Translations under genes and position numbers: made by a program
The notes under the pieces: generated by a model
Told to the model about the DNA's origin: nothing
Database searches by the model: none
The model's input: the letters and a program-made list of their open reading frames with translations, nothing else
Source of the DNA: Crenarchaeota archaeon 13_1_40CM_3_52_17
Lineage (GTDB): Archaea; Thermoproteota; Bathyarchaeia; 40CM-2-53-6
NCBI GenBank assembly: GCA_001918745.1
Contig: MNGN01000043.1
Coordinates: 1 to 49,183, forward strand
Length of the DNA stretch: 49,183 bases
Direction of reading: 5' to 3'
Shown here: positions 1 through 49,183 of the stretch, in pieces
Position numbering within the stretch: the first letter of the stretch is position 1
How the letters are laid out: every line of letters begins with the position of its first letter

Positions 1-108
1 CTCTGGTTCAACCCCGGCAGCGCAACGGGAACATTCCCCGCTCGACAGAAAACCTATGGCATTCTAACAATCGACAAAGAGATTCATGGAGAAATTATCA
101 GGCTTTGA
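1..108 (+). CDS. C-terminal fragment of a YfcE/MJ0936/Vps29-family metallophosphoesterase (5' end outside window)
   Basis: Frame 1 reads LWFNPGSATGTFPARQKTYGILTIDKEIHGEIIRL*. NPGS followed by TYGIL is the typical C-terminus of this family. Confidence 0.7.
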   Translation, partial: LWFNPGSATGTFPARQKTYGILTIDKEIHGEIIRL

Positions 109-249
109 CAAGTGGGGAAGGGGAATCCATTTCATGATAGCCGGCTCATTAGTTGAAGCATACTTCGTCATGTCGCTGCGGCCGAAATAGACCTCGATAA
201 AACGCCTAAGCTAAGATATTCTTACCATTACCAAATATATCCATCACTG

Positions 250-777
250 TTGACAATAGATAGACGGCCCCTCGGCATTGCTATTTTGGGCATTCTGCAA
301 GAATTGAGCGGAGTTCTGGGGTTTATCCTCAGTCTTGGTATCTTCTTTCTGTCCGGGCTCATTCCTTATCCCCGGCCGCTATCTGAGACTGGCTCGATGT
401 TCTTGGTCGGATTTGCGACGCTAATTCTAAGCATTTTTTCCATTGTAGTTGGATGTGGGTTCCTTAATGCTCAAGGCTGAGCTTGGGTTACCGGCATAGT
501 TCTCAATATTCTGGGCGTTGTATTCGCGATTGCTGAGCTTGCAGTAGGCTCAATCACTGCTGTATTAGGGCTGGTCCTTTCGCTGACAATTCTGGGATAT
601 CTTATGACTCACAGTGTGAAGGTCTACTTTGGACAAGCGCTCCCGTTGACAGACAGGGAAGCTAGAAGCGTCTCTCCGACGTATTCTCCCGCCTCAGATT
701 CGAGAATCATCTGCAAACATTGCGGGAGCGATGTTAGAAAGGGGTCAAGGTGCGGCGTCTGCGGCTCTGCCCTCTGA
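250..777 (+). pseudogene. 4-TM membrane protein with C-terminal double zinc ribbon, interrupted by in-frame TGA at 478-480
   Basis: The frame continues past TGA as AWVTGIVLNILG...VKVYFG...CKHCGSDVRKGSRCGVCGSAL* (777). The stop falls in G*AW, where GWAW would be expected. Confidence 0.75.
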
Positions 778-844
778 CCTCTCAAGCCGCCTACAAGGTC
801 TTCCAACTTGATATTGGTAACTGTCTAGATCCTCGCTAGTCGTC

Positions 845-1234
845 TTGGATATCCAAATAAGCGCGGCTCAGAACAGATCGATAGGGAATTCCTCAATCGT
901 GAACGTTTGTTCGACCTGTGGAGCCGAGAACCTTGATAATGATAGCGTATGCGGAGTTTGCCAAGCGGAACTGGGGGTGGTGAAGCCTGCTGATTCTCGA
1001 TCATGGAAGAAGGTCCCATTTCACTTTATGACCGGGCCGTTGGTGTCAGCACTGGCCTTGCTTTGGTTCTGGTTCGTAGATGGTTTTGTCGGCCTCCTGC
1101 TGCTTATGCTTGGCCTTCTCTTGGTCCTGCTAAGTCTGTCCAGCGGACCAAATGACCCGCCCTTTGGCTGGAGGAAAGTCCGGTGGATGATGCGGAGAAG
1201 GAACGAGGACGAGAGGGAAGAGAAGAAGCCGTAG
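845..1234 (+). CDS. Zinc-ribbon plus 2-TM membrane protein (start may be GTG at 899)
   Basis: CSTCG...CGVCQ, a long hydrophobic stretch and a charged tail. Confidence 0.6.
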   Translation: MDIQISAAQNRSIGNSSIVNVCSTCGAENLDNDSVCGVCQAELGVVKPADSRSWKKVPFHFMTGPLVSALALLWFWFVDGFVGLLLLMLGLLLVLLSLSSGPNDPPFGWRKVRWMMRRRNEDEREEKKP

Positions 1235-1251
1235 GCATGCAGTGAGAACAA

Positions 1252-1899
1252 ATGAAGACACATCCCTGGGAGCTAGCTTGGAGAGACCAGCGGTGGACGG
1301 AGAGTTCCCCACCACTCCCTGCCGTTGCGGACTTCGCCGAGGATTTGAAACGCGAAGGCGCAAAGAGAGTTCTGGACCTAGGCTGCGGCGCAGGCCGCCA
1401 TTCCATACATCTCGGCAAAGCCGGTTTTCAGGTTGTAGCGCTTGACGTCTCGGAAACGGCCCTCAAGACCCTTGAAGGTCGCTTGAACACGTCTTCCATC
1501 GACAACGTCACTCTGGTCAAGCACGAGATGTGGGATCTACCGTTCGTAGACGATTATTTTGACGGAGTGATCTGCACAAACGTTCTCCATCACGGGAAGC
1601 TCGTCCAGATCAAGCAGGCGACCGAAGAGGTTCACCGGGTGATGAAGGAGGGAGCCTTAGCTTTCGTGGTCGCACTATCCACGGCAGATTTCAGAAAGGG
1701 TAATGGCAGGAAACTGGAGCCGAATACCTACGTTTTTACCGAGGGAGAGGAGCGAGGAATAATCCATCACTTCTTCTCGCGGCACGAACTCCAGTTGTGT
1801 TTCAAGGAGTTCAAGGTTGTATCTTTTGAAGAGAGACTGATACCTGTTGAAGAGGGCGGAAAGCGTGCCCATTTTCTAGTGAGACTGAGAAAGTCCTAG
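1252..1899 (+). CDS. Class I SAM-dependent methyltransferase
   Basis: VLDLGCGAGRH motif I, ALDVS, FDGVICTNVLHH. Confidence 0.9.
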   Translation: MKTHPWELAWRDQRWTESSPPLPAVADFAEDLKREGAKRVLDLGCGAGRHSIHLGKAGFQVVALDVSETALKTLEGRLNTSSIDNVTLVKHEMWDLPFVDDYFDGVICTNVLHHGKLVQIKQATEEVHRVMKEGALAFVVALSTADFRKGNGRKLEPNTYVFTEGEERGIIHHFFSRHELQLCFKEFKVVSFEERLIPVEEGGKRAHFLVRLRKS

Positions 1900-1908
1900 A
1901 GTGTTTAG

Positions 1909-2250
1909 TTACTCCTTTGGACCCGCCTCGATGTGTGTGCCCGCAATCATCTTGTTCGCATTATCATACGCTAGGCGAATCAGGTCCTTCGCTGCCTCAA
2001 TATCTTCTTCCGGACGGATTCTGAATGTGACCCAACTGGCTCGATGATGTACGAGGCGATGCCGTTCAGCCTTCCCTGCCTTCAGGACTTGCTCTTGGTC
2101 TTGTCTGGAGAGTCTGATGTCAAGCTGCAAAGTCCCATGAGTGTGCATGAATTGGAGACCATAGACCCGGAATTCTGTGCCGCCTAACTTGTGTAAAGCC
2201 TTAGTGACGTTAGGGAGTTGGAGAATCTAATCTTGGAGAGACTCGGCCAA
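1909..2250 (-). pseudogene. DUF5519/luciferase-like small protein with in-frame TAG at 2227-2229
   Basis: From TTG 2250 the frame reads MAESLQD*ILQLPNVTKALHKLGGTEFRVYGLQFMHTHG..., in frame with ORF 1909-2148. HxxGGxEF, HxHG, WVTFRI and LIRLAY motifs are present. Confidence 0.65.
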
Positions 2251-2262
2251 ACGATACTCGCT

Positions 2263-3390
2263 CTAGGATTTGGCTAGTAGTTTCCCATCCTCCATGACCT
2301 TCTGACCGCTAATTGCTACTGTCGCTTTGGTCATCGAGGCCCACCATGTGCCGCTCGCGGCGTTCTTTCCCCCTTTTGCGCCGCTATGGCCGAATCCGAC
2401 GACGGTGCTTCCAAGGACTTTATCATCCTGGATGAACCCGTGCCGGAGCTTGGGGTTCAGTCCGAATCCGAAATACCCGAAGCGGTTCTCATCGCCGGTT
2501 CCTTCTCTAAGATAACGTTCGAAAATCTCCTTTCCAGATCTCGCAGAAAACTGTTTGATCCGGCCCTGTGCAACTTGAAATGTCAGGTCCTCAACCTGGC
2601 CTTTTCCGGTGCAGATTAGCGAGTCGTAGACTAATCTCCCTTCGGCACTGTCTTCCGCGGCCGAAACCTCGATTCCACCGGTTGGCAAGAAGACAACCTC
2701 TCCTCTCTCGGCCTTCTCTTCTGTTGCTAGGCCATATGAAAAATCGGGTGGGCGCTTGTCAAGTCTGAATCTGAAGTCAGTTCCAAAGGGTGTTGTCAGA
2801 TGCACCATTCCTTCCCCGCCCATCAAGGGTTCCAACGCACGTCCAAGGGAAGCCATCTCTCCCGAGTCAGCGCAGCAGCCATCAAACATGACTCGTCTCC
2901 ACTCCTCCAAATTCAGACCCATAGCCTCTGCGCGTTCCGGGGTCGCGAGAGTGGCTTCGATACCCACCATCCTCACTTTGTTCTTTCTGGCTAGCTTTGC
3001 CCACTGTTCAGCAAAGCTGCTCTTATCATACCTAGCGTCAAGCCATACACTAACCGACCTACGTCTATCAACAGGAATCTTATCCCACGGGATAGGCTTT
3101 CTCGGTCCCAAAGTGTAGATGTAGATGTCAGTCTCTTCCAGGGCAGCGCCAATATGGGCCGGCAAATTGTCAAGGAGTTCCAGTGGAGCATCGATCATCG
3201 AGCGCAACCAAAGGTCTTCCAACTGAACCGTCAGAAGCACCTCGAGACTACGTTTCATAGACTCTAAGGCGAGATCTGACGCTAGCTCAAGCGTGTGGTC
3301 CCAGCTATGGATCCACACCCGCTGACCGGGCTTGGTGCCAAGACAACCATCAAGAACTTGTTTAGAGAGCGTCGCGTGCTCGGTATCCAT
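2263..3390 (-). CDS. Peptidase M29 (thermophilic aminopeptidase)-like protein, metal ligands apparently lost
   Basis: GTDFRF, LPTG, AEGRLVYD, GxGLNP and DDKVLG family motifs are present. Expected Glu/His/Asp ligand positions are substituted. Confidence 0.75.
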   Translation of the reverse strand: MDTEHATLSKQVLDGCLGTKPGQRVWIHSWDHTLELASDLALESMKRSLEVLLTVQLEDLWLRSMIDAPLELLDNLPAHIGAALEETDIYIYTLGPRKPIPWDKIPVDRRRSVSVWLDARYDKSSFAEQWAKLARKNKVRMVGIEATLATPERAEAMGLNLEEWRRVMFDGCCADSGEMASLGRALEPLMGGEGMVHLTTPFGTDFRFRLDKRPPDFSYGLATEEKAERGEVVFLPTGGIEVSAAEDSAEGRLVYDSLICTGKGQVEDLTFQVAQGRIKQFSARSGKEIFERYLREGTGDENRFGYFGFGLNPKLRHGFIQDDKVLGSTVVGFGHSGAKGGKNAASGTWWASMTKATVAISGQKVMEDGKLLAKS

Positions 3391-3420
3391 TCGTGCAAGT
3401 CCTTACTTGTTCCGGAAGGT

Positions 3421-4235
3421 CTACTTGAGGTGTTTCCTGCCAATGTAGATCAGATGTTCGGCGGCTCCGTGCAGGCTCGGGTCCTTTCCAAGTCTATAGT
3501 TTAGGTCGACCCAGGAGTCGAACTCATCGCCCTTCAACTCGTTGATTTTTTCTTCGATCATGCTGATGGTGCCTTCACAACCCATGAGGTCTAGGTCTTC
3601 GAACCCGTTTCTTTTCATTGACGGGCTGATTTCTGCAGAATGGGTAAAATACGAATTTGTGAATCCTACACGCGCCTTTGAGGGTATGCCGGTAGCAGAT
3701 GGACCCCACACACCTGTTTCCAAAAGCTCATTTCCCGGCGAAAGCCACTCGGGTTCATCCTTCGCCGACCAGCGCAGAGGAGCATATCGTGTAATGAAGG
3801 TCGCGAATACAAATCCGTTCTTCTCGATGACCCTGTGAGTTTCCTTCACAGCCCAGTCTCGACTGTCTTCTTCGAGGAGATGATACAATGGCCCCACCAA
3901 CAACACAACATCAAAGCTACTGTCTTTGAACCGACGAAGGTCGGTTGCGTTTCCACGTAGACACTCCGTGAAGCTTACACCTTCTTCTTGGGCCTTCTTC
4001 TGAGCGAGCTGAAGGCAACCCTCAGAGAGGTCTAACAAGGTGACTCGATATCCGAGTTTGGCGAGGGCGATAGAATATCGGCCTGGACCCCGCCCACATC
4101 CAATACTTCAGCTGGGAAATGGGGGAGATAGTCTTTGAGTGCTCTCAGCGTAACAGCGAATTCTGTTCTGTGATGGTCAAGTCTATCCCACTCATTCTGA
4201 GAGTTCTTATCATAGAATGCTTGAACCTCGTCCAA
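3421..4235 (-). pseudogene. Class I SAM methyltransferase split by a 1-nt deletion (G-run at 4088-4091)
   Basis: Adding one G restores VLDVGGGPGRYSIALAKLGYRVTLLDLSEG and joins ORFs 4032-4235 and 3421-4038. Possibly an assembly error. Confidence 0.85.
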
Positions 4236-4324
4236 GTTCCCTAAGTCCGCATTACTCTCAGATTAGGGGTTGCATGTACGTCATTACAACGGTTTAACCA
4301 AATGCCCTTCGATAAATGGTTCAT

Positions 4325-4511
4325 ATCTGGACAGTGGACACTCCGGTTCTGCCAAGTCTTCGGTTGTTCTAGGACTTGGCTTGCTCTCATCGACTCTGAG
4401 GATTACCGTCGTCGGCGGGTTCCCCTTCATTGCTTCACTTGAGAGCCCTTGCGCCTCAGAGACGAGTAGTCTCTTCTTGGCAGGGAACGGTCGAACCTCA
4501 ACCGCCCCCTC
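4325..4511 (-). ncRNA. Putative TnpB omegaRNA-like RNA: scaffold ending in CAGAACC plus flank-derived guide GGAGTGTCCACTGTCCAGAT
   Basis: Stems GGGGGCGGT/ACCGTTCCC (loop TGAGGTTCG), GCTCTCA/TGAGAGC and GCCAAGTC/GACTTGGC covary with copy 2. Loop GGTTC is complementary to the terminal GAACC. Confidence 0.6.
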
Positions 4512-4638
4512 ACGCCCGTAGCGTGGTAGCTTGGCCCATTGCCAGGCAAGGATTTTACGGTGGCCAACCAACCAGATATCCCGGTTCACGCCTCTCACGT
4601 GGTCGGAGTCACTCCCCTCATTCCAACATGACAGGCCC
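4345..4638 (-). mobile_element. Non-autonomous TIR-bounded (MITE-like) element carrying a tnpB 3' end/omegaRNA scaffold, copy 1
   Basis: Ends GGTTCTGCCAAGT (4345) and ACATGACAGGCCC (4638) form a 9/13 inverted match. The minus strand reads RGRLRFDRSLP, then after a frameshift EAQGLSSEAMKGNPPTTVILRVDESK, resembling an archaeal TnpB C-terminal tail. Homologous to 37467-37678. Confidence 0.7.
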
Positions 4639-4720
4639 ATACAACGAACGCCTTAGCCTGTGTGGGTCATTCCTCGAACATAACACTTAGAGATGACCGA
4701 AGCTACCACCCACCAGCAAA

Positions 4721-5710
4721 ATGAAGAGCTTGCAAGTGCCCACACTCCCATTGCAGATCAGCGAGTTCAGGGCTGATGACTACGGGAAGTTGGCCCACGT
4801 CTTCGGCTCCATCTTTCCTGATTACGACCGGACACCGGAGGAGTGGCGGTTTGAAGATGAGAGTCTCGACAAGTCAAAGTTTCATTTCAAACGATACTCG
4901 TGTTTTAGCCCGGAGGTCCAAGACGCTGTTGGGTTTGCTCAGTGTCAACATATTCCCTGGATGTATCATCCAAAGAAGCTCTGGGTCGATATCTGGGTCG
5001 ATCCACAGCACCAGAGGAAAGGCATTGGGAATGCACTCTACGAGCGGCTGAGCCAGGACTTCAAAGTTCTTGGCGCCGTCACATCTTGGACGGGCGTGAG
5101 GGAGGACATGCCGTTTCCGATCAAGTTCGCCATGAACCGAGGGTTCCATGAGAAGATGAGGGCTTGGGAATCACGTCTCAACCCGGCCACGGTCAACCTC
5201 TTAGCTTTCCAAAAATATCTGGACAAAGCGTCCCAACATCGAATCCACTTCGTCACATTAGCCGACGAAATGAGTAGCGATCCTGCATGTTATGCCAAAC
5301 TTCATGCTCTGGTTCAAGCCGTCTCAGCAGATATTCCTCGACCTGAACAGTTCACTCCTGTCTCTTTCGAGCAATGGTCAGCTTTCGAGATGAAAAGTCC
5401 CAACTTGGTCCCTCAAGGCTACATGATCGCGAAAGATGGCGACAGGTACGTGGGCATGAGCACTGTGTGGAAGGCTCAGAAGGACCCCAAGGGACTCTAT
5501 CAGGGATTGACGGGAGTCGTACGCGACTATCGGGGACGTGGAATAGCGGTCGCTTTGAAGCTCAAGGTCATCGAGTTCGCAAGGAACAACAAGTACGAGA
5601 AGCTGAAGACCTGGAACGACTCGACCAACGCGCCCATGCTGGGGATTAACGTGAAGCTTGGCTTCAAACGAGAGGTCGGCTGGATAACTTTCGAGAAGAA
5701 CCTGGCATAG
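4721..5710 (+). CDS. Tandem-domain GNAT acetyltransferase
   Basis: Two acetyl-CoA loops (VDPQHQRKGIG and TGVVRDYRGRGIA) and NxxxNAPMLGINVKLGF. Confidence 0.9.
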   Translation: MKSLQVPTLPLQISEFRADDYGKLAHVFGSIFPDYDRTPEEWRFEDESLDKSKFHFKRYSCFSPEVQDAVGFAQCQHIPWMYHPKKLWVDIWVDPQHQRKGIGNALYERLSQDFKVLGAVTSWTGVREDMPFPIKFAMNRGFHEKMRAWESRLNPATVNLLAFQKYLDKASQHRIHFVTLADEMSSDPACYAKLHALVQAVSADIPRPEQFTPVSFEQWSAFEMKSPNLVPQGYMIAKDGDRYVGMSTVWKAQKDPKGLYQGLTGVVRDYRGRGIAVALKLKVIEFARNNKYEKLKTWNDSTNAPMLGINVKLGFKREVGWITFEKNLA

Positions 5711-5716
5711 ATCAGG

Positions 5717-6838
5717 ATGAAGTCGAAGCTCCCAGTTCTCACCCTCAAAGGCTCACCGCGCCAAATAGGATACGATCACGGAAGGAAAGCTCGTCCAGAA
5801 ATAGAGGACAACCTAGAGGTCTACTTTCGTCGGTTCAAAAGCGAAACCGAACTCTCCCATGATCTAGCAATCAGTCGAGCAGCGAAATTCCTAGACGTGA
5901 TCGACAAGATCAGCCCGGAATACGCTGAAACAATGAAGGGCGTGGCCGTTGGCTCTGGCCAGGAAATCCTCGACATCACCGCATTGAACGTCCGCTATGA
6001 GCTGATGTACAGCCAGTTCTCGAAAATTGGATTAAAGCCGATGCCCAAGACCTTCGGCTGCACAGCCTTCGCTACGCTTCCCGCAGCGGTCGAGAACGGG
6101 CATTTGATCATGGCGCAGAACTGGGACTGGATACCAGAAGTCGAAGGACTCTTCCTCAAGGTCAAAAACGAAAACGGCCCTGACACACTGTCATTCACAG
6201 AAGCAGGAGTAGTCGGCGGAAAAATCGGCCTAAACTCCGAAGGACTAGGTCTCCTGATAAACGGAATAGTTTCCAGCAAAGACGACTGGGCACGTCTTAA
6301 GAAACCCTTCCACGTCCGATGCTGGGAGATTCTTCGATCCAGAACCCTCGCACGCGCGAGGGCGGTCATTTCACAGGGTCAAAGAAATTGTTCAGCCAAT
6401 TTCATACTGGGACAACAGAAAACTGCCAGATCAGGCAAGGTAGTCGATATTGAAACTGCGCCAGAAGCGGTTTGTGAGCTCCGACCCGACCGAGGAGCCG
6501 TGGCGCACACGAACCATTTCTCAAACCCGAGAATACTTGGCGTCAAACAGGTCTTGGACGAAGAACGATTATCGACTCTCCAACGATATCGAAGAATACA
6601 GGAGCTCTTGGACGGTTCGGTTCGCGTCGGACGAAAACTGGGAATTTCTGACGCAAAAAACATGTTGAGAGACCATTATGGGAAGCCCGAATCTGTTTGC
6701 AGGCATTCGAACATGAAACTCCCAGAGTACGAGAGATACGAAACGGTCGTTTCTGTAATAATGGATCTGCCCACCAGAAAAATGTGGGCTGCGACCGGCA
6801 CACCCTGCTCCACTGAATATCGCTCGATGAGTCTCTAG
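5717..6838 (+). CDS. Peptidase C45 / acyl-CoA:6-APA acyltransferase-like Ntn hydrolase
   Basis: G-C-T autocleavage site, AQNWDW, GLNSEGL, HTNHF. Confidence 0.88.
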   Translation: MKSKLPVLTLKGSPRQIGYDHGRKARPEIEDNLEVYFRRFKSETELSHDLAISRAAKFLDVIDKISPEYAETMKGVAVGSGQEILDITALNVRYELMYSQFSKIGLKPMPKTFGCTAFATLPAAVENGHLIMAQNWDWIPEVEGLFLKVKNENGPDTLSFTEAGVVGGKIGLNSEGLGLLINGIVSSKDDWARLKKPFHVRCWEILRSRTLARARAVISQGQRNCSANFILGQQKTARSGKVVDIETAPEAVCELRPDRGAVAHTNHFSNPRILGVKQVLDEERLSTLQRYRRIQELLDGSVRVGRKLGISDAKNMLRDHYGKPESVCRHSNMKLPEYERYETVVSVIMDLPTRKMWAATGTPCSTEYRSMSL

Positions 6839-6910
6839 AAGTATTCCGGAAGAAATCTTCTAGCCGAATCATATTTCTACAAGCAGATCCATCTACCAAG
6901 CAGTCAGTTC

Positions 6911-7828
6911 ATGCCCTCCGCCCAGAAACGAAAAGTTCTAGAAAAGACACGAAAGCGAGAGAGCCGAGGAAGGACTTACCTCATCGCAATCGTCCTAATA
7001 GTGGCAGCGCTAGGGGTTGGCTACTATGCTTACTTGCTCGCAACAGCGGCACGCCCAGATTTCATAATCGCGGCTCCTCCAGGCGTGGCGGTCCGAGCGG
7101 GAACTCCCACTACCTCAAAAGTCAATGTGACCGCCGTGAATCAGTTTAACGGAGTCGTCGACCTGACCGCTACAGGCTCTGCTGGCCTAACTGTGTCGAT
7201 TACCCCTACAACCATCACCGGCTCTGGGGTCGCCACGTTGACTGCGTCCTCCGCGACAAACGGCACTTATTCCGTCACCGTGACCGGCACCAGTGGCAGC
7301 CTGACACACACAGTGAACATGGTAACAGCACCACTCTTGGCCGCATTGTCCACCACGGACGGAACAATCGTGGTCCAGCTCTTTCCTGCTTCAGCCCCTA
7401 AGACGGTGGCGAACATTGTCAGTCTAGCTCAATCAGGGTTCTACACGAATCTCGTCTGGCACAGGATAGTCAGAACCAGTCCAGGCGTAATACAGACTGG
7501 AGATCCAAACACGAGGGGCGGTTACACGGACAGATCAACATGGGGCACAGGAGGCTCCTCGCAGACAGTTCCCCTCGAGATAGACAGTTCCCTCCACAAC
7601 GATAGAGGGTTCCTTGGAATGGCTCGTTCATCTGACCCAAACAGTGGAAGCTCCCAGTTTTACATCAATATGGCCAACAACAACTATCTGGACGGGCAGT
7701 ACACGGTCTTCGGGAAGGTGCTAAGCGGTATGAATGCAGCTGACGCGCTCTGGAATACTCCCACTAATTCCCAGGATCAGCCAATTAACCCAGTGTTTCT
7801 GTTGAGTGTTACAATATCTGGCAGTTAG
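6911..7828 (+). CDS. Membrane-anchored cyclophilin-type peptidyl-prolyl isomerase with an Ig-like domain
   Basis: Basic N-terminus plus TM helix and a Thr-rich beta domain, followed by APKTVAN, HRIV, IQTGDP, GMARS, SGSSQFYI and LDGQYTVFGKV. Confidence 0.9.
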   Translation: MPSAQKRKVLEKTRKRESRGRTYLIAIVLIVAALGVGYYAYLLATAARPDFIIAAPPGVAVRAGTPTTSKVNVTAVNQFNGVVDLTATGSAGLTVSITPTTITGSGVATLTASSATNGTYSVTVTGTSGSLTHTVNMVTAPLLAALSTTDGTIVVQLFPASAPKTVANIVSLAQSGFYTNLVWHRIVRTSPGVIQTGDPNTRGGYTDRSTWGTGGSSQTVPLEIDSSLHNDRGFLGMARSSDPNSGSSQFYINMANNNYLDGQYTVFGKVLSGMNAADALWNTPTNSQDQPINPVFLLSVTISGS

Positions 7829-7843
7829 CGAGAAGCTCCGGCC

Positions 7844-8758
7844 TCAAGGTCCCGCTGCTGTTCTGAGGTAGTAGGCCCAGTAGCCTTTCGCGCGTCCATA
7901 CTTCTCCGCAATAACATGGAGCCTCTGTTCTTTCATTGGTCTTCCATAGACTCTGCCTGCTGCGGCGATCAATCTCTTCTCGACTGCGAGCTTGTCCATT
8001 CGTCCGAGGCCTCTTAGCATTATGAGCCTCGAGGAGAACTCTCCTATTCCCCTGATGTTCTTCAGCCAGTCCTCCACTTTGTCATACTCTCCCGTTCTAA
8101 GGAATCTCTCGTCGACCTCGGTGAATGCCTTGGTGATATGGGCGAGATAGTCTTCTCGTCGTTCATGTCTGATGAGTTGTTTCAGATCTTCATTGGAAGT
8201 CTCAGCTAGTTGGCCAGGCTCTGGAAATGCTCTGTAAACGTGACCGTTTACTTCGAGGCTCGTGCCAAATCGTTCAAGCAATGCCTGTTTGGCTTTTCGT
8301 GCAGCGTTCAGTTGGTTCCTTTGTGAGAGAACTGCCCAGCATGCACACTCGAATGGTGTGAGAAATTTGACTTGGTGTAGCCCGTAGAGCTTCTGAAGAA
8401 CAGGGGCAAAGTTGGGATCGTTGATCGCTATCCGATAGAACTGGTCCAGATCGTCATTGAGACTTAGAAAGAAGGAGATCCTATCGAGTATCACATCTGT
8501 AAGCCCATGAGAAAAAGGATGATCCGAAAAGAGAGTGTATCTCAGAGCAGGCATCTTGATCGTTCCGGTCGGTTTGAGCTGGAAGACAATCGTTCGGCCG
8601 CCAACACGGATCGCTTTCGTAAGCGAGACCTCGCTCACGGTCTGGTCCTCCTGCATGGGAGGAAACATTCCTAGAAAGTCCAGTGACTTTGCAAAATCAA
8701 AAGGGGGTGTTGGCCGAAGAGAACCTTCTTCAGAATGCAAGCCCCTTTCGTGGATCAT
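7844..8758 (-). CDS. AlkA-like DNA-3-methyladenine glycosylase (HhH-GPD)
   Basis: PFECACWAVLSQ, AFPEP and the HhH motif LKNIRGIGEFS. Confidence 0.85.
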   Translation of the reverse strand: MIHERGLHSEEGSLRPTPPFDFAKSLDFLGMFPPMQEDQTVSEVSLTKAIRVGGRTIVFQLKPTGTIKMPALRYTLFSDHPFSHGLTDVILDRISFFLSLNDDLDQFYRIAINDPNFAPVLQKLYGLHQVKFLTPFECACWAVLSQRNQLNAARKAKQALLERFGTSLEVNGHVYRAFPEPGQLAETSNEDLKQLIRHERREDYLAHITKAFTEVDERFLRTGEYDKVEDWLKNIRGIGEFSSRLIMLRGLGRMDKLAVEKRLIAAAGRVYGRPMKEQRLHVIAEKYGRAKGYWAYYLRTAAGP

Positions 8759-8813
8759 ACGCCTAGAGACAATGTCATGGTTGCCTACTTAGGTAGGCCG
8801 GACGGTCAACCCT

Positions 8814-9599
8814 TTGAAGAGAAAACAAGTGAGAATCGACATGCTGCAAATCGTTGATGATCCGAGGAAAGTGGAAGACGCTTACGCTCGTCAATACGAC
8901 GATCTTGCTGGAAAGGTAGCGAGTCTCGTTTCGAGTCGGAGCGGAATTATCGCAGAGGTTGGTTGTGGAAGAGGCCAGCTGACCATTCCATTGGCAAAGC
9001 TTCTCCCACGACACCGATTCAACGTCGTGGACAAGTTCACGGGCGCGTACTCAAGGACCCTTACTCTGTTGAACAAGGCTCTATCTCGAGCGAAGTTGAC
9101 GCGCCGGGTCAAAGTGCACAAAGCAGACTATCTAGATTGGCTGCGGGAAGAATTCTCCGACAAGTATGTGGGAGTAATATCTAGCGAGTTTCTTCCAGAG
9201 ATCGATTCCTACGAGCTGCGCATGTTCTTGTCGGAATGCTATCGGGTTGTGAGACACGGCGGTCTTACCATCCACTCATTTCTCTCCCCAATAGCCAGAA
9301 ACCGTCGACAGAAGCTAATGATAGAGGCGGACAGTAATCCGAAATGGACGAAGACTCCTCCCAAAGAATGGTTTTCTCCCAGACCAGACCAGGTAGTGTC
9401 AACGCTAAAGCGAGCGGAGTTTCGAAACCTTCGGGTCAAGAGGATCAAGAGCAATCCGATCATGAGAGCCCGCGCAGCAGAACATCTCCTCGAGAGCTGG
9501 GACGTCAAGAGTTCGTTCTGGAAGAAGCACCGCACTCGTCTTGTGAGAGAAGGGCTAGAAATTCCAGATTGGATGATCATCTCGGGCCGCAAAGCGTAA
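8814..9599 (+). CDS. Class I SAM-dependent methyltransferase
   Basis: IAEVGCGRGQL motif I and ECYRVVRHGG. Confidence 0.8.
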   Translation: MKRKQVRIDMLQIVDDPRKVEDAYARQYDDLAGKVASLVSSRSGIIAEVGCGRGQLTIPLAKLLPRHRFNVVDKFTGAYSRTLTLLNKALSRAKLTRRVKVHKADYLDWLREEFSDKYVGVISSEFLPEIDSYELRMFLSECYRVVRHGGLTIHSFLSPIARNRRQKLMIEADSNPKWTKTPPKEWFSPRPDQVVSTLKRAEFRNLRVKRIKSNPIMRARAAEHLLESWDVKSSFWKKHRTRLVREGLEIPDWMIISGRKA

Positions 9600-9614
9600 A
9601 CTCTTCCATCCTCG

Positions 9615-10079
9615 CTATTCGAAGTCAACAGACTTCTCTGATGTTGGTCCTGAACGATGTCTTGCGTTCCGGCTCGTCCCCAGGGACCCAAGATATGACC
9701 CGTTCTCACTCCTGTACTCGATCGGAGGAAATCTGCCACCGAACGCCGCTTCCCACATTCGAACCCACGAAAAGACAACCTTGTCAAGATCGCGACATCG
9801 AGCTTCAGGAACTACCCAAACGAGTTTTGCGATCACATCGCCCGACCGAATCATGAATAAAAGCCGCGTTAGGTGACCTTGAATGTGAAGCGGCTGAAAC
9901 CCAGGCCCTTCTTCTTCGAAGAGCACTATTTCATCTGATTTCGTCAATCCAGACCCATCCCATCGGAACAGAAGATGTGAACCCGACTGAGCATCATAGT
10001 ATGCAAATGACCCTCCATTTCCTGATCTTGTTCGTGGTCGAAGGTTCAATTTTCGAAGAAGGCGAGTAACAGACATCAA
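9615..10079 (-). CDS. Hypothetical protein
   Basis: A 154-aa ORF filling the gap with protein-like composition. No family recognised. Confidence 0.55.
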   Translation of the reverse strand: MMSVTRLLRKLNLRPRTRSGNGGSFAYYDAQSGSHLLFRWDGSGLTKSDEIVLFEEEGPGFQPLHIQGHLTRLLFMIRSGDVIAKLVWVVPEARCRDLDKVVFSWVRMWEAAFGGRFPPIEYRSENGSYLGSLGTSRNARHRSGPTSEKSVDFE

Positions 10080-10267
10080 GTAAGCATCGGCCGAGTCTCA
10101 GATTGTTGAAGTCGTTTTTCACCCGCTATTATCCAGAGAGAAAGTAGAATTCCCGAATCCGTTCTCTCAAAGGAGGCTGCGGTTTGGTCTTTCTCGGCGT
10201 AGCCGACTGTTGAGGGCCAGTTTCAGAAGAAAAACGGACGATAATTCGGTAAGCTGCAAGGCTTTGG

Positions 10268-10330
10268 CTAAGGCGTTCCCTTAGCATGTGGCCCGCAACA
10301 TCCGCAACAGCACGGGCAGCAATCGTCCAA
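10268..10330 (-). CDS. Cys-rich micropeptide MDDCCPCCCGCCGPHAKGTP (metallothionein-like)
   Basis: TTG start at 10330 with GAGGTGA Shine-Dalgarno 5 nt upstream (10336-10342). 7 Cys in 9 consecutive residues. TAG at 10268-10270. Confidence 0.7.
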   Translation of the reverse strand: MDDCCPCCCGCCGPHAKGTP

Positions 10331-10346
10331 ATACTTCACCTCTGTA

Positions 10347-10410
10347 AGTAACGTTAGTTACTATTGCAAAGTATTTAAGCAGTCAAGTTTCTGTTACGTA
10401 ACTTGGTAAC
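10347..10410. promoter_or_regulatory. Divergent promoter with putative HxlR operator sites
   Basis: AGTAAC-N4-GTTACT (10347-10362), TACT-N7-AGTA (10359-10373), AT-rich TATA-like TATTTAAG (10372-10379), perfect palindrome GTTACGTAAC (10393-10402) and a further GTAAC (10406-10410). Confidence 0.6.
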
Positions 10411-10413
10411 CCT

Positions 10414-10767
10414 ATGGTTAGGCTAGTAGAAGGAGAACCATGCTGCACGTGCCCATGCCCATGCGAAGGAATAATCGAAATCATCGGCAAAAAATGGGCC
10501 CTCTGCGTACTAGCACTACTAGGAAACGACGGAACCCTACGATTCAACAAGCTGGCCGAAAAACTTCCAGGAATAAGCGCGAAAACACTGACAGAGGTCT
10601 TGAAAGATCTTCAGCGAACCGGACTGGTTAAGCGTCAAGCATTCGCCGAAATTCCTCCACGAGTAGAATACCATCTGACCAAGGAAGGGAACGAGCTGAC
10701 AATGCTGGTGGCGCCGCTGATGGTTTGGGCTGACAACAGGACAGGGCTCATCAAGCTGGAATCTTAG
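10414..10767 (+). CDS. HxlR/DUF24 winged-helix transcription regulator with Cys-rich N-terminus
   Basis: IIGKKW, LRFNKL, GISAKTL and EIPPRVEYHLT motifs. N-terminus contains PCCTCPCPC. Confidence 0.92.
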   Translation: MVRLVEGEPCCTCPCPCEGIIEIIGKKWALCVLALLGNDGTLRFNKLAEKLPGISAKTLTEVLKDLQRTGLVKRQAFAEIPPRVEYHLTKEGNELTMLVAPLMVWADNRTGLIKLES

Positions 10768-12292
10768 GATACTTCATCCTAGACTCGACAAGTTTTCCAG
10801 CCCGCTCTTCCAGCTGAGCCGCTTCCTTCCGAAAATCGGAGACCTGTCTCGCGATCTTCTCCACGTACTTTTGATCATCGAGACTTGCTAGGTTGATCAG
10901 TACGTTGCTTGCGGCTCCTTCGATGGCCGCACGTGCCGCCGAGACAGCAGTCACCACATCAGAAAGCGCATTAGTGGACCCCTTCTCCGCAGTCTCGCGA
11001 GCCAGCCGCAAGACTCTGACTGAACAGTCGAGGGTTGACAGCGGGGTATCGGATGCTTTGATGGTTGCTTCTTCTATCGCTTTCTTGCGAGCCTCCGGTT
11101 GATCCTTCGATAGCTTGAACGCTTTCATTACCGTGTCGAAGGCTTCGGTGTCCTCGACGACAAGGCGTAGAAGTTTCTGGCGCAGAGCTTCGCCCTCCTT
11201 CACCACCTCGTTGAGCTTCTCTACATCAGGCGGCGCCTCTTTCTTTCCCAGCGTTATTCTGGCAACCATGCAGACGAGACCCGCTGCGAGCGCGGCTATG
11301 TATGCGGAGACGCTTCCGCCTCCCGGAGTTGCCTTCTTGGAGGCTACTTCTTCACTGAACGAAGCCAAACTCTGGTCGGTCAATGTTGAAGCTCGTAGCG
11401 CGAAGAGCTTCCTCTCTAGGACCTGGTCCGGGCTGAAATTCTCCAATCGGAGATAGAACTCTGCCGAGTCGACAAGAGATTCCATTGGTGCGAGCCCAAT
11501 GATCTCGCTCCCGACAACCGGCACCCCGTAGCGGTCGGCGAACATCTTGACCAGCTCGTAGGCTTTGAACAACTGGCTCTTGCGATAATTCGTGAGGTTC
11601 ATAGAGACCTGAACTATCCCCCGCTCTTTCAGCTCAAACCCGAGAGCCTTCACGAAGGCGAGGCCGCCGTCTTTCGCTCGTAGTTGATGCGCTATCCTCT
11701 TCGCGACATCTAGGTCCTTCGTTCCAAGGTTGACGTTGTAGGCTATCAGTATCTCTCGGGCTCCAACAGCCGTCGCTCCCGCAGTAGGATGGATCTTCTC
11801 CGGACCAAAATCCGGCTTCTTCGCAGAGTCCTTGCCAATCTTCTCCCTGAGGCCCTCAAACTCTCCGTCTCGGACGTCGGCGAGGTTTCGTCTTTCGGGA
11901 GTAGTGGCCGCTTCCTCGTATAGGAAGACAGGCACGTGAAATTTCTCGGCAAACTCCTGGCCGAAAGAACGGGCGAGAGAAACACAGTCGTCCATGGTTA
12001 CACCGGATATTGGGACGAAGGGGATGACGTCAACAGCGCCCATTCGCGGATGCTCGCCTTTGTGGTGTCTCAGATCAATAAGCTCAATCGCTCTCTGGCT
12101 AGCGGCTAGAGCAGCGTCTTTCACGTGTCCCGGTTCGCCGACGAAGCTTATCACGGACCGGTTGTGGTCCGGGTTCGATTCCACATCGAGAAGTGTGACG
12201 CCAGGGGTCGTTCTTATCGCGTCAGCAATGGATTCTATGACCTCCTTTCTTTGACCTTCACTGAAGTTGGGGACACATTCGACTAGCCGCAA
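10751..12292 (-). CDS. ftcD: Glutamate formimidoyltransferase-cyclodeaminase
   Basis: ECVPNFSEG, DHNRSV, GEHPRMGAVDV and a C-terminal TPGGGSVSA cyclodeaminase domain. Confidence 0.95.
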   Translation of the reverse strand: MRLVECVPNFSEGQRKEVIESIADAIRTTPGVTLLDVESNPDHNRSVISFVGEPGHVKDAALAASQRAIELIDLRHHKGEHPRMGAVDVIPFVPISGVTMDDCVSLARSFGQEFAEKFHVPVFLYEEAATTPERRNLADVRDGEFEGLREKIGKDSAKKPDFGPEKIHPTAGATAVGAREILIAYNVNLGTKDLDVAKRIAHQLRAKDGGLAFVKALGFELKERGIVQVSMNLTNYRKSQLFKAYELVKMFADRYGVPVVGSEIIGLAPMESLVDSAEFYLRLENFSPDQVLERKLFALRASTLTDQSLASFSEEVASKKATPGGGSVSAYIAALAAGLVCMVARITLGKKEAPPDVEKLNEVVKEGEALRQKLLRLVVEDTEAFDTVMKAFKLSKDQPEARKKAIEEATIKASDTPLSTLDCSVRVLRLARETAEKGSTNALSDVVTAVSAARAAIEGAASNVLINLASLDDQKYVEKIARQVSDFRKEAAQLEERAGKLVESRMKYPKIPA

Positions 12293-12333
12293 TCTGGTAC
12301 GCCTCTCAACCGTCTCCGAGTCAACTCGTCTCC

Positions 12334-12816
12334 TTAATAGTCAAGCGGGTAGAATAGCTTGATTTTGTGATCGATTAGTTTCTCGAAATCTCCTCGAAAA
12401 TAGAAATCTCCACGAAAGCTCCGCCCCTCGACCGCGTATCTGTACCAGTATCTGTCGTCTTCCCACATCTCGTCAAGGGGAGGCTGGTCGATCGGAAACC
12501 ATCGGAGAATGCCTTCTTTGCCTTCCTTGATGGTCCCGTGGAACTGGTTCGTGAGGAATACGTGCGCGATCCAGTCAGGATCTTCTCGTTTGTCATACTT
12601 GAAGAAAACGAGTGTTCCAATCCCTCGCAGCTGTTCGACCTCTAGTCCAGTCTCTTCGGAAACCTCTCTTGCAGCGCAATGTACTGCATCCTCTTTGGGT
12701 TGCAGTTTTCCACCTGGCGCGTTCCATTTGCCAGCACCGAAGAGCCCGGGGTTCTTTTTCAGCAGCAGAACCTTGTTGTCATGTAGAATGAAGCATAGGG
12801 TCGCCTGGATAGTCAA
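12334..12816 (-). CDS. NUDIX hydrolase, 8-oxo-dGTP diphosphatase (MTH1-like)
   Basis: GKWNAPGGK...AAREVSEETGL Nudix box and MWEDDRYW. Confidence 0.88.
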   Translation of the reverse strand: MTIQATLCFILHDNKVLLLKKNPGLFGAGKWNAPGGKLQPKEDAVHCAAREVSEETGLEVEQLRGIGTLVFFKYDKREDPDWIAHVFLTNQFHGTIKEGKEGILRWFPIDQPPLDEMWEDDRYWYRYAVEGRSFRGDFYFRGDFEKLIDHKIKLFYPLDY

Positions 12817-12824
12817 CTGGACGT

Positions 12825-13199
12825 TCAGGGCTTGTGCTTCTGTTTGAGCAGGATGATCGCCTGTGCTAGGTCACCGTTTGATTGCCGCAGCGCGTTCGCC
12901 GCCTCATCGGCAGAGACGCCGGCTTGTGACGAGACAAGTTTCACGTCCTCATCTGATCCTCCCCCTATTCCTTCCTCTCTCGCGGTTCCGCCTCCGACCT
13001 GATAGACTGTCTGTCCCTGTACTGTCACGGTAGCGACTTCGGGATTGTCGATGATGATCCGTTTGGTCGGGGTTTCCATTATCACCTTCGTGACCTCGTC
13101 TAGTTGTTGGACCTGCATGCCCATGCGCTGCATCATTCTGTTTGCTTCGCGGGGGTTGATCTTTCCACGACGCATCATGACGAAATCAATCTCTTCCAC
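12825..13199 (-). CDS. nac: Archaeal nascent polypeptide-associated complex protein
   Basis: NPR..RMMQRMGM, NAC domain and UBA-like EDVKLV...NGDLAQAII. The true start may be a downstream ATG. Confidence 0.92.
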   Translation of the reverse strand: MEEIDFVMMRRGKINPREANRMMQRMGMQVQQLDEVTKVIMETPTKRIIIDNPEVATVTVQGQTVYQVGGGTAREEGIGGGSDEDVKLVSSQAGVSADEAANALRQSNGDLAQAIILLKQKHKP

Positions 13200-13219
13200 C
13201 TTTCCAGTGATTGTTAAGT

Positions 13220-13711
13220 CTATTCGGAATCAGCGATTCCATGCCGGACCTTTACTGCTACTCCGATCTTGAAGCTCTGCATTTCTATCGCGTTGAAGAA
13301 GGATCTTCCAACAGCCAACAAACGGTCCTTCTTGTCCACCACTAGGACCTCTTCTTCAGGCCGTAGCTCAGGGTCCACGCCGATCACATGCTTCGCGAAC
13401 ACGTTTCCACCCTTGCGGATGAATGGCTCTACCCCAGGAGTGACTTTGACCCGTAGTTTCGGAGCCTTGAACACACGTTTGAGGGCGAGGCCGCCATTGA
13501 CAGTCAAGGCTAGGAGTCCGTCTTTTGGACGGTACGTGGCCAATAACTTTCCATCATTGTAGATGTGGCGTATTCTGTGAGTGTTCGGGGACCGCACGAT
13601 TAGTAATGATCGAGGAAACGCTCTCTCGGCTCCCCTTCCAAACTGGTAGGCAGCTACAGCCCGGATCCGTCGCAGCTCGTGAAGTTGGGGTTTGACAGGT
13701 TCGAGGGGCAT
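13220..13711 (-). CDS. PUA domain protein (archaeosine TGT C-terminal-like)
   Basis: AAYQFG, GGNVFAKHV, LRPEEEVLVVD, GVAVKVRHG. Confidence 0.88.
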   Translation of the reverse strand: MPLEPVKPQLHELRRIRAVAAYQFGRGAERAFPRSLLIVRSPNTHRIRHIYNDGKLLATYRPKDGLLALTVNGGLALKRVFKAPKLRVKVTPGVEPFIRKGGNVFAKHVIGVDPELRPEEEVLVVDKKDRLLAVGRSFFNAIEMQSFKIGVAVKVRHGIADSE

Positions 13712-13788
13712 CCTAGTTCCGATAGCTAATTAAGCCTGGTCGGAGCCTATTTCTACTGTTTCTCCGCCGCGAGGTCTTGTAGCAACCA

Positions 13789-14301
13789 TTGTACTGTGAG
13801 GTTTGCGGGAGCGAGATAGTCGGGAAGCCCGGCCGGTCTCTTGTTGAAGGCGCAACCCTGATCGTCTGCCAGCAATGTTCCAGCCTGGGAAAGGAGCTTC
13901 CCGGTTTCCCCGAAAGAAGACCGAGAACACCCCGACCTGGAACAGTGTCGTCCCACACCCGAACCCCAATAGAGAGCCTTCCGAAAGCCGTTGAAGACTC
14001 TGATCTCGTCGAGAATTATCCTGAGATCGTAAAAGAGGGTCGAGAGAAGCTAGGCTTGTCGCAGACGGATCTTGCTTTCAAGGCTAAGGAGAAGCTCACG
14101 GTGATCCAGAAGATCGAGTTGGGCAAGATACTCCCCACAATGAGGTTGACGAAAGAACTGGAGCACATACTACGGGTGAAACTGCTCGCGCCTAGAACAG
14201 AACTTGAGATCACTACCGTGCCAGTTAGGCAAGCCGGGCCGAGAGAGTTGACACTCGGCGACATAGCATTGGTGCGGCACAAGGAACCTGAGGCCAAGTA
14301 G
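13789..14301 (+). CDS. mbf1: Archaeal multiprotein bridging factor aMBF1
   Basis: CEVCG...VCQQC zinc ribbon, Cro-like HTH and C-terminal TLGD. Confidence 0.92.
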   Translation: MYCEVCGSEIVGKPGRSLVEGATLIVCQQCSSLGKELPGFPERRPRTPRPGTVSSHTRTPIESLPKAVEDSDLVENYPEIVKEGREKLGLSQTDLAFKAKEKLTVIQKIELGKILPTMRLTKELEHILRVKLLAPRTELEITTVPVRQAGPRELTLGDIALVRHKEPEAK

Positions 14302-14358
14302 AAGGCGCGGCCTCTGCTGCGCCGTCAGTAAAGCATTATTTACTTAGAAACGGGGTCG

Positions 14359-15012
14359 ATGTTCATGGCTTCACTGAGCGAAGCAAAGAACCTTGGCGGA
14401 ATAGGCGCCATACTCGCCCTGCTCTCCGGCTTACTGTTCTGGGTTCCCTACAACGCGGGAATCGGCTTGCTGATAGTAGGACTCGTGCTGATGCTTATCG
14501 CCGTGAGAAATATTGCCGACAAGGTCGGAGACCACGCAATCTTTAGCTCCATGATATACTCTGTCATCCTCGCAATCATAGGACCGATCATAGCAGCAGC
14601 CGTCGCGTTCGCCGCAGCCGCGTCTTTCATCGGCTCTTTCCGCGGTTTCACGCCTGGAATGACCACTCTACCTTCCGGATTCTTTGCCGCACTGGGCTTC
14701 TTGATCCTGGCCTTTGTTATCTTGTATGTTTGTATTCTGATCTCGACCGTTTTCCTCAAGAAAAGCTATGACGCGATAGCGTTGAAATTGAGAGTTGACA
14801 TGTTTCACACCAGCGGTCTTCTGTTCCTCATCGGAGCCGCCACGCTAATCGTCTTTGTCGGCGTTGTGATACTCTTCATCGCGGCAATCCTTCAGATCGT
14901 AGCGTTCTTCTCGATTCCGGAACAGGTCCCGTCGCAGATGCCTCCCCAGCAAGCTTGGGGACCGCCAACGCCGCCAGCGCCGATGCCTCCGTCTATGACC
15001 CCGATGCAATAG
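14359..15012 (+). CDS. DUF996 family membrane protein with Pro-rich tail
   Basis: AKNLGGIGAIL N-terminus, F..SGLLFLIGA and IVAFFSIP. Confidence 0.8.
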   Translation: MFMASLSEAKNLGGIGAILALLSGLLFWVPYNAGIGLLIVGLVLMLIAVRNIADKVGDHAIFSSMIYSVILAIIGPIIAAAVAFAAAASFIGSFRGFTPGMTTLPSGFFAALGFLILAFVILYVCILISTVFLKKSYDAIALKLRVDMFHTSGLLFLIGAATLIVFVGVVILFIAAILQIVAFFSIPEQVPSQMPPQQAWGPPTPPAPMPPSMTPMQ

Positions 15013-15131
15013 ATCTCTTCTCCGAGACATTCTTCGGTTACAAAGTGAACATCTGGCCCGCCTTCGGGCTTATGAGGAAGGGCCGAGAGCAACACGCAGA
15101 CTATTCTGAAAACCGATTAGAACGGATGAAC

Positions 15132-17231
15132 ATGGCGAAGCTTCTGATAGGACGAACAGGTGACGGGAAGCCATTCACCGTCGACCCCAGCAGTCTAACC
15201 AAACACGCCGTCGTATTCGGAGCAACGGGGTCCGGGAAGACAGTCCTCTGCAAATCGATAATGGAAGAAGCTTCTAGCCGAGGAACACCGATCCTCGCCA
15301 TAGATCCGAAGGGGGACATCGGATGCTTGGCTATTCGTTCCGAGAACTTCAGCTTCAGACCCTTCTCAGACAACGAGGCCAAGCTTCTCGGCAAAACCCC
15401 GGAAGACTACTCGAAGGAGCTTGTCGTCCAGTATCGTGACAGCTACGAAGCCTTGGGCCGGGACGATGACGAGCTAAACCGTTTCGTCAAGACGACCGAT
15501 GTCCGAATCTATACTCCCCGGTCAAGCACAGGCCTCCCCGTCTCAATGAGCCCGAGGCTAACGCCGCCGAAAGATTTCGCGAGGAGGATGGGCGAAGATC
15601 CTAGCCTCGCGCTTGATATGCTTGAGCTGAAGGCCTCAAACCTCCTTCGTCTGGCAGGGTATTCAGAAGATGGAAAGGTCCAACGCTCGCTGATTTCCAC
15701 GATCCTGGAGGATGAGTGGAAGACTGGAGGCGAGCTTACAATCGAGAAGCTGATCGAGCTGGTGTCTAACCCGCCGTTCGAGAAGCTTGGCATGCTGTCT
15801 CTCGATGATGCCATCAGCAAACGCGAGAGAAGTGAGCTCTCCCGTCGCCTCAATGTCCTGGTCACGGATGCGGCTGCGAGAGCCTGGTTCCTTGGTGAGC
15901 CGCCGGATTTCGATCGCTGGTTCCACAAATCTCAAGGACGAACCCCGATCAACATCGTCGATCTTCGCACTATTCCGAGCGAGGAAGGAAAACAAGTCTT
16001 CGTCGAATACCTCCTCCAAGAACTATTCTACTGGATCAGCAGGCAGGAGGGGACTCAGACTCTACAATATCTCCTCTACTTCGACGAGATACATGGCTAC
16101 TGTCCGCCGATCCGTGAGCCTCCCTCAAAGAAGATTCTGATGCATCTCATCCATGTCTCACGGGCCTTTGGTCTTGGAATTGTGATGGCGACCCAGAATC
16201 CTGTGGATGTGGATTACAAGGTCATATCGAACGCAAACTTCCGATTTATCGGGAACCTATCAACCAGACAGGATATTGAAAGGGTCCGGACAGGTCTTTC
16301 GCTTGGCGCTGACGCTTTCCAGGTAATATCAAGCTTGAAGACGCGCCAGTTCTATTACCAGATCTTCGATCAGGGAGAATCCGGAATTCTCAGTCCCAGA
16401 TGGTTGATGAGTTATCATCGTGGGCCGCTGGAACCTTTAGAAATAAAGAGATTGAAAGAGAGAGCGGCGCCAGAAAAATTGACCGTCAAAGCTGTCCCAC
16501 TAGTGGTGCCGGAAGAGGTTTTCCTCCGTGACACTGACAGGAAACGGGCTAAGAAAGGCATCCTAGGCGGAACGGAAGAGAGGGTTGTATTCGCTAAGAA
16601 GATCTTTCTGCCGTATCTAGATTTCACCTATCGGTTTCCGGCGGAACGGGGGCTGTTGTCAAAGCAGATGGTGATGAGCGAGGGCCGGTCAACGGTGTTG
16701 GCTTTGCGGGAGGCGAACTTCGGCTTCGATCCCAGGCTGACAGAGCTGACTCCAATACTCGCTGATATGGAACTGGACTCTAGCTCGATAATCATGGGAA
16801 TCGACTCCACCGTTCTGGTAAGTGAGCGGTTGGTTGAGCTCACAAACCTCCTTAGAGATTATGAGGTCCAGTCAGAGGAGAGATCGAAACAGTACGAGGC
16901 TCTCCCGAAGGAGAGTCCGACGAGAGAAAGCCTGAAGGAGAATATTGAGTTCTTGAGAAAGACGAAGTTGTTGCGATGGAAGATGTTCGCCGACGGGCTC
17001 GGACTCCCGGCAAAGCTTGATCTCGACAAGCTGGAACTTCTCGACGGGAAACTGTTCTACATGCCCTATTTTATCGCAAAGCTCTCGCGTGGAGGAGAGG
17101 CACGATATATTGTCTGGAACCGGGAGGGCAGGGAAGACGATACGATCGCGGACGAGATGACGAAGAACAAGAAGTTCCGAACCCTCATCGAAACGCACCT
17201 GCTCCAAAAGACAGCCGAAAATGGCCTGTAG
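15132..17231 (+). CDS. HerA/FtsK-superfamily ATPase (DUF87/DUF853-like) with an unrecognised C-terminal domain
   Basis: HAVVFGATGSGKT Walker A, IDPKGD, LYFDEIHG Walker B and SRAFGLGIVMATQNP. Start moved to ATG 15132 (or 15126) to avoid overlap with the DUF996 gene. Confidence 0.85.
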   Translation: MAKLLIGRTGDGKPFTVDPSSLTKHAVVFGATGSGKTVLCKSIMEEASSRGTPILAIDPKGDIGCLAIRSENFSFRPFSDNEAKLLGKTPEDYSKELVVQYRDSYEALGRDDDELNRFVKTTDVRIYTPRSSTGLPVSMSPRLTPPKDFARRMGEDPSLALDMLELKASNLLRLAGYSEDGKVQRSLISTILEDEWKTGGELTIEKLIELVSNPPFEKLGMLSLDDAISKRERSELSRRLNVLVTDAAARAWFLGEPPDFDRWFHKSQGRTPINIVDLRTIPSEEGKQVFVEYLLQELFYWISRQEGTQTLQYLLYFDEIHGYCPPIREPPSKKILMHLIHVSRAFGLGIVMATQNPVDVDYKVISNANFRFIGNLSTRQDIERVRTGLSLGADAFQVISSLKTRQFYYQIFDQGESGILSPRWLMSYHRGPLEPLEIKRLKERAAPEKLTVKAVPLVVPEEVFLRDTDRKRAKKGILGGTEERVVFAKKIFLPYLDFTYRFPAERGLLSKQMVMSEGRSTVLALREANFGFDPRLTELTPILADMELDSSSIIMGIDSTVLVSERLVELTNLLRDYEVQSEERSKQYEALPKESPTRESLKENIEFLRKTKLLRWKMFADGLGLPAKLDLDKLELLDGKLFYMPYFIAKLSRGGEARYIVWNREGREDDTIADEMTKNKKFRTLIETHLLQKTAENGL

Positions 17232-17282
17232 AACCCGCATAGTGATATAGCAGATTACCTGGTCTATCTGTGACTGTGACCA

Positions 17283-17882
17283 ATGGCTTTCTGCTGGAGA
17301 TGCGGCGCTCAACTATACGAGAATTCCTCCTTCTGCCATAGCTGCGGAGCACCCGCAAAGCCCAGTACAACAACGGCTTCAGGGGTCCAGACCGGTTTCG
17401 AACGATTGAAAGATGACAGGGCATTCCAAGATCACTGGGCAAAACGGGTTATTGCCTACATCGTCGACGTGGCCACAGTATCGGGTGCAACCTATCTTCT
17501 CCTACTCATCGCGGCCCTCCCTGCGCTCCCAACGATTTTTTTCCGGCCAGACATTCCTTTTGCATGGTTCTGGGGGTTCTGGCTGGGGGGAATCGCACCA
17601 TTGATCGTTCTAGCCTATTTTGTTCTCGCAGACGCACTGTTCCAGCGCACAATCGGAAAGGAACTGATGGGTTTGAGGGTGGCGCGACTTGACGGAAAAC
17701 GCGTAGACCTTTGGTCTTCGCTTGTCAGAAACGTCTCAAAGATAGCCTTCATCCTCTTGGTCCTCGACATTGCGGTGGGTCTCGGGACCCATGGAGATGG
17801 CCGTCAAAAGTACAGCGACCGCTACATTGGAACCACGGTCGAAAATACGAACAACACCAGAATTATTCCTGACTGGATATAG
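17283..17882 (+). CDS. Zinc-ribbon RDD family membrane protein
   Basis: FCWRCG...FCHSCG, KRVIAYIVD, TIGKELMGLRV and RQKYSDR. Confidence 0.88.
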   Translation: MAFCWRCGAQLYENSSFCHSCGAPAKPSTTTASGVQTGFERLKDDRAFQDHWAKRVIAYIVDVATVSGATYLLLLIAALPALPTIFFRPDIPFAWFWGFWLGGIAPLIVLAYFVLADALFQRTIGKELMGLRVARLDGKRVDLWSSLVRNVSKIAFILLVLDIAVGLGTHGDGRQKYSDRYIGTTVENTNNTRIIPDWI

Positions 17883-18112
17883 ATCTCTACCAGAGTCTTC
17901 CACGTTCCTTCAGGTCAATACTGGAGGAGTGAAATCAGCTTATTATCCTCAGACCTTCGCAGTCACCGGAGTGCTGTATCTTGGGGTCTAAGCCGGTTAA
18001 GAGACGCGAGAAGAAGAGACGTAGTACTGGCGGCTTGATAGAGATTGCTCATGACTCTATGGAAAACTCGATGCTCGGCAACCCCGTAGACGAGAATACT
18101 CTTTGACGAAAT

Positions 18113-18871
18113 CTAGAGTTTGACAGAGGTTCTGTAGGACTTCAAGCCTACCCCTCTGAGCCGATTACCGATCTTCGCAATCACTCCCGGCGCCTCGGTG
18201 CCGATTTTGCATATGACTGATTGGACAAATAGAGAGAGACTCTCCACTCTCACAACGTCGCTTTGCAGCTCCGAAGCCCTCACAGCATTCTCCACGAAGG
18301 CTTTGTCGGCTCCTACGACTATTACTCTGTCAAAGGGATATTTTCTCCACGATACAAGATTCTCCCTAGCTTGATCATCTAGTTCAACTGTGATGTTCTC
18401 GCCTTCAAGCTCAGTCACGATCATGTTCAGTGGGACAAAGTCGACCAGTGCATTCGTGTCAAGGATTTCTCTAGCGGATCTTGGCTCTCCATCGGCTAGT
18501 TGTGCCCGCATTCTGTGGAGTGGATAGAGCGCGTCTTTCGGTCTAGGATCCTGGACTCCGATGTCGACGTAGACCCCGTAGCCGATTCGGCCGGCGCCCG
18601 CGACGAAACCTCTCACGACGTCCCACTTTTCTAGACGTGCACGGGAGACCGAGGCTTCACCGTATTCTTGCTTGAGGAGGTTGAGAAACGCGTCCGCATC
18701 TTCTCCTCTTGCCCTAACCTGGAGCCATTGTCCTTGCTGCCCAAAGTCCGATTCCATCTCGAGGCCTTTGGCTTTCTCGGTGAGGGCTCTAGCGATGAAC
18801 TGTGAGCCTTGCTTGAGTATTTGTGGGGGAATTTTCTCGGCAAGAGTGGCGATCTGCCACTCCTCTACCAC
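18113..18871 (-). CDS. DUF2110 family protein
   Basis: GED...FLNLL, GRIGYGVYVDIG and GTEAPGVIAKIG. Adjacent to tfe, as is common in archaea. Confidence 0.8.
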   Translation of the reverse strand: MVEEWQIATLAEKIPPQILKQGSQFIARALTEKAKGLEMESDFGQQGQWLQVRARGEDADAFLNLLKQEYGEASVSRARLEKWDVVRGFVAGAGRIGYGVYVDIGVQDPRPKDALYPLHRMRAQLADGEPRSAREILDTNALVDFVPLNMIVTELEGENITVELDDQARENLVSWRKYPFDRVIVVGADKAFVENAVRASELQSDVVRVESLSLFVQSVICKIGTEAPGVIAKIGNRLRGVGLKSYRTSVKL

Positions 18872-18891
18872 TTGCTGTTTCTCCGGAAAGG

Positions 18892-19428
18892 TCAGATCTT
18901 TTCAGGGTGAAATGCTGCTGGCCGTTCTTGGAGTTCGGATTCTATCTTCTTCGAAAGATCCTCTAAGACCTGGACTGTTCTGCTGTTGTCCTCGCTGATT
19001 AGTTGGCCGTTGCAGCTGCTGCACCGGAACGCGGACTCCATGGCCTCCTCGAAGGTTACCCGGACGGTGAGGCATCCCTTGCACATGAAGAAGCTATGCC
19101 CCCTCTCATATTCGAGGCGGGATCGCATCTTTTCCAACGCCTTCTTCTTCCTGCTTCTGACAAAAGCGTCCAGCTGGTCTGGTTGAAGTTTCCAGTGATA
19201 GATGAACCAGCCTGTCTTCTCATCACGGCTCCTGACAACAGTTACCAGGGCGTGGTTGTAGAGCTTGTAGAGAACCCTGCGGGCAGCGTTGAGCTTGACG
19301 TTCGCGTTTACTGCGATAATATCATCGGTGGTTGTTCCAGCGTCGGATAGTGCTTGTACGACGCTGAGAGCCTCCTGGCCGCCGAAGAAGCTTGCCAGTC
19401 GTGCAAGATCATCATGATTAGACCCCAT
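18892..19428 (-). CDS. tfe: Transcription factor E (TFE alpha)
   Basis: Winged helix (RRVLYKLY, RDEKTGWFIYHW) plus Zn ribbon CKGC...FEEAM...FRCSSC. Confidence 0.93.
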   Translation of the reverse strand: MGSNHDDLARLASFFGGQEALSVVQALSDAGTTTDDIIAVNANVKLNAARRVLYKLYNHALVTVVRSRDEKTGWFIYHWKLQPDQLDAFVRSRKKKALEKMRSRLEYERGHSFFMCKGCLTVRVTFEEAMESAFRCSSCNGQLISEDNSRTVQVLEDLSKKIESELQERPAAFHPEKI

Positions 19429-19511
19429 ACTCGCAAAAATCCCTCGTAGACACCCTATATTGTGCGCTTCTCCAATTTAATGTATTAGGCTCTAGAGACC
19501 CCTTCGTAATC

Positions 19512-20045
19512 ATGGCAAGGCTGGTAGTGCTCCGTATCGGGCATAGGTTCTTCAGGGATTCGAGGGTTACGACGCATGTCTGTCTCACCGCTCGCGCGCT
19601 CGGCGCTGACGGCGTAATCATAGCGGATAAGGAGGATAAGACGGTTGAAGCTACTATCAGGGAAGTTGGGAAAAGGTTCGGCGGAAACTTCTCCATCGAA
19701 TCAGGCAAACCGTGGAGGAAAACCATTCGAGACTGGAAGGACCAGGGTGGGAAAGTGGTGCATCTGACCGCCTATGGCCTGAAGCTGCCTCGCGTAATCC
19801 GGGAGATTGATGAGGCTGACAAAGACGTACTCGTAGTGGTTGGGTCAGAGAAAATGCCTGGGGAGGTCTTCAAGCTCGCAGACTGGAACGTCTCGGTGAC
19901 GAACCAGCCGATGAGCGAAGTCGCCGCTCTCGCAGTCTTCCTCGACTGGCACCTCCAACACGGCGCATTCGACAAGAGCTTTCCAAACGGAGAAGTGGAG
20001 ATCGTTCCGTCAAGTGATCGGAAGAATATTCAACCTCTCAGCTAG
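19512..20045 (+). CDS. trm56: tRNA (cytidine56-2'-O)-methyltransferase aTrm56
   Basis: LRIGHR..RDSRVTTHVCLTARALGA, VHLTAYG, VGSEK, VTNQP.SEVAALA. Confidence 0.93.
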   Translation: MARLVVLRIGHRFFRDSRVTTHVCLTARALGADGVIIADKEDKTVEATIREVGKRFGGNFSIESGKPWRKTIRDWKDQGGKVVHLTAYGLKLPRVIREIDEADKDVLVVVGSEKMPGEVFKLADWNVSVTNQPMSEVAALAVFLDWHLQHGAFDKSFPNGEVEIVPSSDRKNIQPLS

Positions 20046-20063
20046 AGCAAGGAGTTTCTAACG

Positions 20064-20909
20064 ATGTGGATCGAGGAAACGCTAGAGAAATTTCTGGATG
20101 AGGACATCGGCCATGGAGACATTACAACTGACGCTCTTGTTGATTCTAGGACAAAGGCCACTGGGCAGGTAGTCTGTAAAGAACGAGCCGTAATCGCAGG
20201 CTTGTCCGAATCCATCATCCTCCTCAAACTCCTAGACTGCCAGGGAAAATCCCGGGTCCGGGACGGACAGGAAGTCCCGGCAGGAACCGTAATTCTAGAA
20301 GTGAATGGTTCCGGGAGTTCTCTTCTGAAAGTTGAACGTGTGCTGTTGAACTTGTTATCTCACATGTCCGGAGTGGCAACTGCCACATCTGAACTTGTCA
20401 GCATCGCAAAGAAGAACGGAAGTTCGGCGAGAATCGCCTGCACGAGAAAGACCCTTCCAGGTCTAAGATATTTCGAAAAACGAGCAGTCGAGTTGGGAGG
20501 TGGCGATACTCACCGTCTCAGACTTGACGATGCTGTCTTGATCAAGGACAATCATCTCGAACTGGCCGGCTCGATAACCGAGGCTGTTCGAAAGTCGAAG
20601 GCCAAAGTGAGCTTCACCAAGAAAATAGAGGTTGAAGCAACTAGCCCTCATCAGGCGGCGGAAGCAGCGCGTGCTGGAGCCGATATCGTCCTCTTGGACA
20701 ATATGACACCGCAAGAAGTAAGGAAGTCGTTGGACCTGCTGGAAGCCAAAAAGCTTCGAGGCCATGTTCTGGTTGAAGTGTCCGGTGGCATTACGCGGGA
20801 TAATCTCGCGAGTTACGTCAAGACTGGCGTGGACGTGATCTCCGTAGGATCGATAACTCACTCTGCCAAGGCAATTGACATGAGCCTGGAGCTTCACACT
20901 GTCAAGTAG
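20064..20909 (+). CDS. nadC: Nicotinate-nucleotide diphosphorylase (quinolinate phosphoribosyltransferase)
   Basis: GDITT, TRKTLPG, HRLRLDDAVLIKDNH, LLDNM, EVSGGI. Confidence 0.96.
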   Translation: MWIEETLEKFLDEDIGHGDITTDALVDSRTKATGQVVCKERAVIAGLSESIILLKLLDCQGKSRVRDGQEVPAGTVILEVNGSGSSLLKVERVLLNLLSHMSGVATATSELVSIAKKNGSSARIACTRKTLPGLRYFEKRAVELGGGDTHRLRLDDAVLIKDNHLELAGSITEAVRKSKAKVSFTKKIEVEATSPHQAAEAARAGADIVLLDNMTPQEVRKSLDLLEAKKLRGHVLVEVSGGITRDNLASYVKTGVDVISVGSITHSAKAIDMSLELHTVK

Positions 20910-20967
20910 TCGGAAACATGTCGATTAGCAATCTTAAACCGTCTAGGGGAAATAGTACCCGAGTGAG

Positions 20968-21891
20968 ATAGTTCAACTGGAACAGAAGATCAGATTCTGC
21001 AAGACAAAGGACGGCGTCAGGCTTGCGTATTCTACACTGGGTCACGGACCACCGTTAGTTAAGGCAGCGAACTGGCTTGGACACTTACAATTCGATCTAG
21101 AGAGCCCGATATTTCGTCACTGGACCAGGGAGCTGTCGAGATACAATGAATACGTCCGTTACGATGATCGGGGATGCGGGCTATCCGATCGCGACGTCAA
21201 CAGTTCTACATTCGAGGACTGGGTGCATGATCTAGAATCGATCGTGGACTCGGCAGGTCTCGAGAAATTTGCTCTGCTTGGAATCTCTCAGGGAGGAGCG
21301 GTAAGCATCGCTTATGCTGCTCGCCATCCTCACCGGGTAAGCCATCTAATTCTATACGGGGCTAGCGCGTTGGGCTGGTCTAAGATCCACACTTCGCCTG
21401 CGGAACAGGAGGAGGGGTTTGCGATGCTGACGTTGACGAAGGCGGGATGGGGAAAAGACAACCCTGTCTACCGTCAAATTTTCACGTCGCTATTCGTCCC
21501 CGGTGGGACGCCCGAGCAGGCCAGCTGGTTCAACGAGCTGATGCGAAAATCCACGTCGCCAGAAACCGCCGTGCGCTATTTGATGGAGTTCGCTCAAATC
21601 GACGTCCTCGACCAGCTCGACAAGGTATCAGTACCAACACTCGTTATCCACACCCGAGGCGATCAAGTGAACCGATTCGAAGATGGCAGAGACCTGGCAA
21701 CACTGATTCGGGGAGCCCACTTCATCCCACTAGAGAGCAAGAACCACATTCTGCTAGAGGACGAACCAGCATGGAAGGACTTTCTGGTCGAGGCTAGACG
21801 CTTTCTCGGCGTGAAAGAGATAGGACCCGAAGCGTCATCGAAAGAGAAGGAACTAGGCGTCAAAGCCTGGCTCAGAGGACCCAAGAAGTAG
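20968..21891 (+). CDS. Alpha/beta hydrolase whose N-terminus lacks a canonical start codon (ATA 20968 or CTG 20977)
   Basis: Frame is open from 20956 and reads VQLEQKIRFCKTKDGVRLAYS...PPLVKAANWL...RYDDRGCGLSD, continuing into ORF 21223-21891 (GISQGG nucleophile elbow, NH catalytic His). Confidence 0.85.
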   Translation: MVQLEQKIRFCKTKDGVRLAYSTLGHGPPLVKAANWLGHLQFDLESPIFRHWTRELSRYNEYVRYDDRGCGLSDRDVNSSTFEDWVHDLESIVDSAGLEKFALLGISQGGAVSIAYAARHPHRVSHLILYGASALGWSKIHTSPAEQEEGFAMLTLTKAGWGKDNPVYRQIFTSLFVPGGTPEQASWFNELMRKSTSPETAVRYLMEFAQIDVLDQLDKVSVPTLVIHTRGDQVNRFEDGRDLATLIRGAHFIPLESKNHILLEDEPAWKDFLVEARRFLGVKEIGPEASSKEKELGVKAWLRGPKK

Positions 21892-21908
21892 AGATGCTCG
21901 AAGAATTC

Positions 21909-22776
21909 ATGCTAGGGTGTTTCCGGGTCGAAAGCTAAGCAGCTGATCGAGAAAGCGGAAAAAATCCGGGACCGAGAACACCGGCTAAAACCATCTCTCC
22001 GACTGAAAACCCAAGAAGAGATCCATCGCTTCATCCATGATAAGGGTCTCGTCTCGGCGCTAGGGGGAAACGAGCTTCCAAGCCTCATCAGCGCAATACT
22101 AGGCAGGCCATGGAAGCCATCGGCGAAAGGCTTTACCAGCTGGAATGAGTGGTGGTCCATCAAAATAGCCGGCCAATCAGTGGCCAAAGTCTTTCGCGAG
22201 ATCGAGGGGAGCGAGGACATTCTGTCTACTAGAATCTTTAGACGGACAAAGACCTTCGTGTCAAACGAGCTCTTGCCAATCCTCGACCCTATCGTGAAAC
22301 ATCATCAAGAGCCCACGGTAAAACGCGAGACCTTTTCTGATATGGAACGGAAGTTGCTGGAAACCATCGAGGCTCGAGGTTCAATCCGGACGGACCGGTT
22401 GAGAAAGAAGCTAGGGTTACTGGGGAAAGAAAACAATTCAAAGTTCCACCGCTCGCTAATCAACCTGGAAAACTATGCGATAATAGTCGGTGCTGAAGAT
22501 CCTAAACCCGAGAAACATCTGCACGCAAACATCTGGCAAACATGGGAGACAAGAACTGGTGAAGGAACCTATCGTGTTCGCCTCTCGTACCGCGAGGCGC
22601 TGGCCAAACTCCTCGGGAAGACTATGAATGCATGTGTTCTTGCTCGTGAAGATCAGTTGCGAAAATGGTTCCCGTGGAAGGTCGACATGGAAGAGGCTAA
22701 GGAAGAATCGCTGAAGAAGGGGAGAATCGTGAAATCAGGCCCTTTCATTGTCGCGCCCCGAATCTTGAGATCATGA
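21909..22776 (+). CDS. Winged-helix, possibly AlkZ-related, hypothetical protein; start apparently frameshifted
   Basis: The frame of ORF 22180-22776 is open back to 21916 (GVSGSKAKQLIEKAE...). ATG 21909 joins it if one G of GGG 21915-21917 is removed. Family call is tentative. Confidence 0.55.
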
Positions 22777-23014
22777 GACCCAATATTTGAGAACTAAGCA
22801 ATGGAGTCTTTCTTGCGCTGAACTCATGAGGTGGGCGGTGTAAACTAAAGCAAATCAGCCTGATCTTCAGAAATCGTGGCTAGGCCTGAACATAGGACCT
22901 GCAGTGCAGGTACTGTGTAGCCGCTTTACAGGAGCTCGGGAGAACTTTTGAAACAGTGGAACAAGTTACACTCGCGGTAAGTTCCCGATCTGCACATATC
23001 ACGCAGGACGAAGC

Positions 23015-23554
23015 ATGAAGAAAATCGGATTCTCTCTATGCTTAGTAATGGCGTCACTAATAGCTCTGAGTGTTCCCCTCTCCGCACATGCACCCCCCAA
23101 TTCTCCACCCGTCATCGGAACCCCTGTTATCCAACCGTCTTCACCAACCTACAGTGCTCCGGTGAGGGTCTCGGTGAACGTCACTGATCAGCACTCAAGT
23201 GTACGAAACGTGACCATAATCTACACGACTGACAACTGGAAAATGGTTAACACGACTCTTCTCGCCTCATACAATGCCACAACCACCACGGCCACTGCTC
23301 AGATCCCCGCACTGGCGGGCGGGGGCCATGTCTCATTCTATATTGTGGCCTTCAACGGCAATGGCATTAATGGTGTGAACGATAACTCGGGAAGCTATTT
23401 CGGCTACGACGTAACAGCACCTCCAGCAGTACCCACAACGACGAATGGCTGGATTGCCACCGGCATAATCGTGGGAAGCTTAGGAGCATTCGCTGTCGCG
23501 GCACTACAAATCCTCAGGAAGAAACCCGGGACAGGCTCTCAGCCAACAAACTGA
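23015..23554 (+). CDS. Secreted, C-terminally anchored beta-sandwich (CBM21/Ig-like) surface protein
   Basis: Signal peptide, YTTDNWK and DNSGSYFGY motifs, C-terminal TM followed by RKK. Confidence 0.7.
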   Translation: MKKIGFSLCLVMASLIALSVPLSAHAPPNSPPVIGTPVIQPSSPTYSAPVRVSVNVTDQHSSVRNVTIIYTTDNWKMVNTTLLASYNATTTTATAQIPALAGGGHVSFYIVAFNGNGINGVNDNSGSYFGYDVTAPPAVPTTTNGWIATGIIVGSLGAFAVAALQILRKKPGTGSQPTN

Positions 23555-23696
23555 ATCCAAAGGTACAAGCTCACAGTAAAACAACGGCAGATGAAACCCC
23601 GCCTTCTCTCCCGTCGAAGGCTCCGATCGAACCTCCCCTCATTATCAAGTTCGAGACATCAACAATTAATGACCAAGCACTATTCCCGAGCGAGCT

Positions 23697-24725
23697 ATGC
23701 CAATCTCAAAGGACAGTCCTGCGTCTCCTGACATCGCCCCGAAAACCCAGATCATAGATAGGATCGAGAGGGAAGCAGGGGTTCCAGACCTAGCTAACAT
23801 TCTCACAAATCGTCTCGCTCCAACCGACCTGCAATCGCTGCTCTTGGAAGTCTATGGCCAGAGGGCGAAGAGGAGAGAACCTAGGGCATTGCTTGAGGAT
23901 CAAGTGTCAAACCGGTTCATCCGGCCTTCCACCACCAGCCCTGCACGCCTTCTGGACTGGGATCGTGTTGCGTTCTCGCGACTACCCAAAGTCTTCCAAC
24001 CTATCGAACTCTCACCAGTCTGCCCGCTAGGGACGGTCTCTGCGTTATCCCCGATCAGCCAAGATTGGACAGTCTCTACAATCCGAAATACTGAGGTTGT
24101 TTCTGACTCGACGAACGTTCTCGCGCTTGAGTGCGCAACCCGACGCCGCGAGCAGAAGGATTTTTCTTCAGGTAAAGCAGCTTCCGTTCATCTAGCCGCG
24201 AGTCATCGTCTCTTAAGAGGCCAGAAGTTTGGCGTTGGTCCAGGTACTAGGCAACACTTCAGAGTCTTCACGCTTTGCAGTGCTGGCCGTGATTCAGGGA
24301 ATCTTCGGTTCGAGACCCAGACGGTAAGTCTTCACATCGGATTCTATCTTGCGGCACTCAGAGGCTTTCTAGGAACTAGGACCGCTCTCCGGGTCGCCAT
24401 TTCTGATTTCGGGTCTAACGAGGCGCGACCAGCGGTTCGATCAGAAGTAGTTGAGAAATTTCAGTCCGCGCACAAAAAGGTCCGAATCGGAATCGACCAG
24501 GACCGTAAGCAAGGCAGAGGATACTACCGCCAATTGTGTTTCAAGATTTACGCAACTCCCTCCAACGATCGGGAGCAGGAACTCGTTGATGGCGGAGATG
24601 TCAATTGGACGCAGAAGCTCCTCAATAATGCGAAGGAGCGTCTCATCATCAGCGGATGTGGCAGCGAGAGACTGTGCGAACTCTTTGAACCGACCGCGTC
24701 CCCAAAGAGCACTAAGCGTCCCTAG
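23697..24725 (+). CDS. Class II aminoacyl-tRNA synthetase-like catalytic-core protein of unknown function
   Basis: Motif-2-like HRLLRGQ...RQHFRVF, HisRS-like GRGYY..LCFKI, ELVDGG and motif-3-like SGCGSERL. No anticodon-binding domain. Confidence 0.6.
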   Translation: MPISKDSPASPDIAPKTQIIDRIEREAGVPDLANILTNRLAPTDLQSLLLEVYGQRAKRREPRALLEDQVSNRFIRPSTTSPARLLDWDRVAFSRLPKVFQPIELSPVCPLGTVSALSPISQDWTVSTIRNTEVVSDSTNVLALECATRRREQKDFSSGKAASVHLAASHRLLRGQKFGVGPGTRQHFRVFTLCSAGRDSGNLRFETQTVSLHIGFYLAALRGFLGTRTALRVAISDFGSNEARPAVRSEVVEKFQSAHKKVRIGIDQDRKQGRGYYRQLCFKIYATPSNDREQELVDGGDVNWTQKLLNNAKERLIISGCGSERLCELFEPTASPKSTKRP

Positions 24726-24727
24726 TG

Positions 24728-25060
24728 TTAGGGCCGGGCGTCTCTTTCCTTTTTCAGCAACTCATCCAACCGTTCGAAGCTCTCGTCCCAATACTGCTGG
24801 AACTCGGTAGCCCAGACAGCAACTTCCCGCAGGGGCTTGGCCTGCAGTCGGCACCAGCGTCGCTGGGCTTCGCGTCGGCGCTCAATGAGACCGGCCTTCT
24901 CTAGGACTTTGAGGTGTTTGGAAACCGCAGGCTGGCTGATCGGCAGAGGCCCTGCTAGCTCTTGGACGGTCGCCTCGCCTTGAGCGAGGCGGGAGAGGAT
25001 TGTTCTGCGGGTCGGGTCGGCTACGGCTTGGAAGGTCGCGGAGAGCGTGTCATCGTTCAA
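24728..25060 (-). CDS. ArsR/SmtB-family transcription regulator
   Basis: FQAVADPTRRTIL and ISQPAVSKHLKVLEKAGLI. Confidence 0.92.
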   Translation of the reverse strand: MNDDTLSATFQAVADPTRRTILSRLAQGEATVQELAGPLPISQPAVSKHLKVLEKAGLIERRREAQRRWCRLQAKPLREVAVWATEFQQYWDESFERLDELLKKERDARP

Positions 25061-25545
25061 TGCGTGGTCCGTAGGAGCTCGTCGAGGCGGTCGTAGCCTT
25101 CGTTCAAGCCGCTTTCCATGTTGCTGGCTAGCATACCATCACGATGCTCTTTGCGTTCGAACTTGACGATAGATTTGACCGTAGTTCGGCCATTGTGTTC
25201 CTCGAAGAGGGCTGTCTGAAGGGACTCGCCTGGCATGCCTTCGAAGTTCCAGGTCTGTACAATGCGCTCTGGGCGCAATATTTCGCGGAATTCGCCATGG
25301 AAGCCGTACTTGGTACCGTCGGTGTCTATGTGGGTGAAGTGCCATCTGCCACCGGGGCGCACGTCCATCTGTTCGATGGTCATTTTGTATTTTCGGGGAC
25401 CCATCCAATGGATGAGGAGCTTGGGGTCCGTGTAGGCACGGAACACTGCTTCGCGAGGCGAATCGAAACTGCGTTCTACTCGGATTTCAGTGTCATTAGG
25501 TGTCGTGATTACCGCGGGTTTTGCGATAGATTGGGAGGATTTCAT
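25057..25545 (-). CDS. SRPBCC/AHSA1 ligand-binding protein
   Basis: VFRAYTDP..W.GP, DVRPGGRW, MESGLNEGYDRLDELL. Start reassigned to ATG 25545. Stop overlaps the ArsR start. Confidence 0.9.
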   Translation of the reverse strand: MKSSQSIAKPAVITTPNDTEIRVERSFDSPREAVFRAYTDPKLLIHWMGPRKYKMTIEQMDVRPGGRWHFTHIDTDGTKYGFHGEFREILRPERIVQTWNFEGMPGESLQTALFEEHNGRTTVKSIVKFERKEHRDGMLASNMESGLNEGYDRLDELLRTTH

Positions 25546-25554
25546 GGAACTGTG

Positions 25555-25589
25555 TATAACCATATAGCTATATAACCATTTTGTTAAGC
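25555..25589. promoter_or_regulatory. Putative ArsR operator/promoter of the SRPBCC-ArsR operon
   Basis: Direct repeat TATAACCAT (25555-25563 and 25571-25579) overlapping palindrome ATATAGCTATAT (25562-25573), just upstream of ATG 25545. Confidence 0.6.
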
Positions 25590-25673
25590 TCACGCCCTGT
25601 AATGAAACCAAGATCGACACTGAGAGCTAGACTAAAAGCGCCTTGAATTACTGATCCTCTTGAGGTCTTCAGA

Positions 25674-25955
25674 ATGTGTCGAAATATCAGAGTGCTCTTC
25701 AACTTCGACCCTCCGGCCACAGAGGCAGAAATTCGGGACGCGTCCTTGCAGTTCGTCCGAAAGATCAGCGGGTTTCATCAACCATCAAAAGCAAACGAAC
25801 AGTCGTTCTTGGCCGCGGTCGACGAGATTACCCATGTCTCCACCGATCTGATCCAATCACTTGAAACGAACGCGCAACCGAGGACACGAGAGCAAGAGAT
25901 CGCAAAGGCAAAGGCCCGATTTTCGACTAGGTTTGCCACTAGAGTGTCTGCCTAG
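25674..25955 (+). CDS. DUF2277 family protein
   Basis: MCRNIRVLFNFDPPATEAEIRDASLQFVRKISG signature. Confidence 0.88.
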   Translation: MCRNIRVLFNFDPPATEAEIRDASLQFVRKISGFHQPSKANEQSFLAAVDEITHVSTDLIQSLETNAQPRTREQEIAKAKARFSTRFATRVSA

Positions 25956-26908
25956 CCTACCCCAATGTTCTCCAGAAACGAGGCAGATGGGACGAAGAAG
26001 AGGTTTCCTGTCACCGCCTTGCTGAAATCCAGCAGTCGATCATAATTGCCTGGTGGCTTCCCGACGAACATGTTCTGAAGCATTTGTTCAATGGTGCGCG
26101 GTGACCGGCTGTAACCGATGAAGTACGTCCCGAACTCCTTTTGACCAGGATTACCGAAGGGCATGTTGTCCCGGAGAATTTTGACTTCCCTGCCATTCTC
26201 TACTATCTTGGTGAGCGCGTTGTGCGCGTAGGTGGGCTTGACCTTGTTATCGAGCTCCACATCATTCAGCTTGGTGCGTCCGACGATCTTTTCCTGTTTT
26301 TCAGTTGGTAAAGCATTCCAGCCAGCTAGATCATGGAGATACTTCTGAATGATCACATAGCTTCCCGCAGCGAACCCGGGGTCCTCGTTGGTTATGAGAG
26401 TGGAGTCAATCGCTTCCTGACCCTTAGGGTTCTCCGTTCCATCGACAAAGCCGATCAGGTCGCGGCTATCAAAATAACGGAAACCATGAACTTCGTCAAC
26501 CGGGCTGATTGCCGGTCCAAGCCGAGCGGTGATCTGCGTCGCTAGCTCGAAGCACAAGTCCATTCGCTGCGCCCGAATATGAAAGAGCAGGTCGCCCGGT
26601 GTTGAGACGGCATGATGCTCTCCTGCCCGGATCTCGCGAAACCTATGCAATTCTGCTGGGCGTGGTTTCCCGAATAGTTGATCCCAGGCATCAGACCCAA
26701 ACCCCACCACACATGAGAGAGTTCCCTCTTGTTCGCGAAATCCTACAGAACGGACGAGGGCGGCTAGATCTGCGCAGAAGGAACGGATCGTGGCGCGATG
26801 ACCCGCGCCGGGGTTAATTGTTGCGACCAGAAAGATCGCCGCTCGGGTCAGGGGTGTCGCGACAGGTTGTGGGACGGCACGTGGAATGTCTGACGCTCTA
26901 TGCGTCAT
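25952..26908 (-). CDS. Dyp-type heme peroxidase (DypB-like)
   Basis: GFVDGTENP, IQKYLHDL, IVGRTK, ILRDNMPF, GTYFIGY. Confidence 0.93.
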   Translation of the reverse strand: MTHRASDIPRAVPQPVATPLTRAAIFLVATINPGAGHRATIRSFCADLAALVRSVGFREQEGTLSCVVGFGSDAWDQLFGKPRPAELHRFREIRAGEHHAVSTPGDLLFHIRAQRMDLCFELATQITARLGPAISPVDEVHGFRYFDSRDLIGFVDGTENPKGQEAIDSTLITNEDPGFAAGSYVIIQKYLHDLAGWNALPTEKQEKIVGRTKLNDVELDNKVKPTYAHNALTKIVENGREVKILRDNMPFGNPGQKEFGTYFIGYSRSPRTIEQMLQNMFVGKPPGNYDRLLDFSKAVTGNLFFVPSASFLENIGVG

Positions 26909-26978
26909 AGAGCAGAGGCCCGCGTGGAATGCCTGAAAACGTTTGCCGTCTTTACACTAGGGTCGCATCGTTGCTAGG

Positions 26979-27842
26979 CTAGGCAGGCGTTGTCAATTCG
27001 AGCTTCTTCTCTTCCCTCAGAAAGCTCAGCAGTGCAGCGTTGACTTCGTCGGCATGTGTCCATGATATGCAGTGCGGCCCGTCTTTGACCACGACTAGTC
27101 TTGCTCCCTGGACCAGTTTTGCTGTTCGTTGTCCCGAGGCAGGGAAGGGAACGATACGATCCGCGTCACCGTGAATGACTAGGGTGGGCACCTGGACGCG
27201 AGCCAAGTCCTTCCGGAAATCCTCAAGCCACGTTGGAACACATGCTAGACTGGCGGTTGCCGAGGCACCAACAGCGATATTCCAGCTAGACTGTAAGACT
27301 TGTTCGCTGACCCTCTTGCCCAAGAACTGGTCGGCGTTGTAGAAGTTCTTGAAAAACTCGGTAAAGAACGCGTAACGGTCCGCCTTGATCGCGGTCTGGA
27401 TCCCGTCGAAGGCACCGCGGTCGACGCCTTCCGGGTTATCCGGTGCTTTCAGAAGATATGGTGGGACTGATGAGATGAATACTGCTTTGCTGACGTCCTT
27501 AGATCCGTATTGCCCCATGAAACGTGCAACTTCACCGCCGCCCATCGAGAAACCGACTAGCGCGAAATCACGCAGGTCGAGGTGGCTCACGATTTTGTGA
27601 AGGTCCCTGGCGAACGTGTCATAATTGTAGCCCATGGTTGGTTTGCTCGACTTACCGAAACCCCTACGGTCGTAGGTGATTACACGGTAGCCTGCTTCAA
27701 GCAGGACTGGTACCTGTTTCTCCCAGGAAGCACCACTCAAAGGATAACCATGTATCAGGACAACGGGTTTACCTGCGCCATGATCCTCGTAATAGAGATC
27801 AATACTCCCAGAGTTTTCCTGACCGACATTAACGATTGGCAT
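26979..27842 (-). CDS. Non-heme haloperoxidase/perhydrolase (BPO-A2-like alpha/beta hydrolase)
   Basis: LIHGYPL, YDRRGFG, GFSMGG, HGDADRI, GPH. Confidence 0.9.
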   Translation of the reverse strand: MPIVNVGQENSGSIDLYYEDHGAGKPVVLIHGYPLSGASWEKQVPVLLEAGYRVITYDRRGFGKSSKPTMGYNYDTFARDLHKIVSHLDLRDFALVGFSMGGGEVARFMGQYGSKDVSKAVFISSVPPYLLKAPDNPEGVDRGAFDGIQTAIKADRYAFFTEFFKNFYNADQFLGKRVSEQVLQSSWNIAVGASATASLACVPTWLEDFRKDLARVQVPTLVIHGDADRIVPFPASGQRTAKLVQGARLVVVKDGPHCISWTHADEVNAALLSFLREEKKLELTTPA

Positions 27843-27931
27843 TAAGATTCAGATTCTCAACTGCATTCGCACTTATCACTATGGGTCTCTTCGGACCCCG
27901 GTTTCTCTACTGAGGTCCTGTCAAGTTCTGG

Positions 27932-28285
27932 TCATCCCGCGCTTACTCCATTTGGAACCGGGCTTTCCGGGACCGCTAGGACAGGCTTGATTCCATCCTC
28001 ATATCCGATATCCAGTAGCAAACCTTCAGAGACTTCGCCCATCATTTTCTTGGGTTCGAGATTAACTACGAACAGTGCTTGTTTCCCCTCGTTTTCCCTC
28101 AGATTAGCGCGTTCCTGTCTCATCCCCGCCAATATTCTTCTCTTGTGATCTCCAAAATCCACGAGCAGTCTCACCAACCTCTGTGAGGTCGGGACGTTTT
28201 GCACCAGTTCGATTTTCCCAACGCGAATGTCTACCTTCCGCAGAACATCTAGGGAAACGATGGGCTTCACAGGTGCAACTTTCAT
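27932..28285 (-). CDS. tRNA-binding OB-fold protein (CsaA/Trbp111-like)
   Basis: VDIRVGKI, VDFGD, VVNLEPKKMMGEVSEG. Start reassigned to ATG 28285. Confidence 0.85.
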   Translation of the reverse strand: MKVAPVKPIVSLDVLRKVDIRVGKIELVQNVPTSQRLVRLLVDFGDHKRRILAGMRQERANLRENEGKQALFVVNLEPKKMMGEVSEGLLLDIGYEDGIKPVLAVPESPVPNGVSAG

Positions 28286-28447
28286 GGGACGCCAGCCCGA
28301 ATCTGAAATTCGATACTTCTTATGACCTATCAAGAACTAATCTAGTTGCACGATTCCGACCGGATTTTCAAAAAAATCGCAAACCTACGCACTACCGGGG
28401 CCACTGAAAGAAGGAATTGTTGATATCTGGTTCTATCTAGCCTTACA

Positions 28448-29848
28448 TTGATGATTCTAGTGGCTAAGGCTCCGAGCGAGACATTAACGGAACGAAAAGA
28501 CGAGGTTTTTCACGAGATCGATAGCAGTAGTGACAGGTTTGTTGAGAAGCTCAAGACCCTCTGTAGGCAACCAAGCGTATCAGCCCAGAACTTCGGACTC
28601 AACGAAACCGCTGAGTTAGTCAGCAGGCTTCTCAAAGAGACCGGCTTCACGGTAGAAGCATTCTCTCCGAGTAAGGGTCCTCCAGTAGTATTCGGTGAGC
28701 TTGCATCCAGGTCTGGAAGAAAGACGCTTGTTGTCTACAACCATTATGACGTGCAGCCGGTCGAACCTGTTGAGTTGTGGAAGAATCCTCCCTTCTCAGC
28801 AACCGTGGAGGATGGCAGAGTCTATGCTAGAGGAGCGAGCGATAACAAGGGAAACATTGTCTCGCGATTGATGGCGATAAACGCATTCTCGAAGGCAAAA
28901 GGAGACGTTCCATGCAACATCAAGTGGGTTATCGAAGGCGAAGAAGAAATCGGAAGCCCTCACTTCTCTGAGTTCATTACGCGCTACAAGGAAAGGCTAA
29001 CCGGAGATTCGGCCATTTGGGAGTTCGGCGGCCTCGACTACGAGGATCGCCCCCTGGTCACTCTGGGCTTGAAGGGAATGCTCTATGTTGAGCTTAGAGT
29101 TCAGACCGCGCTGAAGGATTCGCATTCAGCTCGCGCGGCGGTTGTCGAGAACCCGGCATGGCGTCTTGTCCGAATGCTAGACACGATCACGGACGAGGAT
29201 GGCAGAATCATGGTAGAAGGCTGGTATGACGACGTCAAACCGTTTACGCCGGAAGAGCTGGAGGTCATACGCGCGATGCCGCTGGAAGAACACAGTATTC
29301 GAGACGAGCTAGGGGTCAAGAACTTCCTGTACGGTCTGACCGGATTCGAGTTCAAGAAAGCGTTCTACGGTAATCCTACGGCGAACATTGCTGGAATATG
29401 GTCAGGATACACTGGCCCGGGACACAAGACTGTTCTTCCATCTGTCGCACAGGCCAAGATGGACTTTCGCCTTGTGCCAAATCAAGACCCGGTAAAGTTG
29501 GCCGGGAAGTTGAGGCAACACTTGGTCCGCCACGGGTTTGCTGATGTGGAAGTGAATCTTCAGGCTGAGAACCCTGCTGCCCGGACGCCTATAGAGGCGC
29601 CGATCGCCAAGATTGCAGCTCGTGCTGGGAGAGAGGTGTTTCGCAAAGAGCCTGTGACACTGGTGACCTCAGCGGCTTCGGGTCCAATGCACTATTTCAC
29701 AAACACACTGGGACTGCCTACTGTGGCGATTGGTTGTAATCATACCAAGAGCAATACTCATGCTCCTAACGAGAACCAGAGGATTGACGTGTTCGTCCAA
29801 GGAAGCAAGTGGATAGCACGAGTCATCGAGGAATTCGCCAAACCATAG
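28448..29848 (+). CDS. M20/M25/M40 metallo-dipeptidase
   Basis: YNHYDVQP, ARGASDNKG, EGEEEIGS, HAPNE. Confidence 0.93.
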   Translation: MMILVAKAPSETLTERKDEVFHEIDSSSDRFVEKLKTLCRQPSVSAQNFGLNETAELVSRLLKETGFTVEAFSPSKGPPVVFGELASRSGRKTLVVYNHYDVQPVEPVELWKNPPFSATVEDGRVYARGASDNKGNIVSRLMAINAFSKAKGDVPCNIKWVIEGEEEIGSPHFSEFITRYKERLTGDSAIWEFGGLDYEDRPLVTLGLKGMLYVELRVQTALKDSHSARAAVVENPAWRLVRMLDTITDEDGRIMVEGWYDDVKPFTPEELEVIRAMPLEEHSIRDELGVKNFLYGLTGFEFKKAFYGNPTANIAGIWSGYTGPGHKTVLPSVAQAKMDFRLVPNQDPVKLAGKLRQHLVRHGFADVEVNLQAENPAARTPIEAPIAKIAARAGREVFRKEPVTLVTSAASGPMHYFTNTLGLPTVAIGCNHTKSNTHAPNENQRIDVFVQGSKWIARVIEEFAKP

Positions 29849-29914
29849 AAAATCGCCGGTTCCCTATTTGAAAAATGCATGGGCGAGTTTGGAAGAGCAA
29901 AGGGAATAGCTGGA

Positions 29915-30375
29915 ATGAGACCCGTCGACACGATCGTTCGCCATTCAACCAAGTCGGATCTGCCGAATATAGAAGGACATTATGGCCTATTAGACAACGC
30001 AGGAGACCCTTTCTGCGACGTAACTAGGATTCAGGAGGTTCGATTTGACTGGCTTGTCATAGCCGAGGTTGCTGGGGAATACGCGGGCTTCCTTTACTGG
30101 CACCTAGGAGAGAAGCCGTTCTTCGCTCCCAGCATTGGAAAGTTTGCCCACATCAGGGAAGTCCAAGTCGTAGAAAAATTCCAACAACGGGGAATAGGGA
30201 GGAAACTGATCGTCTATGCCCTGGAGAGGCTGAAAGCCTTGGGGACCCGGGACATCTTTCTTGCAACAGCAGAGACCAATGATGCAGCAAGACATCTGTA
30301 CGAAAACTTGGGTTCATGCAGTTCCGGAAGCAGATACAATACACTCTTAGAATCGATGATCACCGAAAACGATGA
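29915..30375 (+). CDS. GNAT acetyltransferase with an apparent 1-nt deletion near the C-terminus
   Basis: FQQRGIGR and NDAARHLYENLG motifs. An extra G at 30310-30312 would give the expected LGF...MQFRKQIQYTLRIDDHRKR*. Confidence 0.75.
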
Positions 30376-30516
30376 CGTGTAGCTGCCACCCTTTCTCCGA
30401 TGCTCCCGTATGCTACCATCGAACCATCCTCGCTCGCCTCGTTTAACCAGGATAGTTCCTGACCTGTTTTTCAGAATCCAGGGCCCAATCATGTCATCCA
30501 GCCTCTGTGAGGGTGC

Positions 30517-31068
30517 CTAGTTGCCGAAGGCTGTGATCATGTGAATGATCGCGGCGAGGAACAACAATCCAGTTATCAACAAGTGCGAAGGTTTCCAGTA
30601 GCCGAAGATCTTCTTCATCGCAGGCAATCTCTTGTAGATGTAACGTCCGAAGACTCCACTGGCAGCAGAAGCGACCAGCAACCATGTGGTCAAGCCGGCA
30701 AGGCCATGGTCAAGTAGGTCGTGCGAGTTGAACCGATAAGGGAAGCCGGCGTGGACGAGGACCGCGATGAGCCCAATGAAGCTCAACGCGATGTGTATCG
30801 ACAGCCAAGGTCGAACGCCTCCAACCGTCTTGATGAAGCCGATCCATGCACTTCTCTTGACGATGGTGTAGAACTGGGCGGCAACGAGGAGGAGAGAGCC
30901 AGTGTATGCTAGCGCTAGCCCAACTTGTGATCCGCCTTTTAGACCATCGAACGAGTCGCCTATCGCCCGTCGGTATTCTAAGAGGACGACGATGACGATG
31001 AAGCTGATTACGAGGAAGATGGGTGTGGTGTATGTGGTCAGGGAGGTTTTTCGTTTGGTCAGGATCAC
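30517..31068 (-). CDS. Membrane protein with four TM histidines (di-heme cytochrome b/ferric-reductase-like)
   Basis: WLSIH...VLVHAG, SGVFGRYIY and WKPSH...IIHM. Confidence 0.65.
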   Translation of the reverse strand: MILTKRKTSLTTYTTPIFLVISFIVIVVLLEYRRAIGDSFDGLKGGSQVGLALAYTGSLLLVAAQFYTIVKRSAWIGFIKTVGGVRPWLSIHIALSFIGLIAVLVHAGFPYRFNSHDLLDHGLAGLTTWLLVASAASGVFGRYIYKRLPAMKKIFGYWKPSHLLITGLLFLAAIIHMITAFGN

Positions 31069-31337
31069 GCTTTCTTCTGCTCCTGAAGAGATTTCAGCCG
31101 ATTCCGGTTGCGTGTGGCTACGGCACGGCCGATAACGTCTCTCAGCCCGAAGCCGGTGATGAACGCGGACCCGCCGACTACTCCAAGAGTGACAAGCGTC
31201 CGGGCGTTCAGAGAACGGAAACCGCCCTCATTGCCTCCGCGAGTATTGCCACCTCCCAGAGAGAACAGGCCATAGGTAGCAATTACGATAATAGCCAGGA
31301 CAATGATTGTAGTAACCACATTTTTTCTAATCGACAT
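31065..31337 (-). CDS. Small 2-TM protein translationally coupled to the downstream gene
   Basis: Two hydrophobic helices and a 4-nt GTGA overlap. Confidence 0.6.
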   Translation of the reverse strand: MSIRKNVVTTIIVLAIIVIATYGLFSLGGGNTRGGNEGGFRSLNARTLVTLGVVGGSAFITGFGLRDVIGRAVATRNRNRLKSLQEQKKA

Positions 31338-31507
31338 GAGGTAGTTCTGCCAGGAGACCTAGGAAGGGTTCACAGTTCTGGTGGGACATGAAATGACTGT
31401 CACACAATCCTAGGATACAGAGTTACAACGCTCGGGCTGGGTCCTCTTCCTGACGAGGCAAGCCTTTTTTTTTGTGGACAAATCCTAACCATGCAGGGTT
31501 AGGAAGA

Positions 31508-32011
31508 TTGGAGGTCAGGCTTCTCCGGCACAGAGACTACTCCAGTGTTCGAGAAATTTACAAAGCCGTGAGTAATGAATATCTGCGATATCAAAGAAAG
31601 AGATCAGGGAAAGTATACGACCCGGTTAGACCGGATCTTAACACTTCCCAACTAGACTTCTATGTTGCGACTCATTGTAGCTTCGCTGCGATTGAGAACG
31701 AGAAACTGCGCGGTGTTCTACTTGCTCAGCCACTTAGGTGGTTCAGTGACTGGGACAAGGTGCTTTGGCTTGAGTACATCGCTGTTCACGCTGCACACAG
31801 GCGAAGAGGAATTGGCCTAGCTCTAATTTCAGCGGCCAAGGATTTCGCCAGAAAACATCGTATCAAAGGATTGTTTACCACTCTGAATATAGACAATGAA
31901 GAATCAAAGAGTCTCCTCCTCAAGGCAGAATTCGATGTGAAAGACTCGAGAATCGCCTCGTACTCACCGGAAAGCTTGCCAAGAGCGTCGCCATTAGCGA
32001 GTGTTTACTAG
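31508..32011 (+). CDS. GNAT acetyltransferase
   Basis: IAVHAAHRRRGIG and NIDNEES motifs. Start reassigned to TTG 31508. Confidence 0.8.
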   Translation: MEVRLLRHRDYSSVREIYKAVSNEYLRYQRKRSGKVYDPVRPDLNTSQLDFYVATHCSFAAIENEKLRGVLLAQPLRWFSDWDKVLWLEYIAVHAAHRRRGIGLALISAAKDFARKHRIKGLFTTLNIDNEESKSLLLKAEFDVKDSRIASYSPESLPRASPLASVY

Positions 32012-32102
32012 GATTGGTTTCGACTCCACGAGTCTTTGTAGCGAGTCCCCTTCCAAACATGGGAGGTCGCATCGCTATTTCAGTTGCTCATTTGAATCGT
32101 CC

Positions 32103-32504
32103 TCAGTGGCCCCAGTTAAGGGGGGCTTGCTGCCTTCCTGTTTGTAGGACCCAGTAGTCGTTCAGTTCCTTGCATAGCCCGTTCTTTGCAAAGTGCAGTA
32201 TGATGCAGCCAGCGAGGGTCACGTCTTCCACTTTCTCTCTCATCGTAGTCCAGTACTCAACAGCGACTCTAGCGCCTTCTACGACTGGCTTTCCAAAACG
32301 AACCTCATACACTTGTTCAACATCCAACGCCCCAAGTGTATAGTCCATGATACTCTTCCTGCCAAGGGTTACCGGCCGGAATGGATGAGAGTGATAGACC
32401 GCGTCCTCCGTGAAGAGTGTCGCAATCGCTTTAGCATCCTTCTTCAACCATGCTTTCGTGTAGTTACGAATCCACCTGTTAACAATCAGTCTGGTGGTGG
32501 GCAT
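32103..32504 (-). CDS. NTF2/SnoaL-like protein
   Basis: YTKAW..KD...IATLFTEDAVY...PF, GLCKELNDYW. Confidence 0.85.
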   Translation of the reverse strand: MPTTRLIVNRWIRNYTKAWLKKDAKAIATLFTEDAVYHSHPFRPVTLGRKSIMDYTLGALDVEQVYEVRFGKPVVEGARVAVEYWTTMREKVEDVTLAGCIILHFAKNGLCKELNDYWVLQTGRQQAPLNWGH

Positions 32505-32642
32505 CCTCCGATCATCTAAGTCAACTGTTCGCTTTCACTGGAAATAAGGCCTTGTCAGCCCTGATACCCGGTGTACGATGTGTCTTGCACGAACTGTCGT
32601 CAGTTTATTATTCGATACTCCCACCGCCTAATGCTCTGGCCG

Positions 32643-33644
32643 TTGATCAATCTCACACTTCTCAAGTCTAACGGAGATATGGCAGCGGAGACTTTGAAGG
32701 GGTTTCCCGGGGAGGTGAGGCAGGGCGAGCTGCTCTGGGTTGATGCTGAGAGCCCGACAGAGCAGGAGTTGGCCGATCTAAAGCAACGGTTTGGGCTCGA
32801 CGATTACGCGGTTGAAGATGTGGTCCATAAGAATCAGAGGCCGAAACTTGAGGAATATGGAAAGAGTGTCTTCGCGGTCATCCACGTCCCTGTTGTAAAG
32901 AGTCGGAAGAGCGAGATAGTCGAACTCTTCGTTTTCTTCCAGAAGAACTGGATCATAACTATTCACTCCGTTGAATCGGAACTGATCCATGCAGTAGACT
33001 CGCGGATAAAGACAAGAGGTCTCTCTCCCCTCGCAACATCTCCCTCGCCTGACCTCTTGTTCTATGTCTTTCTGGATTTTGCGGTTGACGCGTACTATCC
33101 TATCCTTGACGAAGTGGAGAATCGGCTTGAAGAACTCGACAAACAAGCAGCCACGACCTTCAAGACACGGGTAAAGAGGATGGAGAACGTCATCACGATC
33201 ATAACAACTATTGAAGCCGTACGAAAACGATTGATGACGCTAAGACACTCTCTCACCCCGACGAGAGATATGCTCGGAATGGTAATGCGTGGAGCAGTGC
33301 CCTTCGTTGCCGACTCAAGTCTCAGAAGCTTCAGAGACGTCTATGACCACTCCTTCCAGCTATTGGAAACGATCGACAACGATAGAGACAGGACAAGCGA
33401 TGTCCGCGACCTGTACATCAGTCTCCACTCAGCCTCGACAGACAATACTATCAAGATGCTCACCCTTGTCGCAACAATATTTCTCCCACTAACTCTTCTT
33501 GCAGGAATCTACGGAATGAACTTCAGCCCAGGCTTCTTCCAGCCTGGGTCCAGCGACCCACTGGGATTCTACGTCCTCATCCTAGCAATGTTCCTCATAT
33601 CGCTGGGATTTGTCTACTACTTCAAGAGAAGCGGCTGGATCTAA
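32643..33644 (+). CDS. corA: CorA Mg2+/Co2+ transporter
   Basis: QRPKLEEY, FRDVYDH and the GIYGMNF signature. Start uncertain (32571-32679). Confidence 0.93.
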   Translation: MINLTLLKSNGDMAAETLKGFPGEVRQGELLWVDAESPTEQELADLKQRFGLDDYAVEDVVHKNQRPKLEEYGKSVFAVIHVPVVKSRKSEIVELFVFFQKNWIITIHSVESELIHAVDSRIKTRGLSPLATSPSPDLLFYVFLDFAVDAYYPILDEVENRLEELDKQAATTFKTRVKRMENVITIITTIEAVRKRLMTLRHSLTPTRDMLGMVMRGAVPFVADSSLRSFRDVYDHSFQLLETIDNDRDRTSDVRDLYISLHSASTDNTIKMLTLVATIFLPLTLLAGIYGMNFSPGFFQPGSSDPLGFYVLILAMFLISLGFVYYFKRSGWI

Positions 33645-33685
33645 GATCGTTCGCAACGAACTACTGTGGCCTACTGAATATTCCA

Positions 33686-34138
33686 TCACAGTCTTTGGTG
33701 TCGAGACCGTGGGGCCGGCTTGGTACCTCCACGTGCAGCCACATGTTGCCCAAGGTTCCGTTTGATCTTTGCGATGGGATCGGCCCCGTGGATCCACGCC
33801 GCCTTTACCAACTCTTTGAGACCTGAGTTTCTCGTTTCCTCTAGGGTTTTGATCTTGACATGACGTGCTCGTTTGCCGCTGCCTTGAAGCAGGTGACGTT
33901 GGTCGTCGAGTTGCGCCCCGAACAAGAATCCAAGCGTGACATACTTCTCCAGCGGCGAGATGTAGCAGACACGCTTGAGTGGCGAATCGTCAAGTGAGTA
34001 GTTGATGGCGTCATAGTATAGGAACTCGTGCGCTCTAGGCATAGTGTGTCTTGCCATCTTGCGTAGCTCCACGCTGATCCGCCGTATTTCCTCGGGATAG
34101 TTCGACAGAAACTCTTCTACAACATCGGCCAAAGACAA
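33686..34138 (-). CDS. DUF1801 domain protein
   Basis: YVTLGFLFGAQLDD..LLQGSGKRARHVKI. Confidence 0.8.
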   Translation of the reverse strand: MSLADVVEEFLSNYPEEIRRISVELRKMARHTMPRAHEFLYYDAINYSLDDSPLKRVCYISPLEKYVTLGFLFGAQLDDQRHLLQGSGKRARHVKIKTLEETRNSGLKELVKAAWIHGADPIAKIKRNLGQHVAARGGTKPAPRSRHQRL

Positions 34139-34201
34139 TCAACCCCTACCTGCCGATGTATGGAAATCGATGTGGCTTGTGATGGATCGAGATCTGGAGA
34201 T

Positions 34202-35110
34202 TCAGATTCCTTTCCAGCAAGCTTTCTTGTTCTTGTCATACCAAGAGTTCACGTACTCGCCGCCGGTTATTCGGTTACAGACGAATTTCGCGTCACAATA
34301 GTCGCAGAGCTCAAGGGTTCCTATGACCCATCCTGTTCCTGGATTCATGTCAGTCTTCAGCTCCACCATCTCCTCCGACAATCCTTGCGTCAGAGTATCC
34401 AGGGCATGGTTGGTGCACTGGTTACAGCCTTTGCTACAAGGATATGGCTCAACCGTGTAGAATGGACCGTTGGACCCGTTCGCGGTGTTGTGATAATCGC
34501 AGAAGACAGCGCATGAAGCCTCAGCAGGTGAGAAGGACACTGTGACTCCTGGTGGCAGGAATATGTTGTATGCTCCTTTTGTCCCCAGGTTGGGAATGCT
34601 GCCTGATGCGATCCAGCTGGCAAGTGTCTGCCTGATTTGGCCGTCGGTTATTTTCGTGGCCGGAGCTGTCTTGATTGTGACGGGATGGTTAAGCTTCCCG
34701 ATTCCAACATCGTATTGGGAAAGCCCTACAGAGTATGTCTTGTCCGACTCTATGTCTATGACAGCTCTCTCAATATCACGCACCCAGGTCGAAGCGGCAG
34801 AGCCCGCGAAGTACGAGCCCCAGAATATGTTCTGCCAGGTGTAACCGTTCCTCCATAGTGGACCGCCACCATATTTCACATTGGCAGACCTAGGGCGCAG
34901 CTCGTTGCGATGGCGGCATGGGTTGGCGTAGTGCCAGATTCCCGATTCGTGTCCAGCAGCCGCCCTAACGCCGATGTGTTCGAACCCAGAGATCGAGTTA
35001 CCACATACGATGCAAGATACAATATTGCTGCACGACTCACATCTATCCTTCAGACTCGTGTTCGAAAAACCGCTGAAGAGATCTGAATCCTTTCCTTGGA
35101 CCCTTGACAT
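34202..35110 (-). CDS. Cys-rich protein: N-terminal Zn-binding-like segment plus Phi-1/EXORDIUM-like domain
   Basis: CxxC...CxxC...H/H/H/C, followed by YGGGP, NIFWG, FCDYH, SEEMVELKTD, GW and ELCDYC. Confidence 0.55.
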   Translation of the reverse strand: MSRVQGKDSDLFSGFSNTSLKDRCESCSNIVSCIVCGNSISGFEHIGVRAAAGHESGIWHYANPCRHRNELRPRSANVKYGGGPLWRNGYTWQNIFWGSYFAGSAASTWVRDIERAVIDIESDKTYSVGLSQYDVGIGKLNHPVTIKTAPATKITDGQIRQTLASWIASGSIPNLGTKGAYNIFLPPGVTVSFSPAEASCAVFCDYHNTANGSNGPFYTVEPYPCSKGCNQCTNHALDTLTQGLSEEMVELKTDMNPGTGWVIGTLELCDYCDAKFVCNRITGGEYVNSWYDKNKKACWKGI

Positions 35111-35199
35111 ATGACGTTCCGCACCTTCTTCGCCAATCCCAATCTAAATGGTGATGTTCCTCAGTATCCATCTCTATGGTATAGCGCGACCTTCCTGTG

Positions 35200-35508
35200 T
35201 CAGCCTTTCCAGATGCCTAAGGCGAGGCCCACTAGAAAGGCAGCGGAAGTAACTGGAAGTATGTTTGCGAATGTCGAGGCCCGGCTGGCCACTTCTGGTG
35301 CTTGCGAAAAGACCCTGTAGATAGTTGCCCTCGAAGACTCGCTCAGCTGGAGGTTGATGTAACCTGTTGCGACGAGGAGACCGACGAGAGAAACGATAGC
35401 GAGTCCGAGCTTCACCGTCTTCTTGAGCACGAGACCTACGAGGAAACCTATCGCGAGCACGACGAGCGCAGGGACGATCGCTCCCGACCCAACATCGAAT
35501 AAGGCCAC
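35200..35508 (-). CDS. FUN14-family membrane protein
   Basis: GFLVGLVLKKTVKL, GYIN and FLVGLALGIWKG. Confidence 0.7.
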   Translation of the reverse strand: MALFDVGSGAIVPALVVLAIGFLVGLVLKKTVKLGLAIVSLVGLLVATGYINLQLSESSRATIYRVFSQAPEVASRASTFANILPVTSAAFLVGLALGIWKG

Positions 35509-35551
35509 CAGGAACCCTGCCCCTACAATTAGCGGATAAGGACCTCTTAAC

Positions 35552-36517
35552 CTAAGCTAGTTGAAGCATGCGTTCGATGGCAAGGCGCGCCCTTCGAGCC
35601 GTTTCATCTGGAACTCTGATCTCGTGGACCATGTTTCTCAGGGAGTTAGCGACCTTCTCCAGGGTTATAGTTTTCATGTATTGGCAAACAGCATCCTCCT
35701 TGACCGGTAAGAAAGTCTTGTCAGGGTTCTCCTTCCTCATCCGATGAAGAATACCCGTCTCAGTTGCTACCAAGAACTTGTCAGCACTCGACTCTCTGGC
35801 ACGACGAACCATACCCTCCGTTGAGGCAACATGCGTCATCGGCAAATTGAAATCACCCTTCTCAGCAAAATACAGAAACTGCGTAACGCAACCACACTCG
35901 GGGTGGATTAAGAATTCCGCATCAGAATTCTCAGCAAGCTTCCGATTCACAACATCCGGCGTTATCCCCGCATGAACGTGGCATTCCCCGGGCCAGATCT
36001 CCATCTCCCGTCCCGTCCTCTCCTTCACAAACGCACCCAAGAAAAGATCAGGAAGAAACAAGATCTCTCGATCCCGAGGAATACTATTCACAACCTTCAC
36101 CGCGTTACCGGAAGTGCAGACATAATCGCTCTCAGCCTTAACCTCAGCAGTCGTGTTAATGTACGAAACAACAACGGCGTTCGGATGTTCGCTCTTCCAA
36201 TTGCGTAACTTCTCCCCATCAATCGTCGCCGCCAACGAACAGCCAGCACCAAGATCCGGCAACAACACCGTTTTCTTCGGCGAGATTATCGAGGCCGTCT
36301 CTGCCATGAAATGAACCCCGCAAAAGACAATCACGTCCGAAGGAGTTCTAGCTGCAGCCTGCGAGAGGCCTAGCGAATCACCTACAAAATCCGCGATATC
36401 CTGGACCTCTGGAACCTGGTAGTTGTGGGCTAGAATGATCGCGTTTCTCTCCTGCTTCAAACGCAGAATCTCTGCTACCAGTTTCCCGTGTCCGTTGAAC
36501 TGGAGCATCTGAGCCAC
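35552..36517 (-). CDS. nadA: Quinolinate synthase
   Basis: LAHNYQ, FCGVHFMAE, AGCSLA, CHVH, HPEC and CQYMK (three Fe-S Cys). Confidence 0.96.
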   Translation of the reverse strand: MAQMLQFNGHGKLVAEILRLKQERNAIILAHNYQVPEVQDIADFVGDSLGLSQAAARTPSDVIVFCGVHFMAETASIISPKKTVLLPDLGAGCSLAATIDGEKLRNWKSEHPNAVVVSYINTTAEVKAESDYVCTSGNAVKVVNSIPRDREILFLPDLFLGAFVKERTGREMEIWPGECHVHAGITPDVVNRKLAENSDAEFLIHPECGCVTQFLYFAEKGDFNLPMTHVASTEGMVRRARESSADKFLVATETGILHRMRKENPDKTFLPVKEDAVCQYMKTITLEKVANSLRNMVHEIRVPDETARRARLAIERMLQLA

Positions 36518-36523
36518 AGAAAA

Positions 36524-36751
36524 TCAATCTAGAGATAGGCAAATTCCCGTGTTAAACATTACCCCGAGTAGGAGCCTAAGTAGGAGGGGAGAGCTAGGTG
36601 GCAATTTCTTCTCTCGGCCCTTGCCCGCTCTCTCGAGTTCATGTTTTGCCTGACCCAAAGACTTAGCCAGCTCCGGGATCTTCTGAGGGCCCCACATCAA
36701 CAGGACAAGGATCACCGCCCCAATCATGACGACCTCCCAAGGATCAATCAA
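36524..36751 (-). CDS. tatA: TatA/E-like protein, C-terminus possibly degenerate
   Basis: DPWEVVMI...LLMWGPQKIPELAKSLGQA (TM plus amphipathic helix). Confidence 0.65.
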   Translation of the reverse strand: MIDPWEVVMIGAVILVLLMWGPQKIPELAKSLGQAKHELERAGKGREKKLPPSSPLLLRLLLGVMFNTGICLSLD

Positions 36752-37000
36752 AGGCCATCAGAGCCGGGGCACATCATCAAGCATATTATGCTTCTAGGTC
36801 AATACTCTCGAAAGAGAACGATGTAGTCGAGCTAGTTCGTAGAACCCTACCGATCATAACCCCGAGACGCGGTTCTCGTCCGAGGCTTCTATGGTCACCA
36901 AAATCTACGAGATCTAAAAACAGGACCATGACGATGTCCAAGAAGCATCCTAGCACTGGAGACCCTGTATCTGAGTTGTCCCGTTGAAGCCGGGATGTTT

Positions 37001-37432
37001 CTACATCATTGGAGATTGGAGCCTTGCGATCGCGGAGGAGACCTGGTCAACATACTCTTTCAATCTGGCAAGCATACTGCTTGCGGTAATGACACCGATA
37101 ACCCTCTTGTCCTTCAGGACTAGAACTCTGCGGATCCCTTTCCGCGCCATCAGCTCCGCAATCTGATCTAGCCCCACGTTCGCGTCCACGGATACCAGAT
37201 CGCTCGTCATGATATCACTTAGTTTCATGTGTGAAGGATCCTTTCCCTCAGCCACTATCTTGGAGAGGTAGTCCCACTCGGTCACTATCCCCTCTGGGCT
37301 GCCGGTGGAAGATGCGATTATCGCGAAGCCGTGTCTCTTCGCTTTCATTTGTCGGGCAGCCTCCAGAGCAGTCGTATCCCGCGGTAGAGAGAGAAACTCC
37401 TTCTCAACCACGTCCTTTGCAACCAAGACCAT
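37001..37432 (-). CDS. CBS domain pair protein
   Basis: GIVTEWD, DIMTSDLVSV, GIRRVLV...GVIT. Confidence 0.9.
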   Translation of the reverse strand: MVLVAKDVVEKEFLSLPRDTTALEAARQMKAKRHGFAIIASSTGSPEGIVTEWDYLSKIVAEGKDPSHMKLSDIMTSDLVSVDANVGLDQIAELMARKGIRRVLVLKDKRVIGVITASSMLARLKEYVDQVSSAIARLQSPMM

Positions 37433-37446
37433 AGGTAGGATCTGAG

Positions 37447-37629
37447 AGAGCTCGAATAATTAATAGGGTTCTGTTAACTCTTCGTCTGATGAGTTAGCTT
37501 CGGGGCATCGACTCGGGGGATTACCGTAGGCGTCGGGTTCCTCTTCATTGCTTCATCTGCTCCGCCTTGCGCCTCAGTTATGGGAGGCCGGGAACGTGCG
37601 AACCTCACCCGTCCCCGCCGGGCCAGGTT
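37447..37629 (-). ncRNA. Putative omegaRNA-like RNA copy 2 with flank-derived guide CTATTAATTATTCGAGCTCT
   Basis: Stems CGGGGACG/CGTTCCCG, GCCTC/GAGGC, CGGAGCA/TGCCCCG and GCTAACTC/GAGTTAAC. Ends in CAGAACC like copy 1. Confidence 0.6.
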
Positions 37630-37678
37630 AATCCTAGGTATAGGTTAGAGAGGCATCCGACAATAAGTTAACAGAGCT
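37467..37678 (-). mobile_element. Non-autonomous TIR-bounded (MITE-like) element carrying a tnpB 3' end/omegaRNA scaffold, copy 2
   Basis: TIRs GGTTCTGTTAACT (37467) and AGTTAACAGAGCT (37678) match at 11/13. Flanks ATTAATAG and GTTAGTAA differ only by transitions. Minus strand reads NLARRGRVRFARSRPPITEAQGGADEAMKRNPTPTVIPRVDAPKLTHQTKS*. Confidence 0.75.
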
Positions 37679-37918
37679 GTTAGTAATAATCGACATTTTT
37701 TTGCATGCAGTTTCCCTGTTGCGGCGGGGCCTATTTTGTAGGATTTGACGATCATCCTCCGCTTTGGCCTCTTTAGGCAAATCCATTCTTGTCATATAGT
37801 CTAGGCCCTCGGAAGGCAGGGAATCGACCTAATGCGCTCGGAGCCAGTCCAAACCCAAATCAATATCACCCAAGAGCGAAGCACATCTAAAGTGACGTGG
37901 GGGGCAAACGGACGAGGA

Positions 37919-38830
37919 TTGGAGGACGAAACGCGCGGTTTCAAGGAAGGCGAACAGATTGCGAAAGTCTCGGTGTGGACCCTGTTGGCCCTTGGCATCC
38001 TTGAGATCGTCTTCAGTCTGATCAGCGGGAGCATCTCCCTCCTTGCAGACGGCATCGACTCCATCTCCGACGCCGTGGTGAGCTTCTTTGTCTGGGCCGG
38101 TCTCCGCATCTCACGCCGTAAGCCCACTCGCAGGTTCCAGTTCGGTTACTATAAAGTCGAAAGCTTCACAGGCCTCATCACCGCGATCGTTCTTGTAGGA
38201 GTTTCAGGCTACATTTTTCTCCGATCCTACAGAGCTCTTCAGAATCCCGTACCGCTTAAGCTCCCGTTTTTGGCTCTGGTTGTCCTTCTAGCCGCAGGCT
38301 TGGGATCCCTATACCGCGCCCTCCAGATGCGCAGGGTAGCCAACAAGTACAACATAACGTCTCTGAAACTTGACGCGAGAAATTCGATAAAAGATGCGTC
38401 CTCATCGTTCGTAGCCTTCGCCAGCGTCCTCGTCGCGTCCTTTGGAATTCACTTCGCGGACGCAATTGGAGGAATGCTCGTAGCCGTCTACATTCTTACT
38501 GTTGCCTACGTCGCGTTGAGGGAATCCTCTCTGGTCCTCCTCGACGAGTTCCACGAGCCAGAACTCTCTCACGAAATAGAACGTCTGATAAGATCACACG
38601 CCGATGTACGGGGAATAAGAGACCTGAGACTGCGGAGAGCCGGACCATTCATAGTAGGAGCACTCGAAGTAGAGGTCGAAGGGAACATGACGCTGAACGA
38701 AGCTCACGAAGTCGCCACCGAATTGGAGGCCTCAGTCAAGACTAGGATCAGGGGTCTTAGGAGGCTAGTCGTAACGCCCGTCCCAGTAGTCGACCCTCAC
38801 GAACACCCCCACGAACACTACACTACCTAG
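37919..38830 (+). CDS. Cation diffusion facilitator (FieF-like) with His-rich tail
   Basis: SISLLADGIDSISD, FQFGYYKVE, LRLRRAG, EAHEVA and HEHPHEH tail. Start uncertain (37832 or TTG 37919). Confidence 0.92.
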   Translation: MEDETRGFKEGEQIAKVSVWTLLALGILEIVFSLISGSISLLADGIDSISDAVVSFFVWAGLRISRRKPTRRFQFGYYKVESFTGLITAIVLVGVSGYIFLRSYRALQNPVPLKLPFLALVVLLAAGLGSLYRALQMRRVANKYNITSLKLDARNSIKDASSSFVAFASVLVASFGIHFADAIGGMLVAVYILTVAYVALRESSLVLLDEFHEPELSHEIERLIRSHADVRGIRDLRLRRAGPFIVGALEVEVEGNMTLNEAHEVATELEASVKTRIRGLRRLVVTPVPVVDPHEHPHEHYTT

Positions 38831-38911
38831 GCCTCGCTCCTCGGGGAAAATAGATTTTGCAGCAGCAGCTTACCGAATAATGCGCGTTGATTGACTTGCA
38901 ATTGACAACTT

Positions 38912-39967
38912 TCACAGATGAAGGAAGACCAGGATGAGGATTCTCGCAAGGACGCCGAGGATCGGAGGGATGACGAGGACTGTTGCAAGCCTGCTGACAA
39001 CGCCAAGGTCAAAAGGCCAGGATTGGATCTTCTGTATGTCTTGTTGTACCTGTCGCATCATTGTGAGCTCATCGGCCAGGGCCTGCGTCTGGCTCGATCT
39101 GTCTTCCGGTGGCGTTTTCGAGATTTGCTCCCTCAGTTTCTGGATGATCGTCGTGTATCGTGGCGTTACCCAGCTCAGCTCTTGACGTTTGGCCTCCTGA
39201 AGCCTCTTTCGGATACTGAGCAGAGGTAGGAAGAACAAGGCGATCCCAGCGAGAATTAGCCCAAAGCTGAAGATTACATCCGTAAGCCTGAGAGGAGCAA
39301 AGGTGATGGTTATTCCTCCGGGGATCTCCACATTGAGAGTTACCAGCTCTAGGAGAGTCAGCGTAACCGGGAACACTGCGTAGATACTTGCCAGTCTGAG
39401 CGAGGCGGTTCCGAACGGTTTCAACCCCAGCGTTCTGTCTTCGGTGAAGGGTTTGAGCCTCAGTGGTAGTTTACCCGCCTGGTGAATCGCGTACATTGAG
39501 TAGCCGTAGACCCACAGAAAGGAGGCTAGAATCAGAAAGAAGTATGCGATGACTGCAATGTGCTCGGAGAAGACTGTCGTGGGACTTGGGAAGCCGAAGA
39601 GAAGAGTGATAGCGACTAGGAGTATCACCCAAACTGCAAGGATGTTCGCCGCCCGGAACGGTATTCTAAGGCTATCGACGGGCACGTCTGGACTCATTCG
39701 TTTGACATAATCGCTTAGCTGTTCCATTCTACTCGAGATGAAACGGATAGCGTAGACGAAGTAGACAATGAAAATCGACAGGACTACGGCGGTGTCCAGC
39801 AAGTAGCCGCCAGGTCCACCGGGGGGAACGACGAGATAGTCGAGTGTGGCGAGTAGCCTAGTGGGAGCGAACCCAATGATTATGGCCCAGAGCCAGAAGG
39901 GAAGTCTCAACCGTGAAGCGTGACGAACCAATGATGGCCAAGACATGACTGTGGAGCGGCGGTGCAA
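38912..39967 (-). CDS. Multi-pass membrane protein, unknown function
   Basis: About 7 TM segments, DRTLGLKPFG and C-terminal SWPFD. Confidence 0.7.
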   Translation of the reverse strand: MHRRSTVMSWPSLVRHASRLRLPFWLWAIIIGFAPTRLLATLDYLVVPPGGPGGYLLDTAVVLSIFIVYFVYAIRFISSRMEQLSDYVKRMSPDVPVDSLRIPFRAANILAVWVILLVAITLLFGFPSPTTVFSEHIAVIAYFFLILASFLWVYGYSMYAIHQAGKLPLRLKPFTEDRTLGLKPFGTASLRLASIYAVFPVTLTLLELVTLNVEIPGGITITFAPLRLTDVIFSFGLILAGIALFFLPLLSIRKRLQEAKRQELSWVTPRYTTIIQKLREQISKTPPEDRSSQTQALADELTMMRQVQQDIQKIQSWPFDLGVVSRLATVLVIPPILGVLARILILVFLHL

Positions 39968-40070
39968 AGGAAGGTCCTATCATCCCACCATTTGAAACGT
40001 TCCTTATAGAACCGGTGCTGCCATCACCTTCTCACTCATATGACGGAAGCACAAGCTGTGTTGAGAAGAA

Positions 40071-41519
40071 CTATCCTACCGGTTCTGCACTTGCGGTTTT
40101 TGATTCGGGAACTCCCTCGAACTTTTGGCCCCTCAATGCTGAGGGGATAACCGCAACAAGGCTCATGATGCCCATGACCAGGAAGGTGGTATGCATGGGA
40201 CCCACAAAGAGAGCAATGTTAGACGCGTTTGAACCGCCTGGAGTCACGCCAGCAAACACATCCTGGAGAACATTCAACGGAATGCTCGTCGCAAGAACAA
40301 CGAACACCATTGCGAGGCTGAGAAGAGCGCCTGTGGTAACAAGAGTCGCCGACATTCCAGATGCAACACCTCTTCTCGTTACCGGAGTCGCGTTCATGAT
40401 GGAACTTATGTTCGGGGCGACAAACATGCCACCCCCCGCCCCACTAACAACCATGAGCGTCGCAAGGATCGAGTAGGAAGCATCCCCAGGAACTACTGCG
40501 AATCCAAACAGCGCTGCGGCAGATATCAACAGTCCTCCTGTTGTAAACCCTCTCGCGCCATACTTGTCGGAGAGAAAACCACTCAGGGGTCCAACAGTCA
40601 CGAAGGCGACCGCGAACGGTATTAGGAGAATACCTGCAGTTAATGCGTCGTAGAGCAACGCTCCCTGGAAGAAGATCGTCAGCACGAGGGAAATCCCGCT
40701 TCTCGAGACGGAAGCGAGGAAGTTGCTCAATATTCCAGCAGTGAATGGTCTGATCTTGAACAGCTTCAAGTCCATCAACGGAGTCGGAGCTTTCAGCTCC
40801 ACGTAGCCAAATCCAACCAGTGCGACCAAGCCAACAACCATCATCACCAAGTCGAGCAGAGTGTATCCTGACAGGGCTCCTATGGTTAGGCCAATGAGGA
40901 AGACCGATAATCCTCCTGCGAACAGCAAGTTTCCAGGCAGATCTATTCTTTCATGCTTGACAGTTCCGAGTTCCTTGAGTTTCTTGTAGGCCCAGAACGT
41001 TGCGAAGGCGCCTATCGGGAGGTTTATCAAGAATATGGACTGCCAGCCAAAGGCCGCGGTCAAGATCCCGCCTAGTATGAGACCGATTACGGATCCGCTA
41101 ATTCCTGCTACTAGGTTGACTCCGATCGCCCGTCCTCGCTCGCTAGGAGGAAACGCATCCGTCAATATGGCGGCGTTGTTTGCCCATATGAGCGCCGCTC
41201 CTACTCCCTGGACGAGACGGAAGAAGACGAGCATGGTCCCAGAGAGTGCGAGACTGCAAAGCCCGGAGCCGATTGTGAAGACTAGAAAGCCGAGGTTGTA
41301 GAGACGCACCTTGCCGTACATGTCAGCCAATCGGCCGAACAACAGCAGCAGAACCGCAGTCATGAGAATGTAGCCCATCAGGACCCAGAGGGCTTCGAAG
41401 GCTGAAGCATGAAGTGTCCGCGTAATAGTGGGCAGGGCGATGAGAACAATGTTCCCATCAAGCTGAGACATGAACGCGCCGATAGTCGTGTTCGTCAGTA
41501 CAGTGTACTTGTATTCCAT
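40071..41519 (-). CDS. MFS DHA2 (EmrB/QacA-like) efflux transporter
   Basis: LDGNIVLIALP, GRLADMYGKVR, WQSIFLINLPIG, about 14 TM. Confidence 0.93.
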   Translation of the reverse strand: MEYKYTVLTNTTIGAFMSQLDGNIVLIALPTITRTLHASAFEALWVLMGYILMTAVLLLLFGRLADMYGKVRLYNLGFLVFTIGSGLCSLALSGTMLVFFRLVQGVGAALIWANNAAILTDAFPPSERGRAIGVNLVAGISGSVIGLILGGILTAAFGWQSIFLINLPIGAFATFWAYKKLKELGTVKHERIDLPGNLLFAGGLSVFLIGLTIGALSGYTLLDLVMMVVGLVALVGFGYVELKAPTPLMDLKLFKIRPFTAGILSNFLASVSRSGISLVLTIFFQGALLYDALTAGILLIPFAVAFVTVGPLSGFLSDKYGARGFTTGGLLISAAALFGFAVVPGDASYSILATLMVVSGAGGGMFVAPNISSIMNATPVTRRGVASGMSATLVTTGALLSLAMVFVVLATSIPLNVLQDVFAGVTPGGSNASNIALFVGPMHTTFLVMGIMSLVAVIPSALRGQKFEGVPESKTASAEPVG

Positions 41520-41679
41520 CTTGCAGACCAGCGTCGCTCTTTCCGATTGACGAAGCGACGCGCTGTTAGAAATCCCGTATAAGGTCTATTTCCAAAGCCC
41601 GCGGGCGGAAGAAACGGGAGCACGAAACTCAGTTCTCCTGGCTGAAACGATTTATCCAGGGGGTGATTCGCCCCTCTCG

Positions 41680-42312
41680 TTGTCTATGGGTCTAAGGGAA
41701 CTTCTCATACCGCGCGAGAAAATCTTCTTTCAGCTTCTCGAGGAAGAGTCGAAGAATGTCTTGGCGGGGGCCATAGCTTTCAGTGAGTTGATCCAGAACT
41801 TCGACAATTTGGCTGACAAAAGGAACAAGATGAAAGACATAGAGCACCACGGAGACGAAATTGTTCACTCCATTTATGACCGTCTCGTAAAGACATTCAT
41901 CACTCCCATCGATAGAGAGGACATTAGCAAGCTCGCTTCTCTCTACGACGATGTCTTGGACTACATCTACGCCGCTGTCAACCGTCTCTTTCTCTACGAG
42001 GTCGAATCACCAACAGAGCCGATGAGACGGTTCGCCGACCTTGTCTTGAAGTCAGTTCGGGAAATCGACTTCGCCTTCGCCAGCATTCAAAAGATCAAGG
42101 CCTCTGAGATTGAGACCCGTTGTAATGAGGTGGACACCTTGGAGAACGAGGCGGATGTTGTTCTGAACGAGTCAGTCGCCGCCCTTTTCAAGACAAACGA
42201 TGCGATTTCCATTATCAAGTTCAAGGAGGTCTACGAACTGATGGAGACGATCACTGACAAGTGTGAAGATGTTGTTCAGGTGATAAGGGACATAATCCTG
42301 GAGTACTCCTAG
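41680..42312 (+). CDS. DUF47 (PhoU-like) phosphate transport regulator
   Basis: EHHGDEI, TFITPIDREDI, LENEAD, TDKCEDV. Upstream of PiT. Confidence 0.92.
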   Translation: MSMGLRELLIPREKIFFQLLEEESKNVLAGAIAFSELIQNFDNLADKRNKMKDIEHHGDEIVHSIYDRLVKTFITPIDREDISKLASLYDDVLDYIYAAVNRLFLYEVESPTEPMRRFADLVLKSVREIDFAFASIQKIKASEIETRCNEVDTLENEADVVLNESVAALFKTNDAISIIKFKEVYELMETITDKCEDVVQVIRDIILEYS

Positions 42313-42329
42313 CAAAAGGGGTCCTCCTA

Positions 42330-43340
42330 GTGTCCTCGACAGTACCGTTTGAGATAGTTGTCCTAGTGGTTGTTGTGGCCCTAGGGTTTGACTTCATGAA
42401 CGGGTTTCACGACGCGGCAAATTCCGTTGCTACTGTTGTCTCTACGAGGGTTCTGACTCCCCGTGTCGCTGTGCTCTGGGCCGCTTTCTTCAATTTCGTG
42501 GCGGCCTTCGTCTTCGGGGTCAATGTGGCCTCTACAATCGGTAAGGGAACCATAGACCCGAAGATAGTCACTGCCTGGCTACTACTTGCTGTCCTCATTG
42601 GTGCCACCTCCTGGGACGTCATAACATGGTGGTTTGGACTGCCCACGAGCTCGTCTCACGCCTTGGTGGGCGGCCTCATCGGTGCAGGTGTCGTGAAGGG
42701 AGGGTGGGGCGTGGTCCAGACCGCGGGCGTCAGCAAGATAGCATACTTCATAGTGTTGTCTCCTGTGATTGGCTTCTTCCTCGCCATTGGCTTAGTCCTA
42801 CTCACAGTGAGAATCGCCATGCGGTATTCCCGTTCCACATCCGATCACGCGTTCCGACGGCTACAACTCGTCTCCGCGGCCCTCTACAGTCTGGGGCACG
42901 GGACAAATGATGCGCAGAAGACAATGGGAATAATAGCGGCGCTTCTCTTCGCTCAGGGACTATTAGGTTCAACGTTCTACGTTCCCTTTTACGTCATACT
43001 GTTGGCAGGAACCGCTATGGGTCTTGGAACCTATTTCGGGGGATGGAGGATAGTTCGCACAATGGGTATGAAGATTACAAAGTTGCACCCTTTCGGAGGG
43101 TTCAGTGCCGAGACTGCGGCTGCCTCAACACTCTTCGCCACCGCATCCCTCGGAATCCCCGTCAGCACAACCCACACCATAGCTGGAGCGATCATGGGAG
43201 TAGGTTCGACGCGCAGACTCTCAGCAGTGAGATGGGGAGTGGCCCGTAGAATAGTCTACGCTTGGGTCCTGACGATCCCCGCCGCGGCCGCAATAGCCGG
43301 CCTTTCATACTATGTTCTGAGCCTCGCAGGCCTCAGCTAA
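42330..43340 (+). CDS. pit: PiT-family inorganic phosphate transporter
   Basis: NGFHDAANSVAT, PTSSSHA, HGTNDAQKTMG, PVSTTH. Confidence 0.95.
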   Translation: MSSTVPFEIVVLVVVVALGFDFMNGFHDAANSVATVVSTRVLTPRVAVLWAAFFNFVAAFVFGVNVASTIGKGTIDPKIVTAWLLLAVLIGATSWDVITWWFGLPTSSSHALVGGLIGAGVVKGGWGVVQTAGVSKIAYFIVLSPVIGFFLAIGLVLLTVRIAMRYSRSTSDHAFRRLQLVSAALYSLGHGTNDAQKTMGIIAALLFAQGLLGSTFYVPFYVILLAGTAMGLGTYFGGWRIVRTMGMKITKLHPFGGFSAETAAASTLFATASLGIPVSTTHTIAGAIMGVGSTRRLSAVRWGVARRIVYAWVLTIPAAAAIAGLSYYVLSLAGLS

Positions 43341-43504
43341 CTAGGCTTCCAGCCCCAGATCCTGCCCCGAATCGTGTGACCCGCCCAGCAAACGGACCGG
43401 ACAGAAAACCGCTACCGGAAAGATAGGGCTTGTTCAAAGCCTCGAAGAGAGCGATGTTTTTGGCGAGACTCAGAATGGCAAACGCTGTTTCGGACACAAT
43501 CGGC

Positions 43505-43684
43505 CTAGATTTGGCCTCTAAGAGAATCTCGCATCTGCCCGTCTTTCCATAGCTGTTCTACTTGGGTTGTTCTGCAACCCTTGCAGACGATGGTGACCCA
43601 TCCACCCGCCGAGCCAGGATGGTTGCTAACGTCGTGTTCCATGACCTTGTTGCAACTCCAGCACCACATGACCTCCTTGACCAT
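43505..43684 (-). CDS. Small zinc-finger microprotein (CxxC...CxxC)
   Basis: MVKEVMWCWSCNKVMEH...IVCKGCRTTQ. Start at ATG 43684 is a best guess. Confidence 0.55.
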   Translation of the reverse strand: MVKEVMWCWSCNKVMEHDVSNHPGSAGGWVTIVCKGCRTTQVEQLWKDGQMRDSLRGQI

Positions 43685-43993
43685 CACGGACCGCATGCGC
43701 CGGGCGAAGTCATTGGGAGCAATTATGCAGGAGATGGCAGGAAAACTGAAAAGTGGGTCAAATAAACCAGAAGACAGTCGATCTAACATCGTTCGAGTTT
43801 GGGCCATGCTGATCTTCGGACTTCTGAATATAGCCATACATACAAATCTGTATCAAAAGCTGGCTGGGACCAGCGGGAGAATAAATACTGGAGAACTCGA
43901 TCCACAATCACGGAATAGCGAGGCCAAGCGTATGAACGGGCGTAATTTGACTTGTAAGATTCAGCTTTCATACATAGCAGTTGGTAGCAAACA

Positions 43994-45658
43994 GTGATAA
44001 CCAAGAACCGGGAGACGAGAATTGTAGTAATTCTTCTCGCCAGCATATTTTTCTTATCGACCCTGGGAGCCGCTAACGCTGCGAGCAACGTGGGTGCAAG
44101 TGTCCCTCAGTTCCCCGTAGGATCGGGTTCTTGGAATCCGAAAGTGCCCTGTTCTTCACCTTGGATCGTCAGAGTGACTGACATAACTAACAATATGACC
44201 GGGTCTTCTTCTTTGAGTAACAGCATCTTCAATCCTGGAATCACCTCGCCGGTAGGAACTGCTAAGCGGTGGCTCACGCCAGGCAACACACCATCAGGCT
44301 GGACCTCTCCGGGCCCACCTTGCACGATAACTAACTCTCACGGGATAGTTGCAATGTTCGTTGAGATCGATGGGGTGAAACGAGCAAGTCTTGTTAACGA
44401 GGACTGCACTGGGACCTACGATGCAGTGAACGGTGGAGGTTCTAATGGCGGATCGTATTGTGATTCAACTTTCAACTTCTACGATCCCGGGGTTGTCCCG
44501 AACTACTCAACCTCCTGCACTAGCGCTTCAGATCCTTCTTGTTATGGTAGAATTCATTCGGAGATAGATCATGACTGGAAGGCTGCCAAGTATTGTGGAG
44601 CATCCACCACCTGTGACGATGCGGCGTTGAGTTCTCAAACTACAACTTCTTCTCTCATAGACTTCCAGGGCTTCATCTACTGGGACCCAGGCAATCTCAA
44701 TCAGGCATGGCACAGTTTCAGCGGCTGGGAGATTCACCCGCTGACGGGCTGGCGCGTCCACCAGTCAAATCCATCCTTGGCCGCTAGCTTCACTTTTAGT
44801 CCATCTTCCCCTAGTGTAGGCCAAGCTGTCACGTTCACGGCAACCGTCTCAGGAGGAACCTCTCCGTACACATTTAACTGGAACTTCGGTGACGGAGCAA
44901 CCGGCACGGGTAACCCCACAACTCACTCCTACTCCAGCTCCGGGACCTTCAACGCACAACTAACCGTCCAGGACTCCGCAAGTGCCATGGCCACCGCGTC
45001 TAGGAGCGTCTCTGTGACGCAACCGGCTTCTCCAGACTTTAGCATCTCATCGAGTCCCTCGTCATTCTCTTTGGCGCAGGGCGCTTCTGGCTCTTCGACA
45101 ATCACACTCACCAGTCTAGGAGGTTTCGCTGGGACAATCACCCTATCTCCATCCGTTTCACCGAGCGGTCCATCCGTTTCAGTGAGCCCTACCAGCGTAA
45201 CCCTTACTGCTGGTAGCAGTGCTACTTCGTCTTTGACCGTTACAACACAGCCTGCCACGCCAATTGGAAGTTACACGGTAACCGTTTCCGGAACGAGTAA
45301 CACCATTTCCCACTCGACAACGGTCCAAGTTATCGTAGGGAGCACACCCGACTTCTCTATCTCAGGAAGCCCCTCGTCTATGACCCTCGCACAGCGCTCG
45401 ACCGGCACATTCAGCGTAGTTCTCACTAGTGTGAACGGGTTTAGTGGCACCGTGAGCTTATCGGCTTCAGTATCGCCTTCCGGACCTAGGATGTCATTCA
45501 GCCAGAACCCGGTCAACCTGACACCTGGAGCCTCAGGGAGTTCGACTCTGAACGTCAGGATCTTCAATAAGACTCAGTTAGGAACTTACACAATTACCGT
45601 GACCGGGACGAATGGTTCGCTTTCCCACTCTATCACCTTCACGGTTACAGTCGCATAG
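43994..45658 (+). CDS. Secreted surface protein: Cys-rich N-terminal domain, PKD domain and two Ig-like repeats
   Basis: Signal peptide, IHSEID...WEIHP domain, PKD (WNFGDG) and two PDFSISxSPSS...GxYTxTVxGT repeats. Confidence 0.85.
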   Translation: MITKNRETRIVVILLASIFFLSTLGAANAASNVGASVPQFPVGSGSWNPKVPCSSPWIVRVTDITNNMTGSSSLSNSIFNPGITSPVGTAKRWLTPGNTPSGWTSPGPPCTITNSHGIVAMFVEIDGVKRASLVNEDCTGTYDAVNGGGSNGGSYCDSTFNFYDPGVVPNYSTSCTSASDPSCYGRIHSEIDHDWKAAKYCGASTTCDDAALSSQTTTSSLIDFQGFIYWDPGNLNQAWHSFSGWEIHPLTGWRVHQSNPSLAASFTFSPSSPSVGQAVTFTATVSGGTSPYTFNWNFGDGATGTGNPTTHSYSSSGTFNAQLTVQDSASAMATASRSVSVTQPASPDFSISSSPSSFSLAQGASGSSTITLTSLGGFAGTITLSPSVSPSGPSVSVSPTSVTLTAGSSATSSLTVTTQPATPIGSYTVTVSGTSNTISHSTTVQVIVGSTPDFSISGSPSSMTLAQRSTGTFSVVLTSVNGFSGTVSLSASVSPSGPRMSFSQNPVNLTPGASGSSTLNVRIFNKTQLGTYTITVTGTNGSLSHSITFTVTVA

Positions 45659-45774
45659 ATTCAACCGACACGCAACTGAACTGACGCTTCGCCTTGCCCT
45701 GATACTGAAAGCGAAGATACTGATAAAAGCTGAATGGGCGGCATATTGCGTAATCTACGAGGTGAATTTTCGGA

Positions 45775-46245
45775 ATGGGTGTTGAAGAAAACTTGCGACT
45801 TATGCAGACATTAGACAATGCTTGGAATACTAAAGATTGGGAAACGTTCATGAAACGTCACTCTGAGAACGTTGCAGTGTATTGGCCGGGCCAACCAGAG
45901 CCAACGAGAGGACGTCACGCACATCATGATGAATCCGTTGAATTCTTCAAGGCATTTGACAATCATGTCGATAACAATCCGTACAAGATCCTCTTCGGCT
46001 ACGGCGACTACACGTGTTCACTGGCCAGATGGACAGGCAAGAACATAGGACCATTCATGGGCCCGGATGGGCGTATGATCCCTGCCACCAACAAGAAGTT
46101 TGAGCTTGAGTTCTGCACTGTTGCACACTGGAAGAACAACGAGATTGTCGAAGAGAAACTCTTCTACGACTTGGTAGGATTGCTGAAACAGCTCGGCGTA
46201 ACTCTAACAGCAAAGACCCAAGCAGAGAAAGTGCCTGCGGCCTAA
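45775..46245 (+). CDS. SnoaL-like ester cyclase
   Basis: IPATNKKF, IVEEKLFYDLVGLLKQLG. Confidence 0.85.
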   Translation: MGVEENLRLMQTLDNAWNTKDWETFMKRHSENVAVYWPGQPEPTRGRHAHHDESVEFFKAFDNHVDNNPYKILFGYGDYTCSLARWTGKNIGPFMGPDGRMIPATNKKFELEFCTVAHWKNNEIVEEKLFYDLVGLLKQLGVTLTAKTQAEKVPAA

Positions 46246-46279
46246 CAGCGCAACAGAGAGCTTCTGAGCCCAGTGCCCC

Positions 46280-46924
46280 CTATTCCCTATTTTCTAAGGA
46301 ATTTACTTTTTTGGCTTGATTCAAGGCCCCGACTAGAGCTTTGGCGACTGCGTCTCCGTCGTGTCTAACCCCGTTGACATAAAATGTAGGGGTCCCATTG
46401 ACACCGCTTCTTACTCCGCCCATGAAGTCGTCCTTGATCCGTTTCTGATACACGTGCTGAGTGATCTCACGTTCAAACTTTTGAGTGTCCAGGCTCAACT
46501 TCCTCGCATAGGCAAGGGCGACATTCGAATCGCCGAGAGTTGCTTGGTGTTCGTAGAGAAAGTCGTGCATAGGCCAGAACTTTCCTTGGGCGGAGGCTGC
46601 TTCTGCTGTCTCGGCGGCGTTCATGGCATGCTCGTGGATATTTGTTAGTGGAAAGTTGCGAAACACAAATCGCAGTTCAGACCCGAGTTCCTTCTGGACC
46701 TTTTTCACTTCAGGATAGGCAGCTCCACAATAGGGACATTGATAGTCACCATACTCAACAAGAGTGAGAGCAGCTTTCACGGGACCTTCTATGTGATCGC
46801 GCTCAGGAGTAACCGGAATTTCCAACTTCGGGGCCTGATACCTTCCCGTGGCTTCCTTGCCGGTTGGTTCCAGCAGAGTCTTGCCTGGAGCTCTCTTTCG
46901 TGTTACCGTTGTTGTGCCGGACAT
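46280..46924 (-). CDS. DsbA-family thioredoxin-fold protein
   Basis: EYGDYQCPYC, FRNFPL, GVNGTPTFYVNG. Confidence 0.92.
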   Translation of the reverse strand: MSGTTTVTRKRAPGKTLLEPTGKEATGRYQAPKLEIPVTPERDHIEGPVKAALTLVEYGDYQCPYCGAAYPEVKKVQKELGSELRFVFRNFPLTNIHEHAMNAAETAEAASAQGKFWPMHDFLYEHQATLGDSNVALAYARKLSLDTQKFEREITQHVYQKRIKDDFMGGVRSGVNGTPTFYVNGVRHDGDAVAKALVGALNQAKKVNSLENRE

Positions 46925-46932
46925 TTTCGAGG

Positions 46933-47526
46933 TCAGCTCTTCTCAGTCGCCTGAGTCTTGTTCAGATTCTCTAAGGCCGATAGTATGCCGTCGGCTCCTG
47001 GGTTGATCCCGTCAGGGGAGAGATGGCTCCATCTGATAATTCCCTTGTCGTCGATCACGAAGAGTGCTCGAGCGGACTCGCCGATCTTCTCTTTGAAGGC
47101 ACCATACTTTCGAGAGACTACCCCTTTTGGCTCGAAGTCTGCTAGGACGGGGAAGTTGAGCTTCCGGTCCTTAGCGAACGCTAGGTGGGACCAGATATTG
47201 TCAACGGATATGGCGAGGAGTTCTGCGTTGAACTTTTTGAATTCTGGCATCACCACTGCGTACAGTGATAATTGGTCGGTGCAGACGGGACTCCAGTCTG
47301 CAGGGTAGAAAGCTAGAATCACGGGTTGTCCCCGAAAATCGTTAAGGGACACTTTCTGGTCCGGTGTACTGTTAAGAGAAAAATTCGGAGCCAAGTTGCC
47401 GGGTCCTAAGACGGAGTCTACTTTCTTCCCAATCTTCTTGCTTTTCAATGGCTGCTGCCGGCGGTTTCGCGCCGGTCGCTTGTTCTCCAACTTCCTTATC
47501 CGACCCCTCTTGCTGGCTTGAACCAA
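46933..47526 (-). CDS. AhpC/TSA (AhpE-like) peroxiredoxin with basic N-terminal extension
   Basis: FYPADWSPVC, ISVD, RALFVID. Confidence 0.88.
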   Translation of the reverse strand: MVQASKRGRIRKLENKRPARNRRQQPLKSKKIGKKVDSVLGPGNLAPNFSLNSTPDQKVSLNDFRGQPVILAFYPADWSPVCTDQLSLYAVVMPEFKKFNAELLAISVDNIWSHLAFAKDRKLNFPVLADFEPKGVVSRKYGAFKEKIGESARALFVIDDKGIIRWSHLSPDGINPGADGILSALENLNKTQATEKS

Positions 47527-47696
47527 AATGGTCTTCAGATGAGACGACTCCCCTCTATGAAAAGAAGTAACATTGCAAAGCGTTCTCTTCTTGCTCTATT
47601 TATAGACTAACTGCATTCCAATCGGCCCCGGGTCCGAGATTCACCTGAGAATGTTTCGGCTAGGGACCTTCTGTCGCAGCCTGATGTGACTTAGTG

Positions 47697-48056
47697 TCAA
47701 GGGTAGATGCTGGTGTAGTTCTTTGGCTTCAGAAGGTCGCCGACCACCTTCTCCCTCAACAGGGCAACTTGGTCTATCAGAGAGCCGCCGAAATCAAAAT
47801 CAGTCCTGAGAGAGTACTCTTTGTAGAGTTCTGTCACTGTCTTGTAGACAAGAACTTGGGCGCTGGTTCCGAAAACCCTTGTGAGGACTTCAATCACGTC
47901 ATCAAACCTACTGGAGACTTGCGAGGTTTTGATCTCCCTACTCTCGAGTAACTGGAAGGTCTCCTCCTTGACAGTCCTGCCAAGTATGTCTTCAATAACA
48001 GTAGTGAAAGACTGGTTCAATGTTGACTGAAATGTCTGGGTTATCGTGGTCCGCAC
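47697..48056 (-). CDS. Small archaeal helical protein (DUF3227-like)
   Basis: EDILG...F..VLTRVFGTSAQVL pattern, as seen in archaeal signalling-associated small proteins. Confidence 0.5.
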   Translation of the reverse strand: MRTTITQTFQSTLNQSFTTVIEDILGRTVKEETFQLLESREIKTSQVSSRFDDVIEVLTRVFGTSAQVLVYKTVTELYKEYSLRTDFDFGGSLIDQVALLREKVVGDLLKPKNYTSIYP

Positions 48057-48257
48057 AGAAAAGCCTCTCCGACGGATGTCATTTTCTCGATTGCAGGTTA
48101 AGCCTAGTGTAACAGGAGACTTGCTAAAATGGGAACTGTATCTGAGTGAGCGTGCCCCGGTAAAGATTCGGGTGTCGGGGACAGCTTATCATTTTCCACA
48201 CATGTCTCAACAGTCTTCTACTGTGTTCAACCCTCGAACCCATTGTCGGGTTACACA

Positions 48258-49183
48258 ATGCTTGTCGCAGAGAAGAACCGTCGTGACGCGAGAAGTATCA
48301 TGATGGCTGAAGATGACTCCGGCGAGGCGGAAACGATGCTAGAACCACGCATTGAAGCGGAACAGAAAACTGTTGAGAGATCTAAACCCGGTGACCTTCT
48401 GGACCTTATGTCAAGATTCCTAGAATCGCCAGGAAACGTACTCCTCATACAAGGTGCCCCTGGTACGGGGAAAACAACTCTCGCCCTTGAACTTCTCAAC
48501 AAGGCGAAAGGAACTCGCATCGGTCCTCACACAATTTCCGCCAACAAGGTGTACGTGTCAAGCCGGGTCTCGTCCTCGAAACTGCACCGACATTTCCCCG
48601 GAGTTCACGAAGTGCTCGATTCTATGTCCGGAAAAGAGGCAACAGGCAGCGGGACGCGGTTGGGAGGAGATGGCCGAATAGCAGGAGCGGCGAATATTGT
48701 CAGCAGAATTCTTGCATTGAAAAGGGCCAAGCAGAAAGGCATCATAGTTGTGGACAGTTGGGAAGGTGCAATATCGAATGCGACGGAGGAACGACGTAAT
48801 GAGATGGAAACTGCGATTTTTCAGGACTTGGAAGAGAGCAAGCTAAGCGCGGTAATAGTGAGCGAAAGTGAAAATTCTCCTAAACTCGACTATCTCGTAG
48901 ATGGCATCGTCACACTGTCGCTATCCCACTTGGAAGATAGGACTGTGAGGAGCGTAATTGTCAACAAGCTTCGCGGGTTCAGGCTCCATACACAAGGGGC
49001 GCTGTTTTCGCTCGATGGAGGCAAGTTCACGCTCTTACCCAGAGTCGAATACCATTTTGGCCAGAACGGGTCCTTGGATCCAAGACCATTGAGTCCTGTT
49101 CGTAATACAGAGGACTCCTATTCAACCGGTAGCCCGGACCTTGACGCTTTATTGGACGGTGGAGTAAAGAGGGGCTCATCTCT
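48258..49183 (+). CDS. GvpD/KaiC-like RecA-superfamily ATPase, truncated by the window end
   Basis: Open frame with LLIQGAPGTGKT, IVVDSWEG, LDYLVDGIVTL and KLRG. A second ATPase domain begins YSTGSPDLDALLDGG. Start may be 48258, 48300 or 48303. Confidence 0.85.
   Translation, partial: MLVAEKNRRDARSIMMAEDDSGEAETMLEPRIEAEQKTVERSKPGDLLDLMSRFLESPGNVLLIQGAPGTGKTTLALELLNKAKGTRIGPHTISANKVYVSSRVSSSKLHRHFPGVHEVLDSMSGKEATGSGTRLGGDGRIAGAANIVSRILALKRAKQKGIIVVDSWEGAISNATEERRNEMETAIFQDLEESKLSAVIVSESENSPKLDYLVDGIVTLSLSHLEDRTVRSVIVNKLRGFRLHTQGALFSLDGGKFTLLPRVEYHFGQNGSLDPRPLSPVRNTEDSYSTGSPDLDALLDGGVKRGSS

Follow-up and report, generated by a model that had tools for sequence, protein, structure and literature searches.

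Two related copies in the window

Two stretches on the minus strand of the window (the whole of the DNA analysed, 49,183 nt of contig MNGN01000043.1 from Crenarchaeota archaeon 13_1_40CM_3_52_17) raise the question of which gene or element left them there, and whether their paired segments are those of an RNA. The initial annotation had read them as two copies of a conserved RNA fold, with compensatory base changes and a likely pseudoknot. Our data indicate that both copies are very probably scaffold genes of the guide RNA of TnpB (omegaRNA, or reRNA) that lie in tnpB-less derivatives of mobile elements. The interval first described covers the 3′ 170 nt only of a 397-nt element (Table 1).

Copy 1 and copy 2 can be aligned over their full length with 72% identity. 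The long-range stem that had been described as swapped between them reads GCTCTCA/TGAGAGC in copy 1 and CGGAGCA/TGCCCCG in copy 2, and the swap was borne out, with four pairs changed on both sides and one A.C mismatch. The 3′ hairpin is formed by GCCAAGTC/GACTTGGC in copy 1 and by GCTAACTC/GAGTTAAC in copy 2; the base swaps noted there correspond to two compensated pairs, and copy 2 has an additional C.A mismatch that had been missed. The loop TGAGGTTCG is invariant, as had been stated, and is closed by T-A in copy 1 and by G-C in copy 2. The extra hairpin of copy 1, AGAGAC/GTCTCT, is a net 11-nt insertion that puts the sequence out of frame with the tnpB of copy-2-type genes, in agreement with the earlier reading, and the GGTTC in the loop is indeed complementary to the terminal GAACC of both copies. 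A third TGAGGTTCG at 32299-32307 neither aligns to the copies nor matches the covariance model, and was set aside as unrelated. The folding energy of copy 1 gave a z of -2.97 against shuffles, and that of copy 2 was not better than shuffles (z +0.72). Because copy 2 equals its shuffles, folding energy was left out as evidence.

Distribution of the family

A BLAST search of the copies' own genome (1.78 Mb in 66 contigs) returned 10 related places, among which are five copies of a copy-1-like subfamily A (89-97% identical) and four of a copy-2-like subfamily B (about 90% identical). These nine copies were used to build the covariance model R1. In the same genome R1 gave 15 matches with E values up to 5.7e-9, six of which are more divergent. 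Both window copies are strong matches, with 205.8 bits (E 3e-47) for copy 1 and 173.3 bits (E 2.5e-39) for copy 2, which places the kinship that had been claimed for them beyond chance.

R1 matches were found in 20 of 61 related genomes (own genome included), all of one taxonomic family. Within that family 19 of 36 genomes are R1-positive, and in 24 genomes from nine other families of the same order there was no match. The number of copies in a single relative is as high as 58. The own genome encodes TBP, a protein that was restricted to archaea in a control search. The A element is also present in public records of Candidatus Bathyarchaeota and in archaeon genome bins. A search of the window against Rfam 15 gave nothing at the gathering score. 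Around either copy no Rfam model matched at E up to 10, the HgcC and IS605-orfB motifs included, and on four tnpB-linked loci there was no relevant match at E up to 1. Of the sampled words, half or more were present in DNA runs with a soil-metagenome label, an observation that was not taken as evidence of habitat.

A fold with covariation

An RNA read from the minus strand would fold, from its 5′ side, into the hairpin P1, the variable hairpin P2, P4 enclosed by the long-range stem P3, and the hairpin P5 at the right end. The positions of these helices in both copies are listed in Table 1.

Table 1. Elements, scaffolds, helices and presumed guides of the two window copies.
Feature	Position	Strand	Sequence or basis
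Copy 1, whole A-type mini element, 397 nt, without tnpB	4345..4741	-	Empty sites and limit of homology among A copies
Copy 1 scaffold (covariance-model match)	4345..4514	-	R1
Copy 1 P1	4483..4509	-	GGGGGCG/CGTTCCC and closing T-A around loop TGAGGTTCG (4500-4492)
Copy 1 P2, specific to family A	4453..4481	-	GCC/GGC around hairpin AGAGAC/GTCTCT (4474-4469 / 4463-4458)
Copy 1 P3	4383..4446	-	4446-4440 with 4389-4383
Copy 1 stem within P3	4437-4435 / 4393-4391	-	TGA/TCG
Copy 1 P4, within P3	4425-4421 / 4402-4398	-	GGGGA/TCCTC
Copy 1 stem within P3	4418-4416 / 4408-4406	-	CCG/CGG
Copy 1 P5, right-end hairpin	4351..4380	-	GCCAAGTC/GACTTGGC (4380-4373 / 4358-4351)
Copy 1 terminal GAACC	4345..4349	-	Last bases of the element; proposed partner of loop GGTTC (4497-4493)
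Copy 1 presumed guide	4325..4344	-	Flank DNA; length inferred from ISDra2
Copy 2, B-type mini element, 212 nt	37467..37678	-	Left end (37678-37630) fused directly to scaffold
Copy 2 scaffold	37467..37621	-	R1
Copy 2 P1	37616-37590	-	Loop 37607-37599
Copy 2 P2	37588-37584 / 37575-37571	-	GCCTC/GAGGC
Copy 2 P3	37564-37558 / 37507-37501	-	
Copy 2 P4	37543-37539 / 37520-37516	-	
Copy 2 P5	37498-37491 / 37480-37473	-	
Copy 2 terminal GAACC	37471-37467	-	
Copy 2 presumed guide	37447..37466	-	Follows TCGGTTA in the empty sites of relatives
B-type element bounds			GGTTCTGTTAAC…GTTAACAGAACC

The compensatory changes that had been noted between two copies persist in a larger alignment. Among 100 copies (98 distinct), 93.9% of the cells are paired, compared with 31-47% after a shift of the partners by 1-3 columns; fitting of the alignments to the model biases them towards structure, and the slid-partner control corrects partly for the kinship of the mutually related copies. 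Changes on both sides were found at 27 of 39 pairs, and the 400 cells with double changes compare with 120 in shuffles, none of 500 shuffles reaching the observed values. A set of 43 copies gave a similar picture, with 95.2% of cells paired and both-sided changes at 22 of 39 pairs. Among the individual helices in the 100 copies, P1 has both-sided changes at all eight of its pairs with 96.1% of cells paired, P3 occurs in at least 10 distinct, fully paired versions, and P5 has both-sided changes at seven of eight pairs. There are 309 G.U cells and 108 A.C cells, and this excess of G.U fits an RNA of the minus strand.

The extra hairpin of copy 1 is genuine. Its pairs switch among A-U, G-U and G-C in the 46 A copies: pair 12-20 of the A-specific P2 is AT in 28, GT in 9 and GC in 8, and pair 11-21 is GC in 38, GT in 4 and AT in 3.

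The proposed pseudoknot

The pseudoknot that had been called likely fared unevenly. Its complementarity stands: across 475 cells from 98 distinct copies, the GGTTC loop and the GAACC tail, both nearly invariant, are paired in 96.4%. Covariation does not add to this, with one double change (a compensated GGCTC/GAGCC in copy L098), 11 wobble-preserving changes and 17 broken cells, among which are those of four copies with GGCTC opposite GAACC. The share of pair-preserving changes is about equal to the expectation from transitions alone, and the data are just as compatible with a local three-pair extension of P1 that precludes the pseudoknot. The argument for the pseudoknot is therefore one of conservation and of analogy to ISDra2 and Halobacterium. 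In the ISDra2 structure, nucleotides -5 to -3 beside the guide are described as pairing with the loop of stem 1 (PMC10097598), and for Halobacterium omegaRNAs a pseudoknot is described that joins a hairpin loop to the transposon end motif (PMC12558985). By this analogy, GGUUC in the loop of P1 is most likely paired with the terminal GAACC.

Association with tnpB

On contig C9, the scaffold lies in the tnpB reading frame, among the final ~50 codons of a 407-aa ORF. This ORF matches the Pfam Cas12f1-like_TNB model (1.5e-14) and the structures of ISDra2 TnpB (3.8e-7). A 393-aa paralogue of this TnpB is encoded on C62, and the scaffolds of these two intact genes are about 91% identical to copy 2. 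Since scaffold and tnpB overlap, part of the conservation of the primary sequence could be at the protein level. The genome contains 13 TNB matches, and at six further loci no more than about 5 nt separate the end of the TNB match from the start of the R1 match. Family members are located at the 3′ end of tnpB, on the same strand, on contigs C9, C62, C31, C43, C28, C18 and C16 and in relatives. In the relatives, the fold begins directly after the zinc-ribbon (Cas12f1-like TNB) of an intact tnpB and ends exactly at the element boundary. Homology among the copies stops at GAACC, and the 30 nt that follow are unique in the genome except for one transduced copy. The proposal that omegaRNA scaffolds have outlived tnpB in the window gains from this arrangement, in which the same fold is found at the 3′ end of intact tnpB genes and ends at the element boundary. 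We consider the identity of the sequences as omegaRNA scaffolds to be well supported and highly likely.

The ~16-20 nt of flank that follow GAACC would serve as the guide. A search of the genome for matches to the presumed guides, as possible targets in trans, returned none beyond the guides themselves except a flank shared with an A copy on contig C4. At this copy, 71 nt (G000 C4:26185-26255) are identical to the 3′ flank of copy 1 (window 4274-4344). It looks like a 3′ transduction from copy 1, because the flank is ancestral at the window locus, being present in the empty sites of relatives. An intact 422-aa TnpB at G000 C3:2632-3900 has no R1 match and must therefore use another RNA, and it represents a second, unrelated TnpB/omegaRNA type in this genome.

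Copy 1 and the tnpB-less family A

Copy 1 consists of a left inverted end, a decayed 3′-terminal piece of tnpB that accounts for its 5′ half, the omegaRNA scaffold and the right end. Its site is empty in seven relatives, in which the homology ends at window 4742 and resumes with the sequence following 4338, and homology among about 50 A copies ends at 4345. Family A is made up of ~360-400-nt units with both ends common to these copies; in being short, constant at its ends, present in many copies and free of any intact gene, it is a MITE/PATE-like family.

No tnpB was found upstream of 17 A loci in eight genomes or of 30 A loci found by an exact 18-mer (the genome sets overlap), none adjoins either window copy, and no TnpB that carries an A-type scaffold was found among the A loci tested. 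The lineage of copy 1 spread after the loss of tnpB. Among the 58 R1 matches of one relative, G021, the TnpB similarity in the preceding 1.6 kb amounts to less than 80 aa in 42, to 100-170 aa in 5 and to at least 356 aa in 11 (three of the 58 loci are cut by contig ends).

The genes on either side of copy 1 were also inspected. The longest ORF of a GNAT acetyltransferase (4721-5710, plus strand) starts inside the left end of copy 1 (4721-4741), and since homology with element-free relatives stops at 4742, either the first seven codons are element-derived or translation really starts further inside the ORF. Downstream of copy 1, the methyltransferase gene (3421-4235, minus strand) is split into ORFs at 4032-4235 and 3421-4038, which may reflect a frameshift or an assembly error. 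At L081 (G021:C35), an A element occupies the same place beside the GNAT gene (window 4345-4760) and is followed by a different sequence past GAACC; the difference suggests that the right end was rearranged in one lineage or the other.

Copy 2 and the B-type deletions

Copy 2 is a single recent product of internal deletion. Its ends are those of a 1281-bp tnpB element, its first ~49 nt share 85-86% identity with the DNA that precedes two tnpB genes on C9, and its scaffold is 90-92% identical to scaffolds within tnpB on C9, C62 and C31. The left end is absent at the orthologous intergenic site in seven relatives, where the empty site reads …TGTCGGTTA|CTATTAATTATTCG…, so that the right boundary is located exactly after GAACC; by the empty sites alone, the inserted DNA spans 37467-37686. 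The deletion junction is unique among the loci fetched. B-type internal deletions arose several times independently.

Element ends, target duplications and mobility

GGAGTGT is found on both sides of copy 1 (4344-4338 and 4748-4742), as a target duplication. A perfect 7-nt flank repeat was found in 20 of 39 A copies and in 1.2% of mismatched controls, and since the repeat lies at one fixed distance in 18 of these 20 copies, the target duplication is 8 bp long. In B-type elements the left end, the 12-bp GGTTCTGTTAAC, corresponds exactly to the reverse complement of the right end, which in copy 1 (4356-4345) consists of the 3′ strand of P5 together with GAACC. Several B-type elements have flank repeats of 8/8 or 7/8, and the two intact copies of the own genome do not. 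In 23 A copies, some of which are orthologous and non-independent, the motif TTR directly precedes the duplicated 8 bp (T in 18, T in 21 and R in 22 of the 23), and the empty site of copy 2 reads GGTTA|guide. TTR is thus a candidate target-adjacent motif, which in an uninserted site would precede the guide match on its 5′ side.

A Y1 transposase (PF01797) gave no match in the own genome (80% complete) or in any of the 14 searched genomes of the genus (own included), with the reservation that incomplete bins can miss genes; in the family it was found in 3 of 41 genomes, all of another genus. A search of the own genome for serine recombinases was negative, and the Pfam models of the ISL3 and IS1595 transposases had no match in five copy-rich relatives. 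When the inverted-end motifs were paired in the own genome and five relatives, no longer element able to hold a transposase was recovered from bins of a kind that often miss repeats, and the pairs yielded tnpB elements of ~1275-1286 bp and minis of 147-536 bp only. B-type minis within this range of 147-536 bp have different deletion junctions (L071, L104, L125 and L128, and motif pairs in G018 and G021). The IS200/IS605 peel-and-paste elements have asymmetric ends and insert without duplicating the target. An identity with them was considered and rejected, as it is contradicted by the 12-bp inverted ends and the 8-bp duplications, and a Y1 TnpA was not found in the genomes of the genus that were searched.

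A broader model can be put forward tentatively, although as a whole we consider it unlikely. The carriers would be a transposon lineage with inverted ends and 8-bp duplications in which the TnpB-omegaRNA module is the sole conserved cargo; the RNA-only family A would have multiplied and been kept by selection through use in trans by a B-type TnpB, and insertion 8 bp past TTR would couple the choice of site to the motif of the nuclease, in genomes that have so far yielded no transposase. The acceptance of A-type RNA by a B-type protein is conjecture, with copies 1 and 2 only 72% alike. Because TnpB in inverted-repeat, DDE-linked transposons is already in print, the present ends are a lead and do not define a new class.

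Constraint, expression and other readings

With no tnpB beside the window copies, any use of their RNAs must be in trans. TnpB made elsewhere in the genome would load the RNAs of the mini elements, and the loaded TnpB would cut element-free copies of the site beside the TTR motif, so that the mini element would be retained. Whether the RNAs are at present used in this way is, in our estimation, evenly balanced.

The main alternative is that the copies are inert relics, functionless DNA derived from omegaRNA genes in which the fold was simply inherited from tnpB-bearing ancestors. We regard this as rather unlikely for the two copies, although several observations agree with it. Copy 2, as a unique deletion product 90-92% identical to the scaffolds in tnpB, is too young for decay to be expected; many A copies contain mismatches, one P5 pair being paired in only 46% of the 46 copies; changes that break the pseudoknot exist; and the cognate A-type TnpB was not found. 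Against this, family A has kept the form of a single discrete unit, with constant ends, across many different loci in at least eight genomes, and it has compensated pairs of its own. Moreover, the G021 orthologue of copy 1 is identical at 151 of 170 scaffold positions (88.8%), compared with 229 of 310 third codon positions (73.9%) in the neighbouring gene, an estimate of constraint from one orthologous pair that gene conversion between copies could mimic. The concern that selection on the structure might be older than the loss of tnpB is thereby partly answered, through the compensated pairs in 46 tnpB-less A copies and an orthologue more conserved than third positions.

The A element is in addition present in contigs from RNA libraries, which also speaks against inert relics. 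Three studies contributed short, deep metatranscriptome contigs that map to 4342-4653 and cover ~120 nt on the 5′ side of the modelled scaffold; such contigs carry no strand, ends or level, DNA carry-over is possible, and the gaps at 4150-4341 and 4654-4850 are uninformative. The transcript may start well 5′ of P1. Adapter-like letters that abut 4348 and 4636 were considered as RNA ends and discarded, as they come from single contigs in one run. An archaeal promoter TTATGTT (around 4683-4675) was a visual guess only and was dropped.

It is very improbable that the copies are domesticated small RNAs with a host role independent of TnpB, as has been proposed for archaeal sotRNAs and a PATE-derived RNA. 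One sotRNA and one PATE-derived RNA are reported to have improved the growth of Halobacterium when overexpressed (PMC4615843), and a methyltransferase ORF follows copy 1 on the same strand at a distance of 110 nt. The copies, however, occupy unrelated loci with unique flanks, the insertions are lineage-specific, and no neighbouring gene is common to them.

Slightly less probable still is a signal at the level of DNA only, in which the paired segments would be read by a transposase as DNA ends and no RNA would fold. The 3′ strand of P5 and GAACC do form the right inverted end, and the left end opens with the reverse complement GGTTCTGTTAAC, but the inverted end comprises the last 12 nt only, and P1, P3 and P4 lie 60-170 nt inside with equal covariation. 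The roughly threefold excess of G.U over A.C, and the anchoring of the fold at the end of tnpB as in known omegaRNAs, likewise disagree with such a signal.

Least probable of all is that the conservation stems from the C-terminal tail of TnpB (…EAQGG.GEAMKGNP..VI.GVD..KL) and not from an RNA, for although the scaffold lies in the tnpB frame and the GEAM…VD motif is found again in a TnpB with an identity of only about 40%, family A conserves the same nucleotides without a tnpB body and with the frame shifted by the 11-nt insertion, and coding leaves the pairing-preserving double changes unexplained.

Relation to known systems

The omegaRNA reading was compared with four described systems. The omegaRNA of ISDra2 from Deinococcus radiodurans (PMC10097598) likewise overlaps the 3′ end of tnpB, ends at the right end of the transposon and continues into a flank-derived guide. 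The order of its helices is also the same, with a 5′ stem whose loop pairs with the pre-guide bases (a pairing that is only proposed, by analogy, for the present family), a long-range stem around an inner stem, and a last hairpin by the guide. In contrast to ISDra2, whose ordered scaffold is given as 116 nt, the scaffolds described here are 155-170 nt long; there is no detectable sequence similarity between the two, and the present elements differ in the extra hairpin of family A, the inverted ends and target duplications, and the lack of tnpB in the window copies.

Stand-alone omegaRNAs and PATE-like elements (10.1101/2023.03.14.532601; PMC10691335) are described as keeping the ends and the guide-RNA gene without nuclease or transposase, in genomes with effector-bearing copies, as is the case here, and the text of PMC10691335 cites earlier work on their use in trans. 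The bacterial elements of these sources are of the IS200/IS605 type with asymmetric ends, whereas the present ones have an archaeal host, inverted repeats and 8-bp duplications. In addition, the mini lineage A, for which no matching tnpB was found, has diversified, and use in trans is putative here. In the DDE-linked branches of TnpB (PMC10691335), the 3′ end of TnpB is reported near the transposon end, inside inverted terminal repeats, which is the arrangement seen here, and solo TnpB copies of those branches are thought in that work to have moved in trans; the present elements differ in that no DDE transposase was found with the ISL3 and IS1595 models in five genomes.

The window copies add an example to a type of element already known and do not represent a new type of RNA. 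Current views are not overturned, given that stand-alone omegaRNAs and TnpB in inverted-end elements have been published (10.1101/2023.03.14.532601; PMC10691335). What is new is an archaeal (Candidatus Bathyarchaeota) omegaRNA sequence family without an Rfam model, with strong covariation and with a 100-copy alignment and helix map, together with a mini lineage that has diversified without any tnpB found and element ends of a different type. The minis outnumber the tnpB-bearing copies (42 of 58 in G021), which makes the family a natural test bed for the use in trans of guide RNAs from gene-less elements. The family also bears on how tnpB-only elements move without TnpA, as the inverted ends, the 8-bp duplications and TTR point away from peel-and-paste.

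RNAs from the 3′ end of archaeal tnpB have been known since 2015 (PMC4615843). The sotRNAs of IS1341-type tnpB and the PATE-derived RNA (PMC4615843, PMC12558985) resemble the present RNAs in that they come from the 3′ end of tnpB-only elements, and they belong to another phylum and another sequence family. They are described as having a conserved hairpin loop that contains UUCA (in the present family the loop has GGUUCG or GGUUCA), a hairpin at the right end, and a pseudoknot with the transposon end motif, of which the counterpart here is a proposed one. The divergent members L117, L120 and L043 have an added 5′ hairpin and a GAGGTTCA loop in the second hairpin, which fits the description of the Halobacterium omegaRNAs.

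Follow-up and report, generated by a model that had tools for sequence, protein, structure and literature searches.

The window, by which we mean the whole stretch of 49,183 nucleotides analyzed, contains a micro-gene for a poly-Cys peptide that lies divergent to the gene of an HxlR-family regulator with a Cys cluster of its own. The coding frame, Shine-Dalgarno (SD) sequence, start, and Cys core of the micro-gene are under purifying selection, and sequence comparison identifies the micro-ORF as a true coding gene under selection whose SD is conserved. Micro-gene and hxlR are either both present or both absent and form a fixed two-gene unit. We give an even chance to the reading that the micro-ORF is translated and would constitute, together with the divergent HxlR, a self-contained sense-and-sequester unit for a thiophilic agent, likeliest a soft metal. 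The peptide would then be kept repressed by HxlR and serve to trap metal or relieve thiol stress.

The original prediction had described a minus-strand poly-Cys micro-ORF for a 20-aa product, led by GAGGTGA, a 5-nt spacer, and TTG, and all of these elements were located (Table 1). Likewise, the divergent HxlR with a Cys-rich N terminus was found where it had been placed, with a gap of 83 bp (10331-10413) from the micro-gene TTG to the hxlR ATG. The ORF listing for the window gives the same micro-gene frame, opened at the GTG at 10339 (23 aa). This GTG lies within the SD, and in several of the orthologous loci it is either closed off or not in frame, which makes it the less likely start. The micro-gene transcript is probably short and monocistronic, with a length of roughly 115 to 120 nt. 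A scan for bacterial-type promoters and terminators, which is not designed for archaea, returned 0 sites. The 24 sequencing runs listed as containing the locus included none of RNA.

Table 1. Positions of the micro-gene, the divergent regulator gene, and the sequence signals between and around them in the window
Feature	Position	Strand	Description
Micro-gene	10268..10330	-	TTG start, 20 codons, TAG stop; product MDDCCPCCCGCCGPHAKGTP, 20 aa, 7 Cys
Micro-gene start	10330-10328	-	TTG
Micro-gene stop	10270-10268	-	TAG
Shine-Dalgarno sequence	10342-10336	-	GAGGTGA; spacer AGTAT (10335-10331, 5 nt), then TTG
Alternative micro-gene start	10339-10337	-	In-frame GTG; would give 23 aa; judged less likely
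TTTTT tract	10230..10234	-	33 nt past the micro-gene stop; candidate archaeal oligo-T terminator
Site 2	10348..10361		Inverted repeat GTAAC-TAAC-GTTAC between TATA-like box and micro-gene SD; candidate HxlR operator
TATA-like box	10369..10378		TTAAATACTT (reverse complement AAGTATTTAA); candidate TATA box common to both divergent genes
Site 1	10393..10410		GTTAC/GTAAC half-sites just 5' of the hxlR ATG; candidate autoregulatory operator
hxlR	10414..10767	+	HxlR-family winged-helix regulator, 117 aa; PF01638, E 8e-25, 87 bits versus cutoff of 20.8
Cys-cluster codons	10441..10464	+	C10 C11 x C13 x C15 P C17, directly 5' of helix 1

In a six-frame translation of the organism's 1.78-Mb assembly, the micro-ORF was the densest Cys stretch (7 Cys in 12 residues), followed by 9 other segments with 6 in 12. 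Six first-order Markov genomes, which served as a control for chance, averaged 0.5 segments with 6 or more Cys in 12 residues, and segments with 7 or more did not occur. Taken alone, the Cys density of the micro-ORF is thus only modestly unusual; the weight of the case comes from conservation. The micropeptide had no Pfam match at E values up to 0.01 and no NCBIfam match at E values up to 1, and a 35-aa orthologue found no usable match in the ESM Atlas. None of nine micropeptide versions (from eight loci) was present in a collection of 15 billion proteins, which indicates that the micro-gene was missed by gene callers, to which it is invisible. As far as can be tested, the peptide is therefore unannotated, as had been claimed. 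The accompanying suggestion that a C had been lost at 10290-10294, so that the intact peptide would end in ...CCGPTC*, was contradicted. Soil-run contigs over 10156-10340 showed 0 differences (four runs, two of which are apparently one data set), and a co-occurring strain differed by substitutions at 10287, 10288, and 10310 only, with no indel inside the micro-ORF. The orthologues L016 and L129 end in ...CCGPTAKGTP*, with the same frame and length as the window peptide. A homopolymer error or frameshift at this position was accordingly discarded.

Orthologous loci with upstream DNA numbered 33, all from soil Bathyarchaeia. The genomic set of 19 came from 17 further genomes of the genus, from one sister genus, and from the window, and metagenomes supplied the other 14. 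The original prediction had named loss of the Cys ORF and SD from orthologous loci as grounds for its refutation, and this check did not refute it: the divergent poly-Cys ORF was present in 19/19 genomic loci and in 14/14 metagenomic loci with an HxlR at 75 to 97% identity. The orthologous micropeptides were 17 to 35 aa long and contained 6 to 8 Cys in 33/33 loci, and by our count 29 of them were distinct. An SD, a spacer of 5 to 9 nt, and an in-frame start were found in all 19 genomic loci, the set in which the SD was scored. The SD read GAGGTGA in 18 of these and GGGGTGA in one, and the start codons were TTG (9 loci), ATG (8 loci), GTG (1 locus), and CTG (1 locus). Genome-wide, GAGGTGA occurred without enrichment (221 found versus ∼243 expected); the anti-SD motif of the 16S rRNA was not found in the assembly, from which the 16S 3' end is absent. 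Runs of at least five T's followed 15 to 44 nt past the micro-gene stop in 15/19 loci.

Codon differences in the Cys core comprised 21 synonymous versus 1 nonsynonymous, in contrast to 35 synonymous versus 91 nonsynonymous in the tail of the micropeptide, which evolves freely. The pN/pS ratio was below 1 in 15/15 pairs of micro-genes of equal length. In-frame indels were frequent in the core, and frame, start, and Cys codons had survived many substitutions. Gly and Pro positions in the core were conserved together with the Cys. The 19 genomic micropeptides consisted of 28% Cys, 21% Gly, and 0.2% Phe, with no Trp or Tyr.

The control-region pattern accompanied hxlR wherever a family genome had an orthologue that was not cut, i.e., in the window's own genome and 17 others (16 of the same genus and G024). 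It was single copy except in G014, which had four copies, and was missed only in G011, where the contig end cuts hxlR. None of the six family genomes without an HxlR orthologue carried it. On the far side of hxlR, FTCD was fixed in 17/19 loci; the genes past the micro-gene varied. The neighbors, which differed among loci, were FTCD, a methyltransferase, HhH-GPD, a reductase, or unknown small ORFs. The gene next to the micro-gene was convergent in 8/19 loci and fell into at least five unrelated classes, without a cysteine-metabolism gene among them. No metal-handling gene adjoined the module in the genus loci examined, and the 154-aa ORF at 9615-10079 had no match in Pfam or NCBIfam.

The 83-bp spacer has a fixed layout, with one TATA-like box between two GTAAC-N3/4-GTTAC repeats. 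In 29 distinct control regions, the TATA-like block and the SD region GAGGTGAAG were each at least 90% conserved. The TATA-like block is the sole A/T-rich conserved block of the spacer, and its distance from the hxlR ATG is constant; its spacing suggests that the box may be used in both directions. Site 2 overlies the predicted start of the micro-gene transcript. Its GTAACT is at least 90% conserved, and the second half-site varies by clade among GTTAC, CTAAC, and CTTAC. Site 1 reads GTTAC-CAA-GTTAC overlapping GTTACGTAAC in the window and GTAAC-N3-GTTAC in most relatives, with at least 90% conservation of the GTTAC half. Conservation of the repeats points to them as putative HxlR operators. 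Strict GTAAC-N3/4-GTTAC palindromes were as frequent genome-wide as expected (3 found versus 3.1 expected), which gives no basis for a wider HxlR regulon. Among the three strict sites is C34, a decayed version of the control region, and the 109-aa C34 protein had no match in Pfam or NCBIfam.

The match of the regulator to PF01638 lies above the gathering score and places it in the HxlR family. Its N terminus is MVRLVEGEPCCTCPCPCEG, with the cluster in the stretch ...EPCCTCPCPCEG, and C10, C11, C13, C15, C17, and C31 were invariant in alignments of 13 and of 18 orthologues. An AlphaFold2 model (pLDDT of 84 to 90 over residues 31 to 90, low confidence for residues 1 to 24) predicted helices at residues 17 to 25, 27 to 39, 44 to 50, 56 to 69, and 90 to 109 and strands at 72 to 77 and 83 to 88, i.e., the winged helix-turn-helix with C-terminal dimerization helix of the family; helix 1 begins at residue 17. 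The nearest solved relatives are HxlR, YybR, and YodB of Bacillus subtilis, and C15 aligns with the N-terminal Cys of HxlR (7bze, 7bzd), YybR (4a5m), and YodB. By alignment, the CCxCPCPC cluster is thus placed at the sensing-Cys position of the HxlR family. HxlR, YybR, and YodB sense formaldehyde, hypochlorite or diamide, and quinones, and we take all solved relatives found (HxlR, YybR, YodB, and QsrR) to be aldehyde, oxidant, or quinone sensors and none a metal sensor. With these thiol-switch members (QsrR being from S. aureus), the regulator shares the Pfam family, the winged-helix fold, and a Cys at the start of helix 1. In contrast to their one or two Cys, it has five in eight residues in addition to C31. 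The cluster resembles the CxC-type metal sites of CopY and copper-fist factors. The literature searched contained no description of archaeal HxlR regulators with Cys clusters and no study of an archaeal member.

The original prediction of a minimal archaeal module was apt, but it is no stand-alone invention: the micropeptide module is the derived, truncated, tail-less extreme of a wider archaeal family that has not been described. In 63 more distant loci, an HxlR of the CxCP type faced a Cys/His-rich coiled-coil protein of mostly 50 to 70 aa (3 to 6 Cys and up to 8 His; e.g., MNDECGCGMHHGRHDSYCGCGMHGHEQGY...) at the position homologous to that of the micro-gene. These long partners carry a basic patch in addition to the coiled coil, and the regulators facing them had a CxC motif in 62/63 cases. 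The mean number of Cys before HxlR helix 1 was 4.9 in 36 micropeptide loci versus 2.3 in the 63 long-partner loci. The distant relatives have a similar AAGTATTTAAAC block at the place of the TATA-like box and TCACCTC-type SDs ahead of the partner gene. An ABC ATPase was encoded directly 3' of the long partner on the same strand in 23/63 loci (3/3 ATPases tested passed the cutoff of the DrrA exporter subfamily), and either an ABC exporter ATPase or a ModA-like binding protein followed in 28/63. The long-partner family comprised at least 488 protein clusters and ranged over Bathyarchaeia, Methanomicrobiales, Methanolobus, Archaeoglobus, and others. An HMM of the long form matched 0/36 micro-type loci; it is by position and composition that micropeptide and long partner appear to be homologous.

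In the ESM Atlas, a 66-aa relative matched only hypothetical clusters and one cluster partly labeled DUF5320. The C terminus of DUF5320 (PF17253) resembles the C-terminal coiled coil of the long partners, some of which NCBI so names, but all long partners scored below the Pfam cutoff (12 to 16 bits versus 27), and the micropeptide lacks this tail and had no match. Titles and abstracts of the DUF5320 literature contained nothing on function.

Under the metal reading, HxlR dimers would occupy both repeats, one dimer at each predicted transcription start, and keep the two genes repressed. The Cys cluster of the regulator may bind a thiophilic agent, likeliest a soft metal ion such as Cu(I), Zn, Cd, Hg, or As(III), upon which HxlR would come off the DNA and the small transcript would yield a burst of peptide. 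The 6 to 8 thiolates of the peptide could then enclose the same agent as a metal-thiolate cluster, like a minimal metallothionein. The micropeptide would be the tail-less end point of a series of Cys/His-rich small proteins that face CxCP-type HxlR regulators, often 5' of an ABC exporter. A hint of metal comes from the distant partners, which are rich in His plus Cys and are often encoded ahead of an exporter.

The micropeptide has the composition of a metallothionein, with low mass, a Cys content within ∼15 to 35%, Cys-Cys and Cys-X-Cys motifs, and few or no aromatics, and by Pfam, NCBIfam, and, for the 35-aa orthologue, the ESM Atlas, it belonged to none of the described metallothionein families. 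Fungal copper metallothioneins of the Neurospora crassa type have ∼25 aa and 7 Cys, and the micropeptide shares with them gene encoding, size class, about one-third Cys, Cys-X-Cys/Cys-Cys motifs, Gly/Ser richness, and the lack of aromatics. No sequence relationship was evident, the host here is archaeal, and the regulator is a winged-helix HxlR instead of a copper-fist factor. To our knowledge, gene-encoded chelators of this size are known in fungi and not in prokaryotes, and the carrier organisms lack glutathione. The bacterial SmtA/BmtA and MymT have ∼50 to 56 aa and a defined fold or His ligands and are controlled by SmtB (ArsR type) and CsoR-type regulators. They also pair a gene for a Cys-rich chelator with a metal-sensing repressor beside or above it, and smtA and smtB are divergent, as are the genes here, where metal binding by the peptide is predicted. 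The micropeptide differs from them by its 17 to 35 aa and the lack of a Pfam or NCBIfam model, and its regulator differs by belonging to PF01638.

We consider it unlikely that gene and regulator serve a stress other than metal, with HxlR sensing an oxidant, an electrophile (aldehyde or quinone), or sulfane sulfur and the peptide acting as a sacrificial or buffering polythiol. The alignment of C15 with the N-terminal Cys of HxlR, YybR, and YodB would suit this, and so would the reductase genes near the micro-gene (8/19 loci), which fit with electrophile stress. They comprise an aldo/keto reductase on the same strand within 1 kb downstream in 7/19 loci, only 53 to 79 nt past the micro-gene in L013, L015, and L017, and a nitroreductase-like ORF in L018. 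However, the reductase link is limited to one clade, and the next gene is convergent in 8/19 loci. In the 63 distant loci the partners are rich in His as well (up to 8 His), which would be of little use against electrophiles or oxidants, and 28/63 precede one of the exporter ATPase or ModA-like genes noted above.

It is improbable, in our estimate, that the peptide is instead a partner of HxlR, a cosensor or antirepressor that shares a metal or disulfide with CCxCPCPC and so tunes or relieves repression. Strict co-occurrence, the divergent pairing, and the joint rise in Cys content of regulator and partner (means of 4.9 versus 2.3) are what such a role would lead one to expect, and the basic patch and coiled coil of the long partners are typical of protein-protein or DNA contact. 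The rapid evolution of the tail and the many in-frame indels within the core nevertheless better suit a loosely constrained chelator than a specific interface, and the exporter link of the long partners indicates a role outside transcription.

Very improbable is a mechanism in which the peptide is irrelevant and ribosome pausing at the Cys codons gauges the supply of cysteine or Cys-tRNA and so controls read-through to the next gene. Cys-responsive attenuators exist: the polycysteine short ORFs of mycobacteria are leaderless, head cysteine-metabolism operons, and act by ribosome stalling (10.1101/834739). They resemble the micro-ORF in being unannotated short ORFs with a run of Cys codons, and in our loci the micro-gene is separated from the next gene by an oligo-T tract, the aldo/keto reductase is close on the same strand in L013, L015, and L017, and in L009 an ORF begins immediately after the micro-gene stop. 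The micro-ORF, in contrast, is SD led, is not the first ORF of a cysteine-metabolism operon, and has a downstream gene that is variable, convergent in 8/19 loci, and never one for cysteine metabolism; its fixed partner is the divergent regulator. Attenuation would leave this constant Cys-cluster regulator unexplained, and the conservation of core Gly and Pro along with Cys also argues against it.

That the stretch is no gene at all, and is a chance TGC/TGT-rich ORF or a DNA or RNA element (a protein-binding repeat or small RNA), is scarcely credible: a lone 20-codon ORF is weak evidence, and the predicted transcript, folded for the window only, folds slightly better than shuffles (z of -1.85; 6/200 shuffles equal it), but the conservation of start and SD and the codon analyses largely refute this idea, since frame, start, and Cys codons are kept in 33/33 loci despite substitutions and in-frame indels, the 21-to-1 synonymous excess in the core includes TGC-TGT changes that would alter the antisense frame, and Rfam had no match in 9900-10900 at E values up to 1. 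A RiPP precursor was rejected because no maturase, cyclase, or radical-SAM enzyme is encoded nearby; in addition, the Cys run starts from residues 3 to 5 and leaves no room for a leader.

Our literature search found no paper on an archaeal metallothionein and, supplements aside, no description of a micropeptide-HxlR pairing. Going beyond the sense-and-sequester unit itself, we tentatively propose a metal homeostasis system new to Archaea, in which HxlR would sense metal via an N-terminal CxC/poly-Cys site and a divergent Cys/His-rich protein would hand over or buffer metal for a DrrA-type ABC exporter. In one genus of soil Bathyarchaeia, this system would have been pared down to the smallest known ribosomal metallothionein (17 to 35 aa) and a regulator of the same chemistry; no archaeal metallothionein and no metal-sensing HxlR would have preceded them. 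The micro-gene is absent from the protein collection searched but has been retained at all orthologous loci that we examined, and it leads to a larger overlooked family whose members in cultured methanogens allow bench tests. If HxlR senses metal, the known role of the HxlR family would be widened; should it respond to oxidants or electrophiles instead, a novel kind of ribosomal thiol buffer would be represented by the peptide.

The minus strand of the window carries a short reading frame, here called the micro-gene, whose product MDDCCPCCCGCCGPHAKGTP has 7 Cys among 20 residues and whose start codon is separated by 83 bp from that of hxlR. The poly-Cys frame, its SD and the divergent 83-bp layout were found on that strand as the original prediction had described them. 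Six-frame translation of the host's own 1.78 Mb assembly (completeness, 80%) ranked this ORF first in Cys density, with 7 Cys per 12 residues against 6 per 12 in nine other segments, and six Markov-simulated genomes contained no segment with 7 per 12; taken alone, such a record within one genome is only suggestive. The predicted transcript (10225-10346, minus strand) has GGACGAU at its start codon and, immediately ahead of the U-run, the complementary AUCGUCC; pairing of the two would enclose the entire ORF as a single hairpin (minimum free energy of -40.5 kcal/mol, z -1.85, for the window transcript alone).

Coordinates of the micro-gene, hxlR and the intervening control region. Conservation refers to an alignment of 29 distinct spacers, with blocks listed in the direction of the micro-gene.
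Feature	Position	Strand	Remark
HxlR-family regulator	10414-10767	+	PF01638, E 8e-25
Site 1, GT(A/T)AC-N3-GTTAC	10393-10410		next to hxlR ATG; right half at least 90% conserved
TTAAATACTT (TATA-like)	10369-10378		sole A/T-rich block; at least 90% conserved
Site 2, GTAAC-N3/4-GTTAC	10348-10361		left half GTAACT at least 90% conserved
GAGGTGAAG (SD block)	10334-10342		at least 90% conserved
GAGGTGA (SD)	10342-10336	-	sequence reading; followed by 5-nt spacer
TTG start of micro-gene	10330-10328	-	followed by 19 more codons
TAG stop of micro-gene	10270-10268	-	sequence reading

Apart from the host, 17 of the 21 genomes of the genus and 1 of the 3 from elsewhere in the family encode an HxlR orthologue (74 to 97% identity); the nearest named records came from soil "Candidatus Bathyarchaeota archaeon" MAGs (91 to 93% identity). 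All 19 loci with upstream DNA, the window included, had a small, divergently oriented ORF containing a poly-Cys core (17 to 35 aa, 6 to 8 Cys), placed 5 to 9 nt behind GAGGTGA (18 loci) or GGGGTGA (1 locus) and starting in frame with TTG (9), ATG (8), GTG (1) or CTG (1). Since 14 of 14 further metagenomic loci (HxlR at 75 to 97% identity) also contained the ORF, the expected retention in orthologous loci was borne out in 33/33 cases for the ORF and in all 19 scored for the SD, counts that overstate independence because the loci are phylogenetically related. GAGGTGA is without genome-wide enrichment and the 16S 3' end is absent from the assembly, leaving it a candidate SD in this host. The 19 genomic and 14 metagenomic loci yielded 29 distinct micropeptides (e.g., MSCCCCGPGCGCGG..., MGCCCCGCCGPGCC..., MENCCSCCGGCCGGCCGP... 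and MDGCECPCGCGCCGPGF), which had diverged by many substitutions and in-frame insertions. pN/pS was below 1 in 15/15 equal-length pairs. Differing codon pairs were synonymous in 21 cases versus 1 non-synonymous within the Cys core and 35 versus 91 in the hydrophilic tail, and TGC-to-TGT changes are silent in the micro-gene frame only. The Cys frame is under selection, and the micro-gene is a coding gene. None of nine versions occurred in a collection of 15 billion proteins; the micropeptide has therefore never been reported by gene callers, and the term unannotated holds as far as that collection reaches.

The suggestion that an extra C at 10290-10294 would give ...CCGPTC* with 8 Cys did not hold. 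Soil metagenome contigs matched 10156-10340 with 0 differences, which ruled out a frameshift in the micro-gene; four runs were compared, of which X1 and X3 are probably one data set because their figures were identical. A second strain in these runs carried substitutions at 10287, 10288 and 10310, resulting in His15 to Thr and a silent Cys change, a variant shared with the genome behind the orthologous locus L016; its indels, restricted to 10182 and 10205, leave the ORF untouched. The orthologues of L016 and L129 end in ...CCGPTAKGTP* in the same frame.

The regulator begins with MVRLVEGEPCCTCPCPCEG. Its C10, C11, C13, C15, C17 and C31 were invariant in alignments of 13 and of 18 orthologues, and C15 aligned with the N-terminal Cys of Bacillus subtilis HxlR and YybR. 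An AlphaFold2 model (mean pLDDT, 72) had a confident winged-helix core. Because residues 1 to 24 were of low confidence and helix 1 started at residue 17, the model places the Cys cluster on a flexible arm running into helix 1.

Both genes occur together. A search pattern that covers both the TATA-like box and the SD adjoined hxlR in the host's genome and in 17 more from the family whose orthologue is not truncated (16 of the same genus plus G024), and was found in none of six family genomes without an hxlR orthologue (completeness, 68 to 93%). G011, where hxlR is cut by a contig end, was without it. The reversed pattern, run as a control, gave one match in 41 genomes, and one unrelated-looking match lay in G034. 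The micro-gene and the Cys-cluster HxlR thus form a fixed pair with a conserved, compact control region. The pattern was single copy everywhere except in G014, a MAG with 6% contamination, where contigs C55, C56, C58 and C106 held four copies and at least three hxlR copies; either the module has truly multiplied or the MAG mixes strains.

Beyond hxlR, 17/19 loci had a convergent formiminotransferase-cyclodeaminase gene. The neighbor beyond the micro-gene was convergent in 8/19 (methyltransferase, amidohydrolase, nitroreductase-like or unnamed), a same-strand ORF of 154 to 183 aa of no assigned kind in 4/19, a same-strand aldo/keto reductase within 1 kb in 7/19, and HhH-GPD in 1/19. The 154-aa ORF of the window (9615-10079, minus strand) matched no Pfam or NCBIfam family; L004, L014 and L016 retain it on the same strand, 126 to 172 nt past the micro-gene, a position from which it is missing in the other clades. 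L014 has a further poly-Cys ORF, MSCCGPGCGCCGPGCCSSEQSSGNTRRS (L116:697-802, G013:C66), some 1.1 kb past its first micro-gene. This second ORF is accompanied by GAGGTGA (7-nt spacer) and a single GTTAC half-site but by neither a TATA box nor hxlR; its upstream region continues out of a C-terminal aldo/keto reductase fragment, a junction that looks like a rearrangement scar.

Besides the blocks listed in the table, ACTT was at least 90% conserved between site 1 and TTAAATACTT in the 29 spacers. Because archaeal TATA boxes lie about 26 nt ahead of the transcription start and TTAAATACTT is the sole A/T-rich block, this single box could serve both directions. Judged from spacing and conservation, the starts would fall at ∼10347 (minus) and ∼10400 (plus), each within one repeat; a start-overlapping site is the classic position of archaeal repressors. 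A run of at least 5 T followed the micro-gene stop by 15 to 44 nt in 15/19 loci, which fits a short monocistronic RNA. Genome-wide, the GTAAC-N3/4-GTTAC palindrome was found 3 times versus 3.1 expected, no more than chance. One copy, GTAAC-ATGT-GTTAC (C4, ∼660-700, outside the window), lies ahead of a 179-aa ORF and directly behind a TTTATATA box; this copy could be a further HxlR target or, given that expectation, a chance occurrence. On C34 (∼4930-5010, likewise outside), a copy of the control region, ∼75% similar, retains the half-sites but has a degraded TATA. It sits between an RtcA-like gene and a 109-aa Cys protein (LCCPF motif), which had no Pfam or NCBIfam match and whose homologue directly follows the micro-gene in L009.

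HxlR relatives at 50 to 70% identity, from other Bathyarchaeia, Methanomicrobiales, Methanolobus vulcani, Archaeoglobus and others, have a CxCP motif (e.g., ICLCPLEG). Divergent from them, behind the same SD and a similar AAGTATTTAAAC block, lies a small protein (long partner), mostly of 50 to 70 aa (range, 39 to 97), with a Cys/His-rich N-terminus, an RRRFLTKAEK-like basic patch and a coiled coil. These contain 3 to 6 Cys and up to 8 His; two entries show none because trimming at the first Met removed their N-terminus. An HMM built from 11 of them, run upstream of hxlR loci, matched 61/79 loci at 50 to 70% HxlR identity, 2/27 at 45 to 50%, 0/46 below 45% (mostly bacteria) and 0/36 of the micropeptide type. 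The protein database held 488 clusters at E ≤ 1e-3, most "hypothetical" and few named DUF5320; scores against Pfam DUF5320 were under its cutoff, and titles and abstracts on DUF5320 offered nothing functional. A CxC motif was present in 62/63 regulators with a long partner and 35/36 with a micropeptide, with a mean of 2.3 versus 4.9 Cys ahead of helix 1. An ABC ATPase followed the long-partner gene on the same strand within 136 nt in 23/63 loci, and 3/3 tested ATPases passed the DrrA exporter subfamily cutoff. In 5/63 loci (L020, L044, L132, L148 and L151) it was replaced by a ModA-like protein (SBP_bac_11, under ModA cutoffs) with the N-terminus MSKQNNLHVFSAG..., seemingly without signal peptide, which could bind an oxyanion or a metal in the cytoplasm. 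Short divergent Cys-rich ORFs were also found upstream of hxlR in other lineages (L170, L176, L050 and L058), e.g., MCAECGCGCGAPATKKAKPEKPKK (24 aa, L170) and MSSCKSEKKKETCCSKKEKKPC (22 aa, L176). Because separate lineages have their own such ORFs, the coiled-coil tail may have been lost more than once. By position, common promoter layout and composition, the window peptide looks like the putative metal-binding head of a long partner without its tail, the sequences themselves not being alignable.

We propose that HxlR, bound to the two repeats, would repress both genes until a thiophilic agent loads its Cys arm and releases it from DNA, whereupon the micropeptide would sequester the same agent. 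A soft metal is our favored agent, at roughly even probability, because long partners join Cys with His and acidic residues in front of exporters and because the micropeptide resembles small metallothioneins in composition. The main rival, a switch responding to oxidant, electrophile or sulfane sulfur with the micropeptide as a thiol sink, agrees with known HxlR-family chemistry and with the reductase genes near the micro-gene in one clade; we consider it unlikely. That the micropeptide is a co-sensor or anti-repressor appears less probable still. A Cys-sensing leader of the mycobacterial leader-peptide type (10.1101/834739) is very improbable, since the genes beyond the micro-gene vary and none belongs to cysteine metabolism. 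That there is no gene at all is scarcely credible.

Literature searches returned no described archaeal metallothionein, nor any study of cysteine clusters in the HxlR regulators of archaea. The nearest parallels are the 25-aa copper thioneins of fungi, SmtA/SmtB, MymT, and the yeast pairing of a copper-cluster factor with CUP1. A gene-encoded Cys-rich chelator, here a candidate, and a thiol-switch HxlR regulator are thus each of a known kind; new are the pairing of such a chelator with HxlR, the size of the peptide and the domain of life.

Follow-up and report, generated by a model that had tools for sequence, protein, structure and literature searches.

Protein-free insertions in a soil bathyarchaeon as probable derivatives of tnpB elements with IS6-type ends that keep an omegaRNA-like scaffold

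What are two short and diverged repeats without a protein gene, how did they come to lie where they lie, and why do both keep what looks like the 3' end of a tnpB gene? Both are found in a window of 49,183 nt, by which we mean the whole stretch of DNA analysed here, that is contig C37 (MNGN01000043.1) of the genome G000 (assembly GCA_001918745.1; 1.78 Mb in 66 contigs, 80% complete), and were compared with a genus set of 22 genomes, this one and 21 others. A sequence-only reading had taken them for RNA-only MITEs with IS6-type terminal inverted repeats (TIRs), which a DDE transposase moves in trans and which program a TnpB encoded elsewhere. It had also stated that classical IS200/IS605 elements lack TIRs, in agreement with Table 4 of PMC3119063, in which IS605-type elements are listed without inverted ends and without target duplications. 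We propose, and consider probable, that the window elements are derivatives of tnpB elements with IS6-type ends, moved in trans and keeping the omegaRNA scaffold.

The window itself encodes neither of the proteins concerned, as had been claimed from its open reading frames: tblastn with a 407-aa TnpB from the same genome gave two C-terminal tails and no tnpB gene on the contig, and profile searches of the 80% complete genome gave no match to Y1 TnpA (PF01797, to which six control genomes do match), to an IS6-type DDE transposase or to a resolvase. Rfam gave no match in the window at the gathering score and none at E ≤10 across positions 37300-37900, the surroundings of the second copy. On the minus strand the two copies share long identical blocks from about GAGGGG through CAGAACC, much as first described, with 72% identity across 122 nt in blastn.

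The second copy (copy 2, 37467-37678, minus strand) is shown by blastn to be what an internal deletion has left of a 1.28-kb tnpB-only element: 212 bp, with ~46 nt from its left end and ~167 nt from its right. Aligned with the intact element at G000:C9:35237-36516, window positions 37675-37630 correspond to element positions 3-48 (85% identity) and 37633-37467 to positions 1111-1280 (91%), and the two ends of copy 2 are accordingly found ~1.06 kb apart in contig C9. The junction between them occurs at a single place in the genome; judged by its sequence, copy 2 is a one-off internal deletion that took out tnpB, a singleton and no member of a MITE family. The intact element is 1280 bp long with a single ORF of 407 aa (G000:C9:35286-36509), which matches Pfam PF07282 (E 1.5e-14), NCBIfam guided_TnpB (NF040570, E 5e-26) and the solved ISDra2 TnpB structure 8bf8 (E 4e-7), and in which the GVDRN, VLENI and DRD motifs look canonical. 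Further full or partial copies of this family (family 1) lie on contigs C62, C31, C19 and C9 and a second tnpB lineage, with ~42% amino-acid identity, on C31, C43, C28, C18 and C16, several of the tnpB copies in the genome being frameshifted; related genomes hold many other deletion derivatives whose junctions differ. Because full-length tnpB elements have the same ends, the window elements are, as far as alignment tells, non-autonomous derivatives of the tnpB-only elements of soil Bathyarchaeia and not a separate hybrid. A tnpB with 52% identity is also found in another archaeal class, at positions 2900-4210 of a Nitrososphaera sp. MAG record (L061), with ends of the same kind (GGCCTTGTTAAC ... 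GTTAACAGAGCC) and TAAAACC repeated at both sides, so the arrangement extends outside Bathyarchaeia.

The right-end part of copy 2 (37467-37633, minus strand) combines a TnpB C-terminal remnant with an omegaRNA-like scaffold. Its translated tail (37713-37477), on whose likeness to TnpB C-termini the first interpretation had staked its case, matches TnpB residues 337-407 with 64% identity in tblastn. The left TIR, AGCTCTGTTAACT (37666-37678, minus strand), can be aligned with its counterpart in 18 full-length copies and matches the right one, GGTTCTGTTAACT (37467-37479), at 11/13 positions, so that the extent of copy 2 and its inverted ends stand as originally drawn. It is flanked by ATTAATAG on the right side (37459-37466) and GTTAGTAA on the left side (37679-37686), identical at 5/8. 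In seven related genomes the site is empty, AATAATTAATAG being joined directly to TAACCGACA with a single ATTAATAG or ATTAATGG, and relative to these the window adds the 212-bp element and GTTAGTAA. The two flanks are therefore a decayed 8-bp target duplication, which the transitions between them had already suggested.

The first copy (copy 1, minus strand) had been delimited as 4345-4638 with inverted repeats matching at 9/13, and here the boundaries have to be redrawn: related copies, empty sites and the alignment of ends place it at 4345-4740, a 396-bp MITE of a high-copy family (family 2) from a diverged tnpB lineage, and 4638 is not an element end. Read on the minus strand from 4740 downwards, its true left end is GGCACTTGCAAGCTCTTC. 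The left TIR, GGCACTTGCAAGCTCTTCATTT (4719-4740, minus strand), was defined in an alignment of 25 copies, in which the consensus of the family has GGCACTGTCAACTCTTCGGTTG on the left and GGTTCTGTCAAGTCTTCGGTTG on the right, with 19/22 positions matching. The omegaRNA-like scaffold, recognised by conservation, covariation and RNA contigs, spans 4345-4591 (minus strand) and includes the right inverted end (4345-4366). The target duplication is GACACTCC on the right side (4337-4344) and CACACTCC, matching at 7/8, on the left side (4741-4748); the genomes G007 and G012 are without copy 1 and have one GACACTCC at the empty site. Thus for both window copies empty sites are available in which each insertion equals the element plus 8 bp, and both elements are real insertions.

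Copy 1 has four short relatives in the genome (on C4, C19, C28 and C48; 85-94% identity), all of which terminate exactly at CAGAACC. The 3.5-kb flanks of these five MITE copies have no gene in common in tblastx, and since their neighbour genes are unrelated the repeat is not a conserved gene leader. At least ~60 matches to the 390-bp family were found in 8 of the 22 genus genomes, a lower bound because no more than 14 candidates were scored per genome. The longest ORFs in 45 copies vary from 49 to 125 aa on either strand, so none is conserved, and the description of the elements as protein-free holds. The family is short and non-coding, has inverted ends that are those of an autonomous element, makes a duplication and exists in many copies, which is what defines a MITE. 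By sequence, copies 1 and 2 belong to different lineages, and we propose that the family of copy 1 was amplified after a tnpB-removing deletion like that of copy 2. Among the fetched loci, MITE positions 1-233 are matched by no full-length element, the nearest full-length right end (L057) has 81% identity over 93 nt, and no full-length tnpB has the family-2 version of the scaffold stem; copy 1 may be without a cognate TnpB. Identity among the MITE copies is 83-94% and different species have several insertions in common, some predating speciation, from which it follows that the amplification is old, and the system may be extinct here.

Some individual insertions deserve separate mention. Copy 1 has entered a GNAT acetyltransferase gene (4721-5710, plus strand; Pfam PF00583, E 3.6e-20) at its first codons, and the start codon and first seven codons of that gene now lie inside the left end of the element; in the region 4693-4760 element-free orthologues start ATGTCGAGACAGTGGACACTCCCG, and the frame in the window begins with an ATG at 4721 within that left end, giving the new N-terminus MKSLQVP. 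The MITE on C4 (G000:C4:25801-26259, aligned with window 4270-4732) has ~75 nt of the native right flank of copy 1 in common with the window, while its left flank is orthologous to another insertion (on G021:C12, duplication CGCCAAAC), which suggests that two MITE copies have recombined or that the contig is chimeric. Three MITEs of G021 (L106, L128 and L131) have a right end 8 nt longer (CAGAATC ACAGAACC), as would result from doubling of the terminal heptamer. One orthologous insertion (L112 on G018:C137 and L115 on G017:C13) has a different and longer left terminus (ATGGCGCCATGGCCATGGTTAG...) and an 11-nt flank repeat, TCGGGTTTAGC, in place of the usual 8.

Full-length elements and MITEs are alike in their inverted ends of 12-22 bp, which begin GGTTCTGT, and in their 8-bp duplications. 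The ends GGYTCTGTTAAC...GTTAACAGAACC are common to 18 full-length copies, drawn from the genus and from one sister genus. Among ~20 distinct full-length elements of family 1, five independent ones have perfect 8-bp duplications, two match at 7/8, two at 6/8, two have 9-bp duplications and the remaining elements have none. For the MITEs, both ends could be placed in 38 of 47 candidates; taking as well defined the independent insertions with flanks matching at ≥6/8 (n=18), the duplication is perfect over 8 bp in 13, matches at 7/8 in three and at 6/8 in two. Both the length of the duplication and the sequence of the ends are those that the sequence-only reading had ascribed to IS6 elements. In that family ends begin GGTTCTGTT and duplications are 8 bp; the annotated ISS1S of a Lactococcus plasmid has the ends GGTTCTGTTGCAAAGTTT, to be compared with GGTTCTGTTGA, GGTTCTGTTAAC, GGCACTGTCAAC or GGTTCTGTCAAG here, and an inverted-repeat scan of the Clostridium perfringens plasmid stretch with ISCpe7 gave no clear ends. 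The elements thus have the IS6 end pattern GG(Y)(W)CTGT and the 8-bp duplication, but unlike IS6 elements they encode no IS6-type DDE transposase, holding tnpB alone or no gene.

Where such a transposase could come from is suggested by two sister genomes, G003 and G007, which are the 2 of the 21 other genus genomes with PF13610 matches. The element at G003:C14:41545-44236 (2692 bp) has perfect 23-bp ends, GGTTCTGTCAAGTCTCCGGTGTT, and the duplication CCCGGAAT; in that of G007 (locus L127, 118-3202; 3085 bp) the ends are GGYTCTGTTAGGTCTCCGGCGCATAG and the flanks carry the duplication AGCGAAGA. The 8-bp duplications are perfect in both, and when the ends are compared as GGTTCTGTCAAGTCTCCGG and GGYTCTGTTAGGTCTCCGG, GGTTCTGTCAAGTCTCCGG is identical to the MITE right end at 18/19 bases; a reversed control pattern in the end-pattern search had no matches in 59 genomes. 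IS6-like genes between matching ends, of the kind for which the first interpretation had proposed a search, therefore do occur, on separate elements. Their proteins (383-402 aa) consist of a SWIM finger, a zinc ribbon and DDE_Tnp_IS240 (PF13610), and their best plasmid matches are annotated IS6 transposases at ~31% identity. They cover the full NF033587 (IS6 family) profile with 103-117 bits against an NCBIfam cut-off of 125, so that in this score, in their size (2.7-3.1 kb) and in the SWIM and zinc-ribbon domains of the transposase these archaeal elements differ from IS6 proper. Movement in trans thus finds support in the ends and duplications of the G003 and G007 elements, but not in the genome of the window, which has no IS6-like gene and no match to the G007 element; PF13610 likewise found no IS6-like transposase in the MITE-rich genomes G017, G018, G019 and G021 (89-95% complete). 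We infer that a separately encoded IS6-like transposase of the SWIM finger, zinc ribbon and DDE type is what most likely moves the elements.

The IS6-like elements of another genus (G057 and G068) were considered as partners and set aside, their ends being different (GGTAACGT...). They are 2.7 kb long (L123 and L124 on G057:C2, L125 and L126 on G068:C4), with a transposase of 425-494 aa and extra ORFs of 138-267 aa beside it. The G007 element lies 8 bp from AACAGAGCC, an outward-facing end of the same type that belongs to another element (L127 100-125, on G007:C27), and the G068 and G057 copies likewise lie in or beside TTACGTAA inside the ends of sister copies.

The part that both window copies retain was analysed in a right-end alignment of 77 regions from three Bathyarchaeal lineages and one Nitrososphaera copy. 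It supports 41 pairs in six helices, with 94.0% of the alignment cells paired, compared with 83.1% in shuffles (0/500 reach the observed value) and 31-46% when the partners are slid. Twenty pairs are changed on both sides and the covariation score is 0.269 versus 0.109, a strong signal of which much lies between a few lineages rather than in many independent events and which is modest inside the MITE family. One long-range stem, for instance, is GCGGGGC/GCCCCG, GCTCTC/GAGAGC, GCCTCC/GGAGGC and GCTTGC/GCAAGC in four lineages. The structure overlaps the tnpB 3' end and stops 7 nt short of the right boundary, and its terminal hairpin contains the right inverted repeat, bearing out the suggestion that the right TIR doubles as part of the scaffold end. 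Copy 2 (row L001 of alignment A2) retains all six covarying helices, and its RNA would end at 37467. In the MITEs, conservation of the majority base is 0.92-0.97 over most of the scaffold part compared with 0.73-0.87 in the left half. Within positions 4100-4900, contigs from soil RNA libraries (four libraries of three studies) cover ~4345-4636 only, although these contigs carry no strand, ends or level and the scaffold is multi-copy compared with single-copy control flanks; the uncovered stretches are not taken to be silent. Many of them carry variants, which indicates an origin in other copies or relatives, and one extends at least 10 nt beyond a right end. It would follow from this structure that the retained part is a structured omegaRNA scaffold functioning as RNA, and the ~50-100 nt kept behind the left end are probably a promoter.

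The same conservation could be that of dead relics, decayed ancient IS6-type tnpB elements in which shared ancestry and former coding constraint preserve the sequence. The divergence of the copies and the insertions older than speciation suit this account, and so do the missing transposase match in the genome, the lack of a cognate family-2 tnpB among the fetched loci, the 3/8 changes in the duplication of copy 2 and the frameshifted tnpB copies. Relics would hardly be expected, however, to conserve the scaffold half above the left half in MITEs that are protein-free, or to keep stems complementary by double changes, some of them within the MITE family; the RNA-library contigs gather on the scaffold only, and an intact 407-aa tnpB with its GVDRN, VLENI and DRD motifs is present in the genome. 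On balance we regard the relic account as unlikely, and return to the proposal of elements that keep a functional scaffold.

The target sites bear on this proposal directly. At 17/18 well-defined MITE insertions the motif TTR stands directly 5' of the left duplication (the three bases being T in 17/18, T in 18/18 and A or G in 18/18), which at a background frequency of 0.025 gives p ~1e-26, and no such motif stands beyond the right duplication at the same 18 insertions. Since TTR is already present in the empty sites, the motif belongs to the target DNA. Full-length family-1 elements have TTR at 4/9 well-defined sites and WTR, a class set after inspection of the data, at 7/9. In the window, copy 2 has TTA (37687-37689, minus strand; TAA on the plus strand), a candidate TAM that adjoins the left duplication 5' and also stands in the empty sites, and the three bases beyond the left duplication of copy 1 are ATG (minus strand), not TTR. 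An empty allele consists of TTR, duplication and flank and the guide would consist of duplication and flank, and hence TTR lies where the TAM of a TnpB must sit. A TTR beside the left duplication is what one would predict from the idea that each insertion programs a TnpB.

TTR might instead be a target-site preference of the transposase and not a TAM, the RNA playing no part in where insertions are located. Some DDE transposases do prefer certain sequences at duplication borders, and the connection of TTR with TnpB is hypothetical here. A symmetric transpososome is expected to prefer a palindromic target, however, and TTR is one-sided; the IS6-like elements that carry their own transposase (five elements, nine flank sides, with the triplets GCC, CTT, TTT, CTG, TTC, GCA, TCT, ACC and TTG) have it at 1/9; and it lies exactly at the TAM position for a guide made of duplication and right flank. 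Transposase preference is for these reasons quite improbable to us as the source of the motif.

We put forward the following hypothetical mechanism for the trans-moved, scaffold-keeping derivatives. The elements have the build of DDE transposons, with IS6-type inverted repeats (GGTTCTGT...) and 8-bp target duplications. Each window copy has kept, besides the two ends, ~50-100 nt next to the left one and 170-250 nt at the 3' side, the latter being the omegaRNA-like scaffold with the right inverted repeat in its final hairpin. A transcript leaving the right end would gain a guide composed of the 8-bp duplication and the flank; for copy 2, the predicted guide template would open with the 8 nt of ATTAATAG (37459-37466). 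This RNA would be bound by a TnpB from another locus, which would cut the empty allele (TTR, 8 bp, flank), and through repair from the occupied copy the insertion would be spread or retained. More tentatively, and with somewhat less than even confidence, we suggest that TnpB and its guide RNA select which DDE insertions survive, or even where they land, forming an IS6-coupled RNA-guided homing drive on which RNA-only MITEs are hyper-parasitic. An insertion would then be fixed only with TTR exactly 8 bp, that is one duplication, upstream of its left end, TnpB would cut every empty copy of the chromosome with repair copying the element in, and the RNA-only MITEs would exploit a transposase and a nuclease that are both encoded elsewhere.

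That we are dealing with plain IS200/IS605 (IS1341-group) elements or PATEs, which Y1 TnpA would move in single-stranded form and whose inverted ends would be incidental, is scarcely credible: the protein is TnpB, and tnpB-only elements and RNA-only PATEs are described as common in archaea (PMC3119063; 10.1101/2023.03.14.532601), but inverted ends and duplications are present and proven by empty sites, the genome has no Y1 TnpA match where control genomes match, and TTR lies 8 bp off the left end instead of abutting it. Of the features of IS200/IS605 elements, an encoded TnpB is found in the full-length relatives, the window copies keeping a C-terminal remnant only; the absence of inverted ends and duplication and an available Y1 TnpA (PF01797, 0 matches) are not. 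The likeness to the IS1341 group lies in a single TnpB gene with TNB/RuvC motifs, an RNA overlapping the tnpB 3' end up to the right boundary and a short T-rich motif at the left side; the differences are the 12-22-bp inverted repeats, the 8-bp duplications, a TAM candidate 8 bp off the left end and a genome with no Y1 TnpA match. Meers et al. (10.1101/2023.03.14.532601) describe RNA-only PATEs that need TnpB in trans. Like the omegaRNA-encoding PATEs of that account, the window elements are protein-free, keep both ends and the omegaRNA and would need TnpB from elsewhere, but in PATEs subterminal palindromes stand in place of inverted ends, no duplication is made and Y1 TnpA is the mover, whereas the elements here are true MITEs of a DDE-type element and lack the features that define a PATE. 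A homing role has been demonstrated for IS605 TnpB (10.1101/2023.03.14.532601), and by analogy the geometry of our elements would fit the transfer of this role to a DDE-type element. Altae-Tran et al. 2023 (PMC10691335) link TnpB branches to DDE transposases, the main text giving only IS630 with an adjacent transposase. These too are TnpB-family nucleases in symmetrical-ended, DDE-moved transposons; in comparison with the IS630-linked TnpB, our elements have a probable IS6-like transposase in trans, amplified RNA-only MITEs and a TAM-like motif offset by the duplication. A full-text literature search gave no link of TnpB to the IS6 family, and the supplements of PMC10691335 may list one. TnpB omegaRNAs in general resemble the scaffold here as structured RNAs that overlap the tnpB 3' end, up to the right boundary. 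Eukaryotic Fanzors occur in TIR transposons, which is the same arrangement of a TnpB-family nuclease within a symmetrical-ended, DDE-moved transposon.

Few prokaryotic genes are as abundant as that of TnpB. Its known role, homing that makes good the loss by excision, has to our knowledge been established only in the IS200/IS605 and IS607 elements, whose joints are scarless. The present data suggest that in prokaryotes a TnpB-RNA module can travel on an ordinary cut-and-duplicate transposon, so that the same nuclease and RNA would operate on another mechanical class, one that has inverted ends, is cut with a stagger and duplicates 8 bp. With its one-sided position, offset by the duplication, TTR provides a testable geometry for recognition of the empty site by the guide, and the RNA alone can evidently be the amplified cargo, in dozens of copies. 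This would bear on the modularity of guide RNA and nuclease en route to CRISPR-Cas12, on the origin of Fanzor-type arrangements and on the annotation of MITEs in archaeal genomes, and it provides material for tests in the form of a compact TnpB, a scaffold with known limits and a candidate TAM. If the homing drive is true, it would be a prokaryotic counterpart of the Fanzor-bearing TIR transposons of eukaryotes.

The repeats that self-BLAST finds in the genome include no transposase and consist only of the tnpB families, the MITEs, a duplicated oligoendopeptidase-like gene (C26/C62) and repeats of ~210 bp. The last form an unrelated family, with 80-87% identity and the common block TAGAGAAAATTTTCTGTC, at G000:C9:23231-23444, C9:28088-28294, C44:14770-14980, C57:3969-4190, C15:14155-14369, C24:5656-5866, C31:24803-25014, C66:16210-16421, C11:6258-6467 and C41:4633-4839.
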